Positions 1 through 64,000 of a stretch of DNA of 64,000 nucleotides are shown here, in pieces. Where the stretch lies: the NCBI GenBank assembly GCA_963666365.2, contig CAXXNF010000002.1, positions 512,001-576,000 on the forward strand. The letters run 5' to 3'. The stretch is from Syntrophales bacterium. GTDB taxonomy: Bacteria; Desulfobacterota; Syntrophia; Syntrophales; UBA2210. Position numbers and translations under genes: made by a program. Under the pieces are notes generated by a model. That model did no database searches. It was not told where the DNA came from and saw only the letters and a list, made by a program, of their open reading frames with translations. Positions within the stretch are counted from its first letter, which is position 1; the number at the start of each line of letters is the position of its first letter.

Positions 1-1100
1 AAGTTCAGTCTGACAAAGCCTTCGCCGTCGAAGGGTGTTCCGTCGAAGAGCCCGACGCCTGCATTTTCAAAGGTCGCGGCAGGGGTGGCGATGCCTGATT
101 CCCTTGTATCTATCCACGCAAGGTAGGTGGCTTCCACGTGATTCGTGGAAAGTCCCGGGATGGTTTCGATGGCACGTTCCACGAGATCCCTGTTTGTCCT
201 GAGATAGGTAAGAAGCGCCGAATGCCATGCGCTGCAGTCGCGGTATGCGGCAAGGGCAGCCGTCAATCCCAGTGCGTTTACATGCGGCACGATGCCGTTC
301 ATTTCACGGCTGAAGTTCCGTCGAAGTGCGGTGTCGGGGATAATGGCGAAGGAACAGCCCAGACCGGGGAGATTAAAAGTCTTGCTTGGCGCCATCAGGG
401 TAATGGTGCGCATGGCTGTCCGGGGATCAAGGGTTGCCGTGGGGATGTGGCGTTTATCCCTGTCGAGGAGAAGTTCGCAGTGGATTTCATCAGAGCATAT
501 CACCAGGTCGTACCGTTCGCAGATGTCAGCCAGTGTGGAAAGTTCTTCTTTCCCGAAGATCCTTCCCGTCGGGTTATGCGGGTTGCATAGGAGGAGGAGT
601 CGAGTTCCGGACGTGATGGCATGTTCCAGGCGATCGAAGTCAATCACCCAGGTTCCTTCTTTCTTGTCGAGAGGAACCGTGATGCATTCCCTCGATGCGT
701 TTCGCGGCGCCGTCAAAAATGGGGGATAGACCGGCACCATGGTCAATACCGCATCGCCGGCGCTTCCCACTGCTCGGCAGGCCACATTGAGGCCTGCGAC
801 AAGACCGGGGAGCCATACAATCCATTCCGGCTCAATCTTCCATGCATACCGGCGTGCCATTCTTTCGATTACGACTTCGGTCAGTGCAGGAGGTACCAGC
901 GAGTACCCGAAAACTCCGTGGTCCACCTGTGTGCGCAGGGCATTGGCGATCGGCGGTGCGACGGGGAAATCCATGTCGGCGACCCAGAGAGGGATAACAT
1001 CTCTTCCCTGGTAAATATCCCACTTCAAGCTGTGAGTGCCCCGCCTTTCGACGGGGCGGTCAAAATCAAATTGTATTTCATTAATGGTGCTCTTTGTCAA
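1..1100 (-). CDS. patB: MalY/PatB-family PLP-dependent C-S lyase (cystathionine beta-lyase); 3' end runs off the window
   Basis: Not in the ORF track. Manual minus-strand translation from TTG at 1100 (RBS GAGGAGG) gives ...FDFDRPVERRGTHSLKWD...IPLWVADMDF and C-terminal GVGLFDGTPFDGEGFVRLN, typical PatB motifs. Confidence 0.9.
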   Translation of the reverse strand, partial: MTKSTINEIQFDFDRPVERRGTHSLKWDIYQGRDVIPLWVADMDFPVAPPIANALRTQVDHGVFGYSLVPPALTEVVIERMARRYAWKIEPEWIVWLPGLVAGLNVACRAVGSAGDAVLTMVPVYPPFLTAPRNASRECITVPLDKKEGTWVIDFDRLEHAITSGTRLLLLCNPHNPTGRIFGKEELSTLADICERYDLVICSDEIHCELLLDRDKRHIPTATLDPRTAMRTITLMAPSKTFNLPGLGCSFAIIPDTALRRNFSREMNGIVPHVNALGLTAALAAYRDCSAWHSALLTYLRTNRDLVERAIETIPGLSTNHVEATYLAWIDTRESGIATPAATFENAGVGLFDGTPFDGEGFVRLN

Positions 1101-1336
1101 AAATTGTTCCTCCTCTGCGAATTCTCAATCTAACGCAGGAAAAGTGGTAGTGCAAGCAGCATTTCGGCCGCAAAAGGGTTCTAAGCATTGGACAAATAAC
1201 CTGTTTTTATTTTTATTCCAATATGTGATAATAAGAACCGGCCTTCAAAAGGGCGGGTTCAGTGCCGGAGATGCGTTTTTTTGTCCTGCGCACATGATAG
1301 GCGATACTACGATTGAGAAGGAAAAGGGAGTGTTAG

Positions 1337-1645
1337 ATGAGTCTTAAAAAAAAATACCTGACAACAAGAAACACCTGTAAGGTTACCTTTCGATTGGCGA
1401 AGGAAGCGGCGGAAAAGGCGGAGACGGTAAATCTTGTCGGCGATTTCAATGATTGGGATCAGAAAGCCCATTCAATGAAGCGATTGAAAAGCGGCGATTT
1501 TACTATTACCATCGATCTCGATTCGGGAAGGGCGTACGAATTCCGCTATCTGATTAATGGGGAAAGGTGGGAAAATGACTGGTCGGCCGACAGGTACAAC
1601 CCCAGCCAGTATTCCTACTGCGATAACTCGGTAGTGGAAACCTGA
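1337..1645 (+). CDS. Isoamylase early-set / CBM48 glycogen-binding domain protein
   Basis: V.LVGDFN.W, M...K.G.F, YEFRYLING.RW.ND motifs; 102 aa; RBS GGGAG. Confidence 0.85.
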   Translation: MSLKKKYLTTRNTCKVTFRLAKEAAEKAETVNLVGDFNDWDQKAHSMKRLKSGDFTITIDLDSGRAYEFRYLINGERWENDWSADRYNPSQYSYCDNSVVET

Positions 1646-1845
1646 GCGCATGATGACAGGAACGCCGAACGGGTGAAATGGCACCAAAATGTAGTGACCT
1701 TTTGCAATTTCTACAGTTATGTAGCAATCAAAAAATGTACATCTGTTCCCTGTGGCTGCGTACACATGTGCCTACGCAGTGTAATATTAAGAAATAACGT
1801 ACAATTTAGCGTGTTGATCCTACGGACCGTGATAAAAAATATTTT

Positions 1846-1861
1846 CGGCACGCTAATTGCT
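1846..1861 (+). promoter_or_regulatory. sigma54 (-24/-12) promoter of the glutamine synthetase gene
   Basis: CGGCACG-CTAA-TTGCT matches the TGGCACG-N4-TTGCW consensus with correct GG/GC spacing, 68 nt upstream of the GSIII start. Confidence 0.8.
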
Positions 1862-1928
1862 GTCTCGACTTTTAAACGAGAACCGTTGACATACGCACCA
1901 ACAGGAAGGAAAAGGAGGCAGGAATATT

Positions 1929-4112
1929 ATGGACGGTAATAAAGCACGATTACAGGCGGTGACAGCTCTCGCCGAACCCTGTAAGCTTGAAAGAAAATTC
2001 GACTTTATCGGCGATTCAGCCCAGGAGCTTTTCGGATCGAATGTCTTCAGTTTGAGAGTTATGAAGACCTGTCTTCCAAAAGCCGTATTTAAATCGCTCA
2101 AGGAAACCATTGAAACAGGCAGGCCGCTCGACGAAAGCATCGCCGATGTAGTGGCGGCCGCAATGAAGGATTGGGCAATTTCCAAAGGCGCCACTCATTT
2201 TACCCATGTGTTCTATCCGTTGACCGGTTTGACCGCGGAAAAACATGATTCCTTTCTCATTCCGGACGGTGAGGGGGGGGCGATTACCGAGTTTACGGGA
2301 AAATCCCTTATCCAGGGGGAGCCGGATGCCTCCAGTTTTCCCTCGGGAGGCATTCGCACCACCTTTGAGGCCCGTGGCTACACTGCCTGGGATGTGACAA
2401 GTCCCGCCTACATTATGGAAAATTACAATGGATCGACCCTCTGTATCCCCACCGCCTTCATTTCATGGACCGGCGAGGCCCTTGATAAAAAGACGCCCCT
2501 GCTGCGCTCCATGCAGGCACTGGACAAAGAGGCGAGAAGGGTATTGAAGCTTTTCGGACACGAAAGTATCTCAAAGGTCACTACCTATGCAGGGTGCGAG
2601 CAGGAATATTTTCTGATTGATCGAAAGTTTTATAATGCCCGCCCCGACGTGATGCTTGCCGGGCGCACGCTCTTCGGGGCGCCGTCGCCGAAGGGTCAGG
2701 AGTTTGACGATCACTATTTCGGGGCCATAAATGAACGTGTGCAAGGCTTTATGATGGAGGTGGACCGGGAGCTTTTTAAACTGGGCATTCCTTCACGGAC
2801 ACGACATAACGAGGTGGCGCCGGGGCAGTTTGAAATTGCGCCTCTTCACGAACCGGCAAACCTGGCGGCGGACCATCAGCAGATGACGATGACCATTCTG
2901 AAAAAGGTGGCCGAGAGAAACGGCCTTGCCTGTTTGCTCCATGAGAAACCCTTTGCCGGCATCAACGGTTCCGGAAAACATCTTAATTTTTCAATCGGAA
3001 ATACAACGCAGGGGAATCTCTTCGATCCCGGAACCACGCCGCATGAGAATGCGCAGTTTCTTGTATTCTGCGCGGCGGTCATTAGGGCGGTACATCTGAA
3101 CGCACCACTCCTTCGGGCCGTGGTGGCTTCAGCGGGAAATGACCACAGGCTGGGCGCCAATGAAGCGCCGCCGGCGATCATGTCCATCTTTCTGGGTGAC
3201 GAGTTGGCAGGCATATTCGAGCAGATTCTTAAAAATGAAAAAAAATCATCCAGGGCAAACGGCGTCATCAATGTCGGTGTTGACACGCTGCCGGCTATTC
3301 CCCGCGATGCCGGTGACAGAAACCGCACGAGTCCCTTTGCCTTTACAGGCAATCGTTTCGAGTTTCGTGCCGTCGGTTCGAACCAATCGGTGAATGGACC
3401 TCTGGTTGCTTTGAACACGATACTGGCCGATTCACTGGACTACATCGCCACGTCACTGGAAAATACGATAAAGGGCGATCCGAAGAAATTCAACGATGCA
3501 GTGCAGGCGATCGTCAAGGAAATTATGCAAAAGCACAGTGCGGTCATTTTCAACGGAGACGGCTATACAGAAGAATGGCAAAAGGAAGCGGCAACCCGCG
3601 GTTTGCCCAACATGAAAACGACCGTTGACGCGCTTCCGGCAATCACCGCCCGCGATGTTGTCGCTATGTTCGAAAAGCATAAGGTGCTTTCATCGGTGGA
3701 ACTGGAAAGCCGGGAAGAAGTGTACTTCGAGCAGTATTGCCTTTCCGTGAAGGTAGAGGCAAACCTGACTGCAAAGATCGCCAAAACCATTATATTTCCT
3801 GCAGCGATCAGGTATCAAAGCGAGCTTGCCAAAACCTGTGCCGATCTGAAGGCTGTGGGGTATAGCTTTGATACGAATACGCTCGACAGGGTAACCGGTC
3901 TGGTGAAGAAGCTTCAGGACGGCATTGCCGCGCTGGAAGACGCGCTTGCCAGAAGAGGTGGAAAATCAATCAGTGCACAGGCTAAATACTACAGAGACAA
4001 AGTGATTCCGGCCATGAACGAAGTGAGAAGAGCCGCCGATATTATGGAAGGGGTTGTGGCCGACGACCTCTGGGCGTTGCCCATGTACTTTGAGATGTTG
4101 TTTATCAGGTAG
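1929..4112 (+). CDS. glnA: Glutamine synthetase type III
   Basis: 727 aa; [67 protein letters not shown]. Confidence 0.95.
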
Positions 4113-4169
4113 GAACAATGTGAGCAATTGTCTGGTTGCAGAGAATAGTCACATTCAAAGTGAAAAAAC

Positions 4170-4199
4170 TTGACATAAATCTGAGATTTGAAGTATAGA
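4170..4199 (+). promoter_or_regulatory. sigma70-type promoter of the trp leader
   Basis: TTGACA (4170-4175), 18-nt spacer, TATAGA; the spacer contains the palindrome AAATCT-G-AGATTT. Confidence 0.6.
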
Positions 4200-4225
4200 G
4201 ATGCACATATCTGAAGGGAAGAGAA

Positions 4226-4324
4226 ATGCGGGACGTGAAGTACACTCTCTATCGCAAATTGAATAGGCAACTCTGGTGGTGGACCAACATAGCAGTGTCT
4301 GCCGGCGCACCTTCCCACTTTTAG
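4226..4324 (+). CDS. trpL: Tryptophan operon leader peptide MRDVKYTLYRKLNRQLWWWTNIAVSAGAPSHF
   Basis: 32-codon ORF with three tandem TGG codons (4274-4282), purine-rich RBS, upstream of terminator hairpins and trpB. Confidence 0.88.
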   Translation: MRDVKYTLYRKLNRQLWWWTNIAVSAGAPSHF

Positions 4325-4395
4325 TAATTGCAGTACCATACATAATAATAAAGGGACCGTAGGCAGCACCATTGCCCTCGGTCCTTTTTTCGTAG

Positions 4396-4434
4396 AAAAA
4401 GGGGCCTGGAGAAATCCATGCCCCCTTTTTTTTT
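4396..4434 (+). terminator. trp attenuator terminator
   Basis: GGGGC-c-TGGA-gaaa-TCCA-t-GCCCC stem followed by a 9-T run. Confidence 0.85.
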
Positions 4435-4519
4435 ACTGCGGTTGAAAATATCAGGCAGTATGTAATGCTCGCATGTGAAGGTTTGAGTCGTGCGTGCGAG
4501 ACAACATGGAGGATGACAT

Positions 4520-5758
4520 ATGCAAAAACCGTCAACAAGTAACGATACACCGAAGATGACGTCCATGCCCGACGAAAGCGGTCATTTCGGTCCTCATGGC
4601 GGGCGCTACGTGGCGGAAACGCTTATGACGGCGCTCCTGGAGCTGGAAGGCGCCTACAGAAGGATCTCTCCCGAGCGCATGTTTCAAGAGGAACTGGAGG
4701 TACTGCTGGCCGACTATGCCGGCCGTCCCACTCCCCTCTACTATGCCCGTCGGTTAAGTGAACATCTTGGCGGCGCCCAAATCTACCTCAAGCGGGAAGA
4801 TCTGACCCACACGGGCGCTCACAAGATCAATAACACGCTGGGGCAGGCGCTGCTTGCCCGGTGGATGGGAAAAAAGAAGGTTATCGCTGAAACCGGCGCC
4901 GGTCAGCACGGGGTTGCCACCGCAACGGCGGCGGCGCTCTTCGGCATGGAGTGCATAATATTCATGGGCGTGGAGGATATTCGGCGACAAGCCCCCAATG
5001 TGCTTCGTATGAAACTGCTTGGCGCGGAGGTGATACCCGTTGAGTCCGGCGCCGGAACCCTGAAGGATGCCATGAACGAGGCCATGCGATACTGGGTGGG
5101 CGCAGTGGAAGACACCCACTATGTAATTGGTTCGGTTGCCGGGCCTCATCCCTATCCCATGATGGTACGGGATTTTCAAAAAATCATCGGGGAAGAAGTA
5201 AAAGACCAGATGCGGAATTCCCACGGCCGGTTTCCTGACGTGCTTGTGGCCTGCGTGGGCGGAGGGAGCAATGCAATGGGGCTGTTCCATCCCTTTCTGG
5301 AAACGTCGGCAACGCTGGTGGGGGTGGAGGCGGCGGGAAAGGGCATCGCCTCGGGCAAACACGCGGCGACTCTCGGCGAGGGTTCCCTGGGGGTGCTCCA
5401 CGGCTCAAAGTCCTATGTGCTTCAGGACGAAAGCGGGCAAATCAAGGAAGCTCACTCTATTTCCGCGGGACTTGATTACCCCGGTGTCGGTCCTGAGCAC
5501 TCGTTCTTGAAAGACGCCGGCAGAGCACACTATGTCTCGGTGGATGATGACGAGGCGATGGAGGCCTTTCATATGCTGTGCCGTCTGGAGGGAATCATTC
5601 CGGCATTGGAGAGTTCCCATGCCGTTGCCTATTGTCTCAAGAATGCACCGCACATGTCAAAGGATACGGTGGTGGTGGTGAATCTGTCCGGAAGGGGCGA
5701 TAAAGACCTGGGCATTGTATCGGAGTATGAACGAAGGAAAGGGGAGGTGAGCCGATGA
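4520..5758 (+). CDS. trpB: Tryptophan synthase beta chain
   Basis: [16 protein letters not shown] (PLP lysine), [36 protein letters not shown]. Confidence 0.97.
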
Positions 5759-6594
5759 GCAGACTGGATCTCCGATTTGCCGATCTGAAAAAACGAAGTG
5801 AAAAGGCGCTTGTGGGATTTGTTGCGACAGGAGATCCCACATTGCCTGTTTCACTTGAACTTATCACGGCCATGTGCCATGCCGGTCTCGATGTGCTGGA
5901 ACTGGGCGTTCCCTTTTCCGATCCCACAGCCGATGGTCCCGTGATACAGCGTGCCGCGGCGCGGGCCCTGAGGGCAGGTGCGAGCCTTGCAAAAGCGATT
6001 GAAATGACAAAAACCTTGCGGGGAAGAACCGATATACCCATTATCCTTTTCAGCTATTACAATCCCATCTTTGCCTACGGACATGAATCATTTTACCGTG
6101 ATGCCCGCAATGCCGGGGCCGATGGCGTACTTGTCGTGGATCTGCCCCACGAAGAGTCGAGGGAACTGACGAAATGCTGGGAGAGAAACGACGATTTTGC
6201 ATTGATCCGGCTTGTGGCGCCTACCACGCCGGATGAAAGAATGAAAACGATCACGGAGAATGCATCGGGATTTCTCTACCTGGTTTCGAAGACAGGGGTG
6301 ACCGGAGGCGCCGGTGTGGATAGGGACAGCGTGAGGACCAAGGTAACGACGCTGCGCGCCCTTACGGACCTGCCCATATGTGTGGGATTCGGCATCTCCG
6401 GTCCCGAAGATGCAAGAATGCTGGCCCCCCACGCCGACGGAATCGTGGTGGGTAGTGCCTTCGAAAGGGCCATAGAGGATAATATGGATGATCCGGAGCT
6501 TGTCGCAGGGCTGGAGAGACAGGTGAACGAATTGAAGCAGGCGCTGAAACCGCTTGGCGAACATAACAATAATAAAAAGGAGGAAACCCCATGA
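5755..6594 (+). CDS. trpA: Tryptophan synthase alpha chain
   Basis: [37 protein letters not shown] overlap with trpB. Confidence 0.96.
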
Positions 6595-7937
6595 TTACAG
6601 CACTGGTGCTTTTTAAGGCGGAAAAGGGAAAAATCCAGAAGCTGGCCATGCAACTGGGTGCCATCGAAGAGGTGGTGGAAGTACTGTCCATTACCGGAGA
6701 ATATGATCTGATGGCAAAGATTCAGGTGCGGGAATATGAGCATCTGTCCGACATTGTGACGGATAAGATGCAGAATACGGAAGGCGTTACGGGGACAAGG
6801 ACGATGATGGCCTTCAAGACGTACAAGTTTCATGAACTGGGTGAAGGCGCGCCCGCGGCAATGATGGTTTCATCAGCCGAAGAGGAAGCGGTCGCACTGC
6901 TGGAGAACGGGAAGAGCACGATCAAGCCGGTCCTTTCAAAGCTGACCGAAAACTTTGATCTGGAGAAGAGCGAAATCTACAGCGTCATCGATGCGATTCA
7001 CGAAGGACAGCTGTCGGAGGTGCAGATTGCCGGGTTTCTGGTGGGACTTCTCAGCAAGGGTCCGAGCATCAAGGAGGTGGCCTATATCGCTCAGGCAATG
7101 CGAAAAAACTGCATTCCCATGCATGTCTCCGTAGGGTCGGAACTCACTGATACATGCGGTACCGGCGGTGGGTTAACCACCTTCAATGTCAGTACGGCAA
7201 ACGCAATCCTGACCGCATCGGCCGGTGTGCCCGTGGCCAAACACGGCAGCAGATCCATATCATCCCCATCGGGGAGCGCCGATGTTCTTGAAGCGCTGGG
7301 CGTCAAAATTGATCTGCAGCCCGAAGAGGCATCCCGGCTGATCGAGGACATAGGAATCAGCTTCATCTATGCGCCGAACTTTCATCCTGTCATGCTCAAG
7401 GTGTTCGGTCCGGAGAATCAGCTGGGCATAAAAACGATATTTTTTACCATCATCGGGCCTCTCATCAATCCGACAGGCGCCCGCAACCATATGATCGGCG
7501 TGTACAAGCCCGAACTGGTCAACATGATGGCAAGCGTAGTGGCAGAGATGGATTTTAATCATGTCATTGTTGCCCACGGGCTTGACGGGCTGGATGAAAT
7601 ATCATTGATCGGAAAGACCTCGCTTGCGGAAATCAGGGGCAGGGAAATCAAATACTTCGAAGTCGCCCCGGAGGATTTCGGTTTCACACGCTGTACCCTG
7701 AAAGATATCGCAGGAGGAACTCCCGATTTCAACGCGAAGGTTATCAGGGATATCTTCTCCGGTCGAGAGCAGGGTCCACGGAGGGATTTCCTGCTCCTTA
7801 ACAATGCAGCCACGCTCTATGTAAGCGGCAAGGCATCGAGCATCCAGGATGGAGTGGCGCTTTCCCGGTCTCTCATCGATTCCGGGGCGGGCGCCCGCAA
7901 ACTGGAAGAACTTGTGGAAAAATCGAATGCCCTTTGA
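6591..7937 (+). CDS. trpD: Fusion of an N-terminal Lrp/AsnC ligand-binding (RAM) domain to an atypical anthranilate phosphoribosyltransferase
   Basis: aa 1-80 EVVEVLSITGEYDLMAKI...EGVTGTRT fit the AsnC C-terminal domain, with no HTH. The rest has DTCGTGG, FNVST, AKHG, SGSADVLEALG, GLDE. Acceptor-site residues are altered. Confidence 0.85.
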   Translation: MITALVLFKAEKGKIQKLAMQLGAIEEVVEVLSITGEYDLMAKIQVREYEHLSDIVTDKMQNTEGVTGTRTMMAFKTYKFHELGEGAPAAMMVSSAEEEAVALLENGKSTIKPVLSKLTENFDLEKSEIYSVIDAIHEGQLSEVQIAGFLVGLLSKGPSIKEVAYIAQAMRKNCIPMHVSVGSELTDTCGTGGGLTTFNVSTANAILTASAGVPVAKHGSRSISSPSGSADVLEALGVKIDLQPEEASRLIEDIGISFIYAPNFHPVMLKVFGPENQLGIKTIFFTIIGPLINPTGARNHMIGVYKPELVNMMASVVAEMDFNHVIVAHGLDGLDEISLIGKTSLAEIRGREIKYFEVAPEDFGFTRCTLKDIAGGTPDFNAKVIRDIFSGREQGPRRDFLLLNNAATLYVSGKASSIQDGVALSRSLIDSGAGARKLEELVEKSNAL

Positions 7938-7949
7938 TAGTGTGCTGTC

Positions 7950-8687
7950 ATGAATAGCAATGCAAACACCGCGCAAGGGGAAAAAAAATCAACGCTTGCC
8001 TCGTTCATACGCACTCGGCAGCGAGAGGGTCTGTTCCCCGTAATATCTGAAGTGAAGGTGCGTTCCGAAAAGGAGGGCGATCTTCTGCGCGGGCGCGATC
8101 CGGTCGCGCTCGCCTGTGAAATGGGCCGGTCAACCATCGCGGGAATAAGCGTCGTGACGGAACCGGATCATTTCGGCGGAGACTTGAACCTTTTGCGCGA
8201 GATCGCCGCGGCGGTAGATTTGCCCGTGCTGCATAAAGATTTCATTACGTCGGAGCGTCAAATCGAGGAATCAGCCGCAGCAGGCGCCTCGGCCATACTA
8301 CTGATCACCGCCATGGTCGATGCAACCCAAATGGCGCGTCTGATTGCATATGCCCGACAGTGCGGGCTTGAAACCCTTGTGGAAGCACACAACATGGAAG
8401 AGGTGAAAATGATAACGTCTCTTCCTTTTGACCTTATGGGAATCAACAACCGCGATATTACCGTTTTCGAAGTGGACGACAACGACGTGGGAAGGACGGA
8501 GGCGCTCGCCCGTTTCTGTAAAAGCAGTCGGCCGCTGATCAGCGAAAGCTCGATCAGTTCTCACAGTGACGTACGGCGCGCGGGCAGAAGCGGCGCCGAT
8601 GCCGTGCTGGTCGGCACGGCGGTGCTGAAAGCGCCCTCAATTTCAGGGTTTTTACGGGAACTGATATCGGTGGGATGGCCGCCATGA
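7950..8687 (+). CDS. trpC: Indole-3-glycerol-phosphate synthase (divergent)
   Basis: ISEVK, ISVVTE, LHKDFI, LVE, GINNRD, ISESS, LVGTA. Confidence 0.88.
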   Translation: MNSNANTAQGEKKSTLASFIRTRQREGLFPVISEVKVRSEKEGDLLRGRDPVALACEMGRSTIAGISVVTEPDHFGGDLNLLREIAAAVDLPVLHKDFITSERQIEESAAAGASAILLITAMVDATQMARLIAYARQCGLETLVEAHNMEEVKMITSLPFDLMGINNRDITVFEVDDNDVGRTEALARFCKSSRPLISESSISSHSDVRRAGRSGADAVLVGTAVLKAPSISGFLRELISVGWPP

Positions 8688-9373
8688 CGCGGATTAAAGT
8701 ATGCGGGATTACCACAGAAGAAGACATCTGCCTCTGCGTTGCGGCGGGTGTCGATGCCCTGGGCTTTGTGGTGGAGTACCCGATTGACGTGCCATGGAAT
8801 CTGGACAGACAACAGGCCAGAATACTGATGCAACAGGTGCCTCCATTTGTGTCGAGGGTAATCGTGGTCGGCGACGATCCACAGACCATCATTACACTGG
8901 CGGACCTGTTGAGGCCTCACGCTGTCCAATTGCATGGTAAGGAATCACTCTCCCTCACGGCGAAACTTGTGACCGCGCTTCATGCGCGTCGCATTTCGGT
9001 GGTAAAGGCACTGCGTATTTCCATCGAGACGGGGAAATGCACAAACGCAGGAGAAAATCCCCTCGATGCCGCAGGGCTTATTGAAGATGCCGGTGTCGAT
9101 GCTTTGCTTCTGGACTCGGTGACTGAAGGACGCCCGGCGGGAACAGGCCGTACTATAGATTGGGGTATTGCACGTTATATCAGAAAAATGGTGAAGCTTC
9201 CCCTTATACTTGCGGGCGGCTTGCAGGCAGAAAACGTCGGCGAAGCCATTGCAACCGTCCATCCCTTCGCTGTCGATGTGATCAGTGGCGTCGAAAATCC
9301 TGTGGGAAGAAAAGATTCCGAAAAGATACAGGCGTTTATCACCGCAGTAACCACAGCTACGAGCCAGAGGTAG
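8684..9373 (+). CDS. trpF: Phosphoribosylanthranilate isomerase (divergent)
   Basis: IKVCGIT, DALGFV, VQLHG.E, LLLDS, GTG..IDW, LILAGGL, VDVISGVE; ATGA overlap with trpC. Confidence 0.88.
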   Translation: MTRIKVCGITTEEDICLCVAAGVDALGFVVEYPIDVPWNLDRQQARILMQQVPPFVSRVIVVGDDPQTIITLADLLRPHAVQLHGKESLSLTAKLVTALHARRISVVKALRISIETGKCTNAGENPLDAAGLIEDAGVDALLLDSVTEGRPAGTGRTIDWGIARYIRKMVKLPLILAGGLQAENVGEAIATVHPFAVDVISGVENPVGRKDSEKIQAFITAVTTATSQR

Positions 9374-9585
9374 AATCAGTGGCACCCGGGGGGGGGGTAA
9401 TGAATGTTTCATGATTTCGGAATATGAACATTCTTGTTTTTTCTCGTCTCTCCCTTTGACGATTTGTTCAATGCATTGTTGACTTACCATGTTTGTTTTA
9501 CCATACTCATATGTTCAAGTATGCTTCATGGAGATTTATTCAAAATCTTACCATTAAGTATGTAATTAAAAGTGGAGGATATCGA

Positions 9586-11868
9586 ATGCCGATAGCAACA
9601 GACAGACTGCGGATGTTACTCATCAACACATTTATATTTCTCATAGCGTTTGTGTGGGCTGATGAACTGATCGATATGCCCCGTGTTACTTCCGGCGGTC
9701 AGCCAACACCCATAAATTGGGTTGAAGCACTAATCGAGACGGTGGTGATTGCAGCGGTGGGCTTTCTTACGGTAACACGATTTTTTTCAAAGCAAGAAGC
9801 AAAGAGCCCGCGCGGATTAGCGAGGGAAGAACGGTATACCTGGATCACGGTGTCATGTTCGTTTCTGGGGTTGTGTTGTATGGTATGGCTAAATGAAATT
9901 ATAGACGTGCCCTATCTTCTACTGCAGGGCGAAAAAACTCCCCTCAACTGGTCGGAAGCCGCTGTTGAAACATTTCTTATTATTATCGTCGGTGGCATAG
10001 CACTCTCGATTCTGATGCGCAAGATACGTGAACGAGACAAAGCACAGAATCTTTTTTTCAAAAGCTTTTACTTCAATCCTGTCGGGGCAGCAATTACATC
10101 ACTAAACAATAACACAATAATTCATGTAAACGAGGCATTTTCTGCCACGACCGGTTACAGGCCGCAACAGATTGTCGGAAAATCTATGGAAGAGCTTAAC
10201 ATGTGGGCTTTTCAGGAAGAACGCAATGAGGTGATTACTGCGCTTCATAAAGAAGGCTCTGTGCGCAATGTGGAAGTAAGCATCCGAGATATCGAAGGAA
10301 ATTACAAGACCGTTTTGTATTCGGCAGACATCATTGATTATGTAGGTGAACAGCATGTGCTTTCCGCGGCCATTGACATAACAGACCGAAAACGTACACA
10401 GGATCTGCTCATAAAAACCGAGACCAAATACAGGGATATGTTTATGCACTCGATACAGGGCATTGCGGTTTATAGTGAAACAGAGGACGGCGACGATTTT
10501 GTTATAATGGACATCAACAAAGCGGGCGAACGAATAGATAGAATCAAGAAGGCAGACGTCATGGGAAAGACAGTTTCTGAAATATTTCCAGGTATTCGTG
10601 AATTCGGCCTGCTTGACGGGTTGAAGCGAGTATGGAAATCTGGTGAAGCTGAGCACCTGCCCACATCGTATTATAACGATGGAAGGATCGAGGGTTGGCG
10701 GGATAATTATTTATATAAGCTCGCTTCAGGCGAGATTGTGGCACTCTACAGCGACGAAACGGCGCGTAAAAATGCCGAAAAGGAACTTTCCAAGCGTCAA
10801 CGGGAACTTCTGATAAGCGAGGAAAAGTTTTCCAAGGCCTTTCACGCAAGCTCTGATCTTATCACAATTTCGACACTAAAGAACGGAGTCTTTATAGATG
10901 TCAACGATATGTTTCTGAAAACTCTCAGCTATTCGCTGAAAGAGGTTATCGGACACTCCGCGATAGATCTTGGCATGTGGGGAAACAGAGAAAAGCGGGA
11001 TCTGATGACCGATATTGTGCTTAAACAGGGGAAAATACGTAATTACGAAGTAAATCTTCACACCAAAGACGGGAATGAGCGGACAATGCTGGTGTCCGCC
11101 GACAGGTTTGTGTTTCAGGGCGAAGACTGCATGCTTATGATAAGCCGTGACATCACCGATCGAAAACGTATGGAGGAGCAGATTAGGCTCTCCGAAAAAC
11201 AACTTCGTGATCTATACAAAAACCTTCAGGAAACAAGAGAAACTGAGCGAACTCGTATTTCCCGTGAAATTCATGACGACCTCGGTCAAGAGCTTACCGT
11301 ACTGAAACTGGAAATGCAACAATTGGCGCATACATTACCCGAGGGTGATGATGTTTTTAAGAAAAAGACCGCGGTAATTATAGATCACATAGACTTGGCC
11401 ATAGACTCCATGAGAAGAATTTCAATGGACCTGAGGCCCGCCCTGCTGGATCAGCTTGGCCTGATTGCGGCAATTGAATGGCAAGCCGAAGATTTTCAGA
11501 AGAGGGCGGGTGTTCCCTGTCTCCTGACTATTGATCCCGGGATTACGATAATCAACACAAAACTATCTACCACCCTGTTTCGTATTTTTCAGGAAACGTT
11601 AACGAATATAACCCGTTATGCTTCGGCTTCGAAGGTGAATGCTGCATTGCGAAAGCTGCCGGATGCGCTCGAGCTGACCGTTTCAGATGATGGAAAGGGG
11701 ATTACAGAGGCAGAGATTGAAAATCCTAAGTCCTTCGGCATAATCGGCATGAAAGAACGAGTATCAGACTGGGGTGGAACAATCGAGATATCGGGAAAAA
11801 GAGGGAGGGGTACCACGGTACGGGTGTCGATTCCTTTCTCCGCCAATGATATAAGGGAGACTGATTAA
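9586..11868 (+). CDS. Membrane PAS-domain sensor histidine kinase (HisKA_3/NarX-like)
   Basis: Four N-terminal TM helices, three PAS repeats (DITDRKR), ERTRISREIHDDLGQEL, FRIFQETLTN, DDGKG, GIIGMKER; start chosen after GGAGG. Confidence 0.9.
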   Translation: MPIATDRLRMLLINTFIFLIAFVWADELIDMPRVTSGGQPTPINWVEALIETVVIAAVGFLTVTRFFSKQEAKSPRGLAREERYTWITVSCSFLGLCCMVWLNEIIDVPYLLLQGEKTPLNWSEAAVETFLIIIVGGIALSILMRKIRERDKAQNLFFKSFYFNPVGAAITSLNNNTIIHVNEAFSATTGYRPQQIVGKSMEELNMWAFQEERNEVITALHKEGSVRNVEVSIRDIEGNYKTVLYSADIIDYVGEQHVLSAAIDITDRKRTQDLLIKTETKYRDMFMHSIQGIAVYSETEDGDDFVIMDINKAGERIDRIKKADVMGKTVSEIFPGIREFGLLDGLKRVWKSGEAEHLPTSYYNDGRIEGWRDNYLYKLASGEIVALYSDETARKNAEKELSKRQRELLISEEKFSKAFHASSDLITISTLKNGVFIDVNDMFLKTLSYSLKEVIGHSAIDLGMWGNREKRDLMTDIVLKQGKIRNYEVNLHTKDGNERTMLVSADRFVFQGEDCMLMISRDITDRKRMEEQIRLSEKQLRDLYKNLQETRETERTRISREIHDDLGQELTVLKLEMQQLAHTLPEGDDVFKKKTAVIIDHIDLAIDSMRRISMDLRPALLDQLGLIAAIEWQAEDFQKRAGVPCLLTIDPGITIINTKLSTTLFRIFQETLTNITRYASASKVNAALRKLPDALELTVSDDGKGITEAEIENPKSFGIIGMKERVSDWGGTIEISGKRGRGTTVRVSIPFSANDIRETD

Positions 11869-11953
11869 ACGCACCACATCAAATCATTACATATATAATG
11901 CGTCAATAAAGTACAACAGGCTCACAGCGATGAAAGAACTCTGAAAAGTTACA

Positions 11954-13918
11954 ATGGAAATAACCACGGACATCATTCTCTTAATCGTCGCAGCGTTTTT
12001 CAGCGGTCTTCTGATGCAGAAGCTCGGCCAGCCCTTGATACTCGGATATATGCTGGTGGGGTTTATTCTCGGTCCCCATACAGGGGGGGTCACGGTTTCA
12101 AGCATCCATGAAATAGAACTGCTGGCGGAAATCGGCGTTGCCCTGCTTTTATTCGCCCTGGGGCTCGAATTTTCCTTCAAGGATTTAAAAGAAGTCAAAA
12201 AGATCGCCCTGATCGGAACCCCTATTCAGATACTGCTGACTATAGGGCTTGGTCTGGGAATCGGACATTTCCTGGGCTGGGAATTGAGACAATCTCTCTG
12301 GTTCGGCGCGTTGATTTCTCTTTCCAGTACCATGGTAATTCTGAAAACACTGATGAACCAGGGCTGGATCGGCACACTGTCGAGCAAGGTGATGGTGGGG
12401 ATGCTGATTGTGCAGGATCTGGCGGTGGTTCCCATGATGATTATCCTCCCCCAGATACACACTGCTGAGATTGGTCTGTCCGCACTCGGGTATGCCGCGG
12501 TGAAGGCGGCGTTCTTTATCGCGGTAATGGTGCTCCTGGGTACAAAGCTTTTGCCTCGACTGATGACCCATATAGCCAAACTGGGCTCGCGGGAACTGTT
12601 TCTGCTTGCGATTACCGCCATCGGGCTCGGGATAGGCTATGTAACCTATCTGTTCGGTCTTTCCTTTGCCTTTGGCGCCTTTGTGGCGGGTATGGTGTTG
12701 AGTGAATCGGACTACGGCCACCAGGCCTTGAGCGATATTATTCCGGTCCGGGATCTTTTTGCATTGCTCTTTTTCGCCTCCGTAGGCATGTTGCTGGAAC
12801 CGGCCTTTCTCCTGCAGCATTGGAGTGAGGTGATCCTGCTTGTTGTTCTGGTAAGTGTGGGGAAGGGATGCATCTTTGCGGCACTCTCACGGCTCTTTGG
12901 CTACGGTAACGTGGTTCCTTTTGCCGTTGGGCTGGGACTGTTTCAAATCGGGGAATTTTCCTTTGTCCTTGCACAGGTGGGCCTGGTGACAGGCTCAATC
13001 AGTCACGACCTCTATTATTTTGTGCTCACCACCGCAGTGGTTACGATGGTGCTTACCCCGCTTGTCTCAGGCCGGACGGCACAGTTATATGCACTGAAAA
13101 AGCGCTGGTTCAAACACGAACCTCTTGAAACGAAAAATATTCCTGAAAAGGGTCTTCAAAATCACGTGGTCATTGCCGGCGGCGGCCGCGTGGGCTATCA
13201 GATCGCAGAGGTTCTCACGCGACTGGGACTCCAAAGCGTGATCGTCGAGATCGACCAGCGCAGATTGGAAAAGGCAAAAATAGGGGGAATACCTGTTGTC
13301 TATGGAGATGCAGGCCATGAGATTGTGCTTGAAGCGGCTGAAATTGCAGGCGCAAGTCTCCTTGTGGTGACCATGCCTTCGATTGTTGTGGCCCGATCGA
13401 TTATCAAACACGCAAAGCGCTGCAACAGCAGAATCGAGGTGGTCGCAAGGACATCGGATGCCGAATTTTTGCCTGTTTTTGCAGAGCTGAATGTGAGGGG
13501 CGTGGTCCTTCCTGAATTTGAAACCGGATTGGAGATGATTCGACAGGTGCTTCTGGATCTCGGCATACCGGCCCCGGAGATTCAGCAGTGCACGGAGACG
13601 ATGCGACAGGAGCTTTTCGGGCCCATGTTCAAACCGGTCAGCGGTTACCGTACATTGGGACAGTTCAGAACGGCGGAACAGCAATTCGATCTGCAGTGGG
13701 TATTGATTGAAGACGCCAGTCCGCTCATTGGGAAATCAATCGGGGAAACCGAGATCAGAAAAACTACGGGGGCTTCAGTTGTTGGAGTGATCAGGCATGA
13801 GGTGCTTGAGCCGAATCCGGCGACTCATTTCAGTTTTGGCGCGGATGATCTAGTTGCAATCATCGGTACCGACGAGGCGCGGGCAGCCTTTCGGCAGATG
13901 GCGGAGGTTCATGAATGA
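11954..13918 (+). CDS. CPA2 (Kef-type) cation:proton antiporter with TrkA-N and TrkA-C domains
   Basis: [45 protein letters not shown]. Confidence 0.9.
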
Positions 13919-14008
13919 AATATGGGCCGACTATGAAGACAACAGAGGGACACGGGGCGGCGCGGCAAATGTGTTACACTTCATGAAAGTATTGGAAGGA
14001 GAGCAGTT

Positions 14009-15070
14009 ATGGGAATTGCGGTGATATTCTTTCTGGCGCTGGGCGTTATTTTTGCGATCTCACTGCTTTATTTACTGGTTGTGGCGCTTGTTCCCGGAAT
14101 CAAGGCTCCGGCGGTGTCAGTGAAAAAAGAAAAAGGTACAGGGGGAGGGGAAAACGATTTGTCACAGATCAGCAGCAAAGCGCATGTATCCTTTGCCGTC
14201 AAAGACACAAAAATACATGGATGGCTTTTTCTTCCCCGGGATATGGCCGAGCCGGTTGCCTGCATTGTAATGGCCCACGGATTCGGCGGGACCAAGGATA
14301 TGGGGCTGGAATCCTACGCGATCCGGTTTCAGGAGGCCGGTTTTGCGGCACTTGTGTTCGATTATCGGTATTTCGGCGAAAGCGAGGGGGGCCCGCGTCA
14401 ATTGTTGTGGATACCCTTTCAGCTGGAGGATTGGTCTGCGGCGATTGAGTATGCGCGAAACCTCGAAGGAATCGATCCGAAGCGGATTGCCCTCTGGGGG
14501 ACTTCATTGAGCGGCGGACATGTAATCGTAAAAGCGGCACGGAACAGGGGGATTGCCTGTGTTGCCGCCCAGTGCCCCGGTATGGATGGTCGTGCATCGG
14601 CTGAACATATTTATAAAAATCAGGGAATTGTAAAATCTCTGTGCCTGATACTGCACGGGCAGCGTGATATGGTGCGGTCATGGCTGCACCTTTCGCCCCA
14701 TACCATACCGATTGTGGGAAAGAAAGGCGATATCGCCTGCTTAACGACACCGGGCGCCTATGAGGGGTTCGGAAAACTGGCGCCGGACAACTTTATAAAC
14801 GAAGTCTGCGCCCGCATTGTGCTGCGGGCGGATAAATATCGTCCGGTTGCGGAAGCGCACAACGTGCGCTGTCCAGTGTTGTTGCAGATATGCGACCGCG
14901 ACGAGATTACCCCGCAAAGTGCTGCAGAACAGACAGTCGAACAGCTGGGGTCATGCGCCGATGTCAGACACTATCCGATTGGTCATTTTGATATCTATGA
15001 GGGGGAGCATTTTGAGATAAGCCTCAGCGATCAACTGGCGTTTTTCCGGCGGCATCTGGGCAAGATCTGA
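14009..15070 (+). CDS. Membrane-anchored alpha/beta hydrolase
   Basis: N-terminal TM, MAHGFGG, FDYRYFGES.G, nucleophile WGTSLSGG, GHF. Confidence 0.85.
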   Translation: MGIAVIFFLALGVIFAISLLYLLVVALVPGIKAPAVSVKKEKGTGGGENDLSQISSKAHVSFAVKDTKIHGWLFLPRDMAEPVACIVMAHGFGGTKDMGLESYAIRFQEAGFAALVFDYRYFGESEGGPRQLLWIPFQLEDWSAAIEYARNLEGIDPKRIALWGTSLSGGHVIVKAARNRGIACVAAQCPGMDGRASAEHIYKNQGIVKSLCLILHGQRDMVRSWLHLSPHTIPIVGKKGDIACLTTPGAYEGFGKLAPDNFINEVCARIVLRADKYRPVAEAHNVRCPVLLQICDRDEITPQSAAEQTVEQLGSCADVRHYPIGHFDIYEGEHFEISLSDQLAFFRRHLGKI

Positions 15071-15104
15071 TTTATCGGACGGGATATCAGATGAGCGATA
15101 TCCC

Positions 15105-15656
15105 CTATCGTACCGGTTTTTGCCACTCCTTTGCAAAGACTTCTCCTATTTGTGCTGTCTGGCTCTGATCTATCTTCAAGGCCTTTGCGATCTCCGCATA
15201 GAGCTTTTTCCTGTCGCTGTTTTCGGCCTCAATATTGGCACGCAAAGACCTTTTGCTTTTCAGATCGAGCCCCGCTTCGCTTTTTATAGAAACGAAGCCG
15301 TCCGATTCTTCTTTAAGGACACCTTTTAGGTAGTAAGGTTTAAGGGTTGAGTACCTGTTTTTCATGCTTTGCTTTAAAGATCTGATTGTCGGATTCGACA
15401 CGTCCGTAACCTCGTCGGCATATGCGGCAGGAACGGAAACAACAAAAATGGTCTTTTGAAAGAGAAAACTTTGATCCTTCTCAACATTATTTTCTGCCGG
15501 CGCCTTTTTTTCTTGCCCGCGAATCTCGTTGACTATTTCTCCTGCCACTGACTCCACCTTTTCGGCGGGGAAGTATATGTTAATGGTCACACAGGCGAGT
15601 ACTAACAGTGAAGTTAACGCACCCGTCAGCACAAAGCGCTTTCTCCTCGTGTTCAT
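15105..15656 (-). CDS. YdbL/DUF1318-family lipoprotein with a YnbE-like N-terminus
   Basis: Lipobox VLAC followed by VTINIYFP; C-terminal G.L.E..DG and EN.DR..LY..IA (DUF1318); downstream of a YdbH-like gene. Confidence 0.7.
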   Translation of the reverse strand: MNTRRKRFVLTGALTSLLVLACVTINIYFPAEKVESVAGEIVNEIRGQEKKAPAENNVEKDQSFLFQKTIFVVSVPAAYADEVTDVSNPTIRSLKQSMKNRYSTLKPYYLKGVLKEESDGFVSIKSEAGLDLKSKRSLRANIEAENSDRKKLYAEIAKALKIDQSQTAQIGEVFAKEWQKPVR

Positions 15657-15724
15657 GATTTCCTCCTTGTTACGGTTGTTCAGGGCTTCCTGTCGGCAGC
15701 TTCGATCTATGGATGTCGCACAGG

Positions 15725-18700
15725 TTACTCTATGAGCGGTGAGGCGCTTTCTTTTGTAACCCTTTGTATCCTCTTTACCATGTCTTTGAAGCTGATTCGA
15801 TTGTCAGGATTTTGATTTACTATATTTACACCTGAAAAACCACCCCTTTTGATTATATATTCTGTTTCACCTTCCTTTATGGTTCCGTTTATTTTGAATA
15901 CATCATTTTGCAGAGACGCCCGGACTCCAATTTTTTCATAGTGGAATTCCTTGAAAAAAGATGAGATTACACCTGCGAGTCCGACAAATGGGCTTTGGCC
16001 CCCTCCTATTTTGGCGATATTTTCGACGGCCTTTACACTTATTTTCTGCTCAACTCCCTTGCGGGGGGTTGTTTCAAGAAGAAGATCAAATTTCTGAGGC
16101 TGTCCATAGGCGATTTCGAAACCCCTTACATACCCTTGAAGTATGCCTTCAATTTTACCGAAGGAGGTGTTTGTCGTCATTTCGGCCAGGTCCAGGCCGT
16201 CTATCCGTGCGTCAAATGAAAGAAGCGGTCCGCTGAAAAAGGAAGATGCCCTGATATGCGAAACGACTGCCGTTCCTCCAAAGACATCGGCCACGATTTC
16301 ACCTTCGGTTGTGATCATATCTTTCGTAATTTTTACGGGATCCAGTCTGCCGTCCAGTGTGCCCTCGATATGGGGAAACACAGCTTCAGGAATAAAGGGT
16401 CCTATATCGAGGGCTTCTATCAAGATATCTGATTGTATGGATGGATGCGGACCGGCTATTTCCAGGAAAGAGATGGGACCGACGCGCAGGGGACCGCCGG
16501 GTGTTGCCACTTCCGTTGAAGAATCAATGGTGAGCGCGTTTGGTGCAGCTCTTAGAGGAAGAGAGAAAGTCTGGGTCGGAAGAAAGGGCATTCGAAGCGA
16601 TTCTATGTCGAGTTTTCCCGTCAGGGGATTGCCCGCATGCCTCTTTGCCCCTGTGTGAATCCAGAGAGGAAGATCGAGAGACAGACCGGTAAGGCGAATC
16701 TTTGCATTGTCGTATGACAACACTCCATCTTTCCAATGGAGATATCCCAGGATATCAGCGCCTGTGCGGTCTTTGTCAACTTGGAAGGAGGCGGAGATAG
16801 TTCCACCTGTAGCAATTGATTCCAATGCCGGATGCTCAGCTTTAAACGGTTCTCGTACAAAGGTCTCAAATAATGGAGAAACAGAAGCTTCATGCATTTT
16901 TATGAGAATATTCCCTTCAGGAGCATAGGGATATACGGTCCATTGTCCTTTGAAATCCAAGTCAAACCTGTCATAGAGCGCAAAATTCATTTCTCGAAGT
17001 ACTATGATCTTTTTCGTAGTTTCGTAATTTCCCTTAAAATCCGACAACACCGCGTGTTTCCCCAAATCCAGATAAAATGTGTCGAAGAGCACCTCGCCAT
17101 TCGTTACACGAACCGAACCGTCAAACGATGAGAATCTGTCTGTCGGGTCGTAGAGGCAATTGACCGAGACTGCGGCATCAATACCCTCACCGATGCAGAG
17201 GGCAGCGCCGTCTTCAAAGTTGCACGTATCTACACGCAGATCGGTTTTTAAACGCCATGACTTTCCTTTTTCCCTCTCTGCGGATAGTCGGATTGTGTCC
17301 GAGCCGCTTACTTTCCAGCCTTCGGGAAGGAAGCCCTGTGCCTGTGCACACTCCAGCAGGCCCGTATTGACTCCCGTAAGATTGATCCGGCAGAGTTCAC
17401 CTTTTCCCTCTCCCTGCAATTCAATGCGGTGCAATTCCTCAGAATCAATTGACAGGAGTGGCAATCCGAAGGCCTTTGTCAAAAAATCAAAATAGCACTT
17501 TTCTGAGGATAGGCGAATATCTTTGATATCAAGGGATGTTTCTCCTGCGACAAGGCGCATCTTTGGTATGGTCAACGCCATAGTGCCCATAGTAAAACGG
17601 GGGAATCGGCCGTCAATGTTTACGCGTCCGCTGCAGGGCGAAAGGCTGCACAGGGGTGAGTCCACGGTGCAGCCGGAGGCGGTGATATCAGCGCTGATAG
17701 TTGGATTTACCGCCTCTCCTCTGACTGAAATATCTCCGGTAATGCCGCCTTTAATACTGACGTCCTCCATAGAAAAGAAGACGGGATTGTGGTGAAAAAA
17801 AGTTTTCAGGTCGCAGTGATAGTTCCAGGCGTCGTTGCTCTTGAGGCCTTTCAGGGCGCCCCGGATCTGAACGGAACCGCCCAGATGGGCCGTTCCCATC
17901 GCTTTTTTTGTCGTCTCTGGCAGAAACGCTTTGAGCTGGGAGGGGACAAATGATCCCTCGAAGATGTCAAGAATTATGCGCCCCCCCTTTCTAACGCTGG
18001 CCTTGAGTGCGCCTTGAAGAGAAAACAGATCCTGTGCGTTGAGACTGAACTGTTTTGCATGAATATCGGCACTGTGTAAGTCAAAGGCGCCGTCCATTTT
18101 TCCCTCTATCTCGCAGGGAAATGCGGCCACCCCCTTTCCGAATGTTCCCTTTCCCATGAATTCAAAGGCATTCCATGTCAAGAGAGCTTTCTCTTGTTCG
18201 TATCCGATGCAGGAATTGAGATTCACATTGTCCAGGCTGCCCCAGGGTGTTGTGATGGATGCATGAGATATCGATACCTTGGCGCTGATATCGAGCCTGG
18301 CCGGAGAGAAGGAACTCTTTGTGGCTGCATGAATATCGGGAAGGAGTATGGTGATGTCAGGTTCAGTTACAACTGTTCGTGACTCACAGGTAATCTCGAT
18401 GTGGTTCTCTGCATTCATGCGAGCGTTGATGTTCGACAGGGCAACGGCGCCCATATCGGAAATAAAGGCAAGATCGCCGTTGTCGATTTCAATGCTTCTG
18501 AATTCGATTTCCTTGAAAAGAAAGAGCCCTGTAATGCCCTTGAGGATTGTTGACGCTATCGATGATGATCTCGATCCAGGGGATGGCGCCGGCAGGCTGC
18601 TTTTCTGGTGCAGTCGCAGCGAGGGGTTGTTGAGGCGGATCGAATCAACGATGAGCGTCTTGCGACCGAAAGGTCCCTCCCGGTGAAGATCAACCGCCAC

Positions 18701-18964
18701 CTCAGAGACAAAGGCCCCTGTCTGATGATCGCCTTCGACCTGTTTCAACGTTACCTGCTGCAACAAGAAGTGAATCGGTGAGACGGTATACTCTATGCGC
18801 TTGACGGCAACCTGCACACCGCTCACATCTTCGACGGTTTTTTCTATGAGTGCTTTGGTTCTTTCCGGGCTGGCAAGGTAATAGGCGAGTATCCCCGCGA
18901 CAGTCAGCAGAGCTGATAAAGAAATGATTGCCACCAGCAAGATGATCTTTTTCTTTCTGCTCAT
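15725..18964 (-). CDS. AsmA-like/YdbH-type intermembrane lipid transport protein
   Basis: Single N-terminal TM, long beta-rich body, C-terminal FGKIEG.L.G...Y.KIG...L.ND region; adjacent to the YdbL-like gene. Start taken at MSRKKK. Confidence 0.65.
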   Translation of the reverse strand: MSRKKKIILLVAIISLSALLTVAGILAYYLASPERTKALIEKTVEDVSGVQVAVKRIEYTVSPIHFLLQQVTLKQVEGDHQTGAFVSEVAVDLHREGPFGRKTLIVDSIRLNNPSLRLHQKSSLPAPSPGSRSSSIASTILKGITGLFLFKEIEFRSIEIDNGDLAFISDMGAVALSNINARMNAENHIEITCESRTVVTEPDITILLPDIHAATKSSFSPARLDISAKVSISHASITTPWGSLDNVNLNSCIGYEQEKALLTWNAFEFMGKGTFGKGVAAFPCEIEGKMDGAFDLHSADIHAKQFSLNAQDLFSLQGALKASVRKGGRIILDIFEGSFVPSQLKAFLPETTKKAMGTAHLGGSVQIRGALKGLKSNDAWNYHCDLKTFFHHNPVFFSMEDVSIKGGITGDISVRGEAVNPTISADITASGCTVDSPLCSLSPCSGRVNIDGRFPRFTMGTMALTIPKMRLVAGETSLDIKDIRLSSEKCYFDFLTKAFGLPLLSIDSEELHRIELQGEGKGELCRINLTGVNTGLLECAQAQGFLPEGWKVSGSDTIRLSAEREKGKSWRLKTDLRVDTCNFEDGAALCIGEGIDAAVSVNCLYDPTDRFSSFDGSVRVTNGEVLFDTFYLDLGKHAVLSDFKGNYETTKKIIVLREMNFALYDRFDLDFKGQWTVYPYAPEGNILIKMHEASVSPLFETFVREPFKAEHPALESIATGGTISASFQVDKDRTGADILGYLHWKDGVLSYDNAKIRLTGLSLDLPLWIHTGAKRHAGNPLTGKLDIESLRMPFLPTQTFSLPLRAAPNALTIDSSTEVATPGGPLRVGPISFLEIAGPHPSIQSDILIEALDIGPFIPEAVFPHIEGTLDGRLDPVKITKDMITTEGEIVADVFGGTAVVSHIRASSFFSGPLLSFDARIDGLDLAEMTTNTSFGKIEGILQGYVRGFEIAYGQPQKFDLLLETTPRKGVEQKISVKAVENIAKIGGGQSPFVGLAGVISSFFKEFHYEKIGVRASLQNDVFKINGTIKEGETEYIIKRGGFSGVNIVNQNPDNRISFKDMVKRIQRVTKESASPLIE

Positions 18965-19053
18965 GATGACGGTTGTCTGGTTTTCCGATGCGTCGCGGCC
19001 GCTCCAAATCACGCTGCATCATTGAGAAGTTTTAAATATCTGTCTGATTCTCA

Positions 19054-19983
19054 TTATTTTTCGCGGCGCCCTCTGAGCGCACTGATTGCTGTCCCATAGA
19101 GATCTGCCGCATCGTAAGAACTTCTGACAAAGGGTCCGCTTGCCACGGCGGAAAATCCTAGTGCCAGGGCCCTGCTCCTCCAGTCATCGAACTCTTCCGG
19201 GGGAATGAACCTCTCTACGGGAAGGTGTCTGCCCGTGGGCTGAAGATATTGACCCAATGTAAGTATGCTGCACCCTGCCGCGAGCAGATCTTCCATGATC
19301 TTCAAAAGTTCCTGCGACGTTTCGCCAAGACCAAGCATAATGCCCGATTTTACCGGAATCTCAGAAGCACTGCTTCCCGTTGCCTTCATAATATTCAGTG
19401 AACGTCGGTAATCGGCGCCGGGTCGCACCACATGATACAGTCGCGGCGCCGTTTCTATGTTGTGATTGAGAACGGTGGGGCCTGTGTTGAGCACGGTTGC
19501 CAGGGCGTCAACGTCTCCCTGAAAATCCGGAATCAATACCTCGACTTTTACATTCGGAACAGTTGTTTTGATGGCTTCTATCGTTTCGGCAAAGCAGGAC
19601 GCGCCGCCGTCGGGAAGGTCGTCCCTTGTCACAGAGGTGATTACTACGTACTGTAATCCCATGGCCGCAACGGTTTCCGCCACGCGGGCCGGTTCGTCCC
19701 GGTCCGGAGGTTTCGTGGGGCCATGGTCGACGGCACAGAAGCGGCATGAACGGGTGCAGCGATTTCCCATAATCAGAAATGTGGCTGTTTTCTTTGAAAA
19801 GCAGTGCCACAGGTTCGGACATCGCGCTTCCTGGCAGACCGTATGAAGCCCCTTATCCTTGATCATGGATCGTATGGTTTCATACCCCGGACCGGCTTCC
19901 AGTCTTTGTTTCAGCCATCGTGGCTTGCGTACCGGTTTTTGAACAGTGGATGTAATGAATTCGTCCATGGATTCCTTATGCAT
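19054..19983 (-). CDS. lipA: Lipoyl synthase
   Basis: CQEARCPNLWHC, CTRSCRFC, TSVTRDDL.DGG, NHNIET, RSSY. Confidence 0.96.
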   Translation of the reverse strand: MHKESMDEFITSTVQKPVRKPRWLKQRLEAGPGYETIRSMIKDKGLHTVCQEARCPNLWHCFSKKTATFLIMGNRCTRSCRFCAVDHGPTKPPDRDEPARVAETVAAMGLQYVVITSVTRDDLPDGGASCFAETIEAIKTTVPNVKVEVLIPDFQGDVDALATVLNTGPTVLNHNIETAPRLYHVVRPGADYRRSLNIMKATGSSASEIPVKSGIMLGLGETSQELLKIMEDLLAAGCSILTLGQYLQPTGRHLPVERFIPPEEFDDWRSRALALGFSAVASGPFVRSSYDAADLYGTAISALRGRREK

Positions 19984-20129
19984 CGGGGGTTACCCTATTG
20001 AAACTGCGACGAAGTCAAACGCCTTGCAGCCATTTGGTGATCAATATTTCTCTTTCTGTGGTTCAATGACGTCTTTTACCGGATGATATCATAAAATTGC
20101 CCAGTGTACACGAATTGATGCCGGAGCGA

Positions 20130-21419
20130 TCATTGCGAAGAGCCTTTCTGATGTGAAAGAAAGAGGATGCACAAAAATGCCGCCGCATAGGAAATTAAGA
20201 ATACAAGAAACAGGTGCCGGTAGGCTTCCATCGTGTAAGAGCCGGGGGTAAGTCCCGTAAAGTCATTGAGAAGATACCCGGAGAAGGGCTGGTAGAGTGC
20301 TGCGCCGAAAAAAGCCGACGGATTCATGAGTCCCACCGCGGTTCCCATAAGCCAGGGGGGGAAAAGATCTCTGGTAATGGTAAAGCAGATGGGAAGGGTT
20401 CCTCCTGCGGAAAGGCCGAAAATAAGAAATAAAGGACAGGCAAGAACAATGTGAACGCGTCCGTGAAAAAAAAGAAGCACCATCCATCCGAGGACACTAA
20501 GCCCGATCGCCCACAAAAGCACTGATTTACGGTTCAAATTGAGTCGATCGGTAAAAAAACCGAGTGCAGGTCCGCCGACAGCAAATCCCAGGGGAAGAAT
20601 CATAAGCAGCCATCCAGCATGCACGCGACTGAGATGGAATACATCCATCAGACAGGGAACTGCCCAAAGTCCCTGAAAGGTGAGAAACACCCCTCCCGTA
20701 AAGAACATGGAAAGAGTGATCATCCAAAAATCTAAAGAACGCAGAATCATCTTGAGACGTTTCAGCAGGGTTGGCTGATGTAAGGGCGTCTGTTCTTGCT
20801 TTTCCTTCGCTGTCCCTTCTGTGAGAGACAGCGAAGGCCAACCCTTTGCGGCGGGAGTGTCGCGGACTATGGCCCAGCAGATAATGGCAAGGACAAGTGA
20901 AATCAGCCCCAGGCTTACGAACGAACCCCTCCATCCGAGCAGAAGGACCAGGCAGGTCAGCGGGAGTGCCGCCGCAAGAGCGCCGATGCCGCCGATTGCA
21001 ATCATAATTCCTGTAAGACTGGCAAATTCATTGACTCTATACCACTGCGAAAACAGTTTCAGGCTTGGGATAAAGACGCCGCCTACGCCTGCGCCGACAA
21101 TTGATCTGCCCAGTGCTGCTACCGTTGCATTGGGTGCGGCGCCGAATATAAGCGCGCCGATAGCGGCAAGTACGGAAAAATAAGTAATTACTTTTCGAGG
21201 ACCTATCGTATCGGACAAATAGCCCACAACCGGTTGAACCGCTGAATAGAGGTAAAAATACGAAGACGCAATAATACCGAGGACTACTGCATCGGCATTA
21301 AAGGAGACGGCCAGATCACGGGCGATGACAGTAGGAGAGACCCTATGGAGGCACACCAGGAAGTAGAGCGAACCCACAATAGCGAATTGGGTCCAACGAT
21401 AGTAATTGAAAGCTCTCAT
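20130..21419 (-). CDS. MFS transporter
   Basis: About 12 hydrophobic segments; motif A GYLSDTIGPRK. Confidence 0.88.
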   Translation of the reverse strand: MRAFNYYRWTQFAIVGSLYFLVCLHRVSPTVIARDLAVSFNADAVVLGIIASSYFYLYSAVQPVVGYLSDTIGPRKVITYFSVLAAIGALIFGAAPNATVAALGRSIVGAGVGGVFIPSLKLFSQWYRVNEFASLTGIMIAIGGIGALAAALPLTCLVLLLGWRGSFVSLGLISLVLAIICWAIVRDTPAAKGWPSLSLTEGTAKEKQEQTPLHQPTLLKRLKMILRSLDFWMITLSMFFTGGVFLTFQGLWAVPCLMDVFHLSRVHAGWLLMILPLGFAVGGPALGFFTDRLNLNRKSVLLWAIGLSVLGWMVLLFFHGRVHIVLACPLFLIFGLSAGGTLPICFTITRDLFPPWLMGTAVGLMNPSAFFGAALYQPFSGYLLNDFTGLTPGSYTMEAYRHLFLVFLISYAAAFLCILFLSHQKGSSQ

Positions 21420-21497
21420 TGCGCGGTATCCTCACCTACTCCTTGAGATAATGACAGTGATAACCGGCTCCGGCTGGGGAGCAGTCGGAGAATATGA

Positions 21498-22952
21498 TCA
21501 GCCTGCAAGACAGGGGTGACGAGCCGCCTCAGTTTCATCGAGCCTGGATGTTCTGCAATTGCGGGGCGCCTCTTTCAGAAGATCGGGGTTCTCTTTTGCC
21601 TCCTCGGCAATTGTCTTGAAGGATTCAATAAACTGGTCGATGGACTCCTTTGTTTCCGTCTCCGTTGGTTCTATCATAATTGAACCATGAACGACCAGAG
21701 GGAAATACACCGTAGGCGGATGGTGTCCGAAATCTATGAGGCGCTTTGCCATATCAAGGGCGCTGATCTTATGTTCCTGTTGCCGGAGGTCGGAAAATAC
21801 ACACTCGTGCATACAGGGACGGTCATAGGGGAGATGCAGGGTCCCTTTGAGGTTTTCCTTTATATAATTTGCATTCAGTACGGCAAGTTGACTTGCCCTC
21901 TTGAGATTCGGACCCATGCTGAGAATATAGCTCAAGGCCTTTATCATGACGCCGAAATTGCCGTAGAAGGCGTGTACCCGTCCGATAGACAGGGGGAACT
22001 CTTCTGAAAGACGATAGGCGCCGTTTTCCTCTATAATGCGGGGCAGGGGGAGGAAGGGGGCCAGATCTTTCGTGACGCATAAAGGACCTGAACCGGGTCC
22101 GCCGCCGCCATGGGGAGTCGAAAAGGTCTTGTGGAGATTCAGGTGAAGAATGTCGATGCCGAGTGAGGCGATATCGACGATTCCCATCATTGCGTTCATG
22201 TTGGCGCCGTCGCCGTAAACAAGCCCTCCTTTGTCATGGACTATGTGGGCGATTTCTTTGATGTGCGCCTCGAAGAGGCCCAGCGTGTTGGGGTTGGTGA
22301 CCATTATCCCGGCGGTATCTTCATCCATGACCCGGGCGATGCTTTGCGCATCGAGGATTCCATCCTCACCGGATGCAACCGGAACGGGGGTAAACCCGCA
22401 GAGGGCGGCGCTTGCCGGATTGGTCCCGTGGGCGGTGTCTGGAACGATTATCTTCGAACGAATCGATCCGCGGGATTTGAGGCAGGCATACATAATGAGC
22501 ATTCCCGTCAGTTCTCCATGAGCGCCTGCCGCCGGCTGAAGTGAAACGGCGTCCATGCCGGTAATTTCCCCGAGGAATTTCTCAAGTTCGGCCATTGCTC
22601 GCAGCGCGCCCTGCGAAAGTTCAGCCGGAAGAAGCGGATGGGCGCCGGCAAAGCCACGCAGCCCGGCCTGTTTTTCGTTTGTTTTCGGGTTATACTTCAT
22701 TGTGCAGGATCCGAGCGGGTACATGCCTGTATCGATGCCGAAATTCCATGTTGAGAGTCGCGTGTAGTGGCGGACCACCTCCAGTTCGCTCAGGTCGGGA
22801 AAATCCGGACCGTCTCCCAAAAGCGCCTCTTCAATGAAGGCTTCCTCCACATCACGCCTCGGCAGGGAGAAGCCTGATCTTCCCCTGTTGCCGCGTTCCC
22901 ATAGGAGGGGTTCATTCAGTATAAGCCCCGTTGTCGCCGGTGCAGTTTTCAT
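21498..22952 (-). CDS. gcvPB: Glycine dehydrogenase (decarboxylating) subunit 2
   Basis: YPLGSCTMKYNP, QPAAGAHGE, AHGTNPAS, HLNLHKTFSTPHGGGGPG, IEPTETE. Confidence 0.96.
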   Translation of the reverse strand: MKTAPATTGLILNEPLLWERGNRGRSGFSLPRRDVEEAFIEEALLGDGPDFPDLSELEVVRHYTRLSTWNFGIDTGMYPLGSCTMKYNPKTNEKQAGLRGFAGAHPLLPAELSQGALRAMAELEKFLGEITGMDAVSLQPAAGAHGELTGMLIMYACLKSRGSIRSKIIVPDTAHGTNPASAALCGFTPVPVASGEDGILDAQSIARVMDEDTAGIMVTNPNTLGLFEAHIKEIAHIVHDKGGLVYGDGANMNAMMGIVDIASLGIDILHLNLHKTFSTPHGGGGPGSGPLCVTKDLAPFLPLPRIIEENGAYRLSEEFPLSIGRVHAFYGNFGVMIKALSYILSMGPNLKRASQLAVLNANYIKENLKGTLHLPYDRPCMHECVFSDLRQQEHKISALDMAKRLIDFGHHPPTVYFPLVVHGSIMIEPTETETKESIDQFIESFKTIAEEAKENPDLLKEAPRNCRTSRLDETEAARHPCLAG

Positions 22953-24280
22953 TTCGACATCTCCTTGAGCAACCTGTCCATGTCCTCCATGGAAACAGTT
23001 TCCGTGACACAGAACAGATAGTGCTCGGTAAGTTTCGGATAAAACGACGAGAGGGGGAGTCCCGCAACAATCTTTTTCGCCGCAAGTTCATCGTATCGAT
23101 CTTTGAAGCCTTCGGGACACTGAAGTACAAATTCATTGAATGTGGGGGCGGTGAAGGGGATGGTAAACCCGAATTCGGCAAGTCCCTTTTTGAGATATTT
23201 CGTCTTGTCATAATTGAGCCTGGCGAGGGTTCTGAAACCTGTACCTCCGAGAGAGGCCATATACATTGCCGCCGCAAGTGCACAAAGATTGTTGTTTGTG
23301 CAGATGTTCGACGTCGCCCGTTCCCGGCGGATGTGCTGCTCTCTTGTGGCGAGAGTGAGCACAAACCCCTGTCTGCCCGCGAGATCCCGCGTTTTCCCCA
23401 CCAGACGACCCGGCATGGCACGGACATATTTGCTCCGTGTCGCGAATATGCCGAGCCCGGGGCCTCCAAAAGAACGCGGTATTCCCAGACTCTGCCCTTC
23501 ACCGCAGACTATGTCGGCGCCCTGCAATCCCGGCGATTTGAAGAGACCGTAGGCGAGGGGTTCTGTAAAAGAAACGATCAGAAGCGCATTCCCTTTGCGG
23601 CATGCCTGTTCCGCTTCAGCAGGATCTTCAATACACCCTAAAAAATTGGGAGACTGAATGGCCACAGCGGCAAAGGAATCTTCCGATGCAGGCAATGATG
23701 TATCGGTCCTTCCTGACGGAAGGAGAGGGAGTTCCACGATTTCGCACTGTGCCGGTTCAAGATAGGTGCGCACCACCTGGCGGTAGGAAGGGTGAATGAG
23801 CGCCGACAGGGCAATGCGCCTCTTTTTTGTGATCCGCACCGCCATGAGGCAGGCCTCCGCCAGTGCCGATGCACCGTCATAAAGGGATGCATTGGCGATA
23901 TCCATTCCTGTAAGCCGGGCAATCAGCGTCTGGTATTCGTACAGGGCCTGCAGTGTCCCCTGGCTTGCTTCCGGTTGATAGGGGGTATAGGCAGTGGAGA
24001 ATTCAGAGCGGCCCAGAAGATACCGCACCGATTCGGGAATATAATGTTCGTAACTGCCGGCGCCCACAAAGAGCGCATATTCCGGAGACCCTGCATTCCG
24101 CTCAGCCATCTTCTCCATGTAGGCATCCAATTCCCACTCGGTAAGTGCGTCGGGAAGATTCAGCGGTCTGCTGCGGCGGCATTCACCGGGAATTGCGGCA
24201 AAGAGCTCCTCCAGGGACTCGGCGCCGACCGTGTCGAGCATGGCGGCGATATCCTCATCGGTATGCGGCAAATAGCGCAT
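22949..24280 (-). CDS. gcvPA: Glycine dehydrogenase (decarboxylating) subunit 1
   Basis: MRYLPHT, TAYTPYQPEASQG.LQ, NASLYDG, TREQHIRRERATSNICTN. Confidence 0.96.
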   Translation of the reverse strand: MRYLPHTDEDIAAMLDTVGAESLEELFAAIPGECRRSRPLNLPDALTEWELDAYMEKMAERNAGSPEYALFVGAGSYEHYIPESVRYLLGRSEFSTAYTPYQPEASQGTLQALYEYQTLIARLTGMDIANASLYDGASALAEACLMAVRITKKRRIALSALIHPSYRQVVRTYLEPAQCEIVELPLLPSGRTDTSLPASEDSFAAVAIQSPNFLGCIEDPAEAEQACRKGNALLIVSFTEPLAYGLFKSPGLQGADIVCGEGQSLGIPRSFGGPGLGIFATRSKYVRAMPGRLVGKTRDLAGRQGFVLTLATREQHIRRERATSNICTNNNLCALAAAMYMASLGGTGFRTLARLNYDKTKYLKKGLAEFGFTIPFTAPTFNEFVLQCPEGFKDRYDELAAKKIVAGLPLSSFYPKLTEHYLFCVTETVSMEDMDRLLKEMSK

Positions 24281-24281
24281 G

Positions 24282-24686
24282 TTATTCAGATCCTTTCAGC
24301 ATGGCAATGTAGGCTGCTTTGTCCATAAGCAGGTCAAGTTCGTGTGTGTCGGCGGGTGTTATCTTGATTATCCAGCCCTCTTCATAGGGAGATTTATTAA
24401 TACGCTCGGGCGAATCTTCGAGATTCTCATTTACTTCTATGATTTCTCCTCCGATAGGCATATACAATTCGGAAACCGCCTTTACCGATTCCAGAGAACC
24501 GAATTCTTCACCTTTCTCGAAGGTGTCGCCGACGGCCGGCAATTCGACGTACACGATGTCCCCCAATTGATCCTGGGCGTAATCGTTGACGCCTATCTTC
24601 ACTGTCCCCCCTTCGCTTCGCGCCCATTCGTGATCTTTCGCGTATTTTACATCGTCAGGCAAGATCAAGTCATTAATTTCTTTCAT
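24282..24686 (-). CDS. gcvH: Glycine cleavage system H protein
   Basis: DHEW, YAQDQLGDIVYVELP, lipoyl motif ESVKAVSE. Confidence 0.96.
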   Translation of the reverse strand: MKEINDLILPDDVKYAKDHEWARSEGGTVKIGVNDYAQDQLGDIVYVELPAVGDTFEKGEEFGSLESVKAVSELYMPIGGEIIEVNENLEDSPERINKSPYEEGWIIKITPADTHELDLLMDKAAYIAMLKGSE

Positions 24687-25980
24687 GTTCCATCTCCTTG
24701 TTCCTATAGTATGATAGCATCTGTACCATCGGTTTGCGGGCGGTGCGGTCGGGACGAATATCTTGCACGATTTCGGCCTTCAGTGTGCGCCTGCCGTGTG
24801 TGATTTCTATTACCGATCCATAGGCGAGCGGCGCCGTTACTTTAATGAATCCGCAGCAAAGCCCCTTCGGTGTGAAACCTTCGGGCGCATCGGGGCTTGC
24901 AATGCTGTATATGGTTCCTTCGTGCCGATCAATGGCCACATCGGTAACGCAAGTCAATACTGTGCCGATTTCGTCACCTTCGCCGTTAATCACCGCGGAC
25001 GAAGCGCCCGGTGCGACCTTGCGCAGGTCGAACCCTGCAAAGGGATAGACGTATACAGTGTGATCGCAGTGTCTCAGCGCATCATTGCCGAGGAACGGTT
25101 TGGTAAAACGAGTTCCCGTTTCATCGTAGGGGAGGGCATACTGCCAGGGATGATTGATGAAGGGCCAGGGACCGATGTCCTGGTGCGAAAGGGGGAGCAC
25201 CGCTCCCGCTCTCAGGGAATCTCGTGCAGCAAGTCCACAGGGTGTAAGCCCCGCATCGCGGCCTGCGCGTACGAGATTGTCCCAGACCTGAATCAAATGC
25301 TTTGTGTCCATGAAAAGTTCAAAGCCAAACTCCCCCGTATAGCCTGTGCGGGAAAGCAGGACCGGTGTACCGTCGGTCAGCCGGACCTCGTCGGAAAGGG
25401 GTGAGCGGTCGTCGTAATGTCCCTTGAAACTGAAATAGGGCATCCGCTCGAATACCTGTCGAGGGTCGGCGAGATGCGACTCAAGTAAACGGGCGGCACA
25501 GGGGCCCTGGATGTCTATTTTCCCCACTCTGTCGGTAAGATCTATAACGGAAACCGATGAGGGGGCGTGCGCCTGTTTGTTCAAGTGAGCGACGACAGGT
25601 CCACCCATTCCGGCGTTGACCACCACGCAGTAGCTGTCCTCTGCGAACTGCGATACGATTGCATCGTCAAGAACGGCGCCGTCTTCATACAGAAAGGCGC
25701 CATAGGCTGAGCGACCTCGCACAAGCGGGGTTTTGTTTTTTCCCAAGCAGCGGTCTAGATCTTTCGTAAAACAGAACTGCAGAAGGTTACGCGCTTCTTG
25801 GCCGGAAACCGTAATGAGGGACATATGGCTCGTGTCGAAAATACCTGCATCCGTAAGAACGGCAAGGTGCTCATTTCGCGCGCCCGTGGGGTACCAGAGA
25901 GGCATTTCATAACCGCCGAATACGGCCATATGCGCCCCCTCGGCACGGTGCCGACTGTTGAGGGGGGTCTTCTTTTCCAT
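24673..25980 (-). CDS. gcvT: Glycine cleavage system T protein (aminomethyltransferase)
   Basis: FGGYEMPLWY, FDTSHM, SRTGYTGEFGFE, GLAARDSLR; start at MEKKTPL after AGGAG. Confidence 0.93.
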   Translation of the reverse strand: MEKKTPLNSRHRAEGAHMAVFGGYEMPLWYPTGARNEHLAVLTDAGIFDTSHMSLITVSGQEARNLLQFCFTKDLDRCLGKNKTPLVRGRSAYGAFLYEDGAVLDDAIVSQFAEDSYCVVVNAGMGGPVVAHLNKQAHAPSSVSVIDLTDRVGKIDIQGPCAARLLESHLADPRQVFERMPYFSFKGHYDDRSPLSDEVRLTDGTPVLLSRTGYTGEFGFELFMDTKHLIQVWDNLVRAGRDAGLTPCGLAARDSLRAGAVLPLSHQDIGPWPFINHPWQYALPYDETGTRFTKPFLGNDALRHCDHTVYVYPFAGFDLRKVAPGASSAVINGEGDEIGTVLTCVTDVAIDRHEGTIYSIASPDAPEGFTPKGLCCGFIKVTAPLAYGSVIEITHGRRTLKAEIVQDIRPDRTARKPMVQMLSYYRNKEMEHERN

Positions 25981-26355
25981 TTCGCTCCTTTTTTGTGAAT
26001 CCTTTATTTTTCTATGTATCCTCGATGCTTCTGTCAATATATTTTTTTAATAATCGATGCTTCGTTCACATACGATGCTGCTCTCAACGGGAGGTTCAAG
26101 GGCGCCGTTCGCGCAGACCTGTAAAAAATATCATTAAAGTCCAGACAGGTCAAATAATCACTGCTATAATAATAACTGGTCAATATAATTATACGGTGGT
26201 CGTATAGGTGCAGTATGAAACGACAGCAGGCACAGATGCTGTGAAACAATGGAAAATGGGCAAAACTGCAGCTCCACGGACACAGTAACGGCAAGGGGAG
26301 TTAAGTCATCAAAGATATCGTAATTTCGTGATAAATCAATCGTGCTTGTGTGTGC

Positions 26356-27987
26356 TTATCGGTTATTCCTGGATTCCTTCATCAGTGCCTTGGTGGTGAC
26401 TGTGTCATGAGGAGGGCGACGTTCATCCCGCTCGGGATAATCAATGTTGTAATGGAGCCCTCGACTCTCTTTTCGCAAACAGGAACACTCGATGATCAAC
26501 CGCGCCACCATGGCGATATTGCGGAGTTCCAAAAGTTCTGAGGTGATTTTGAAGTTCCAGTAGTATTCGTTAATTTCCTGAAGGATGATATCGATCCTTC
26601 TTTTGGCCCTTTCCAGGCGTTTGTCGGATCTGACGATCCCCACGTAGTTCCACATGCACATCCGTATTTCATCCCAGTTGTGGGAAACCACGATTGACTC
26701 ATCGCTTTCCGTGGCGCCCTTCGGATCCCAGGGAGGAATTGCAATCGAGTCTTCTTCCGTAGAGTTATAGATTTCTGAAATTCTCGTAAATATCCGGTGG
26801 GCGAACACCACCGCTTCAAGGAGTGAATTGCTTGCGAGGCGGTTGGCGCCGTGAAGACCGGTACAGGCGACCTCTCCGCAGGCATAGAGACGGTCTATGT
26901 TTGTTTCCCCGCGAATGCCCACTTTGACGCCGCCGCATTGATAATGTGCAGCCGGTACCACGGGAATGGATTCCGTGGCCATATCGATTCCCAGTTCCAT
27001 GCATTTTCTGTAGATGTGTGGAAAGCGGCTTCTGAGAAAATCTCGATCGTGGTGGGTAATGTCCAGATACACGCACTCATCGCCGGATTTTTTAATTTCC
27101 CTGTCGATCGCCTTTGCCACTACGTCCCTCGGCGCCAGACTTTTCATGGGATGGTATTTTTCCATGAACGTGGCGCCGCTTTTCAGTCTCAGTGTTCCTC
27201 CTTCGCCGCGCACGGCTTCACTGATCAAAAATGAACGGGCTTCGGGATGATAGAGACAGGTTGGATGAAACTGGATGAATTCCATGTTGGCAATTTCCGC
27301 ACCGGCCCTGAAGGCCATTGCCACGCCGTCTCCCGTGGCGATATCAGGGTTGGTGGTGATGAGGTAGACCTTTCCCGATCCTCCGGTTGCCAGAACAATG
27401 AAACGGGCCCTGAAAGTATGGATGCAATCGTTGTCAACGTCGAATACATAGGCGCCGACGATGCGGTCCGGAAATTGAGGAATGCCGGTCAGTTTTGAAC
27501 GCGTAATCAGGTTGACGGCGAAGTGATTTTCGTAGATGTCGATATGGGGGTTGCGCTCGGCTTCTTCAATAAGCGCTCGCTCGATTTCACGACCCGTAAG
27601 GTCTTTCGCATGAAGGACCCTCCGATGTCGATGGCCGCCTTCTCTGCCCAGGTCATAGGAAGATTCCACGCTACCCTCCATCCGGGTGAATTCGACGCCC
27701 CAATTTATGAGTTCGGCAATGCGTGCGGGACCTTCGGTAACTACAAAACGGACCACCTCTTTGTTGCACAATCCCGCCCCGGCCTCCAGCGTATCCTCAA
27801 TGTGGGAGTCAAAGCTGTCGGTCTTATCCGTAACGGAGGCAATCCCGCCTTGTGCGTAATTTGTGTTCGATTCAACAGTGCCCTTTTTCGTCACGATGGA
27901 CACAGTGCCCAGACCAGCTGCTTTTATGGCAAAACAAAGACCGGCAATACCGCTTCCCAGAATAAGAAAATCGCTTTGTATTTCCAT
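26356..27987 (-). CDS. nadB: L-aspartate oxidase
   Basis: GSGIAG, NTNYAQGGI, REGGH, QFHPT, LISEAVRGEG, GLHGANRLASNSLLE, ESRGLHY. Confidence 0.96.
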   Translation of the reverse strand: MEIQSDFLILGSGIAGLCFAIKAAGLGTVSIVTKKGTVESNTNYAQGGIASVTDKTDSFDSHIEDTLEAGAGLCNKEVVRFVVTEGPARIAELINWGVEFTRMEGSVESSYDLGREGGHRHRRVLHAKDLTGREIERALIEEAERNPHIDIYENHFAVNLITRSKLTGIPQFPDRIVGAYVFDVDNDCIHTFRARFIVLATGGSGKVYLITTNPDIATGDGVAMAFRAGAEIANMEFIQFHPTCLYHPEARSFLISEAVRGEGGTLRLKSGATFMEKYHPMKSLAPRDVVAKAIDREIKKSGDECVYLDITHHDRDFLRSRFPHIYRKCMELGIDMATESIPVVPAAHYQCGGVKVGIRGETNIDRLYACGEVACTGLHGANRLASNSLLEAVVFAHRIFTRISEIYNSTEEDSIAIPPWDPKGATESDESIVVSHNWDEIRMCMWNYVGIVRSDKRLERAKRRIDIILQEINEYYWNFKITSELLELRNIAMVARLIIECSCLRKESRGLHYNIDYPERDERRPPHDTVTTKALMKESRNNR

Positions 27988-28111
27988 TTTAGATCCTAGT
28001 TATGTATTTACAAACGAGAGGCTTTCTTATATACCTTTCCCCGCTGTTTGTGGAGTACTATTTTCACAAGGGAAAAACGTACTCTGAACGGCATTCATAG
28101 AACAGGACGGA

Positions 28112-29143
28112 ATGCAAATAATGATGGTACTGGGCATTGAATCATCCTGCGATGAGACGGCGGCTGCCGTTGTGTCGAACGGCAAGACAATCCTTTCGAA
28201 TGTCGTTGCCTCGCAGGTGGATATTCATCGGCGTTACGGCGGAGTCGTGCCTGAAATCGCTTCGCGTCATCATATAGAGGCGATTGTCCCCGTTATCGAG
28301 CAGGCCCTTGGCGAGGCCGAAATATCGCTCGATGATATAGACGGAATTGCAGTCACACGGGGACCGGGGCTGATCGGATCACTTCTTGTGGGGCTTTCCG
28401 TTGCAAAATCGATAGCCTTTGCCCGCGGAATTCCCTTTGTGGGAGTCAATCATATCGCCGGTCATATCGGCGCACTCTATCTCAGCGAAAATGTACCGCC
28501 CTTTCCTTTTGTGGCCCTTGTGGTCTCGGGTGGACATACCAACATATACCGCGTCGAGGCCCATGACAGTTTTATTCTGCTGGGTCAGACTAGAGATGAT
28601 GCCGCCGGAGAAGCCTTTGATAAGGCGGCAAAGATGCTCGATTTAGGTTATCCGGGGGGTGTAGTAATCGACAGGATTGCTCAACAGGGAGATCCCACAG
28701 CTATTCATTTTCCGAGGGCCATGAAAATGAGCCTGGATTTTAGTTTCAGTGGATTAAAGACAGCGCTTCTGAATTATATAAAACAGCAGGAGTCACCCAT
28801 ACAAACGGAGTGTATTCCCCATATCGCGGCCTCATTTCAGGATGCAATTGTCGATGTTTTGGTTGAAAAAACATTGCGGGCCGCAGAAGAATCATCAATA
28901 TCACGGGTGGCGATATCGGGAGGAGTGGCGGCAAACCGCAGGCTGCGGCACTGTTTTCTCGAGAGGGCGAGACCAAAAGGGATCGATGTAGCTATTCCGC
29001 CGCCGATTCTCTGTACCGACAATGCGGCCATGATTGCCGCCGTGGGTGCGCAAATTCTAAAGGCAGGCGGATCGGATTCCTTCGATTTGAATGCGGTATC
29101 GCGATGGCCCCTGAGCGCAGGTACGTCAAGAGAGGCGAAGTGA
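28112..29143 (+). CDS. tsaD: tRNA N6-adenosine threonylcarbamoyltransferase
   Basis: GIESSCDET, GGVVPEIASR.H, VSGGHT, TRDDAAGEAFDK, CTDNAAMI. Confidence 0.97.
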   Translation: MQIMMVLGIESSCDETAAAVVSNGKTILSNVVASQVDIHRRYGGVVPEIASRHHIEAIVPVIEQALGEAEISLDDIDGIAVTRGPGLIGSLLVGLSVAKSIAFARGIPFVGVNHIAGHIGALYLSENVPPFPFVALVVSGGHTNIYRVEAHDSFILLGQTRDDAAGEAFDKAAKMLDLGYPGGVVIDRIAQQGDPTAIHFPRAMKMSLDFSFSGLKTALLNYIKQQESPIQTECIPHIAASFQDAIVDVLVEKTLRAAEESSISRVAISGGVAANRRLRHCFLERARPKGIDVAIPPPILCTDNAAMIAAVGAQILKAGGSDSFDLNAVSRWPLSAGTSREAK

Positions 29144-30054
29144 CCACGCCAAAAGAAATACTGGCAAAATATAATATACGGCCGTTAAAACGCTTCGGAC
29201 AATCATTTCTCATTGATCCCAATATCATTGAAAGGATTGTGACAAGCGCCGGTGTCGTTCCTGAGGATACCGTGGTGGAGATCGGCGCCGGCGCGGGTAT
29301 TATGACGGGTATGCTCTGTGAGCGCGCCAGAAAAGTGTTCGCGCTGGAAGTTGACGAAAGAATGATCGAAGTGCTGAGAGAAGAACTGAGTACGCGATCA
29401 AATGCGACGGTTATTCATCAGGATGTGCTGAAGTATGACTTTTCACAGGCGTTCAGGGCATCGGAGGGGCGTCCCTTGGTGGTGATAGGGAATATCCCCT
29501 ACAATATTTCGTCGCAGATCCTGCTTCGCCTGATCCAGTATCGAAGCATCCTGTCGACTGTGGTGCTGATGTGCCAAAAAGAGGTGGCCGAAAGAATCAT
29601 CGCCTCTCCGGGCGCCAAACAATACGGAATTCTTTCAGTACTGACACTGCTGTACTTCGACTGCAAGAAAATAGCAATGGCCTCTCCGGGCTGCTTTTAT
29701 CCAAGACCGCGTATCGATTCAATGGTCCTGAAAATGACGTTGCGCGCCCGTCCTCTGGCAGGGGTAAAAGATCCGGAGCTTTTTCAGGCGTTAGTGAGAG
29801 CCGCTTTTTCGAAGAGAAGGAAAACGCTTGCCAACAGCCTGAAAAATAATCCTTTCCTCCTGTTTGATGATGCTGAAATATTGGAAATAATGCATCACGC
29901 CGGCATCGATCCGAAAAGAAGGGGAGAAACCCTGACCATAGAAGAATTTGCGCGAATGTCGAATGTAATCTATGCGATGCCTTCTACCGGACGATCGGCC
30001 GAAAATGCCCTGCCCGGTCAGGGGGAAACGCTCCACGGACTTGACGACAGGTGA
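29140..30054 (+). CDS. rsmA: 16S rRNA m6,2A dimethyltransferase
   Basis: KRFGQSFL, VEIGAGAG, GNIPYNISS, QKEVAERI, KRRKTL.N, RRGETL; GTG start overlapping the tsaD stop. Confidence 0.95.
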   Translation: MTTPKEILAKYNIRPLKRFGQSFLIDPNIIERIVTSAGVVPEDTVVEIGAGAGIMTGMLCERARKVFALEVDERMIEVLREELSTRSNATVIHQDVLKYDFSQAFRASEGRPLVVIGNIPYNISSQILLRLIQYRSILSTVVLMCQKEVAERIIASPGAKQYGILSVLTLLYFDCKKIAMASPGCFYPRPRIDSMVLKMTLRARPLAGVKDPELFQALVRAAFSKRRKTLANSLKNNPFLLFDDAEILEIMHHAGIDPKRRGETLTIEEFARMSNVIYAMPSTGRSAENALPGQGETLHGLDDR

Positions 30055-30151
30055 CGGTGCTGGTATGCAGTACCACATAATAAGAGCCGATTGAACAGAG
30101 AAGATGGTGTAATTTGAAATCGGGACTACAGTCGGAGCGGAGGACGAACAT

Positions 30152-31888
30152 ATGACGACCTATGTGGTGATTGTGGGCGTTTTGATTTATCTCGGTCTTT
30201 ACTTCACCTATGGAAAAATGATCGAGAAAAAAGTGGTGGTGGCGTCGAATGGAAGGGAAACGCCTGCGAGACGCCTTTATGACGGAATGGATTACATACC
30301 GGCGCGGAGATCCGTTCTTTTCGGACATCACTTTGCCTCCATTGCCGGCGCCGCCCCCATCATCGGTCCCGCCTTGGCCATATGCTGGGGCTGGCTGCCG
30401 GGATTGCTCTGGGTCTGGTTCGGGAATATTTTCATCGGCGCCGTCCACGATTATCTGGCGCTTATGGCATCAGTGCGATATGACGGCAAGTCGATACAGT
30501 TTGTTGCCGCCGATCTTTTCGGCAGGCGAACGGGCAGGGCTTTCTACTGGTTGGTGTTTTTCATGCTTGTGCTGCTCGTCGGCGCATTCGGCCGTGAAAT
30601 TGGCACGATGTTCGTCGCCACGCCTGCAATTGCCTCGGCCTTTGTATGGCTGATCGTCGCGGCAATAATTCTCGGCATTTTGATCTACAGAGCGAAAATG
30701 AATTTTACGGGCGCCACGGTTATCGGTATCGTTATGGTGTCTCTGTCCATATGGCTTGGCGTCGCCTTTCCCATGAAAGCGACCTACGCAACCTGGATGT
30801 GGGTCTTTTTTTTCTATATCATCATTGCAGCTTCCATCCCCGTGAACGTACTGCTGCAGCCCAGGGACTATCTGAATTCCTGGCTTCTGTATGTGGGCCT
30901 CGCCGTGGGACTCCTGGCGGCGGTTTCGGCCTTCAAATCATTTGATGTGCCCGCATTTTCGAGTTTTTCTCCCATTCTATCCGGTCATAAGCCCACGCCC
31001 TTCTGGCCGGCGATCCCCCTCATCATTGCCTGTGGATCACTTTCCGGTTTCCATTCCATAGTTGCGTCTGGCACCACCTCGAAACAGCTGGAAAGGGAGA
31101 GTGACGGCCTTCTCATAGGGTACGGGGCCATGTTTACGGAGGGACTTTTGTCGACTATCGTCATAATTGCAATAGCGGGCTTCGGTTATACGGCCATCAA
31201 AAATGCCGGTGCGGCGCTGGATATTACCGTAACACTCGATCCGCACAATTGGGGGGCGATGTTTACCAAGACAACGGCTGAGTTAAAACTTGCCGGTGCA
31301 AATCTTTTCATTCAATCCTATGCCGACATGGTAAGCGCCACATGGCTCAGTATACTGCCGGCGAAATACATAAAAATTATCGCAGGTATGTGGGTGGCCG
31401 CCTTTGCGATGACGACGCTTGATACCACGAACCGCGTCGCTCGGTACTGTGTGACTGAAATGGCCGCTCCGTTGAAGGCGCGTGCCACAGGACTGCACGC
31501 CTTTCTCACAAACCGCTGGATCGCCTCGATGATTCCCGCAGCGATAGGCATATACCTTGCTGCAAGCGGTACCTCAACCATTCTCTGGCCGTCCTTTGGC
31601 GCCGCCAATCAGATCATCGCTTCCATCGCTCTCATGACCGGCGCCTGTTACGTAAAGTCGAAACTGAATTCACGGTTCTGCAGCGTCGCCGTAATTCCGG
31701 CCTGGATTCTCTGGATCACCGTGACGGCAGCGTTGGTATGGTTTATGGTGGTGGTGCTGCCGGGGTCAATTATTTCGAATCCGCTGACAGGGTGGACGGT
31801 ATTGGGAATCTGCGTCATTATGGGCATAATGAACATAGTATTCATTTTTGAATTTATCAGGAACTACTATGGCGCTCGTAAAGAGTGA
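30152..31888 (+). CDS. cstA: Carbon starvation CstA family transporter
   Basis: LFGHHFASIAGAAPIIGP, GAVHDY, LLQPRDY, IACGSLSGFHS, LWPSFGAANQ. Confidence 0.93.
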   Translation: MTTYVVIVGVLIYLGLYFTYGKMIEKKVVVASNGRETPARRLYDGMDYIPARRSVLFGHHFASIAGAAPIIGPALAICWGWLPGLLWVWFGNIFIGAVHDYLALMASVRYDGKSIQFVAADLFGRRTGRAFYWLVFFMLVLLVGAFGREIGTMFVATPAIASAFVWLIVAAIILGILIYRAKMNFTGATVIGIVMVSLSIWLGVAFPMKATYATWMWVFFFYIIIAASIPVNVLLQPRDYLNSWLLYVGLAVGLLAAVSAFKSFDVPAFSSFSPILSGHKPTPFWPAIPLIIACGSLSGFHSIVASGTTSKQLERESDGLLIGYGAMFTEGLLSTIVIIAIAGFGYTAIKNAGAALDITVTLDPHNWGAMFTKTTAELKLAGANLFIQSYADMVSATWLSILPAKYIKIIAGMWVAAFAMTTLDTTNRVARYCVTEMAAPLKARATGLHAFLTNRWIASMIPAAIGIYLAASGTSTILWPSFGAANQIIASIALMTGACYVKSKLNSRFCSVAVIPAWILWITVTAALVWFMVVVLPGSIISNPLTGWTVLGICVIMGIMNIVFIFEFIRNYYGARKE

Positions 31889-31992
31889 CGACAGGAGGAT
31901 TCGACGCTGTACAACGATACAGCGCGGTCGTGTGTGCCATGGCCATGATTGATGTCTGAAAAGCACCGCGAAAAAATAACGACAAAAATAGC

Positions 31993-32021
31993 TTGACACA
32001 GCAGCGCCTCTTTGTTAGAAA
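31993..32021 (+). promoter_or_regulatory. sigma70 promoter of panCD
   Basis: TTGACA, 17-nt spacer, TAGAAA preceded by an extended TG. Confidence 0.6.
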
Positions 32022-32036
32022 GCGCGCGAAAACGAA

Positions 32037-32071
32037 AACCGCTTGGATCCTTCAGGAGGACTGGGACGGGA
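32037..32071 (+). ncRNA. pan RNA motif (single stem-loop form)
   Basis: CCG-CTTGG-A-TCCT...AGGA-CTGGG-A-CGG folds into a stem with two bulged adenosines, in the 5' UTR of panC. This matches the described pan motif from memory; no covariance search was run. Confidence 0.75.
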
Positions 32072-32101
32072 GTTTCGACGCCGGAGAAATGAGTGCAATC
32101 G

Positions 32102-32136
32102 AGCCTTCCGTCCATATAGACGGCAAGGCTTTTTTT
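32102..32136 (+). terminator. Intrinsic terminator in the panC leader
   Basis: AGCCTT-c-CGTC...GACG-gc-AAGGCT followed by a T run. Confidence 0.8.
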
Positions 32137-32156
32137 ATTTTTGAGAACACGATGAT

Positions 32157-33017
32157 ATGAAACTATTTGAAAGTGCCCAATTGATGCAGCGCCACAGCGA
32201 ATCGCTCAGAGTGCAGGGCAGGCGCATCTCCTTTGTCCCCACCATGGGCTATCTCCACGAGGGACATCTGAATCTGATGAGGGAGGGGAAAAGACGGGGA
32301 GATTATCTTGTGGTAAGCATATTTGTCAACCCGACGCAGTTCGGTCCTCAGGAAGACCTTGAAAAATATCCGCGTGATTTTGAAGGGGATGAGAGACGCG
32401 CCGCATCGGTAGGGGTCGATGCGATTTTTTATCCTGCCAATGAAGAGATGTATCCCCCGAACTATCAGACATACGTCACCGTTGAAGAAGTTACCAAAAA
32501 TCTCTGCGGTCAGTCGAGACCGATTCACTTTCGAGGAGTCGCCACGGTCTGCGCGAAACTGTTTAACATTGTGAAACCCCATGTGGCCGTTTTCGGAAAG
32601 AAGGATTTTCAGCAGCTGGTCACAATACAGCGAATGGTGCGGGATCTGAACATGGATCTCGAAATTGTGGGGCTTGACACCACGAGAGAACAGGACGGCC
32701 TTGCCATGAGTTCCCGCAATGCCTATTTGAAGGAAGCTGAAAGAGAATCGGCCCTCAGCCTGAGCCGATCCCTTGTGCGGGCAAAAAAACTTTACGATAC
32801 GGGCGAGCGGAGTTCGGGAAAAATCATCCGCGCAGTGCAGGAGTTTATTACATCTTATGGTGGAACCAGGATCGATTATGTGAAGATCTGCGATACCGAA
32901 ACCATGGAAGATGTGGAGCATATAGAACGGGAGTCCGTTCTGGCATTAGCCGTATGGGTGGGTTCAACACGACTGATAGACAATTATGTCTTTGGCCAAC
33001 CCCTCAATATTACATAA
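32157..33017 (+). CDS. panC: Pantothenate synthetase
   Basis: FVPTMGYLHEGH, SIFVNPTQF, RPIHFRGV, FGKKDFQQ, GLAMSSRN, RLIDN. Confidence 0.97.
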   Translation: MKLFESAQLMQRHSESLRVQGRRISFVPTMGYLHEGHLNLMREGKRRGDYLVVSIFVNPTQFGPQEDLEKYPRDFEGDERRAASVGVDAIFYPANEEMYPPNYQTYVTVEEVTKNLCGQSRPIHFRGVATVCAKLFNIVKPHVAVFGKKDFQQLVTIQRMVRDLNMDLEIVGLDTTREQDGLAMSSRNAYLKEAERESALSLSRSLVRAKKLYDTGERSSGKIIRAVQEFITSYGGTRIDYVKICDTETMEDVEHIERESVLALAVWVGSTRLIDNYVFGQPLNIT

Positions 33018-33032
33018 AAGGTGGGTACGAAT

Positions 33033-33389
33033 ATGCAACGGAGCATGCTAAAATCCAAGTTACATCGAGCAACCGTTACGGATGCGCAACTGCACTATGA
33101 AGGAAGTGTAACTATCGACGTGGATCTTATGGAAGCAGCCGACATTCTTCCCTATGAGCAGGTTGATATCTATAATGTCACAAACGGGGAACGTTTTTCA
33201 ACATACGTGATCAAGGGTAAGGCAGGATCGGGAGTCATTTGTCTCAATGGCGCCGCGGCGCGAAAGGCATCGAAGGGCGATCTTGTCATCATCGCAAGTT
33301 ACGTCATGGTTGACGATGCCGAGGCAAGAGACTGGACCGTGAAGTGCTATCTGCTTGACGAGCGGAACAAGATAAAAAAGAAAGCCTAA
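33033..33389 (+). CDS. panD: Aspartate 1-decarboxylase
   Basis: [14 protein letters not shown] cleavage site, [15 protein letters not shown]. Confidence 0.97.
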
Positions 33390-33420
33390 CCGGGTAAGAC
33401 AACGGAAATTATGTATCCGT

Positions 33421-33459
33421 AAAGAGGGGGTGAGCAGCTATGTGCACCCCCCTTCTTTT
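33421..33459 (+). terminator. Terminator after panD
   Basis: GAGGGGGTG...CACCCCCCTTC stem followed by Ts. Confidence 0.65.
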
Positions 33460-33539
33460 CATTTGTTGAAAAAGCAATGGAGTTCTGATATGAAGGCGTC
33501 CTGATTCCGTAAGCGATACAAGGACCTTTGATACAGGGA

Positions 33540-34173
33540 ATGAAGAACACAATAAAGAAGATATTTTTAACGGGCATCGCGGCCCTTATTCCCATTGGCG
33601 TCACAGTATATGTGCTCTTCTTTATTATAAAGATGATGGGCAATCTGATGAACATCATCCCGCCCCGGTATCAGCCGGATCAACTACTCTCATTCCATAT
33701 TCCCGGGCTTGATATCGTAATCACCATCGTGCTTATATTCATCATTGGTCTCATTACGAAAAGCTACATTGGAAACAAGGTCGTAGGGTGGGGCGAGTTC
33801 ATACTCGGTAAAATTCCCATCGTGCGGACCATTTACAACGGGGTTAAGATACTTGTCGAAGCCATATTCGGCGAGAAAAGCGAAAGCTTCAAGCGTGTTG
33901 TGCTTATCGAATATCCAAGAAAAGGCCTCTACTCGATCGCCTTTGTAACGGGAATCGCCAGGGGGGAAGTACAGGAAAAGACGGCGCAACGGTGTATTAA
34001 CATATTTCTTCCGACCACACCGAATCCGACCTCCGGTTTTTATCTGATGGTGCCGGAAACGGATGCCATCAATCTTGATATGACAGTGGACGAGGCATTT
34101 ACCTTAATCATATCAGGGGGGGTGTTTACACCTCGCCAAGTAGTGAACGAGAAAATAGCAAAGGAGATGATTC

Positions 34174-34190
<17 letters not shown>
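33540..34190 (+). CDS. DUF502 family membrane protein
   Basis: Two TMs, IPIVRTIY, VLIEYPRKG, FLPTTPNPTSGF, IISGG. Confidence 0.9.
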
Positions 34191-36605
<2,415 letters not shown>

Positions 36606-36635
36606 ACATTAGGCTGACACATCACAAAGACCAAT

Positions 36636-36675
36636 CGGGGGGATTTCGATTTCCCCCCCCCCGCAGGTTTTTTTT
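36636..36675 (+). terminator. Terminator between the convergent ahcY and lptG genes
   Basis: CGGGGGGA...CCCCCCG hairpin with a downstream T run. Confidence 0.55.
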
Positions 36676-36718
36676 CATGTGGTCGGAAGGGCTTTCCGGT
36701 TCAGCCTCAACTTTGACC

Positions 36719-37801
36719 TCACGTTCGTATCCGAAGGAACATGAATAGCGCGAGAAACCCGAGGAGTGCATTTGCGGACCAGGCGGCAAGAAGAGGAGGC
36801 ATTGCACCTGATCGCCCAAGAGAGATGGTAAAGGCAAATACGATCCAGTAGGAAAGTCCAAGCACAATGCCGATTCCCATGCTCTGGACCACACCGCCGC
36901 TCCGTTCCGCTCTCGAAGAGAAGCATATTCCCAGAATTCCAAGGATCACGCTGACCACCGGAAAAGCAATCTTTCCATACAGGTCCGCCCGGTAGCGGGT
37001 GGTGTCGTAGCCTTCCCTCTGAAGCTTCTGGATATAGCCCTTCAGTTCGCCATAGCCCATTTCATCGGTATCTTTCTGAACAATCATGAAATCGGATGGT
37101 TTCTCAGGGAGATCGACCGGGGACGACCCCTTTTTTTCGACAACGGGAAAGCCATCCTGAGGAAATGTGGTGATAAGTACATCATAAAAAATCCAGGCGT
37201 CGTTAATCCAGACCGCTTCTTTCGCATCAATTCTCTTTATTATGCGCATGTGTGCATCGAGGTAATTTATTCGAATACCCCGCACTATCCCTTTGACGGG
37301 GTCAAACACGTCAAAATTGTAGATTCCGTCCTTTGCCCGATACCATATCTGATTCTGTGTAAAAGTGCCGCTCTGCTGTCGTTTCTGTATTTCGACATGT
37401 TTTACATGTTTGACCTGCTGATTGGCGTGGGGTGTGATATATTCGTTCAGGAAGAATGAAAAAAGCGCAATGACTGCGGCAATAGCGATAATGGGTGCTC
37501 CGGCGCGATAGATGCTTATCCCGGTTGCCTTCATCGCAGTAAGTTCACTGTGCTTCGAGAAAAGACCGAAAGTAATGAGCGATGATAGAAGCACGCCTAC
37601 GGGAAGCATCTGTGACAGGATCATGGGAATGCTGAATACGAAATAGGCACAGATCTGCGACGGTGTGGCTCTGTTGCTCGCGAACATTCGAATCCGCTCG
37701 AAGAAATCAACGATAAGGTAGATCGCTGCAAGCGAGACAACGACTAAGCAGAATGTTTTTGCAAATTCCTTCAGTATGTAGCGGTCAATAGTGGTCATCA
37801 C
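36719..37801 (-). CDS. lptG: LPS export ABC transporter permease LptG
   Basis: IDRYILKEF, SELTAMKATGIS, periplasmic beta region, PPLLAAW.AN. Confidence 0.9.
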   Translation of the reverse strand: MMTTIDRYILKEFAKTFCLVVVSLAAIYLIVDFFERIRMFASNRATPSQICAYFVFSIPMILSQMLPVGVLLSSLITFGLFSKHSELTAMKATGISIYRAGAPIIAIAAVIALFSFFLNEYITPHANQQVKHVKHVEIQKRQQSGTFTQNQIWYRAKDGIYNFDVFDPVKGIVRGIRINYLDAHMRIIKRIDAKEAVWINDAWIFYDVLITTFPQDGFPVVEKKGSSPVDLPEKPSDFMIVQKDTDEMGYGELKGYIQKLQREGYDTTRYRADLYGKIAFPVVSVILGILGICFSSRAERSGGVVQSMGIGIVLGLSYWIVFAFTISLGRSGAMPPLLAAWSANALLGFLALFMFLRIRT

Positions 37802-37860
37802 GGTAATTAATCTTTAATGTTCTATAAATTTAAGCGCTCCAGGGACTTAATCTTCTTCCT

Positions 37861-39036
37861 TTATCCGCTGTTTTGCTGATGGAGTCTTTCGTAGAAATTT
37901 TTTGCCGAATGTAGTCCCCAGTACGGATCTTCCCTGGCCGCTGCAATCAGCGCATATGCCCCAACGGGGCCGAGTAAGAACAGGGGCACCCACATCCCCA
38001 TAAAGGGCGGAATCTTGCCCGTTTCAGCCATGGCCTGTCCCCACAACTGCATTACATAGTAGAGTACCACGATTGCCAATCCCAGCACAAAACCCCGTGA
38101 CTTGGCCGTTCTTTGCCGCACAAGAGACAGGGGAAGCGCAAGCAGGCCAAAGACAATGCATGAAAGTGGAAGCGTTATTTTTTTGTGCAGTTCGATACGA
38201 TATTCTCTCTTTTGCCCGCCACCGGTTTCCGAAGCGCTTATACCGCGGAATAGTTCCGAAAGAGTCATTTCCTTGCTGTCTTTTCGTGTAGTGTGCGCTG
38301 TTCCCGGAAGCGTTTGAGAGAGGTTGAGGGAAATATCGTAGGAAGAAAAATCCATCTTCTTGTAGGTTTTAAGTGTGGCTCCTGCAGTATGAGTGCTTCC
38401 CTTCTCAAGGTGCAAGAACAGTTGCGACGATTCAGGATTCGTGATGAGATGTCCGCGCTCCGCCACTATGGTGATCGGATCCGATGCAATGCGGTGGTCT
38501 GAAATAAAAATTCCTTCCATGTGTCTTCCGTCCATCGGTATGGAATTGGCGTACAGTACAATGCCGGGGAAGGTATCGTTAAACACCTTTTCTTTGATGC
38601 CGATGCCGGCCTTCTGCTTTGCGATGTCAAAGAGAAGAAGGCGGACGGCACTGTTTCCGAGGGGGCTGAAAAAGATGCCCATCAATGCAGTAATCACAAG
38701 GGTGACAATCGATAGGGCGGCAACGGGGGGCATTAGCTGGTAGACCCCGATGCCGGCGGACTTCATCGCCGTAATTTCACTGTCGCGGGACAATCGGCCC
38801 ATGCCTGTCAGAATCGCGATAAGAAGGGATATGGGGATAGTGATCGTGAAAAAAGAGGGCATCAGGAACAGGATGAGATGTGCGATGGTAATAAGCCCGA
38901 TGCCTTTGTTGATCATAAGATCCATCATCTGTAGAATTCTTCCCATAAGCAGCACAAAGGTGAGGATGACGAGCATCAACAGAAAGGGGAACAATATTTC
39001 TTTGAACATGTAGAGTGTCAGAGTTCGGGTTTTCAT
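37861..39036 (-). CDS. lptF: LPS export ABC transporter permease LptF
   Basis: GRLSRDSEITAMKSAGIG, EKVFND, ELHKK; tandem with lptG. Confidence 0.9.
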   Translation of the reverse strand: MKTRTLTLYMFKEILFPFLLMLVILTFVLLMGRILQMMDLMINKGIGLITIAHLILFLMPSFFTITIPISLLIAILTGMGRLSRDSEITAMKSAGIGVYQLMPPVAALSIVTLVITALMGIFFSPLGNSAVRLLLFDIAKQKAGIGIKEKVFNDTFPGIVLYANSIPMDGRHMEGIFISDHRIASDPITIVAERGHLITNPESSQLFLHLEKGSTHTAGATLKTYKKMDFSSYDISLNLSQTLPGTAHTTRKDSKEMTLSELFRGISASETGGGQKREYRIELHKKITLPLSCIVFGLLALPLSLVRQRTAKSRGFVLGLAIVVLYYVMQLWGQAMAETGKIPPFMGMWVPLFLLGPVGAYALIAAAREDPYWGLHSAKNFYERLHQQNSG

Positions 39037-39169
39037 TGCCGTGACCAAAATTTTTATAGGAATGACAGTATATAGCAGTAAATCGGCGTCGGTTCAATCT
39101 TTCTTGGATTGACCTTTTTATATAAATTTGTTACAGCCTGTTTTTCTAGAGGTTTGAGGAGGTTCAGCG

Positions 39170-39823
39170 GTGATAGATTTTCACACCCACTCGTTGATGA
39201 GCGATGGAGAACTGCTCCCTTCGGAACTTGTCCGAAGGGCCGTTGCCATTGCCTATCGGGCTATTGCAATTACAGATCATGCCGACCACTCGAACTATGA
39301 TTTTGTCATCCCCAGAATCATTGATGTCTGCGAACGGTTATCCGCTGCCTATCCGATCCGGGTGCTTCCGGGGATTGAAATTACCCATGTGCACCCGGGG
39401 GATATTGCCGATCTCGCAAAGGAGGCCAGATCGCTGGGGGCGCGAATTATTGTCGTCCACGGGGAAACAATTGTTGAACCGGTTGCCCCGGGAACGAATC
39501 ATGCCGCCCTCCATGCCGACATTGATATTCTTGCCCACCCCGGGTTGATTGCACAGGAGGACGCCTTTCTTGCAGCGGAAAAGGGGATATTCCTTGAACT
39601 GACGGCTCGAAAAGGACACAGTCTTACCAATGGCCATGTTGTGTCGGTTGCCCGCCGCTGCGGCGCAGGATTATTGTTGAACACGGACAGTCATTCCCCG
39701 GGCGATTTGATTACGAAGGAACAGGCACGAAGAATTGCCGAAGGTGCGGGCATGAGCGGCGAGGAAATCGACAGGATGATTCGAAGCGCTGAAATGCTCA
39801 GCGGTGTGATTGGCGGATCATGA
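39170..39823 (+). CDS. PHP-domain phosphoesterase (histidinol-phosphatase-like)
   Basis: DFHTHS..SDG, AITDH, HGETIVEPV, LAHPG, NTDSH. Confidence 0.88.
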   Translation: MIDFHTHSLMSDGELLPSELVRRAVAIAYRAIAITDHADHSNYDFVIPRIIDVCERLSAAYPIRVLPGIEITHVHPGDIADLAKEARSLGARIIVVHGETIVEPVAPGTNHAALHADIDILAHPGLIAQEDAFLAAEKGIFLELTARKGHSLTNGHVVSVARRCGAGLLLNTDSHSPGDLITKEQARRIAEGAGMSGEEIDRMIRSAEMLSGVIGGS

Positions 39824-40551
39824 GGGCTGTGTTTTTGTCAGACGCCCATCTTCGTCGTGAGAGCGATGGCGGTTATGAACGCCTTATTCGTTTCCTTGAG
39901 CGGCATAAATTCACAATTACTCATTTGTTTATTGTAGGCGATTTTTTCGATTTTTGGTTTTGCGACAGGGAGCATATCTATCCCGAGTTTGAACGTATGA
40001 TAGCCGAATTAGTGGACATTAAAAAAGCTGGTGTTGAAATTTTGCTCTTTGAGGGGAATCATGACTTTTTTTTGGCGCCTTTTTTTGAAAAATGCGGCAT
40101 GAAAGTTTTCGAAAACGATGCGATCATCGATTTGGACGGGAAACGGCTGTTTGTGTCTCACGGCGACAAGGTTGATACTTCAAATAAGGGATATTTGTGT
40201 TTACGGCGTATATTGCGAAGCGGATTGTTTTACAAACTCCAAAAGATGCTGCCATCATCTCTGTTGTGGCGCATTGCCGCGCTGAGTTCCAAGACCAGCA
40301 AAAACTATCTTGCGAAACGACCCGATGGACTTGCGCAGAAAATGCGAACCTTTGCGCTGGGCAAATTTGGTGAAGGTATTGACGCGGTCATACTCGGGCA
40401 CAGCCATCAAGCGCTTCTCGAAGAATACAGGGTGGGTGAAAAGACTCGAATATTCTCACTGTTGGGGGACTGGATCAGCCACTATACCTATTTGACATAT
40501 TGTGATGGCAGATTTTATTTTTCATGGTATAAGGAGGAAACATCAATTTAA
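39820..40551 (+). CDS. lpxH: UDP-2,3-diacylglucosamine hydrolase (LpxH-like metallophosphoesterase)
   Basis: SDAHL, GDFFDFW, GNHD, HGD, GHSH, LGDW. Confidence 0.8.
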   Translation: MRAVFLSDAHLRRESDGGYERLIRFLERHKFTITHLFIVGDFFDFWFCDREHIYPEFERMIAELVDIKKAGVEILLFEGNHDFFLAPFFEKCGMKVFENDAIIDLDGKRLFVSHGDKVDTSNKGYLCLRRILRSGLFYKLQKMLPSSLLWRIAALSSKTSKNYLAKRPDGLAQKMRTFALGKFGEGIDAVILGHSHQALLEEYRVGEKTRIFSLLGDWISHYTYLTYCDGRFYFSWYKEETSI

Positions 40552-40606
40552 TGAGGAACCGGACGAGATTGACCTTGCAGTACCGGGTAAGCGGTATCTG
40601 TGGTGA

Positions 40607-41479
40607 ATGAATGCTATGAATTTTGGTGGAATAGACGCAGTCGAATACACATCCTTTGAAGATGCCCTCTTTGCAGTCCTTCCCGTTCCCTATGATCTGA
40701 CCTCCACCTATCAAGCGGGGTCCAGAAAAGGGCCTGCCGCTATCGTGGAAGCGTCGTCGAATATGGAGCTCTATGACGAAGAATTGAGAAAGGAAACCTA
40801 TCGGTCGGGAATCTATACGCTGGAACCACTTGAAATAGACGCCAGAGGCCCCCGACACATGATCGACCGGATTCGGAATGAAACGGCACAAATTCTGAAA
40901 AGCGGCAAAATTCCCGTTATCCTCGGCGGAGAACACAGTATCAGTATTGGTGCCGTTGAAGCGATGAAGGAGCAGTACCCGAATATTTCGGTACTTCATT
41001 TCGATGCACATGCCGATATGAGGGATTCCTATCAGGGGACGCCCTACAGTCATGCCTGCGTGGCACGGAGAATAAGTGAAATCTGTCCGGTCGTCCAGGT
41101 AGGAATACGAAGCATGAGCAGTGAAGAAGCCCTTTTCATCGAACGCACCAACAGAGAGATTATAAATCCCACAGAACTCAATTCGCCTGACAGTATCGAG
41201 CGAATCTGCGGGAAGCTCACGAAGGATATATACATCACAGTTGATCTCGATGTCCTCGACCCCTCGGTAATGCCGGCGACGGGTACGCCTGAACCGGGGG
41301 GCATACTCTGGAAGGATCTGATTCGCCTGGTATGTGAGGTCTCACATAACGGAATGATACGTGGATTCGACGTGGTGGAACTGTGCCCCATACCCGGTTT
41401 GATTGCTCCCGATTTTACGGCTGCAAAGCTTGTGTACCGTATTATGGGGTATATCGATAGAAAAAATACTATGTGTTAA
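40607..41479 (+). CDS. speB: Agmatinase
   Basis: GGEHS, DAHADMR, SHAC, DLDVLDPS.MPATGTPEPGG, DVVE; adjacent to arginine decarboxylase. Confidence 0.92.
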   Translation: MNAMNFGGIDAVEYTSFEDALFAVLPVPYDLTSTYQAGSRKGPAAIVEASSNMELYDEELRKETYRSGIYTLEPLEIDARGPRHMIDRIRNETAQILKSGKIPVILGGEHSISIGAVEAMKEQYPNISVLHFDAHADMRDSYQGTPYSHACVARRISEICPVVQVGIRSMSSEEALFIERTNREIINPTELNSPDSIERICGKLTKDIYITVDLDVLDPSVMPATGTPEPGGILWKDLIRLVCEVSHNGMIRGFDVVELCPIPGLIAPDFTAAKLVYRIMGYIDRKNTMC

Positions 41480-41491
41480 GGAGAACCGCAA

Positions 41492-42040
41492 TTGAATCCA
41501 TTTGTCCCTAAAAAAATATTTTTAACAAAGGGGGTGGGGTTCCATAGAGAAGAACTCCATTCTTTCGAGCTCGCTCTGAGAAGCGCCGGCATCGAAAAAT
41601 GCAATTTGGTCAATGTTTCGAGCATTTTTCCTCCGGGCTGCAAAATGGTGTCGCCTCAAAAAGGGTTGAAAGAGCTACAGACGGGCGGCATTACTTTTTG
41701 CGTGATGAGCAGATGCTCAAGCAACGAACCCAGAAGACTTATTGCTGCATCCATCGGGTTGGCGATTCCGACGGACCGAAAGGCCTATGGATATATCAGT
41801 GAGCACCATGCCTTCGGGCAGACCCAGAAACAGGCGGGAGACTATGCGGAAGACCTCGCAGCGGCAATGCTCGCCTCAACGCTCGGCATAGATTTTGATA
41901 TAGACGCGAGCTGGGACGAAAAGGAAGAAATCTTCAAAATAAGCGGTAAGATAGTTAAAACCACAGAGGCCACCCAGTCGGCGATTGCAAAAACCGGAGG
42001 TTATACATCGGTCGTTGCGGCGGCGGTGTTTCTCTTTTAA
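41492..42040 (+). CDS. pdaD: Pyruvoyl-dependent arginine decarboxylase
   Basis: SFELALR.AGI..CNLV.VSSI.PP self-cleavage motif, [22 protein letters not shown] start. Confidence 0.9.
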
Positions 42041-42233
42041 CAACTACGATATGCAGTACTGCAACGGGGTACTGTGCCGTTTTAACTTGTAACACCTTTG
42101 TCACATTAAGGAAAGGAATCGGCCCTAACACCGAGACCGAAACCCTCAGCGCACATACCGCTTCCGATTTTCCTCATTCATCATTGATGGCCGGAACAAT
42201 AATAAGACGACGGCGAGGAAAAAGAGAGGAGGT

Positions 42234-44462
42234 ATGTGTGTGCATGTGACAATCAGTAATGCTCTGTATCTTATTCCCCCCTTGTTCGGCTTTATGGTGT
42301 TTGCCTTACTTTCCACCCTTGCAATGATGCGAGGAGGGAAAAGTCAAAAGGGACGATTATTTGCCGGAATCTGTGTCATGGGCGGATTGATCAATCTGGA
42401 TATGGCACTGGTGACTGCCATTCCGGATGAAGCGCTGGCACTCAGAATTGACCGCCTTATCTACGTGCTGTTTGTTTTCAGTATTCCTCTCTATATCCGT
42501 TTCGTGCATGCGTACCTTGCAATTACTCGCCTGAAATGGCTTGAGTGGATCGCCTATGGTCTAAGCGTGTTTTTTCTTCTCTTTACTCAGACTGATTATT
42601 TCTTAAAGGGCATTTACTATTATCCCTGGGGGAGGATTGCCAAGGCGGGTCCCTGTTATTATCTTTTTGCCCTTGCGGCAACCTTTACCGTTATTTACTG
42701 TCTGATTTCACTTGCAATATCCTTCCACCGCACACAAAGCAGTCAATCGAAAAACAGAATTAAATACATTATTGCGGGATTGAGCATGAGCACCTTTCTA
42801 ATCCTCCTGAATGTTCTTCCAGTGAGTGGGGTATCTTTTTATCCCCTGGGGAATTTCAGTTTCATCCCTGCAATAGTGCTGGCCTTCGGTGTGTTGAAAT
42901 ACGATCTTCTCGATCTGGACTCGGTAGTGTGGAAGAGTGCGATCTATGGTACATTAACAATAATTATGTCATTAATATATGTAGTTGTAATATATTTATT
43001 CAACCTATACTTTATAAATATTGGTGCGGGGAAATCCCTCTTGCTCCCCCTTGTGCTTTCCCTTTTTATTGTCTTTCTTTTTGATCCGCTGAAAAATGGC
43101 ATTCAAAGGCTTTTCGACAGAATATTTTTCAGGGGGAAGTATGATTACCGCTCTACCTTGCGTCATATGAGCAGTGTCCTGACCTCCCTTCTGCGAAGAG
43201 ACGAGATTGTCGAGTTCCTTCTTGAGACAATATATGTACATCTGAAAGTGAGTCGTGCATCTCTCCTATTTATCGATAAGAGTAAAGAGGATATCGGGCG
43301 TATCAGATCTAAGGGTACGGTCCTCCCTGCGGTATTGCTCGATTCGATAGACGATTGGAAAGAAATTATTTCATATTTTGAAAGTGCTGCCGCCGAGGTG
43401 GTAACGCCGTCCAGTGTCCACAAGAGAGAGATGCACGCCTCTGCGCGGCGTGAAATTGCCAACCTCTGGGAGACGACAAAAACCGCACTTATTGTTCCCG
43501 TTGCATTTCAAGGAACGCTGAAGGGTCTGATATTATTAAGTGAGAAACGATCAGGCGAACTCTTCGTACATGAAGATGTTGAACTGTTGTCAACCATAGC
43601 AAATCAGGTGGCCATAGCACTGGCAAATGCTGAAAGTTATGAGAAAATCGAGTCTATTAATTTGGAATTGGAAAGAAAGGTAGAAGAGCGGACGGCTGCG
43701 CTGAAGCACGCATTACAGGAAAAGGAAACAACACAGAAACAGCTTATTGTATCGGAAAGTCTTGCAGCCATCGGTCAACTTGTTGCGGGAACGGCCCATG
43801 AACTGAACAATCCACTGTCCAGCGCGTCAAGCCTTGTTGAAACGAGCATTGGCACGGCTGAGTCCATAGAGCTTAATGACGAACGGTATGAGGAGATGAT
43901 CGACGATCTTAGATTTTCCTTGAAAGAGCTCCATCGGGCCGCCCACATTGTAAAGAGTCTTCTCAGTCTCTCGCGACAGACACAGACCTACACGGAGCCG
44001 GTTAACATGAATAACGTGATCGACGATGCACTGCGCGTGCTTAGCAATCGGTACAAGAGTCTGGACGTGACTATCGTTCGCCACTACGACGAAATGTTGC
44101 CGCACATCGAAGGTAATTTCGCCAATCTGGGGCAGGTATGCATCAACATTATAAAAAACTCCCTTCAGGCATTGCCGGTAAAGGGGGGAATAATAGAATT
44201 GACGACACACTTCATGGAGAAGAACAACAGCGTACACATAGAATGCCGTGATAACGGTGCGGGCATAGAAGATCGTTATCAATCAAAAATATTTGAACCT
44301 TTTTTTACCACGAAAGGAGTCGGAGAGGGTACGGGATTGGGACTCTATATCTCTCATGAAATTGTCAAACGTCATGGTGGTGCGATTACGGCAGGAAGCG
44401 AACGGGGTCAAGGAACGGTTGTCACCATAACATTGCCCACAAAAAGGAGGACATCATGGTAG
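42234..44462 (+). CDS. Multi-TM (7TM-type) GAF sensor histidine kinase
   Basis: About 9 TM segments, GAF (EDVELLSTIANQ), AHELNNPL, NIIKNS, DNGAGI, FEPFFTTK, GTGLGL. Confidence 0.92.
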   Translation: MCVHVTISNALYLIPPLFGFMVFALLSTLAMMRGGKSQKGRLFAGICVMGGLINLDMALVTAIPDEALALRIDRLIYVLFVFSIPLYIRFVHAYLAITRLKWLEWIAYGLSVFFLLFTQTDYFLKGIYYYPWGRIAKAGPCYYLFALAATFTVIYCLISLAISFHRTQSSQSKNRIKYIIAGLSMSTFLILLNVLPVSGVSFYPLGNFSFIPAIVLAFGVLKYDLLDLDSVVWKSAIYGTLTIIMSLIYVVVIYLFNLYFINIGAGKSLLLPLVLSLFIVFLFDPLKNGIQRLFDRIFFRGKYDYRSTLRHMSSVLTSLLRRDEIVEFLLETIYVHLKVSRASLLFIDKSKEDIGRIRSKGTVLPAVLLDSIDDWKEIISYFESAAAEVVTPSSVHKREMHASARREIANLWETTKTALIVPVAFQGTLKGLILLSEKRSGELFVHEDVELLSTIANQVAIALANAESYEKIESINLELERKVEERTAALKHALQEKETTQKQLIVSESLAAIGQLVAGTAHELNNPLSSASSLVETSIGTAESIELNDERYEEMIDDLRFSLKELHRAAHIVKSLLSLSRQTQTYTEPVNMNNVIDDALRVLSNRYKSLDVTIVRHYDEMLPHIEGNFANLGQVCINIIKNSLQALPVKGGIIELTTHFMEKNNSVHIECRDNGAGIEDRYQSKIFEPFFTTKGVGEGTGLGLYISHEIVKRHGGAITAGSERGQGTVVTITLPTKRRTSW

Positions 44463-45469
44463 GTCTTTTGGTTGTCGATGATGAAGAGGGGGTAAGACGA
44501 TCATTAAAGAAAGTGCTGGAAAAAGAAGGGTATGCGATATACCTCGCGGAAAGCGGTCAACGGGCGCTTGACATTGTCCGTGACGATCCGCTTGCAGTCG
44601 AAACAGTGATTTCAGATTATCGGATGCCCGGGATTGACGGGCTGGAAACACTTATCGAAGTGGGGAAGCTTAATCCTGAAATCACCCGGATCATGTTGAC
44701 GGGCTATGCGACGATGGAAAGCGCCATTGAATCGGTAAATGCCGGAATCGATGGATTTTTAACAAAGCCCTTTTCAAATGTCGAGCTGAAGGCCAAGATA
44801 AAGGAATATATACTTAAAAAAAGGCTTAAACAGTTTGTGTCCGAACAGGTATTGCAGGAAATGCAGCGGGGAGATGAAAAGATATCTCTTGTGCGAAAGA
44901 AGGTGAGTATACTTTTCTGCGATATACGAGGATTTACGGAACTTGCGGAAAAACTTTCTACTGAAAGGCTTTCCCATACGCTCAATGTCCATTATTTTAC
45001 GCCCCTCGACGATGTCATCTGTGATCACGGAGGAATGCTCGACAAGCACATCGGCGACGGCATAATGGCGATTTTCGGCGCCCCTGTATCATGCGAAAAT
45101 CCGGCAGAAAAAGCGGTAACCTGCGCCCTGAAAATACTGGAGACACTGGCGGAGACAAACAAAATATTAACATGCGCAGGGGAATCTGAAATCGAAGTCG
45201 GCATTGGCATCAGCACCGGCGAAGTGATGGCGGGACTCTTCGGCTCATGCCGCAAAAAGGAATATACCGTGTTTGGCAGGACCGTGAATATTGCGGCACG
45301 ACTTGAAACGCTGGCAAGGGCAGGGCAGATACTTCTTTGCGATGATACCTTTCAGACTATGGGAGGAACAGTCAAAACAGAAAAAATCGGACCTGTCCAT
45401 CTCAAGGGAATTAATAGGAATATCTGCATTCATGAAATTCGGGGAGCATTTTCCCCGAAAACCCCTTGA
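44456..45469 (+). CDS. Response-regulator receiver plus class III adenylate cyclase
   Basis: LVVDDE, SDYRMPG.DG, TKPF; ILFCDIRGFT, DKHIGDGIMA.FG, GIGI.TG, YTVFG.TVN.AARLE. Confidence 0.92.
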   Translation: MVGLLVVDDEEGVRRSLKKVLEKEGYAIYLAESGQRALDIVRDDPLAVETVISDYRMPGIDGLETLIEVGKLNPEITRIMLTGYATMESAIESVNAGIDGFLTKPFSNVELKAKIKEYILKKRLKQFVSEQVLQEMQRGDEKISLVRKKVSILFCDIRGFTELAEKLSTERLSHTLNVHYFTPLDDVICDHGGMLDKHIGDGIMAIFGAPVSCENPAEKAVTCALKILETLAETNKILTCAGESEIEVGIGISTGEVMAGLFGSCRKKEYTVFGRTVNIAARLETLARAGQILLCDDTFQTMGGTVKTEKIGPVHLKGINRNICIHEIRGAFSPKTP

Positions 45470-45519
45470 CAATATCCGGTGATTGATTTATGTTCTCACA
45501 CTCTGGAACACACACATGA

Positions 45520-45596
<77 letters not shown>

Positions 45597-45605
45597 AATA
45601 AAAAC

Positions 45606-45641
45606 AAGGGGTTAGGCAATCAGCTTAACCCCTTAAATTTT
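45606..45641 (+). terminator. Hairpin/terminator after the tRNA
   Basis: AAGGGGTTAGGC...GCTTAACCCCTT. Confidence 0.6.
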
Positions 45642-46119
45642 AGTCTCTGCTAACACCCTGCTACCAGAAAGCCTTAAACCGTACGGAAAAGATATCGTCC
45701 ACTTTTTTTGATAGCGTGCTACCGGAATGGTAGCAGGGAATAATCCCGCCCATGCTTTGAATTGAAAGCTTATACCCCCATCTTTGTCTGTCCCAGTGCT
45801 TACCACCTATTAGTTTTATCAATCGGCCTTTGCCGGTATTACCTGAACGCCCAGCGCCTCGCCGACTTTTACCGGCCCCATGCCTTCGGACATTTTAGAT
45901 AATGTGAGAAAAAAATTTGATTAATTTGCCAAGTACACCTACGAATGCTCAAACTTATACCAAGAGAAAATCGATTATTACCGTTTGAAAGACTCAACCT
46001 AATATCCCTTGACAAGGTATCTTAATGGAGCTAGTAATATACCACATTTATCGATCTCGAATGAATAGGCTCACTTTTGAAGAGCTGTAACCCAAGGGGG
46101 GATTATGGTCGGATAATCT

Positions 46120-46157
46120 AAAGCCCTGTTTCTCACTATGAGAGATAGGGCTTTTTT
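46120..46157 (+). terminator. Intrinsic terminator
   Basis: AAAGCCCTGTTTCTCA-cta-TGAGAGATAGGGCTTT followed by Ts. Confidence 0.8.
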
Positions 46158-46276
46158 ATTTAAGAATCGCGTTGAACGAAAAGTGGAACAAAACAACAAT
46201 AACAGCTTCTGTGGGAAGCCGATACTTAGGAGTGTTATATAGTTTCTGTATAACACCCCTAAATAAATGAGTCGTT

Positions 46277-46340
46277 TTATAACATTTAAGGTTGTATGCG
46301 GAATTATGGCTAACTCCGCATACAACCTTAAATGTTCGCA
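46277..46340 (+). mobile_element. Palindromic att-like site (attC-like or attI-like) heading the cassette array
   Basis: AAC...GTT bounded perfect 22-bp inverted repeat (46281-46302 / 46315-46336). Its GTTCGCA is complementary to TGCGAAC at the end of the next cassette. Confidence 0.65.
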
Positions 46341-46362
46341 ACATAGATATGAGGAATAGTAT

Positions 46363-46959
46363 ATGACTTACGAAGAGATTCTGAAATTCCACGGACATGA
46401 GTGCCCCGGCATTGCCATCGGCTATCGGATGGCAGAAGCAGCAATGGTGGAGTTGGCATTACTGCGAGCCGCCGATGAGGAACTGGTGGCAATTGTCGAG
46501 AACGATGCTTGTGGAGTCGATGCTGTGCAATGCCTGACTGGTTGCACGTTCGGGAAAGGTAATCTTATCTTCAGGGACTATGGCAAGCACGTGTACACAC
46601 TATACTCGCGCAAGTTTCATGTTGGTGTTCGCGTTTCATTCAACAGCACAAAAGTCCCGCCTGATGTTCACGAACGGCGAGATGAGTTCACCCGCTGGAT
46701 ACTAGCGACTCCATCTGAGCAGATGCTCACGATAGACAAAGTGCACATCAGCGAACCTGAACCCGCGAAGATACAGAAGAGCATAGCTTGTTCATTCTGC
46801 GGTGAGGAAGTCATGGAGACCCGCTTGAAGCAATTGCGCGGTGAACCCGTGTGTATACCTTGTCTCTTGAAATACAACGAGTGCGAACAATCGTATGCAG
46901 GAGCGACTCTGAAATCCGCCGCCTTTCAGGCAGCGGATTTCAGAGCGTCTGATGCGTAG
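46363..46959 (+). CDS. FmdE-family protein with C-terminal zinc finger (gene cassette)
   Basis: FHGHECPG.AIG, VEND.CGVDAVQ.LTGCTFGKGN, DYGK, C..CGE.VME, C.PC. Confidence 0.92.
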   Translation: MTYEEILKFHGHECPGIAIGYRMAEAAMVELALLRAADEELVAIVENDACGVDAVQCLTGCTFGKGNLIFRDYGKHVYTLYSRKFHVGVRVSFNSTKVPPDVHERRDEFTRWILATPSEQMLTIDKVHISEPEPAKIQKSIACSFCGEEVMETRLKQLRGEPVCIPCLLKYNECEQSYAGATLKSAAFQAADFRASDA

Positions 46960-46967
46960 CGTTCATC
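46882..46967 (+). mobile_element. attC site
   Basis: TGCGAAC-aatCGTATGCAG...CTGATGCGtagc-GTTCATC, with central stem CTCTGAAATCCGC/GCGGATTTCAGAG. Confidence 0.85.
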
Positions 46968-47030
46968 CCGACCGCAAGCGGTCGGGATGAACGGGGCCGC
47001 GACTGTCGCCACGTGCCGCCGCCTGCGGCG

Positions 47031-47112
47031 GACGAACACGCGGCTTGATCTGCCGGTCCTCAGAAAATTACAATTTTCTTCGGACCGCAGCTCAGCCGCG
47101 GCCCCGTTAGCC
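47031..47112 (+). mobile_element. attC site
   Basis: GACGAAC-aCGCGGCTTGAtCTGCcGGTCC...GGACCGCAGcTCAGCCGCG-gcccc-GTTAGCC with extrahelical bases. Confidence 0.85.
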
Positions 47113-47173
47113 AAACCAATAAGCCAGTCATATGCCGGAAAAATTTGCCTATTAAGAATTGAAGGGGATTAAA

Positions 47174-47620
47174 ATGAATTCAAAGACAAAGACTGGAATA
47201 ATTATTTGCGATCGCTATCGCCGCTGTGCGGGCGGTAAATGTTTCCGAGCGATGAAAAATAAGGAAGGTGCTTTCAGTATATACAGGGACACCGAAGTTG
47301 AGTTGGTTGGTTTTACGACATGCGATGGTTGCCCTGGAGGCAACATCGAATATGCGGGCGAAGAAATGGTCAAAAATGGTGCAGAGGTTATCCATTTAGC
47401 TACCGGCCTTGTGGTTGGTTATCCCCCCTGTCCCTACATCGATACATTCAAAGCCTTTCTTGAAAAACGCTATAAGGTAAATGTCGTTGTGGGTACGCAC
47501 CCGATTCCGAAAAAATATCTTGATATGCATACTCATCTTGGGACATGGAAGAACCCCGCTTGGAAGCCTCTTATTGCGCCGACCATGAGTGATGAAGCGA
47601 CCCGCGCAAGTTACGACTAA
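47174..47620 (+). CDS. CGGC-domain metal-binding protein (gene cassette)
   Basis: IIIC.RY..CAGGKC, F.TC.GCPG, IHLATG...GYPPCP, VGTH. Confidence 0.88.
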   Translation: MNSKTKTGIIICDRYRRCAGGKCFRAMKNKEGAFSIYRDTEVELVGFTTCDGCPGGNIEYAGEEMVKNGAEVIHLATGLVVGYPPCPYIDTFKAFLEKRYKVNVVVGTHPIPKKYLDMHTHLGTWKNPAWKPLIAPTMSDEATRASYD

Positions 47621-47711
47621 TTATGGCCTTTGCAAATCTGATGGGAAATCTTGATGAATTCCCAAGGCTTGCTTTGGCAGCCATAGTGTACGAATTCATC
47701 GCCTGCCGGTT

Positions 47712-47770
47712 GGCTAACCAAGCTAATGTAGCCGACGCAAAAAAACGCGCGGCTAATTAGCTCGTTATTA
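47712..47770 (+). mobile_element. attC site
   Basis: GGCTAAC-caAGCTAATgTAGCCGaCGC...GCGCGGCTAATTAGCTc-GTTATTA. R'' TTGGCTAAC is complementary to the cassette start GTTAGCCAA (47106). Confidence 0.88.
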
Positions 47771-47928
47771 TTATCAAATCTGCCGTTGGTTCTTGCCCCA
47801 AATTTTACTGACAGCAAGAGTCAACGGGAAATTTGCCCCCATAAGATAATGGCTTTGTAGATGATGGTCGGTTTGACTGGTAGGCCGACAGCGAACTATT
47901 TCATAACCAAGGTAAAAGGAGTTATGTC

Positions 47929-48966
47929 ATGCTCGGAGTCATATTTTTAGGAAACAAGAAAATGGAGTTGGGGGAGATTCCCGATCCAAACGTAAGAGAA
48001 GGGGATGTGTTGATACGAGTAAAAGCCAGCGCTATATGTGGAAGCGAAATGGAGACCTTTGTTCCCCCAAGAGGCCTTCCCTGGAAAGGGAACCCGGGGC
48101 ATGAGGTAATGGGCATAATCGAGGATCCCAACGGCTCAAAACGCTTTCGAAAGGGAGATCGAATCGGCGTTTCAACGCTCCAGGGTTGCGAAAACTGTTT
48201 TTGGTGCTTACAGGGAAAACAGATTTTCTGTAAGCAGGTCAGAGGAATCAGAAACGCCCACAGCGAGTACGTGGTCTCCAAAGAGATCTGGCTGCACCCC
48301 CTGGATGACGATATAACCGATGGTGTGGCAGTGCTTCTTTCCGGCGACGGGATGGGGGTACCTTATGGCGCCAGTATCAAAAGCGGGGTGGCTCCGGGTG
48401 ACATTACCTGCGTGTTCGGGACGGGCCCCGTCGGCTTGGGGATGACATTGTTTCAAACCTATTTGGGGGCTAAGGTCATAGCGGTTGATATAAACCCGCT
48501 CGCGCTTGAGCGGGCGAAACAACTGGGCGCATGGAAGACCATAAATCCTAAAGAGACGACAGACCTGAAGACCGCAATCTATGACCTGACCTTTGGCCTG
48601 GGACCCAACAAAAGTTTCGATGCTATCTCCATGGGCAACCAGGACCTGTTTCACACCATGTTGGACGTCACCATGCCGGGAGGCACGGTGGTGACCGTCG
48701 CACATGGCGATCATGGGATAGACCATGTCCGGGAGCGGCTTTCCTTCCACCTGAACCCGGCCCAAAGGGAGATTTGGGGCAGGAACCTCACCGTGATGGG
48801 TAACTGGATGTGCAATTTCAGTGACTGGTCAGACATGGTGGCCCTGGTCAGAGACGGCTTTCAGATAGACCGCATCATCACCAACCATTTTCCCATTGAA
48901 GCGGCGGATGAGGCATATCGCCGGGTTTCTGAGGGCCTGGAAGGCAAGGTGATACTGACGCATTAA
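47929..48966 (+). CDS. Zinc-dependent medium-chain alcohol/polyol dehydrogenase
   Basis: ICGSE, GHE..G, C..C..C.......C structural zinc motif, GTGPVG. Confidence 0.9.
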   Translation: MLGVIFLGNKKMELGEIPDPNVREGDVLIRVKASAICGSEMETFVPPRGLPWKGNPGHEVMGIIEDPNGSKRFRKGDRIGVSTLQGCENCFWCLQGKQIFCKQVRGIRNAHSEYVVSKEIWLHPLDDDITDGVAVLLSGDGMGVPYGASIKSGVAPGDITCVFGTGPVGLGMTLFQTYLGAKVIAVDINPLALERAKQLGAWKTINPKETTDLKTAIYDLTFGLGPNKSFDAISMGNQDLFHTMLDVTMPGGTVVTVAHGDHGIDHVRERLSFHLNPAQREIWGRNLTVMGNWMCNFSDWSDMVALVRDGFQIDRIITNHFPIEAADEAYRRVSEGLEGKVILTH

Positions 48967-49050
48967 TCATGATGATGTAAGCCTCCTATGGGGACATCAG
49001 AAGATCCGCACCCGTTGCGGATCTCTTATCCGAAAAAGAAAGGAGACATT

Positions 49051-50361
49051 ATGGCAGTCTTTGATCATATGCCGATGGGTGAAGAAGGACTCAAAGAAAT
49101 CTATGCCTGGATCGATGATTATGTAAAACGGAACCTTACCATTGCGGAAAAAATCGTTCTGGGCAGGTCCGAAGACGGCAAATGGGACGTGCCGGCGGTG
49201 ATCGTTACCAATCGTTCCGTCGCCGAGGATGAAAAACAGAATGCCATCGTTACCCTGGCCCGACATGGCCAGGAAAGAGGTGCCAGGGTTGTGGGTCCCG
49301 AGATCTTGGAATACCTGGCAAGTGATGCCGCCGGTGAGACGCGAGATAAGCAAACCGTCGTGGTCGTTCCGGTGGTCAATCCCGCAGGTGTTGTTCGCGA
49401 TGAATTTCATTCCTCTCTGCATGGGATTACCGACCATGAAAAGAAAATATTTGGCGTTCTGTGTTCTCGTTTCGTGCCCGACATGATGATCGACTACCAC
49501 AGCCTGGGCAAAAGTGATGCGACGAAATACGATCGCGGGGATATGGAGGTCATCATCCCGGCAAACACCACGCGGTGGGGCATGGATGAACAGATTTATA
49601 GCCATGTGTCGGGCAAGATGGTCGAGACCTGCGCGGCGGCAGGATGGCCCTATGAGATACACCCCCTGGAGGACCTGAATTACTATTACTTCGGAGACGC
49701 CAGGACGGGGCGGCGGCCCCACAAGTATATGCAGGAAAAGGTATTCCTGCTTCATATCCAGAATTTTTCGGAGCACTACGATTTGCCCGAGGAACCGCCA
49801 CGCTATACGAATTACACCAACGGTCCCGCATACCTCAAATGGCACACCATGATCTTCGGTGTCGAGACGAATCACTGGAGCATCAGTCCCACGGAGGGTT
49901 TGGGTGAAAGCGGCTTGCTGCCCTGTAAGGCGCTCCTCGATATGGGTAACAGCCGGTTTCCCTGGGAGCACTATAGCGGCTACCCCACCAACCTCGTGGA
50001 CGGGGACTTCAGGATATCCATACGGGCAACCGGCAGGACCCCGGGGGAACGACGGGTGAACCGCGAGAAGATTTGGAAAGAAAGGGTCAACTTTGAGATT
50101 CTCAAGCGAGTCATGCTGGACAACCCCGAAGAAACGCTGGTGGACGTCGGTTACCTGGGAAACGATTTCCCGTTGGATTTTGAGCTGAGTCTTCGTATGA
50201 GACAAAATACCATCAAGACGGTCACCGTCGATGATCGTCCCGTGGACTTCGATACCGTGAAAGACAATTGCTCAACCTATGTTTTCATTCCCCTATCACT
50301 CATGAAAGCGGGGCTGTTACACATTACGGTTACCCATGAACCATTCCGAAAAAAGGATTAA
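49051..50361 (+). CDS. M14-family zinc carboxypeptidase-like hydrolase
   Basis: GRSEDG, HGQE (HxxE), VPVVNP.G, IDYH; start after AGGAG. Confidence 0.7.
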   Translation: MAVFDHMPMGEEGLKEIYAWIDDYVKRNLTIAEKIVLGRSEDGKWDVPAVIVTNRSVAEDEKQNAIVTLARHGQERGARVVGPEILEYLASDAAGETRDKQTVVVVPVVNPAGVVRDEFHSSLHGITDHEKKIFGVLCSRFVPDMMIDYHSLGKSDATKYDRGDMEVIIPANTTRWGMDEQIYSHVSGKMVETCAAAGWPYEIHPLEDLNYYYFGDARTGRRPHKYMQEKVFLLHIQNFSEHYDLPEEPPRYTNYTNGPAYLKWHTMIFGVETNHWSISPTEGLGESGLLPCKALLDMGNSRFPWEHYSGYPTNLVDGDFRISIRATGRTPGERRVNREKIWKERVNFEILKRVMLDNPEETLVDVGYLGNDFPLDFELSLRMRQNTIKTVTVDDRPVDFDTVKDNCSTYVFIPLSLMKAGLLHITVTHEPFRKKD

Positions 50362-50440
50362 AGAAATAGGTCCGTTTGCTGCCAAATGTGCAATGGAAAA
50401 AATTACCAATATTGTTGAAAATAGGTTTGAGCTCTTAGAA

Positions 50441-52213
50441 CCTAAATTCCCGGCTTAATGTAACGAGGTTGGCGGGGCGATCCCCATTGCCTCATAAAGT
50501 TCGATTTGTTTCTTTGTCACTTCACCTACGCGAAGTTCATACCCCGGGTACTCAAAGCATTCAATGATGTCCAGTTCATCCAGAAGCTCATGCATCGTAT
50601 ATTTTTTGAAAAGATTTCCATCTTGCATCTTCTTTTTGAGATAAGAAAGAAAAATAAGCGCGATAAATTCCACAAACAGCTTGCCGTCCAGACTTTGATC
50701 GGAGGACACCGCCATGCGGTTGAAATTCAGTCGCTCTTTCAGATTTCCGAAGGCCTTTTCCACAAGATCCTTGTTCCGGTATATTTCCAGGGCTGCGATA
50801 GGTTCCCTGACCTCGTTGCTGAGTAACACAAAAAATCCATAATTCTTTCGTGCATCAAGAAGAGCATCCTCTCTGGCAATAACCTTTGTCCCTCTTACCG
50901 GGGTGGTGGTGACATCAAAATATTTGGCGTACAGCCTGTCGTGTTCCGGAAGGGTTGCGCCGCCTTCCAATTCCTCCTGCAGACGACAAAGCAGGGCGTT
51001 GAAGTTCTTTTCATCCTCCAATGCCCGTTCACTGTTAAAATAGAGGTGCATATACATCCGGCGTTTTCCCTTAAGAATATCGCCCTTGTAAGGACGCTCC
51101 TGAGAATAGTCCCATTCTATCTTCGTGGTGCAGGCATAAAGATCATGTTTCTGATTATAGTGTGTCCAGGTACGGAGTGAATCGCGCACATTATCCAGTT
51201 CGGTCTTTACGAATTTCAACGACTTCTTTGCGGCAATCAGGAATTTCAAATGATTCCGGTACAGGTCGTTGATATTGTCCTCGCTGTAGAATCCCCTGTC
51301 CATAACCAGCTTGATCTTGTCGTACCCAAAGAAATCGATGTCAGCCAGAAGGTTCTTCACTGTCTTCACATCGGGAATGTTGCCTGCAAGTTTTCGGTAG
51401 TAAAAAGGAAGATTGGATTCCTCCCCGAACAATAACGCGAGATTGATCTGCGGAAGCGGCTCATGATCCTTGTTCATCCCGTATCTGACCTGGCTTAAGC
51501 ATCTGGAATAGCTCGATATGGAGGTCGTATCATAGGCCCAGTACTCTTTCTCGACTCGCCGTCTTCCCTGCAGCCGGAAAAACCGATTCTTGTCGTCTTC
51601 GGTAATAGATGCGAACAACTCACTGCTCCTCTGAGAAGGGATGTTTCTGCCGTAAGGATGCCTATGCGTGGCTGCCCATTTCGGAAAACGGCTCAAGGGG
51701 TTCCTGTCCTCCATGATGAGGTAGTATGCCGTGGACAAAATCTGTTTGTATGTGCCGGGAAAGCATTTTTTCAAATCCGCGGCAATCCCGAGCTTCTCGC
51801 CGATGGCGTCAAAAAGGTATGTTGCCCCGTAAAAACTGCGGGATACATTCTCGATAGGGACCGGACCTCTTTTATGGACTTTGTCATGATTGCCGGGATC
51901 AGTGGCAACCACCCTTTTTCTGGTCGGGATGATCTCCTTTGTCTCGGGATCAACCCGTCCGATGCATCTACGTGTGGCACGAGACTGCTTTTTCTCTTTA
52001 TCCCAGTAGGATAGCGATTCATAGGCATAGGTAATTCCCGTCTGCTTGCTGGTCTGATACACAATCGCCGCCATTGAGCACCCCCCCCTTTTTTATCATC
52101 GTTACATTATGCTTAACATGTAACGAGACTCAAATCAAGGAAAAATGCTCCGATCTATTAATGTTTATTCGGCTTTTATGCCTTTCATCGTTACATTATA
52201 CCGGGAAGGCAGG
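50441..52213 (-). mobile_element. IS1634-family insertion sequence, 1773 bp
   Basis: Terminal IRs CCTAAATTCCCGGCTTAATGTAACGA and (reverse complement) CCTGCCTTCCCGGTATAATGTAACGA; 6-bp target duplication TTAGAA at 50435-50440 and 52214-52219. Confidence 0.92.
50455..52074 (-). CDS. IS1634-family DDE transposase
   Basis: YDTTSISSYS, G.NKD...LPQINL, GNIPDV, VMDRGFYS, Y..KD.VEK.F..LK; intact 539 aa. Confidence 0.93.
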   Translation of the reverse strand: MAAIVYQTSKQTGITYAYESLSYWDKEKKQSRATRRCIGRVDPETKEIIPTRKRVVATDPGNHDKVHKRGPVPIENVSRSFYGATYLFDAIGEKLGIAADLKKCFPGTYKQILSTAYYLIMEDRNPLSRFPKWAATHRHPYGRNIPSQRSSELFASITEDDKNRFFRLQGRRRVEKEYWAYDTTSISSYSRCLSQVRYGMNKDHEPLPQINLALLFGEESNLPFYYRKLAGNIPDVKTVKNLLADIDFFGYDKIKLVMDRGFYSEDNINDLYRNHLKFLIAAKKSLKFVKTELDNVRDSLRTWTHYNQKHDLYACTTKIEWDYSQERPYKGDILKGKRRMYMHLYFNSERALEDEKNFNALLCRLQEELEGGATLPEHDRLYAKYFDVTTTPVRGTKVIAREDALLDARKNYGFFVLLSNEVREPIAALEIYRNKDLVEKAFGNLKERLNFNRMAVSSDQSLDGKLFVEFIALIFLSYLKKKMQDGNLFKKYTMHELLDELDIIECFEYPGYELRVGEVTKKQIELYEAMGIAPPTSLH

Positions 52214-52246
52214 TTAGAAAGAGAATTGCAGAAATAGAAGTAAGGC

Positions 52247-52310
52247 TCATAACAAGACGCTTTCAGACGGACGCGCAAAAAGCCGCGCACTGCTGAAGCG
52301 CACGTTATAT
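52247..52310 (+). mobile_element. attC site
   Basis: TCATAAC-aagaCGCTTTCAG...GCGC-aaaaagcc-GCGC...CTGAAGCG-cac-GTTATAT. Confidence 0.82.
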
Positions 52311-52334
52311 TTGAGAAAATCATCAGGAGTATAG

Positions 52335-52718
52335 ATGGACGATTTATCTAAGCAAATTGCAGAAAAGGTTGTTGATACAAAGTATTTTACTGCCGTAATA
52401 GGTTTTCTCGGTGTCATCATTGGAGCGGCTATAAGTATCTTGGGAAACATAATCCTTCACAAACTTTCCGCAAAAAAGGAAAGGCAACATGAGATTCTAA
52501 AAAAAGAATTAGCCAGACTCTACTGGCCGGAGGAGATAGTTGGGGAAATGGCTGAATTGGCGGGGAGCTATCAATTGGATGATCATTTGAGAAATGAGTT
52601 TAAAAAAAGGGTTCAAAAACCCATTATTGCGGCGGGAACTTTCCGAAAACATCCAAGGCTCAAACAAACAATTAGAGATTTGAACCAATACGCTATGATG
52701 CTTTTCTTTCAGAACTGA
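52335..52718 (+). CDS. Hypothetical membrane protein (gene cassette)
   Basis: AT-rich ORF with RBS AGGAG and one TM (AVIGFLGVIIGAAISILG), bounded by matching GTTATATTT / AAATATAAC. Confidence 0.7.
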   Translation: MDDLSKQIAEKVVDTKYFTAVIGFLGVIIGAAISILGNIILHKLSAKKERQHEILKKELARLYWPEEIVGEMAELAGSYQLDDHLRNEFKKRVQKPIIAAGTFRKHPRLKQTIRDLNQYAMMLFFQN

Positions 52719-52741
52719 AAATAGTGCTTGATGGCATCAAA

Positions 52742-52802
52742 ATATAACAAGGCATTTGAGCCAATTCACATTCAACGCATCTAGCTCAATTCTATGTTAA
52801 CG
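52742..52802 (+). mobile_element. Degenerate attC site
   Basis: ATATAAC-aaggcATTTGAGC...GCTCAAT-tctat-GTTAACG; the central stem is eroded. Confidence 0.65.
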
Positions 52803-53086
52803 ATTTCCAAATGTAATCTTATATTTTTTCTTCACGCCTTGTTTTACTTCTTTCAGGAAGGCATCATCAAATCATTGCAGTCACCAATCCTAGAAAGCGG
52901 GCGGGGTTGAGATGATGATTACCGATTCAAAGAGAGACATTTACCGAAGATAAAACTGACTGCCACCTTTTCTAGCTACCTGTAGGAAGCGATCTTACCT
53001 TTTTCGGCTGGATTGATATTTTCAAGTACCCATCTTTACCCCCTGCCAGACCTTGGGCGCATGTCGGCACTGATCCCAGGGTTGAC

Positions 53087-53492
53087 TCAATGTATGTACC
53101 TGACGGCACGAACATAGTATTCATCAAAGGTCTTCGGTTCGAGGCCGGTGGCTCCAGAAGGAGCCACGAGCCAGGCAAGCTCAGGAGGTTCGGTGGTATC
53201 CGACCAATATCCGTAGCTGATCACGTAAAGCTAATTCATCACTGCTCGGCAGCCGCCAGTCTGAATGACCGCCTAAAGAAAGACTGGAAGCATAACTCAT
53301 GGCAGTATGCCAGTCCATCGGACCAGCCGTTGCCTTCTGCCACATCAGACCAGCACCCTTGTCCGTCACGGTCCCGTCTCCGTTATCCACGCACTGCTGG
53401 GCAAGGACCGTCCCGGACATGACCAGTCCGGTCAGACAGAGCATGAATGCCAGGGCCACTGTTGTGAAAATCTTTCTCCACATTTTCCGCAT
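53087..53492 (-). pseudogene. Frameshifted DUF1566 (Lcl/C-type lectin-like) paralog
   Basis: N-terminal part nearly identical to 53630-54073. A 5-nt loss after GAATTAG shifts the frame; the other frame continues YW.DTT....AWLV...YYVRAVR to TGA at 53087. Confidence 0.8.
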
Positions 53493-53629
53493 GTCGATAC
53501 TCCTTGATGATATTGAATGATCTTCACAAGCTGAATGCCTTCAGCCTTCTGATTTGGCTGGATGAGTCTGTCTTCAGCGACAACCCTATCTAATAAAAGG
53601 GCCAAATCACCGAAGAATCAAATCAACGA

Positions 53630-54073
53630 TCACTGTCCGGAACGAACCGCCCGCACATAGTAGCTAAGCGACTTATCGCCGTAGTAGGCGCTGCCGGGGC
53701 CGAAATGGACGAGCCACGCGCCGCTCGGAAGGGTGGGGTGGGTATCAGACGACCAGTAGTTGGAAAACACCACTTCCATTATAGATTTACAGGGTGAACG
53801 GTAAAGTCTCTCTAATTCAATCCTGCTCGGCAGCCGCCAGTCTGAATGACCGCCTAAAGAAAGACTGGAAGCATAAATCATGGCATCATACCAGTTCATC
53901 GAACCAGCCGTTGCCTTCTGCCACATCAGACCAGCACCATTGTCCGTCACGGTCCCGTCTCCGTTATCCACACACGTCATCTGGGCAAGGACCGTCCCGG
54001 ACATGGCCAGTCCGGTCAGACAGAGCATGAATGCCAGGGCCACTGTTGTGAAAATCTTTTTCCACATTTTCAT
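53630..54073 (-). CDS. Secreted DUF1566 (Lcl domain) protein, DGR-target type
   Basis: Signal peptide, DNGDGTVTD..GLMWQ, DWRLP...EL, YWSS, AW.V.F..G, YVRAVR.GQ. Confidence 0.9.
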   Translation of the reverse strand: MKMWKKIFTTVALAFMLCLTGLAMSGTVLAQMTCVDNGDGTVTDNGAGLMWQKATAGSMNWYDAMIYASSLSLGGHSDWRLPSRIELERLYRSPCKSIMEVVFSNYWSSDTHPTLPSGAWLVHFGPGSAYYGDKSLSYYVRAVRSGQ

Positions 54074-54667
54074 GACGTTCCTCCTTTTCGTGTGGTTGAG
54101 GGGTGTGAGCTTACTCGTGGCGTTCCGAACAGAATCCCGTCCTTGTCAAACCGGGCTGCGGACCGCCCTCCTTCATCATCATTGATGAAAACCGAGGCGT
54201 GATGCGCATAGTTTCAAGCAAGATAATTACCCTAACGGAGCGGCTATGTCACACCTTTTTTGCTCTTTGGGCACGAATTATGGTTTGAAACATTGTGTTT
54301 CTGCGGCGGTCGGCACTTATTGACTACAGGAAGGAATCGGTCAAAACGCCAGAGTATGAATTTCGAAAACTCAGCTGATGGCAAAAAAAAAGAGTTACAC
54401 CTACGAGTCCTTTAATCATTGACAGGATGCAATCAATAATTACCGATTGAAATATGGGATATGCTTAAAACTTATTGACAAAACCACTTAAAGGGTTTAA
54501 TCATTCGCCAGTTGTCTTATATTTTCCTTATTCACTACCATGCTTTAACCGATTATAATGAAGGAGTAAGGATGGTTTGATCTACCAGCGCTGTTTCTCA
54601 AACAGCGCATCCAATGTTCCCTTATGAGCCGCTGTTCAATTCAGGAAACAACGAAATGAAGGTGGTT

Positions 54668-55150
54668 ATGAAAAAAGTCTTTATGAAGCTCATGGTTCCA
54701 GTGCTTCTCTTTTGCTTGATTGGTCCGGTCCGGATACCAACGGAAAATGCCTACACGTACGCCTTTCCCTTCCTTCCCCAATACCAACCGGGTTCGCAGG
54801 AAGAGCTTATTCGCGAGGTAGGATGGGACCGGATCTTTTTCGACTATCAGTCAGTATCCATTCGCCCCGACCAGAGATACACGGTAGATAAATTGGTCAC
54901 GTGGCTCCATAATCACCCCAATGTGTACATGTGGTTGGAAGGACATGCCTCCGAAAACGAAGGCAGCAGAGATGAATGTCTGCCCTTGGGTGAAAGAAGG
55001 GCTGAGAGTGTTAAGGAATACCTCGTTGAGAGAGGCGTCAGTTCTTCAAGACTGTCCACCATTTCCTACGGTAGGGGAAGGCCTGCGGTGGTGGGCGACA
55101 ATGAGAATTATTGGGTGCAAAACAGACGAGTAATGTTCGTTGTGCGCTAA
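54668..55150 (+). CDS. OmpA/Pal-like peptidoglycan-binding domain protein
   Basis: IFFDY, LEGHA, LGERRAESVK.YL, ISYG..RP, NRRV; N-terminal hydrophobic signal. Start uncertain (54614, 54656 or 54668). Confidence 0.85.
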   Translation: MKKVFMKLMVPVLLFCLIGPVRIPTENAYTYAFPFLPQYQPGSQEELIREVGWDRIFFDYQSVSIRPDQRYTVDKLVTWLHNHPNVYMWLEGHASENEGSRDECLPLGERRAESVKEYLVERGVSSSRLSTISYGRGRPAVVGDNENYWVQNRRVMFVVR

Positions 55151-55699
55151 AAGCGACCGGCGGATCGTGCAATCTATCTCGAGTTTGCGGCCGGCGGTGC
55201 TCCATTTCGTGCTCACGTGCTCAGCCACAACAGAAATTCATTAGATCCATGTGATTAAAACGAATATCTAAAGCTGTGGGCGGGATCGGGCCATGATGAT
55301 ATGTTTTATGCAGTTCCATTTAGCTTTCCCCACATAGTACATTCCGGGGACAGTACACTTAATTCAGATTTTTCCTTTAACCCCTGGGAATACATCACAG
55401 ACTTGCTTCGTCAAATCATGAGCCATCCTTTCAATCCCTGCGAGAAAATAATGTAAACGGTTCACAGAATTGTCTTCTAAAATCAATATCTCCCTTTGTC
55501 CACATATTTACAGAAGGAGGCGTGCGGCGCCTTTCAAGAATTTCAAATAGCGGTCAGTTTTCCATTGACATGGCGCCGCTTTTCCCTATACATCTCTCAA
55601 GGCACGTCAGTTCCACTGTATAATTGAGTAATATCAAGGTATTTTGGTGAACAATTCGATATTTTTCTTAACATGATTCATGATGGAGGAGGGACTCTC

Positions 55700-58600
55700 A
55701 TGGGTTTTGTGCACCGGAGAAGACAATGCGAACGGGACGATATGTCTTGCCCTGACACCTATGGATTACAGCCGATGTATTGTAAGATTCCGTTTCAGAT
55801 TTTCATTGTCGCCATATTTCTGCTTTTTTCTGCCCTATCCTCATATGCGGACATCGCTTCGCTGGAGGCCGAAATCGCCGATATCGACAATCAGATCAGC
55901 GCTCTGAACAGGCAGGTCTCGGCTCTGGATGCCGAAATCGACGAACTCACTGCCGGCATGGAAGAGGCGCGGGATTACATGATTGATTTCGGCACGCGCA
56001 ATGACTGGCTCTTGAGTGAATACAAACAGCACCGGCGACTGTTGCGGCTCTACCAGGGCCGCGAGATTCAACTCGACATGTCCTATATGGATTTTTTTGA
56101 AGCCAAGAACACATGGGAGGAAAGCAGCGATCCGGCGGTGCGCAGGGAGCAGGTCATTATCATGTTCCGATTCCTCTACGGGTACGACAGAGAACCGGGC
56201 CAGTGGGAACTGAATCCCAACACACAGCAGGATTTTGTGGACATGGCCGATCTGATCGTGCGCAAAAAGGCCGTGGCGAGGATCGGTGAGGCACTGGTGC
56301 TTCTGGGAGGGCTTACGGACGAACTGGTGGACGCCGTCACGGGCGTCCCTCAGAACATGAAGGAGGCTGTGTACGAGGCCATTGAATTTACGGCTACTGC
56401 CACACTGAGGATTCTTCCCGAGGAAACGGTCAATGCCTTGAACGATACCTGTATTCAATACGCCCCCTGGCTGGAATCCCAGCAGGCGCGTGCGGAAAGT
56501 CTGAAAAGCGAGCTGAACGCAATCCGGGACAGGGACGAATACGGCGGTGAAGACGGACGTCTCGAAGCCCTGGAAAAGACCAGGGACCTGATCGCGCTGG
56601 AACAAGAGGTGCTGGATAAACTGAAACCAGAGATGGAGGCCTACCGATCCCGCAAGGCGACAGTGGAGGCCAATTTTGCCGCTGTACAGAAGGAAAAAAA
56701 CGAAAAGACAGGGGAGCGTGACGGTCTTCGCAAAAGCATACGCCAGCTCACACAGGAGAGGATCGACAAACAGTTTCAGATCAGACGACTTCAGGAACAG
56801 CAGGCCATCGCTGAGAACGGTGGGCCGGTTAACTACGTGGAGAACCTCTCGATAGGCATAACCAGCGATATCATAGCACTCGATGCCGTCTCGTCAGCCC
56901 TGCTGGACCTTCCCCTTTACACCACACTGTCCGCCATGGCGGACTATGTTACCACGGCGGCTGCAGTGTGCAGCTATCCCATTGGCGAAGGTCTGGTTGA
57001 TTACGAAACATACTACATAAAAAAAACCTTTTCCGCGCCGGTGGCCGAGCCCTCGTGGAAAAAATCTGAAGCATCAGGCGATGTCGCCATCACCGATAAC
57101 CAGGCCCGTGGCGCCGAGGCCGGTTCTGTTCTCCTCCAGGCGGTGCTTTCGCCGATGTTTGAGGGTTATACTTTGGCACCCTGCGAGCACTGTACCGACA
57201 CTTTCAGCTATGAACCCTACGGCAGCGGGGAAAAAGTTTCCGGTGCGGTGTCGATCAAGGTGCGAAAGGTTGAGGACACCCTGTTTTTGCCGTCCTACTA
57301 TTACACAAAGGAAAACCAGTCAGGCAAGACGGAAGAAGAGATCTTCGCCTCCATGAAAAGCGCCGCCGCGACATACGGAACAGGCATCGATCTCTTTGTA
57401 GACGGCGAAGTCCAGAAGACCGGCAGGGCATATCTTTTTTACACAGTAGTCAATGACGACGGCGTCGTGGATATGAACACCCTGTGGGAAGTTGAGATAG
57501 CGCCCGTCGGCGATCAGGATTCATTCGAGATCGAAAACCAGATGAAGGTCCTGGGGCAGGGGACCCTTACGCTGGCGCCGGTGCTGTTGGACAAGGACGG
57601 GGTGCAGGTGCCGGTCGGGAGCGTCAATGGTCTTACGGTTACGGGAAACGAGGTCGAACCCACTCTCAACACCAACGGTTCCTCGGATCTGACCCCCGCG
57701 GAAGATGCTCTCATTGTCATCAACGAACCCGCCCGGTTTTCCATCTCGGTAAAGGGACCGGCAAACATGACCCGGTATGAGGTGAAATGGCGGTATTTCA
57801 GCCGGGAGGATGAAGATGATTCCGATGGTTGGGCGGTCTTCGACCGCCATGACGGCGCAGCCGTAACGGACTATTCGGGTGATTCCGGCAGCTGGGTGTC
57901 CGTCAACCCCGTGACCCTTACGGACCCCGCCGATTACAACCGTGACTACAAGGTCGAATTCGAAATCTGCCGGAAATATGATGGAGTGACAGTCTATTCG
58001 GGCGCATTCGAGAATCTGAGAAGTATTGTCAAGGGGAAACGGTTTTTCCTGGCGGACAGGTCGACAGGCCAGGTATTCCCGGGCAGAAATTTCTTTTTCA
58101 ACAGCTCTACCGGCTGGGCAAACCCCTTCTCACGCCAGAATCTGGAACTGCGTCTTGATCTGGGTGGTGATCAGAACGTTTTGGTTCCCCTCACGGACCT
58201 CATGCAGGGACTCCTGTACGGCGTCAATTCGGCAGAAGAGCTGGATCTGGGCGTGATCGAGATCAAAGAGAATGCCACCACAGGGGAGCGGTATATGTAT
58301 ACCTCACTCTCCAGCGACGGCGCCAGTGGCCGCGTCGAGCTCGGTCTTTACAGGATCAGGGATGCCGATGCCGACAGTCTCTTGAGCGAGCTTGGTGTGG
58401 TGGTTGAAAGAACCGCGATCACGGCCATGACCATCATCGACGTGAATCACTTCAAGATCAGTTACCGGGAGACGGACCTGGGCACTCAGTATGTGGCCAA
58501 GGTATACGCGCCTCTATCCCTGGAAGACTTCACGGCCCGCTGGACTTTTTTTGACGGAACCGTTGAAGAAACATCCTTTGCCGGTGCGGGACTGATCCAG

Positions 58601-59962
58601 GAAAGCCTTACTCCCATGACCAGAGGGCTGAAACTGTTCGAACTGGTCAACCCGGCGGGCGTTGTCGTCGGTCGGTTGGGGTTTCTGAGCGGCAGCACCA
58701 CCTCTTATACCAACAGGGTCTATCAGGAAGTCAGAACGACCTTCAGAATCACCACGGAATACCGCTGGGATGATGAATCACAGACGCATGCAGGTCAGCT
58801 CATTTCACTGGATAAGCATGAAGTGTATAACCAGTTTGAGCTTGATTTTGAGTTCCCCGCCGGCTTCCCGGAGGTGGCGGTGAAGACGGTTGGCGAGCTC
58901 GAAGATACCTCACTGCCGGTGGTAAAAAATGTAACGGTGTCCGGAGAGGGCCTTCTTTTTGACGTCATTATGCCCTCTGCCGGTTTTTACACCACACTGA
59001 CCGTACTCGAAGCCCCGGCCTCGGGGACCGCGGCTATCGACGGCATCCACGCAGCATACACCCCCGTAACCGGGTTCAACGGGACCGACCGTTTTGTAAT
59101 ACGGGTGGACGGTACGGAATGCTCCGCCAGCTCCGACGCGCATTACTACAATCTTGAGGTGGAAACAGACTATTCCGACGCCCGTCCCGTGGTCCGTTTC
59201 ACACAGATCTTCACCCCCACCGGCGGGGGTTCCGGCATCGAAGTGATCTTCATGAACGCCGAAGGTCAGGCTCCGGCCGTGAGCCTCGTGACCCCGCCCG
59301 AGGCCTCCGATCAACTTACCGTCAAGAATATGACCGATGAGGATGAGGCCGAGGTGGAGGGGGGAGTGGACATAAGTACCCATTCAATCGAGGTTGACTC
59401 ACGACATACCTTCACCCTGGGGTTCAGCATGCCCGGAGGTTCATCGGGAAACGCGGTGGTAACCCTGTGGTACTACGCCCCCTATCCAGAGTTTTTTGCA
59501 TACAAAAACCAGGATTACAGTATCCCGCCCCGGATGATCCTGTACCGGTTTTTCGAGCGATATGAAAAGGGCGCCCAGTTGATCCGCGATATCCAGGCAA
59601 GTTCCGGGAGCGGCAGCCTGTATCTCAATGGCGTCCTTCTGGGCGGTGAGAACCAGATCCCCAAAGGCGATCTCCGGAACCTGATCTTCAGGCCCGCCGC
59701 GGATTACACCGGACCCGTGACTCTGACCTTCTACGGCTCCGAGGACGGGGAAACATGGTCCTATCAGCAGAGTCTCGGGGGGCTTGTCCTGGACCGGGAT
59801 GGAATGACGGAACTCGATGAAGTGATATGGGTGCTGCAGGTCCTCACCGGTCTTTCCGTTTCTCCTCCGGAAGGATCAACAGCCGCCTGTCGCAGCGACG
59901 ACGGGAAACCCGGTGTTGCCGAGGCAATTTACTTTCTCCAGAGGGCCGCAGGTCTACGGTAA
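55700..59962 (+). CDS. Large secreted protein: coiled-coil N-terminus, beta/Ig-like body, C-terminal dockerin-like duplicated motif
   Basis: Signal peptide ending SSYA (from Met at 55775), heptad repeats, YTP..GF.GTD.F Ig/cadherin-like motif, tail D.DG..EL.EVI..LQVL.G...DDGK.GV.EAIY.LQ..AGLR. Start uncertain. Confidence 0.75.
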   Translation: MGFVHRRRQCERDDMSCPDTYGLQPMYCKIPFQIFIVAIFLLFSALSSYADIASLEAEIADIDNQISALNRQVSALDAEIDELTAGMEEARDYMIDFGTRNDWLLSEYKQHRRLLRLYQGREIQLDMSYMDFFEAKNTWEESSDPAVRREQVIIMFRFLYGYDREPGQWELNPNTQQDFVDMADLIVRKKAVARIGEALVLLGGLTDELVDAVTGVPQNMKEAVYEAIEFTATATLRILPEETVNALNDTCIQYAPWLESQQARAESLKSELNAIRDRDEYGGEDGRLEALEKTRDLIALEQEVLDKLKPEMEAYRSRKATVEANFAAVQKEKNEKTGERDGLRKSIRQLTQERIDKQFQIRRLQEQQAIAENGGPVNYVENLSIGITSDIIALDAVSSALLDLPLYTTLSAMADYVTTAAAVCSYPIGEGLVDYETYYIKKTFSAPVAEPSWKKSEASGDVAITDNQARGAEAGSVLLQAVLSPMFEGYTLAPCEHCTDTFSYEPYGSGEKVSGAVSIKVRKVEDTLFLPSYYYTKENQSGKTEEEIFASMKSAAATYGTGIDLFVDGEVQKTGRAYLFYTVVNDDGVVDMNTLWEVEIAPVGDQDSFEIENQMKVLGQGTLTLAPVLLDKDGVQVPVGSVNGLTVTGNEVEPTLNTNGSSDLTPAEDALIVINEPARFSISVKGPANMTRYEVKWRYFSREDEDDSDGWAVFDRHDGAAVTDYSGDSGSWVSVNPVTLTDPADYNRDYKVEFEICRKYDGVTVYSGAFENLRSIVKGKRFFLADRSTGQVFPGRNFFFNSSTGWANPFSRQNLELRLDLGGDQNVLVPLTDLMQGLLYGVNSAEELDLGVIEIKENATTGERYMYTSLSSDGASGRVELGLYRIRDADADSLLSELGVVVERTAITAMTIIDVNHFKISYRETDLGTQYVAKVYAPLSLEDFTARWTFFDGTVEETSFAGAGLIQESLTPMTRGLKLFELVNPAGVVVGRLGFLSGSTTSYTNRVYQEVRTTFRITTEYRWDDESQTHAGQLISLDKHEVYNQFELDFEFPAGFPEVAVKTVGELEDTSLPVVKNVTVSGEGLLFDVIMPSAGFYTTLTVLEAPASGTAAIDGIHAAYTPVTGFNGTDRFVIRVDGTECSASSDAHYYNLEVETDYSDARPVVRFTQIFTPTGGGSGIEVIFMNAEGQAPAVSLVTPPEASDQLTVKNMTDEDEAEVEGGVDISTHSIEVDSRHTFTLGFSMPGGSSGNAVVTLWYYAPYPEFFAYKNQDYSIPPRMILYRFFERYEKGAQLIRDIQASSGSGSLYLNGVLLGGENQIPKGDLRNLIFRPAADYTGPVTLTFYGSEDGETWSYQQSLGGLVLDRDGMTELDEVIWVLQVLTGLSVSPPEGSTAACRSDDGKPGVAEAIYFLQRAAGLR

Positions 59963-60022
59963 TCACCCGGCAGCTGATGTCCTGCCGCACAGACAGGAAC
60001 AGAATTTTAGAGGGATGAAGCA

Positions 60023-61513
60023 ATGAAAAAAACATTTTTGGGGATTCTAAGCCTGGTGGCTCTTGTGACGGTAGCCTGCACGTCCGGCAACGATACCCTG
60101 ACCGCCGGCTAGAACCTTTACCTGGCCGCAGTAGGCAAGGAAGCATCCGGCGACTATGTGTCGGCCGTCAACCTTTATCAGCAGGCCCTTCCCCTTGTCC
60201 GACAGGATGGCCATGATGCTCTCGCCAGAGAGTGCCTGATCGGCTTGAAACAAACCTTTCCCGTTGTTGCGGATTTCTCGGCAACCGAGCAGGACATCCG
60301 CGACAGTCTCTCCCAGACATTTACCATTACCGAAGAGCAGATTAATGATCTGATTCCCAAAATCGCGTACCAGGACATGGGAGGCATACGATACTACTAC
60401 AGCGACTTTGTGGATACGGTCATTCACCTGGACCTTGCACTGATGCAGCAGCTGCCCGCGGTGATGGACCGCAATCGGCTGGGGTACACGGCGGTAGAGC
60501 GCTTCATCACTATTCCCGGTCCTGTATCAGGTTCACCCTACATCAATCCGATTCGCTACGAAGCAATTGCGACCTATCATGTTCCCCGGGATCTGTTGCC
60601 TGCAACCGGCTTGTTGAAAATATGGCAGCCAGTGGCCATTACAACCGATTGCCAGACCGACGTGACGGTGATCTCGGTTACGCCCGAAGACTACGTGGTC
60701 CATCCTGCAACACTGGACGGCAATTTAGGCGACATTTACCTGGAAGTCCCGCTGGCTGATCTTTCCGACGATTTGCACGTTGAGATTCGGTTCGAATTTA
60801 CGCACTATGAACAAAGATTCACCATGATTGATCCCGACGGCGTGGGTGAGTACGACAGATCAAGCGCCCTGTACCGCGAGTACACCGCTTCGGGGAAAAA
60901 CATTTTCATCACCCCGGAAATCGCCGAAAAAGCAAAAGAGATTGTCGGCTCAGAACAAAATCCCTATCGCGCCGCGCGTCTCATTTACGACTATATCGTG
61001 GAGCATCTGACCTATAGTCACATGCCGTATTTGGCGATTGAATCGCTGCACATCCCTGCAGCCGTGTACGTTCATGAACAGGGCTATGGAGATTGCGGCG
61101 CCCAAAGTGCGTATTTTGCTTCATTGTGCCGAGCTTTGGGCATTCCCGCACGCACAACCGGGGGGTACCAGTTATTCCCTGGTATGGAAGGCGGTCATTT
61201 CTGGGCTGAGTTTTATCTGCCCCATTATGGGTGGGTTCCTGTGGACACCTCCGTGGCGCAAATCGCCAACTACCTGCCTGAACTGACACTGGAAGAGAAA
61301 CAGGCCTACAGAGATTATTTATTCGGCAGCATGGATCCTTACCGCTGGGTGGTACAAAAAGATGTGGATCTGCCATTTTCTCCACCGGCTGCGGAGCGAA
61401 CGCTGATGACTCTCGCCCTTCAACTGCCGGCGGCGCTCTGCGATGAAATCGACGATTTTCCTGAAGAAGTTCTCTGGTCTCATTACGAGATTCATTTTAT
61501 TCCCATATCTTAA
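60023..61513 (+). pseudogene. Transglutaminase-like lipoprotein with an in-frame TAG at codon 30 (pseudogene or readthrough)
   Basis: MKKTFLGILSLVALVTVAC lipoprotein signal in frame with the 60158 ORF across TAG 60110-60112; catalytic motifs GDCG, HFWAEFY, W.PVD. Confidence 0.75.
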
Positions 61514-62229
61514 TGCCTGTTTGTTACGGCCAGATTCCAGGTGAGGGCGTCATCGGAACGAACACCGCCAATGGCACAGACCCTTATGTCGTCGCCCTTG
61601 TTGGTCGCTTCGGAAATGTCGTATATATACGTCGCGATATCCTCTGGAGTTTCCGCCGTTAATCGGATCACCGGCAAGGTTGCTCTGCTCTCGAAGGCCT
61701 CTGGATTCTCAAGATCGCCGTTATATGTTGATATGCCCGTCATTGTGCCGGGTGCAGGTTTCAGTTCATAGGTTCTTGCCGGGGGAGCGTCTGTTATTAT
61801 CCCGAGGATGTACACTGGTCTGTCTGTGGCGGCGGAATTCATGATCAGACCGGCAATTCTGGGCGTATGAAGGTTGTCCGGTTCGTATCCTGCGCCGGTC
61901 ATGATCATTTCCATATAATCTCCCACGGGCCTGGATCCGGTATGATGCAACAACCGGTATGTCTCGAAGATTGCTTCCGTCTGAATGCCGTTACTTACTG
62001 CCGCAAGTCCAATGCTGTTATCATACCTGATTGCAGTATAGTGTCTCAGCCAGTCATATGGGTCGTTTCCGATCGGCCCCATTATTACGCCGTTTTCCGT
62101 CAAAGTGCCTTTTCTCTCTCTGCTCGCCGGGCTACGGCCGGTAACCAGATAAGCAAAAGCCGGTCTTCCCTTAGTCGTCATGCCGAGAAACAGCTGCCTC
62201 CCGGGATACGGTCCATTCGGATTTGTCAT
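61510..62229 (-). CDS. purO: IMP cyclohydrolase, PurO-like (Ntn fold)
   Basis: YPGR, Y.VTGRS..SR.R, SNG.QT, YEPD..HTPRI.G; start at MTNPNG after GAGG. Confidence 0.8.
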   Translation of the reverse strand: MTNPNGPYPGRQLFLGMTTKGRPAFAYLVTGRSPASRERKGTLTENGVIMGPIGNDPYDWLRHYTAIRYDNSIGLAAVSNGIQTEAIFETYRLLHHTGSRPVGDYMEMIMTGAGYEPDNLHTPRIAGLIMNSAATDRPVYILGIITDAPPARTYELKPAPGTMTGISTYNGDLENPEAFESRATLPVIRLTAETPEDIATYIYDISEATNKGDDIRVCAIGGVRSDDALTWNLAVTNRH

Positions 62230-62712
62230 AGATTCCTCTCTTGTGATGAATGTATCGGACGGCACGATTTGAACCTGGGACATCCGGTTCCCCTCATTCG
62301 CGACCCATCGGCTTATACCATCATCGCTGTTTAAATACAACAGGCATATCCACCCGCCGGCGCCGCTGCTTAAAACGGTGTCATCGCACTTTATCGTGAA
62401 AGCCTCTACTTCAAGAAGGGATATCTGATAGTGCTAATCGCCCTGTGGCAGATCCCCGGATCTTCGGTGTGTTCCAGGTAGATTTGAAACGATTCTTCAT
62501 GGATTTTCGATGTTCTGCACGCAGAATGTCGGTAAAAAGAACGGATAAGGAGAAACTTTTGTCCTGGGACGGGCGAGCGGTTTCTTTCTTGATCGGTTAT
62601 TCCTGAGATGATATAGAAAAACCTGCCCTTGCAATGGTAAAGAATTTCACAGTTCCCATAGCGATGACAGGCTTTTGCAGTATAAAACGGATATGTAAAG
62701 GAGAAAAAAAAG

Positions 62713-63522
62713 ATGCCGCACATGGATCTCAACACCCTGTTTTCATTGAACGGCAAGGTTGCGATAGTCACCGGCGGATCTCGGGGGATAGGTAAGATGA
62801 TTGCACAGGGTCTGCTCCAGGCAGGTGCGAAGGTGTATATCACGGCAAGGAAAAAAGGCGCCTGCGAGGAAACAGCGGCGGAACTTTCTGAATTCGGCCC
62901 CTGCCTGGCAATTCCGGCGGATGTGGGTACGCCTGAAGGCCGGGCAGAACTGATGAATGCCTTCTGTGAAAAGGAAGACAGTCTCCACATACTGATTAAC
63001 AATGCCGGAACGAACTGGGGCGAGGTGTTTGAAAAATATCCCGATGATGCCTTTGAAAAGGTGTTGCATTTAAACGTCAGCGCCCTCTTTTCCATGACCC
63101 GTGATTTTGTTCATCTGCTCGAAAAGGCGGCGACAAAGGAAGATCCGGCACGGGTGGTAAATATCGGTTCCATGGACGGCCTCCACATTCCGACGGTATC
63201 GCGCACCGGCACCTACGCCTACACATCAAGTAAGGCGGCGGTCCATCATCTTACCCGGAATCTGGCGGTAGCGCTCGGTCCGCGTTATATAACCGTCAAC
63301 GCAATTGCCCCGGGGTTTTTCCCGAGCCGCATGACCGATTTTATATTCGACAAATACCTTCCGGATATAGAGGAAAACAGCCTTATGAAGCGCGTGGGAA
63401 GGCCGGAGGAAATGGCGGCGGTGGCTGTATATCTCTGTTCCAAGGGAGGCGCCTATACTGACGGCGTCGTGATACCCGTTGACGGTGGCACATCCATCAA
63501 CCATCAACATGTAAAATTTTAG
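62713..63522 (+). CDS. Short-chain dehydrogenase/reductase
   Basis: TGGSRGIG, NNAG, Y...K (YTSSK), VNAIAPG, VDGG. Confidence 0.93.
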   Translation: MPHMDLNTLFSLNGKVAIVTGGSRGIGKMIAQGLLQAGAKVYITARKKGACEETAAELSEFGPCLAIPADVGTPEGRAELMNAFCEKEDSLHILINNAGTNWGEVFEKYPDDAFEKVLHLNVSALFSMTRDFVHLLEKAATKEDPARVVNIGSMDGLHIPTVSRTGTYAYTSSKAAVHHLTRNLAVALGPRYITVNAIAPGFFPSRMTDFIFDKYLPDIEENSLMKRVGRPEEMAAVAVYLCSKGGAYTDGVVIPVDGGTSINHQHVKF

Positions 63523-63582
63523 CTGCAAAACAAAGAAGAGGGGGCGACCGCCTCCAGTGAAAAGAAGTTGGGAGACTATAGA

Positions 63583-64000
63583 ATGAGTGATTTGAAAAAG
63601 GCCTACAAAACAATCATGGACGATCATTTCCCCGACACGATGACCATCACCTTCGGGAACCAGACGCTCGCGTACCGGAAAAGAGCCTGGAAGCTTGAAG
63701 ACGGCGGCACACTGGTCGAAAAAGGACTTCGCTATGGTGAAAATCCGGGTCAGGAAGCGGCCATGTATGAACTCGTCAACGGCAACCTCACACTGGGCGA
63801 TTGCAGATTTATTGAACCGGGCAATGCCCTGGTCAGTGCAGTCGATGAAACGATGATGCTGCAGCCGGGCAAACACCCCGGTAAAATAAACCTGACGGAT
63901 ATTGACAACGCGCTCAACGTGCTGAAGTATCTGATGGACAAACCTTCGGCGGTGATCGTGAAGCACAATAATCCCTGCGGCGTTGCCCATGGTACGACAT
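63583..64000 (+). CDS. purH: AICAR transformylase (PurH C-terminal domain only); runs off the window
   Basis: Not in the ORF track. Manual translation MSDLKKAYKTIMDDHFP...GLRYGENPGQEAA...GKHPGKINLTDID...KHNNPCGVA, with no N-terminal IMPCH domain. Confidence 0.85.
   Translation, partial: MSDLKKAYKTIMDDHFPDTMTITFGNQTLAYRKRAWKLEDGGTLVEKGLRYGENPGQEAAMYELVNGNLTLGDCRFIEPGNALVSAVDETMMLQPGKHPGKINLTDIDNALNVLKYLMDKPSAVIVKHNNPCGVAHGTT

Follow-up and report, generated by a model that had tools for sequence, protein, structure and literature searches.

A second TrpD/TrpC/TrpF triad in a tryptophan-attenuated operon of a Syntrophales bacterium: a candidate accessory entry to indole-3-glycerol phosphate

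Results

Organization of the operon and its leader

The window analyzed here is a stretch of 64,000 nucleotides from contig CAXXNF010000002.1 of a Syntrophales bacterium. Its trp genes, whose open reading frames lie where a sequence-only reading had placed them, form, as judged from the sequence, a single attenuator-controlled operon that runs from a leader through trpB and trpA to three genes designated TrpD', TrpC' and TrpF' (Table 1). The trpA gene overlaps both trpB and TrpD' by 4 nt, and the TrpF' frame overlaps TrpC' by 13 nt.

Table 1. Features of the operon in the window.
Feature	Position	Strand	Remarks
trp leader peptide	4226..4324	+	32 codons; three Trp codons in tandem at 4274–4282
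Attenuator terminators	4353..4434	+	Two G+C-rich hairpins (~4353–4390, ~4396–4434), each followed by a U-run
trpB (TrpB1 type)	4520..5758	+	TIGR00263, 626.9 bits (cut-off 392); genome's only copy above the family cut-off
trpA	5755..6594	+	Genome's only copy
TrpD' (E-type anthranilate-PRT homologue)	6591..7937	+	RAM/AsnC domain and TrpD fold
RAM/AsnC ligand-binding domain of TrpD'	6609..6821	+	Residues 7–77
TrpC' (E-type IGPS homologue)	7950..8687	+	Catalytic residues kept, no α0 lid helix
TrpF' (E-type PRAI homologue)	8675..9373	+	Cys10 and Asp147 kept; loop E-Y-P-x-x-V-P-W-N

The leader peptide reads MRDVKYTLYRKLNRQLWWWTNIAVSAGAPSHF followed by a stop codon. This short frame with tandem Trp codons is succeeded, 5' of the trp genes, by terminator hairpins with U-runs, which is the arrangement of a leader attenuator; the earlier suggestion that a WWW attenuator ties the operon to tryptophan thus stands as a prediction from the sequence. 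The minimum free energy fold of the region is −73 kcal/mol (z = −2.96). It should be noted that a simple terminator scan missed both hairpins because their loops are longer than the scan allows. Of 13 related loci, 12 have a homologous WWW or WWWW leader 5' of trpB; among loci with stand-alone D'C'F' genes, 7 of 18 have a homologous Trp-codon leader directly in front of them.

Ligand site and RAM domain of TrpD'

TrpD' matches TIGR01245 with 355.2 bits (cut-off 199.05), PF00591 with 269.7 and PF02885 with 62.2, and its best solved relatives are structures of anthranilate phosphoribosyltransferase (AnPRT; HMMER, E = 2.6e-82). The PRPP/Mg motifs are kept as described before (GTGG at 190–193, NVST, KHG, SGS, and GLDE at 333–336), and the second-metal pair D335-E336 is conserved in both the E-type and canonical groups.

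The departures reported around the ligand were also found. The Asp of GTGGD is lost by a one-residue deletion that leaves the loop GTGG-G, KHGN is replaced by KHGS (S220, 7248–7250), and Glu275 (7413–7415) is aligned by HMMER with Arg164 (Ss) and Arg193 (Mtb) of solved AnPRTs. Passages of PMC5537072 describe the anthranilate-binding Arg of AnPRT, in helix α8, as conserved and essential to catalytic function. All 119 close homologues of TrpD' share GTGG-G, KHGS and Glu275, and likewise Thr286 (from Asn), a +1 aromatic insertion and His300 (from Gln).

As a comparison set, we used the 136 nearest canonical TrpD clusters at 50% identity. The Glu275 site is Arg in 135 of them, position 286 is Asn in 133, the Asn of KHGN is kept in 128, and the extra residue 285 is missing from 135. 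Only 114 carry the GTGGD Asp, and the signature is not absolute at this point. The positions of Leu269 and Asn276 are K/R in 124 and 113 canonical clusters, respectively, and Bacillota-type E-type TrpDs have a second acidic residue two positions after the invariant Glu.

The N-terminus of TrpD' is a fused RAM domain (AsnC_trans_reg, PF01037, 56.4 bits, cut-off 25), connected with the TrpD fold by a disordered linker (residues 76–95). The model of this domain has the order β-α-β-β-α-β (E2–10, H15–23, E28–33, E40–46, H49–60, E66–76), and solved stand-alone RAM proteins match the N-terminal part of TrpD'. The fusion had not been described in the sequence-only reading.

Active sites of TrpC' and TrpF'

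Both proteins score above the cut-offs of their Pfam families and below that of the best NCBIfam equivalog. For TrpC', the scores are 185.1 bits with PF00218 (cut-off 27) and 218.4 against an equivalog cut-off of 284, the best solved relatives being IGPS structures (E = 3.1e-36); for TrpF', they are 102.6 bits with PF00697 (cut-off 22.7) and 167.6 against 215, with PRAI structures as the best solved relatives (E = 5.7e-32).

The catalytic set of TrpC' (E34, K36, K96, E145, N166, R168) is intact, in accordance with the first reading, and the E-S pair E199, S200 is also present. E34 is Asp in Bacillota-type forms, and among 93 E-type TrpCs the loop-6 residue Arg168 is kept in 76 and replaced by Lys in 17. 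The change of SPS to S-E-K was likewise recovered: the β1–α1 loop reads S-E-K-E-G-D-L, of the pattern S-x-K-x-G-D-L, and the second Ser is Lys in 72 of 93 E-type sequences. In addition, Tyr58 is replaced with Met or Leu in E-type TrpC, and the lid loop has gained Lys41 and Arg49. An insertion after NNRD, previously listed among the peculiarities of TrpC', is not distinctive, since the canonical Thermus enzyme has it too (the alignment is ungapped).

According to passages of PMC7681013, the S-P-S-x-G β1–α1 loop and the N-terminal α0 lid of IGPS enclose the ligand. TrpC' is without helix α0: the only N-terminal helix in its model (pLDDT 90.1) spans 16–25, and its N-terminus is ~19 residues shorter than that of the genome's canonical TrpC. 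A 207-aa E-type TrpC from termite gut begins at HMM position 50. The missing lid was not part of the earlier description.

In TrpF', Cys10 and Asp147, the catalytic base and acid, are kept, as was first noted, and they are conserved in both F' and canonical TrpF. The replacement of the conserved S-x-R loop by V39-P40-W41 (8789–8797) was confirmed: V-P-W occurs in 68 of 68 F' sequences, whereas S and R occur in 34 of 34 canonical TrpFs. We take the Arg of this loop (Tm Arg36) to contact the anthranilate carboxylate. The alignment of F' with canonical TrpF revealed no clade-specific basic residue in F'.

Distribution of the triad and co-occurrence with the canonical pathway

Phylogenetic analysis placed the E-type TrpDs in a single clade (SH-like support 0.885, or 0.984 with the sister group), and the neighborhood survey tied them to TrpC' and TrpF', mostly with trpBA alongside. 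By these sequence comparisons, D', C' and F' are a distinct, monophyletic and co-inherited "E-type" triad. It occurs at 32 Desulfobacterota genome loci, and its hosts comprise Syntrophales, other Desulfobacterota, many Bacillota of insect and mammalian guts, and a snail endosymbiont; forms without the RAM domain are abundant on Bacillota-type gut metagenome contigs. Genes trpE/G are adjacent at only 1 of 112 E-type loci, where they are part of a canonical D-C-F set. Among the E-type loci, we found no conserved neighbor gene able to supply a substrate, no conserved decarboxylase, and no conserved tailoring or export genes. A literature search returned no paper on this second D'C'F' triad.

The statement that an anthranilate synthase is lacking holds for the window but not for the genome, in which the search for trpEG and a canonical trpD yielded a complete trpE-G-D-C-F set at C2:1.513–1.518 Mb, ~1 Mb from the window. 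This set has a WWW leader of its own; D'C'F' therefore supplement the anthranilate route and do not replace it, and the two sets cannot be told apart by their regulation.

The same co-occurrence is seen elsewhere. Canonical TrpD is also present in 10 of the 11 D'-bearing genomes among the 151 sampled from this taxonomic order; in the eleventh, G091, the trpE contig is broken off at the contig end. Five of five further genomes have both sets, which gives a canonical set beside D'C'F' in 16 of 16 genomes checked, one with the contig-end break. Syntrophus buswellii, Syntrophorhabdus aromaticivorans and ORM2a combine a complete trpEGDCFBA operon with separate D'C'F' genes, and one metagenome contig carries E-G-D-C-F-B-A-D'-C'-F' in a row.

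A different arrangement, F*-B-A-D'-C', was found in 20 of 80 metagenome loci, of the termite-gut type. Here, E-type TrpD and TrpC are accompanied by a canonical-like TrpF that keeps the loop Arg or Lys, as seen in the 8 F* and 4 variant sequences with enough TrpF for alignment. E-type TrpD domains also occur as N-terminal input domains of some PAS-histidine kinases and GGDEF/EAL proteins; judging by this domain architecture, histidine kinases and c-di-GMP enzymes may have recruited the ligand-binding TrpD module for input.

Discussion

Proposed function of the triad

We propose that the triad is an accessory branch, induced by tryptophan starvation, which would convert a non-anthranilate arylamine to indole-glycerol phosphate for the single TrpAB, and we give this reading of the sequences close to an even chance. 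TrpD' would join PRPP with an aromatic amine different from free anthranilate, the substrate being neutral, cationic or zwitterionic at the carboxylate position. TrpF' would carry out the Amadori rearrangement, TrpC' would close the pyrrole ring with a proton or an acyl-type group, not CO2, as the leaving group, and the resulting indole-3-glycerol phosphate would go to the one TrpA/TrpB pair of the genome. In the Desulfobacterota form, amino-acid allosteric control of the first committed step would come from the RAM domain. From the observed gene content, residue states, co-inheritance, Trp-codon leaders and pairing with a canonical set, we infer that the enzymes are catalytic, which kind of substrate they use and what charge it bears, what they make, and what the RAM domain responds to.

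The non-anthranilate reading is favored by the alteration, fixed in the clade, of ligand sites that are otherwise nearly invariant, and by the rarity of trpE/G next to E-type loci. The retained catalytic and PRPP/Mg/phosphate residues speak for active enzymes, and the joint maintenance of canonical and E-type sets across genomes speaks for non-redundancy; both favor an accessory branch. The WWW leader, the leaders of stand-alone D'C'F' genes, and the location of the only trpA and trpB1 in the operon tie it to tryptophan. Passages of PMC7681013 report the conversion of aniline in vitro through phosphoribosylaniline and PAdRP to IGP, with canonical IGPS 41,000-fold less efficient, and non-anthranilate chemistry thus appears feasible. 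Of the original argument for a different aromatic amine, the coherent triad and the clade-fixed changes over the carboxylate sites remain, but the part drawn from the absence of trpEG does not.

In its broader form, the proposal is that many anaerobes possess a natural second entry to tryptophan, in which the triad would build indole from a non-anthranilate amine by decarboxylation-independent closure. From the sequences, we regard this as possible, at somewhat less than even chances. The closure may proceed with a proton as the leaving group or by hydrolytic loss of a kynurenine-like ortho acyl group.

Alternative explanations

The main alternative, a serious one that we would nevertheless sooner doubt than accept, is that D', C' and F' use anthranilate, PRA and CdRP, with the carboxylate held differently, by a relocated basic residue, a bound metal or a protonated Glu. 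The triad would then be an old module for salvage from anthranilate to tryptophan, mobile by horizontal transfer, and its retention next to the de novo operon would have kinetic or regulatory grounds (RAM domain) or serve inhibitor resistance. Several data count against the non-anthranilate reading and agree with this one: TrpD' passes TIGR01245, an NCBI equivalog-domain model of trpD; all catalytic residues are retained; the Arg/Lys-bearing TrpF in F*-B-A-D'-C' operons fits a carboxylated intermediate; and the loop-6 Arg/Lys of TrpC', together with the gained Lys41 and Arg49, could bind a carboxylate. The lack of a conserved neighbor gene that could supply a substrate and the WWW leader of the canonical operon also count against the non-anthranilate reading. 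The block is similar, too, to the partial trpDCFBA operons known from salvage. At 298 or 299, E-type TrpD carries a basic residue along with the invariant His300, but such a residue is common among canonical TrpDs as well and is no specific compensation, and F' offers no clade-specific basic residue either. Moreover, all the genomes checked would have to retain, jointly, three enzymes that are wholly redundant, even within one operon and beside complete trpEGDCFBA, and the charge at the Glu275 site is reversed where nearly every canonical cluster has Arg.

An improbable alternative is a different product: a substituted arylamine would be closed at a free ortho carbon to a substituted indole-glycerol phosphate, from which TrpAB would yield an analogue of tryptophan or a substituted indole in free form (a cofactor, signal or secondary metabolite). 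The polar and charged residues in the altered pockets do suggest a retained substituent, and the TrpD input domains of signaling proteins hint at a ligand that serves as a signal; however, regulation by Trp codons, seen for the window's operon as well as for stand-alone D'C'F' genes, the presence in the operon of the only canonical trpA and trpB1, and the lack of conserved tailoring or export genes nearby are at odds with it.

Slightly less probable still is the version first put forward, with aniline as the substrate and TrpC' cyclizing PAdRP via deprotonation: the in vitro precedent (passages of PMC7681013) and the loss of the carboxylate-binding Arg from D' and F' are outweighed by the lack of an evident biological source or conserved decarboxylase nearby, by an invariant Glu and other polar, not hydrophobic, residues in TrpD', by Lys41 and Arg49 in the TrpC' lid loop, and by the subgroup that combines E-type TrpD/TrpC with an Arg-bearing TrpF.

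Implications

The segment anthranilate–PRA–CdRP–IGP is, to our knowledge, held to be universal, and textbooks use it as a model of enzyme evolution. If the triad uses another arylamine, both the precursor and the chemistry of ring closure would be new to tryptophan biosynthesis, the scoring of tryptophan pathways as "complete" or "incomplete" in gut and sediment metagenomes would change, and protein engineers would have natural IGPS/PRAI scaffolds for non-carboxylated substrates. If it uses anthranilate, it would be a natural experiment in which carboxylate recognition was re-solved three times in concert, and the question becomes why three redundant enzymes stay together. Either way, annotations such as "anthranilate phosphoribosyltransferase" conceal a distinct subfamily.

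Comparison with known systems

The closest chemical precedent is the work of Soderholm et al. 2020 (PMC7681013), which shows that a decarboxylated substrate can be taken to IGP by AnPRT, an Amadori isomerase and IGPS; the passages concerned deal with promiscuous canonical or engineered enzymes, with PRAI replaced by a HisA mutant, and not with a natural pathway.

The nucleic-acid-binding TrpD2/YbiB proteins likewise have a TrpD fold that has diverged, and they too occur beside canonical TrpD. However, TrpD' scores only 45.8 bits against the 185-bit YbiB cut-off, keeps the PRPP/Mg motifs, and is followed by TrpC' and TrpF'.

Some Chlamydiaceae possess partial trpDCFBA "tryptophan recapture" operons (kynurenine to anthranilate to Trp); these hosts are not known to have the de novo genes, and they use ordinary enzymes plus kynureninase. 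The D-C-F-B-A block without trpEG is common to both systems and suggests salvage of an arylamine over de novo synthesis, but the block in the window coexists with a full canonical pathway, its pockets are altered, and no kynU-like gene is adjacent to it.

With canonical TrpD, TrpF and TrpC, the E-type proteins share folds and families (PF00591/PF02885, PF00697 and PF00218), the catalytic, PRPP, Mg and phosphate residues, and the linkage to trpBA and a Trp leader. They differ in that TrpD' has lost the GTGGD Asp, carries KHGS for KHGN and Glu for Arg, and is fused to a RAM domain; TrpF' has V-P-W-N for S-x-R; TrpC' has a changed β1–α1 loop and no α0 lid; TrpC' and TrpF' remain below every NCBIfam equivalog cut-off; and the triad is held in addition to the canonical genes.

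Operon and Leader Region

The altered TrpD, TrpC and TrpF homologues of the window (TrpD', TrpC' and TrpF', or D', C' and F'; with their relatives, "E-type") share an operon with trpBA, with gene overlaps of 4 nt at B/A, 4 nt at A/D and 13 nt at C/F. Fold prediction places two strong hairpins with U-runs 3' of the leader peptide ORF, and by its sequence the leader is a classic Trp attenuator; the WWW attenuator proposed in the sequence-only reading is thus borne out by this ORF and the two hairpin/U-run elements. An Rfam search of window positions 1–14000 (E ≤ 0.1) gave no match.

Directly downstream of TrpF', at 9493–11868, lies a membrane-anchored multi-PAS HisKA_3 histidine kinase; in two other loci (L015 and L022) D'C'F' is also flanked by PAS kinases, possibly by coincidence.

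Features of the window operon and of the canonical cluster in the same genome (C2, second contig)
Feature	Position	Strand	Basis
Type III glutamine synthetase	1929–4112	+	ORF
Leader region, 400 bp	between glutamine synthetase and trpB	+	
Leader peptide MRDVKYTLYRKLNRQLWWWTNIAVSAGAPSHF*	4226–4324	+	translation of leader region
trpB	4520–5758	+	Pfam and NCBIfam; NCBI equivalog cut-off passed
trpA	5755–6594	+	Pfam and NCBIfam; NCBI equivalog cut-off passed
TrpD' homologue, 448 aa	6591–7937	+	Pfam and NCBIfam; passes NCBI equivalog-domain cut-off
TrpC' homologue, 245 aa	7950–8687	+	Pfam and NCBIfam; 218 bits, below equivalog cut-off of 284
TrpF' homologue, 232 aa	8675–9373	+	Pfam and NCBIfam; 168 bits, below equivalog cut-off of 215
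Canonical cluster: aroE-aroA-aroK-aroC, WWW leader, trpE-trpG-trpD-trpC-trpF, tyrA	C2:1.513–1.518 Mb		whole-genome searches

Residue Changes in the Three Enzymes

Residue states were read from HMMER alignments of TrpD', TrpF' and TrpC' to solved structures. TrpD' has a one-residue gap (GTGG-G for GTGGD), KHGS in place of KHGN, and P-E-N-Q-LGIKT-IFFT where canonical enzymes, those of the ordinary anthranilate pathway, have (V/P)-R-(K/R)-E-LGIRT-(V/I)F-N. Ser220 and Glu275 are 55 residues apart, as are Asn109 and Arg164 (Ss) and Asn138 and Arg193 (Mtb). PMC5537072 describes this Arg of AnPRT as conserved, anthranilate-binding and essential, and GTGGD as the family signature.

The TrpD' changes are invariant in 119/119 close homologues. 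The query was aligned with 142 of the top-ranking representatives of 50%-identity clusters, 136 of them canonical; among the latter, the Glu275 site is Arg in 135, KHGN keeps its Asn in 128, position 286 is Asn in 133, position 285 has no residue in 135, and position 300 is Gln in 113, while the Asp of GTGGD is found in only 114. A basic residue (K/R) occupies position 269 in 124 and position 276 in 113 of these 136 clusters, where the window protein has Leu and Asn, respectively, and the Bacillota-type D' adds a second acidic residue. From these alignments, the anthranilate channel of TrpD' is predicted to have turned from cationic to acidic or neutral.

TrpD' also contains an N-terminal RAM (Lrp/AsnC ligand-binding) domain absent from the sequence-only reading (residues 7–77, window 6609–6821), joined to the TrpD fold by a disordered linker (residues 76–95). 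All Desulfobacterota-type members and a snail endosymbiont protein carry this fusion, and none of the Bacillota-type members does. The ESM Atlas returned only "anthranilate phosphoribosyltransferase, Bacillota".

In TrpF', Y-P-I-D-V-P-W-N replaces the canonical Y-P-K-S-K-R-Y, with Trp in place of Arg and an acidic residue fixed ahead of Y-P; the S and R of this loop occur in 34/34 canonical sequences, and V and W in 68/68 F'. TrpC' has E-V-K-V-R-S-E-K-E-G for canonical E-V-K-x-x-S-P-S-x-G, in which each S-P-S position is kept by 25 or 26 of 26 sequences; the second Ser is Lys in 72/93 C' and otherwise Ala or Gln. Throughout the C' clade (n = 93) Leu45 is invariant, as are Glu174 and Ile170 (both 93/93), Arg49 is found in 91/93, and Tyr58 of TrpC becomes Met or Leu. 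According to PMC7681013, canonical IGPS encloses its ligand with helix alpha0 and loops 1, 2 and 6, and the loop-6 Arg contacts both carboxylate and phosphate. The AF2 model of TrpC' (pLDDT 90.1) has one N-terminal helix only, and the lid helix alpha0 is missing from this model; in a termite-gut member of 207 aa the first HMM position matched is 50. Both lid elements of TrpC' are remodelled.

Catalytic residues are retained in all three proteins. The alignments thus confirm the substitutions first noticed from the sequence alone in TrpD, TrpF and TrpC, and the residue-level pattern is genuine and goes far beyond what chance would give. An insertion after NNRD in TrpC, listed among them, also occurs in the canonical Thermus enzyme and is not distinctive.

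Coexistence with the Canonical Set

Whole-genome Chorismate_bind and Glycos_transf_3 searches revealed a second trp cluster, so that the absence of trpEG noted from the window alone does not hold for the genome. The enzymes of this cluster carry canonical motifs, including P-S-P-R-Y, and its WWW leader peptide is MNRNWWWTRIKRKGCIRR*. As trpA and trpB1 are found only in the window, the genome has two Trp-attenuated D/C/F sets and one TrpAB.

Several further features of this genome were observed. A TrpB2-like PLP enzyme (G000:C1:921565–922593) scores 139.5 bits, below the trpB cut-off. The WWW leader and terminator 5' of canonical trpE lie at L004:11672–11950, and a short tandem repeat with units like CAGACCAGACAGACCAAATGAACCAAA precedes the trpEGDCF leader. 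A small palindromic intergenic repeat, AAAAATAGGGAAGTGTCCCTATTTTT, occurs on C1 and C2 but not in the window (one example: L004, ~12030–12060). Its 12-base core is found 70 times in the genome, and spurious ORF translations show the repeat as a recurrent "GHFPIF".

Of 151 genomes in a sample of the window's order, 11 encode D', and 10 of these also encode a canonical TrpD (37–42% identity). The eleventh, G091, was considered as a D'-only genome and rejected, since its trpE contig terminates within trpE. Five further genomes have two TrpD genes each, one beside trpE, and in S. buswellii, Syntrophorhabdus and ORM2a a full trpE-G-D-C-F-B-A operon accompanies a separate D'C'F', with a WW(W)-bearing leader ORF 5' of trpE in S. 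buswellii and ORM2a.

Distribution and Phylogeny of the Triad

TrpD' (70–90% identity) is encoded at 32 loci of the species-genome collection; TrpC' is next in 30 and TrpF' in 27, the shortfalls being contig ends, and trpBA lies directly upstream in 13. Among the hosts that the records name are Syntrophus buswellii, Syntrophorhabdus aromaticivorans, Smithella, ORM2a (a benzene degrader), Desulfatitalea alkaliphila and a Desulfofervidaceae MAG, to which searching proteins added a scaly-snail gammaproteobacterial endosymbiont (72% identity). WWW/WWWW leaders homologous to that of the window precede trpB in 12/13 loci and stand directly before stand-alone D'C'F' in 7/18, including S. buswellii and Syntrophorhabdus, which ties the expression of D'C'F' alone to Trp-tRNA charging.

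An exhaustive representative search placed the RAM-bearing clade in a single 50% cluster and found RAM-less relatives (46–67% identity) that keep the E-type hallmarks. The 80 metagenome loci examined, out of >508 relatives, are mostly termite-gut, with some from human gut, sludge and sediment; hosts by protein search are Clostridia, Oscillospiraceae, Lachnospiraceae and Selenomonadaceae. Three gene orders occur, B-A-D'-C'-F', D'-C'-F'-B-A and F*-B-A-D'-C', F* being a canonical-like TrpF, and two contigs read trpE-G-D-C-F-B-A-D'-C'-F' (L053) and ...C-F-B-A-D'-C'-F' (L085). The hallmarks are GTGGG, KHGSRS and (P/A/T)-E-x-(E/D)-LGIKTIFY in D', (E/D)-Y-P-x-x-V-P-W-N in F', and (P/I)-D-(I/F)-K-x-x-S-P-(K/Q/A)-x-G-D-L in C'.

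In a FastTree phylogeny of 262 TrpD cores, all 113 E-type sequences form a single clade (support 0.885; 0.984 with its sister P0130), divided into Bacillota-type (77 tips, 0.996), Desulfobacterota RAM-type (30, 0.999) and sensor-fused (5, 1.0) sub-clades. Only 1/112 E-type loci has trpE/G in its fetched flanks, there as part of a canonical set. The metagenomic P0130 has Glu at 275, the +1 insertion, Thr286 and His300, but its KHGS site is a degenerate KQGI; this protein may have diverged further or lost activity. In P0122, P0124, P0125, P0136 and P0123, E-type TrpD domains with intact catalytic motifs are N-terminal to PAS-HisKA-HATPase histidine kinases or PAS-GGDEF(-EAL) proteins; an enzyme-like TrpD module was apparently co-opted for sensory input.

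The search for WW leaders 5' of 41 Bacillota-type operons, with rough start estimates, gave five WW-bearing ORFs, none convincing or conserved. Rfam at the gathering threshold found M-box and tRNA only, and no T-box, in 12 of the 80 metagenome loci.

Proposed Route and Alternatives

The conserved catalytic machinery speaks for the same three reaction types: TrpD' would N-phosphoribosylate an arylamine, TrpF' would carry out the Amadori rearrangement and TrpC' the ring closure. The neighbouring TrpAB genes and the Trp-codon leaders speak for IGP (indole-3-glycerol phosphate) and tryptophan as the output; a substituted indole as the product is quite unlikely.

Taken together, the aryl-side changes point to a substrate that would differ at the carboxylate position. 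The triad is paralogous and monophyletic, is regulated by Trp and obligately co-occurs with the canonical set, all of which strengthens the earlier idea of a concerted change in recognition, though its premise of missing trpEG is lost. We tentatively favor, at close to but short of an even chance, the broad reading of an accessory branch that starts from an arylamine other than anthranilate, with aniline as one special case of it.

Isofunctional use of anthranilate is a serious possibility, with a chance clearly short of even. Were D'C'F' to duplicate the function of D/C/F, frequent loss of one set would be expected, and none was lost in the genomes checked. A Trp-poor isoenzyme set was also considered and rejected: neither D nor D' contains Trp, and F and F' contain two apiece.

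Several observations count against the accessory branch. F*-B-A-D'-C' operons, in 20/80 metagenome loci, combine E-type D and C with an F* whose shortened loop still has Arg or Lys (32% identity to canonical TrpF, 25% to F'). TrpC' retains the loop-6 Arg and gains Lys41 and Arg49, and TrpD' passes the trpD equivalog-domain model. Nor is a substrate-source gene conserved near the triad: the 51 ORFs flanking six Desulfobacterota loci share no substrate-supplying gene, and the inserts that split the triad in L096 and L097, searched for a candidate source, have nothing in common, those of L097 being mobile or defence-like. The remaining probability falls to other readings.

Termite-gut F* operons (L063, L066, L069, L070, L086, L098, L099, L107, L112, L120, L122 and L126) encode a minimal TrpC' of 207 aa without N-terminal helices, together with a divergent canonical-like TrpF whose loop reads T-P-H-R-Q-Q.

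For the accessory branch, a neutral, cationic or zwitterionic ortho substituent would fit the residues better; it might leave as an acyl group on hydrolysis, as with amines resembling kynurenine or aminobenzaldehyde, or there might be no such substituent. Within CC-licensed PMC and bioRxiv, we found no paper on an AsnC–TrpD fusion or a second trpDCF set in anaerobes, and nothing on phosphoribosylaniline beyond PMC7681013. In that paper, Soderholm et al. describe the conversion of aniline to IGP via AnPRT, a HisA mutant and IGPS, with 41,000-fold lower efficiency, so ring closure without the carboxylate is possible; since the replacements in the E-type enzymes are polar or charged rather than hydrophobic, aniline itself is a very unlikely substrate.
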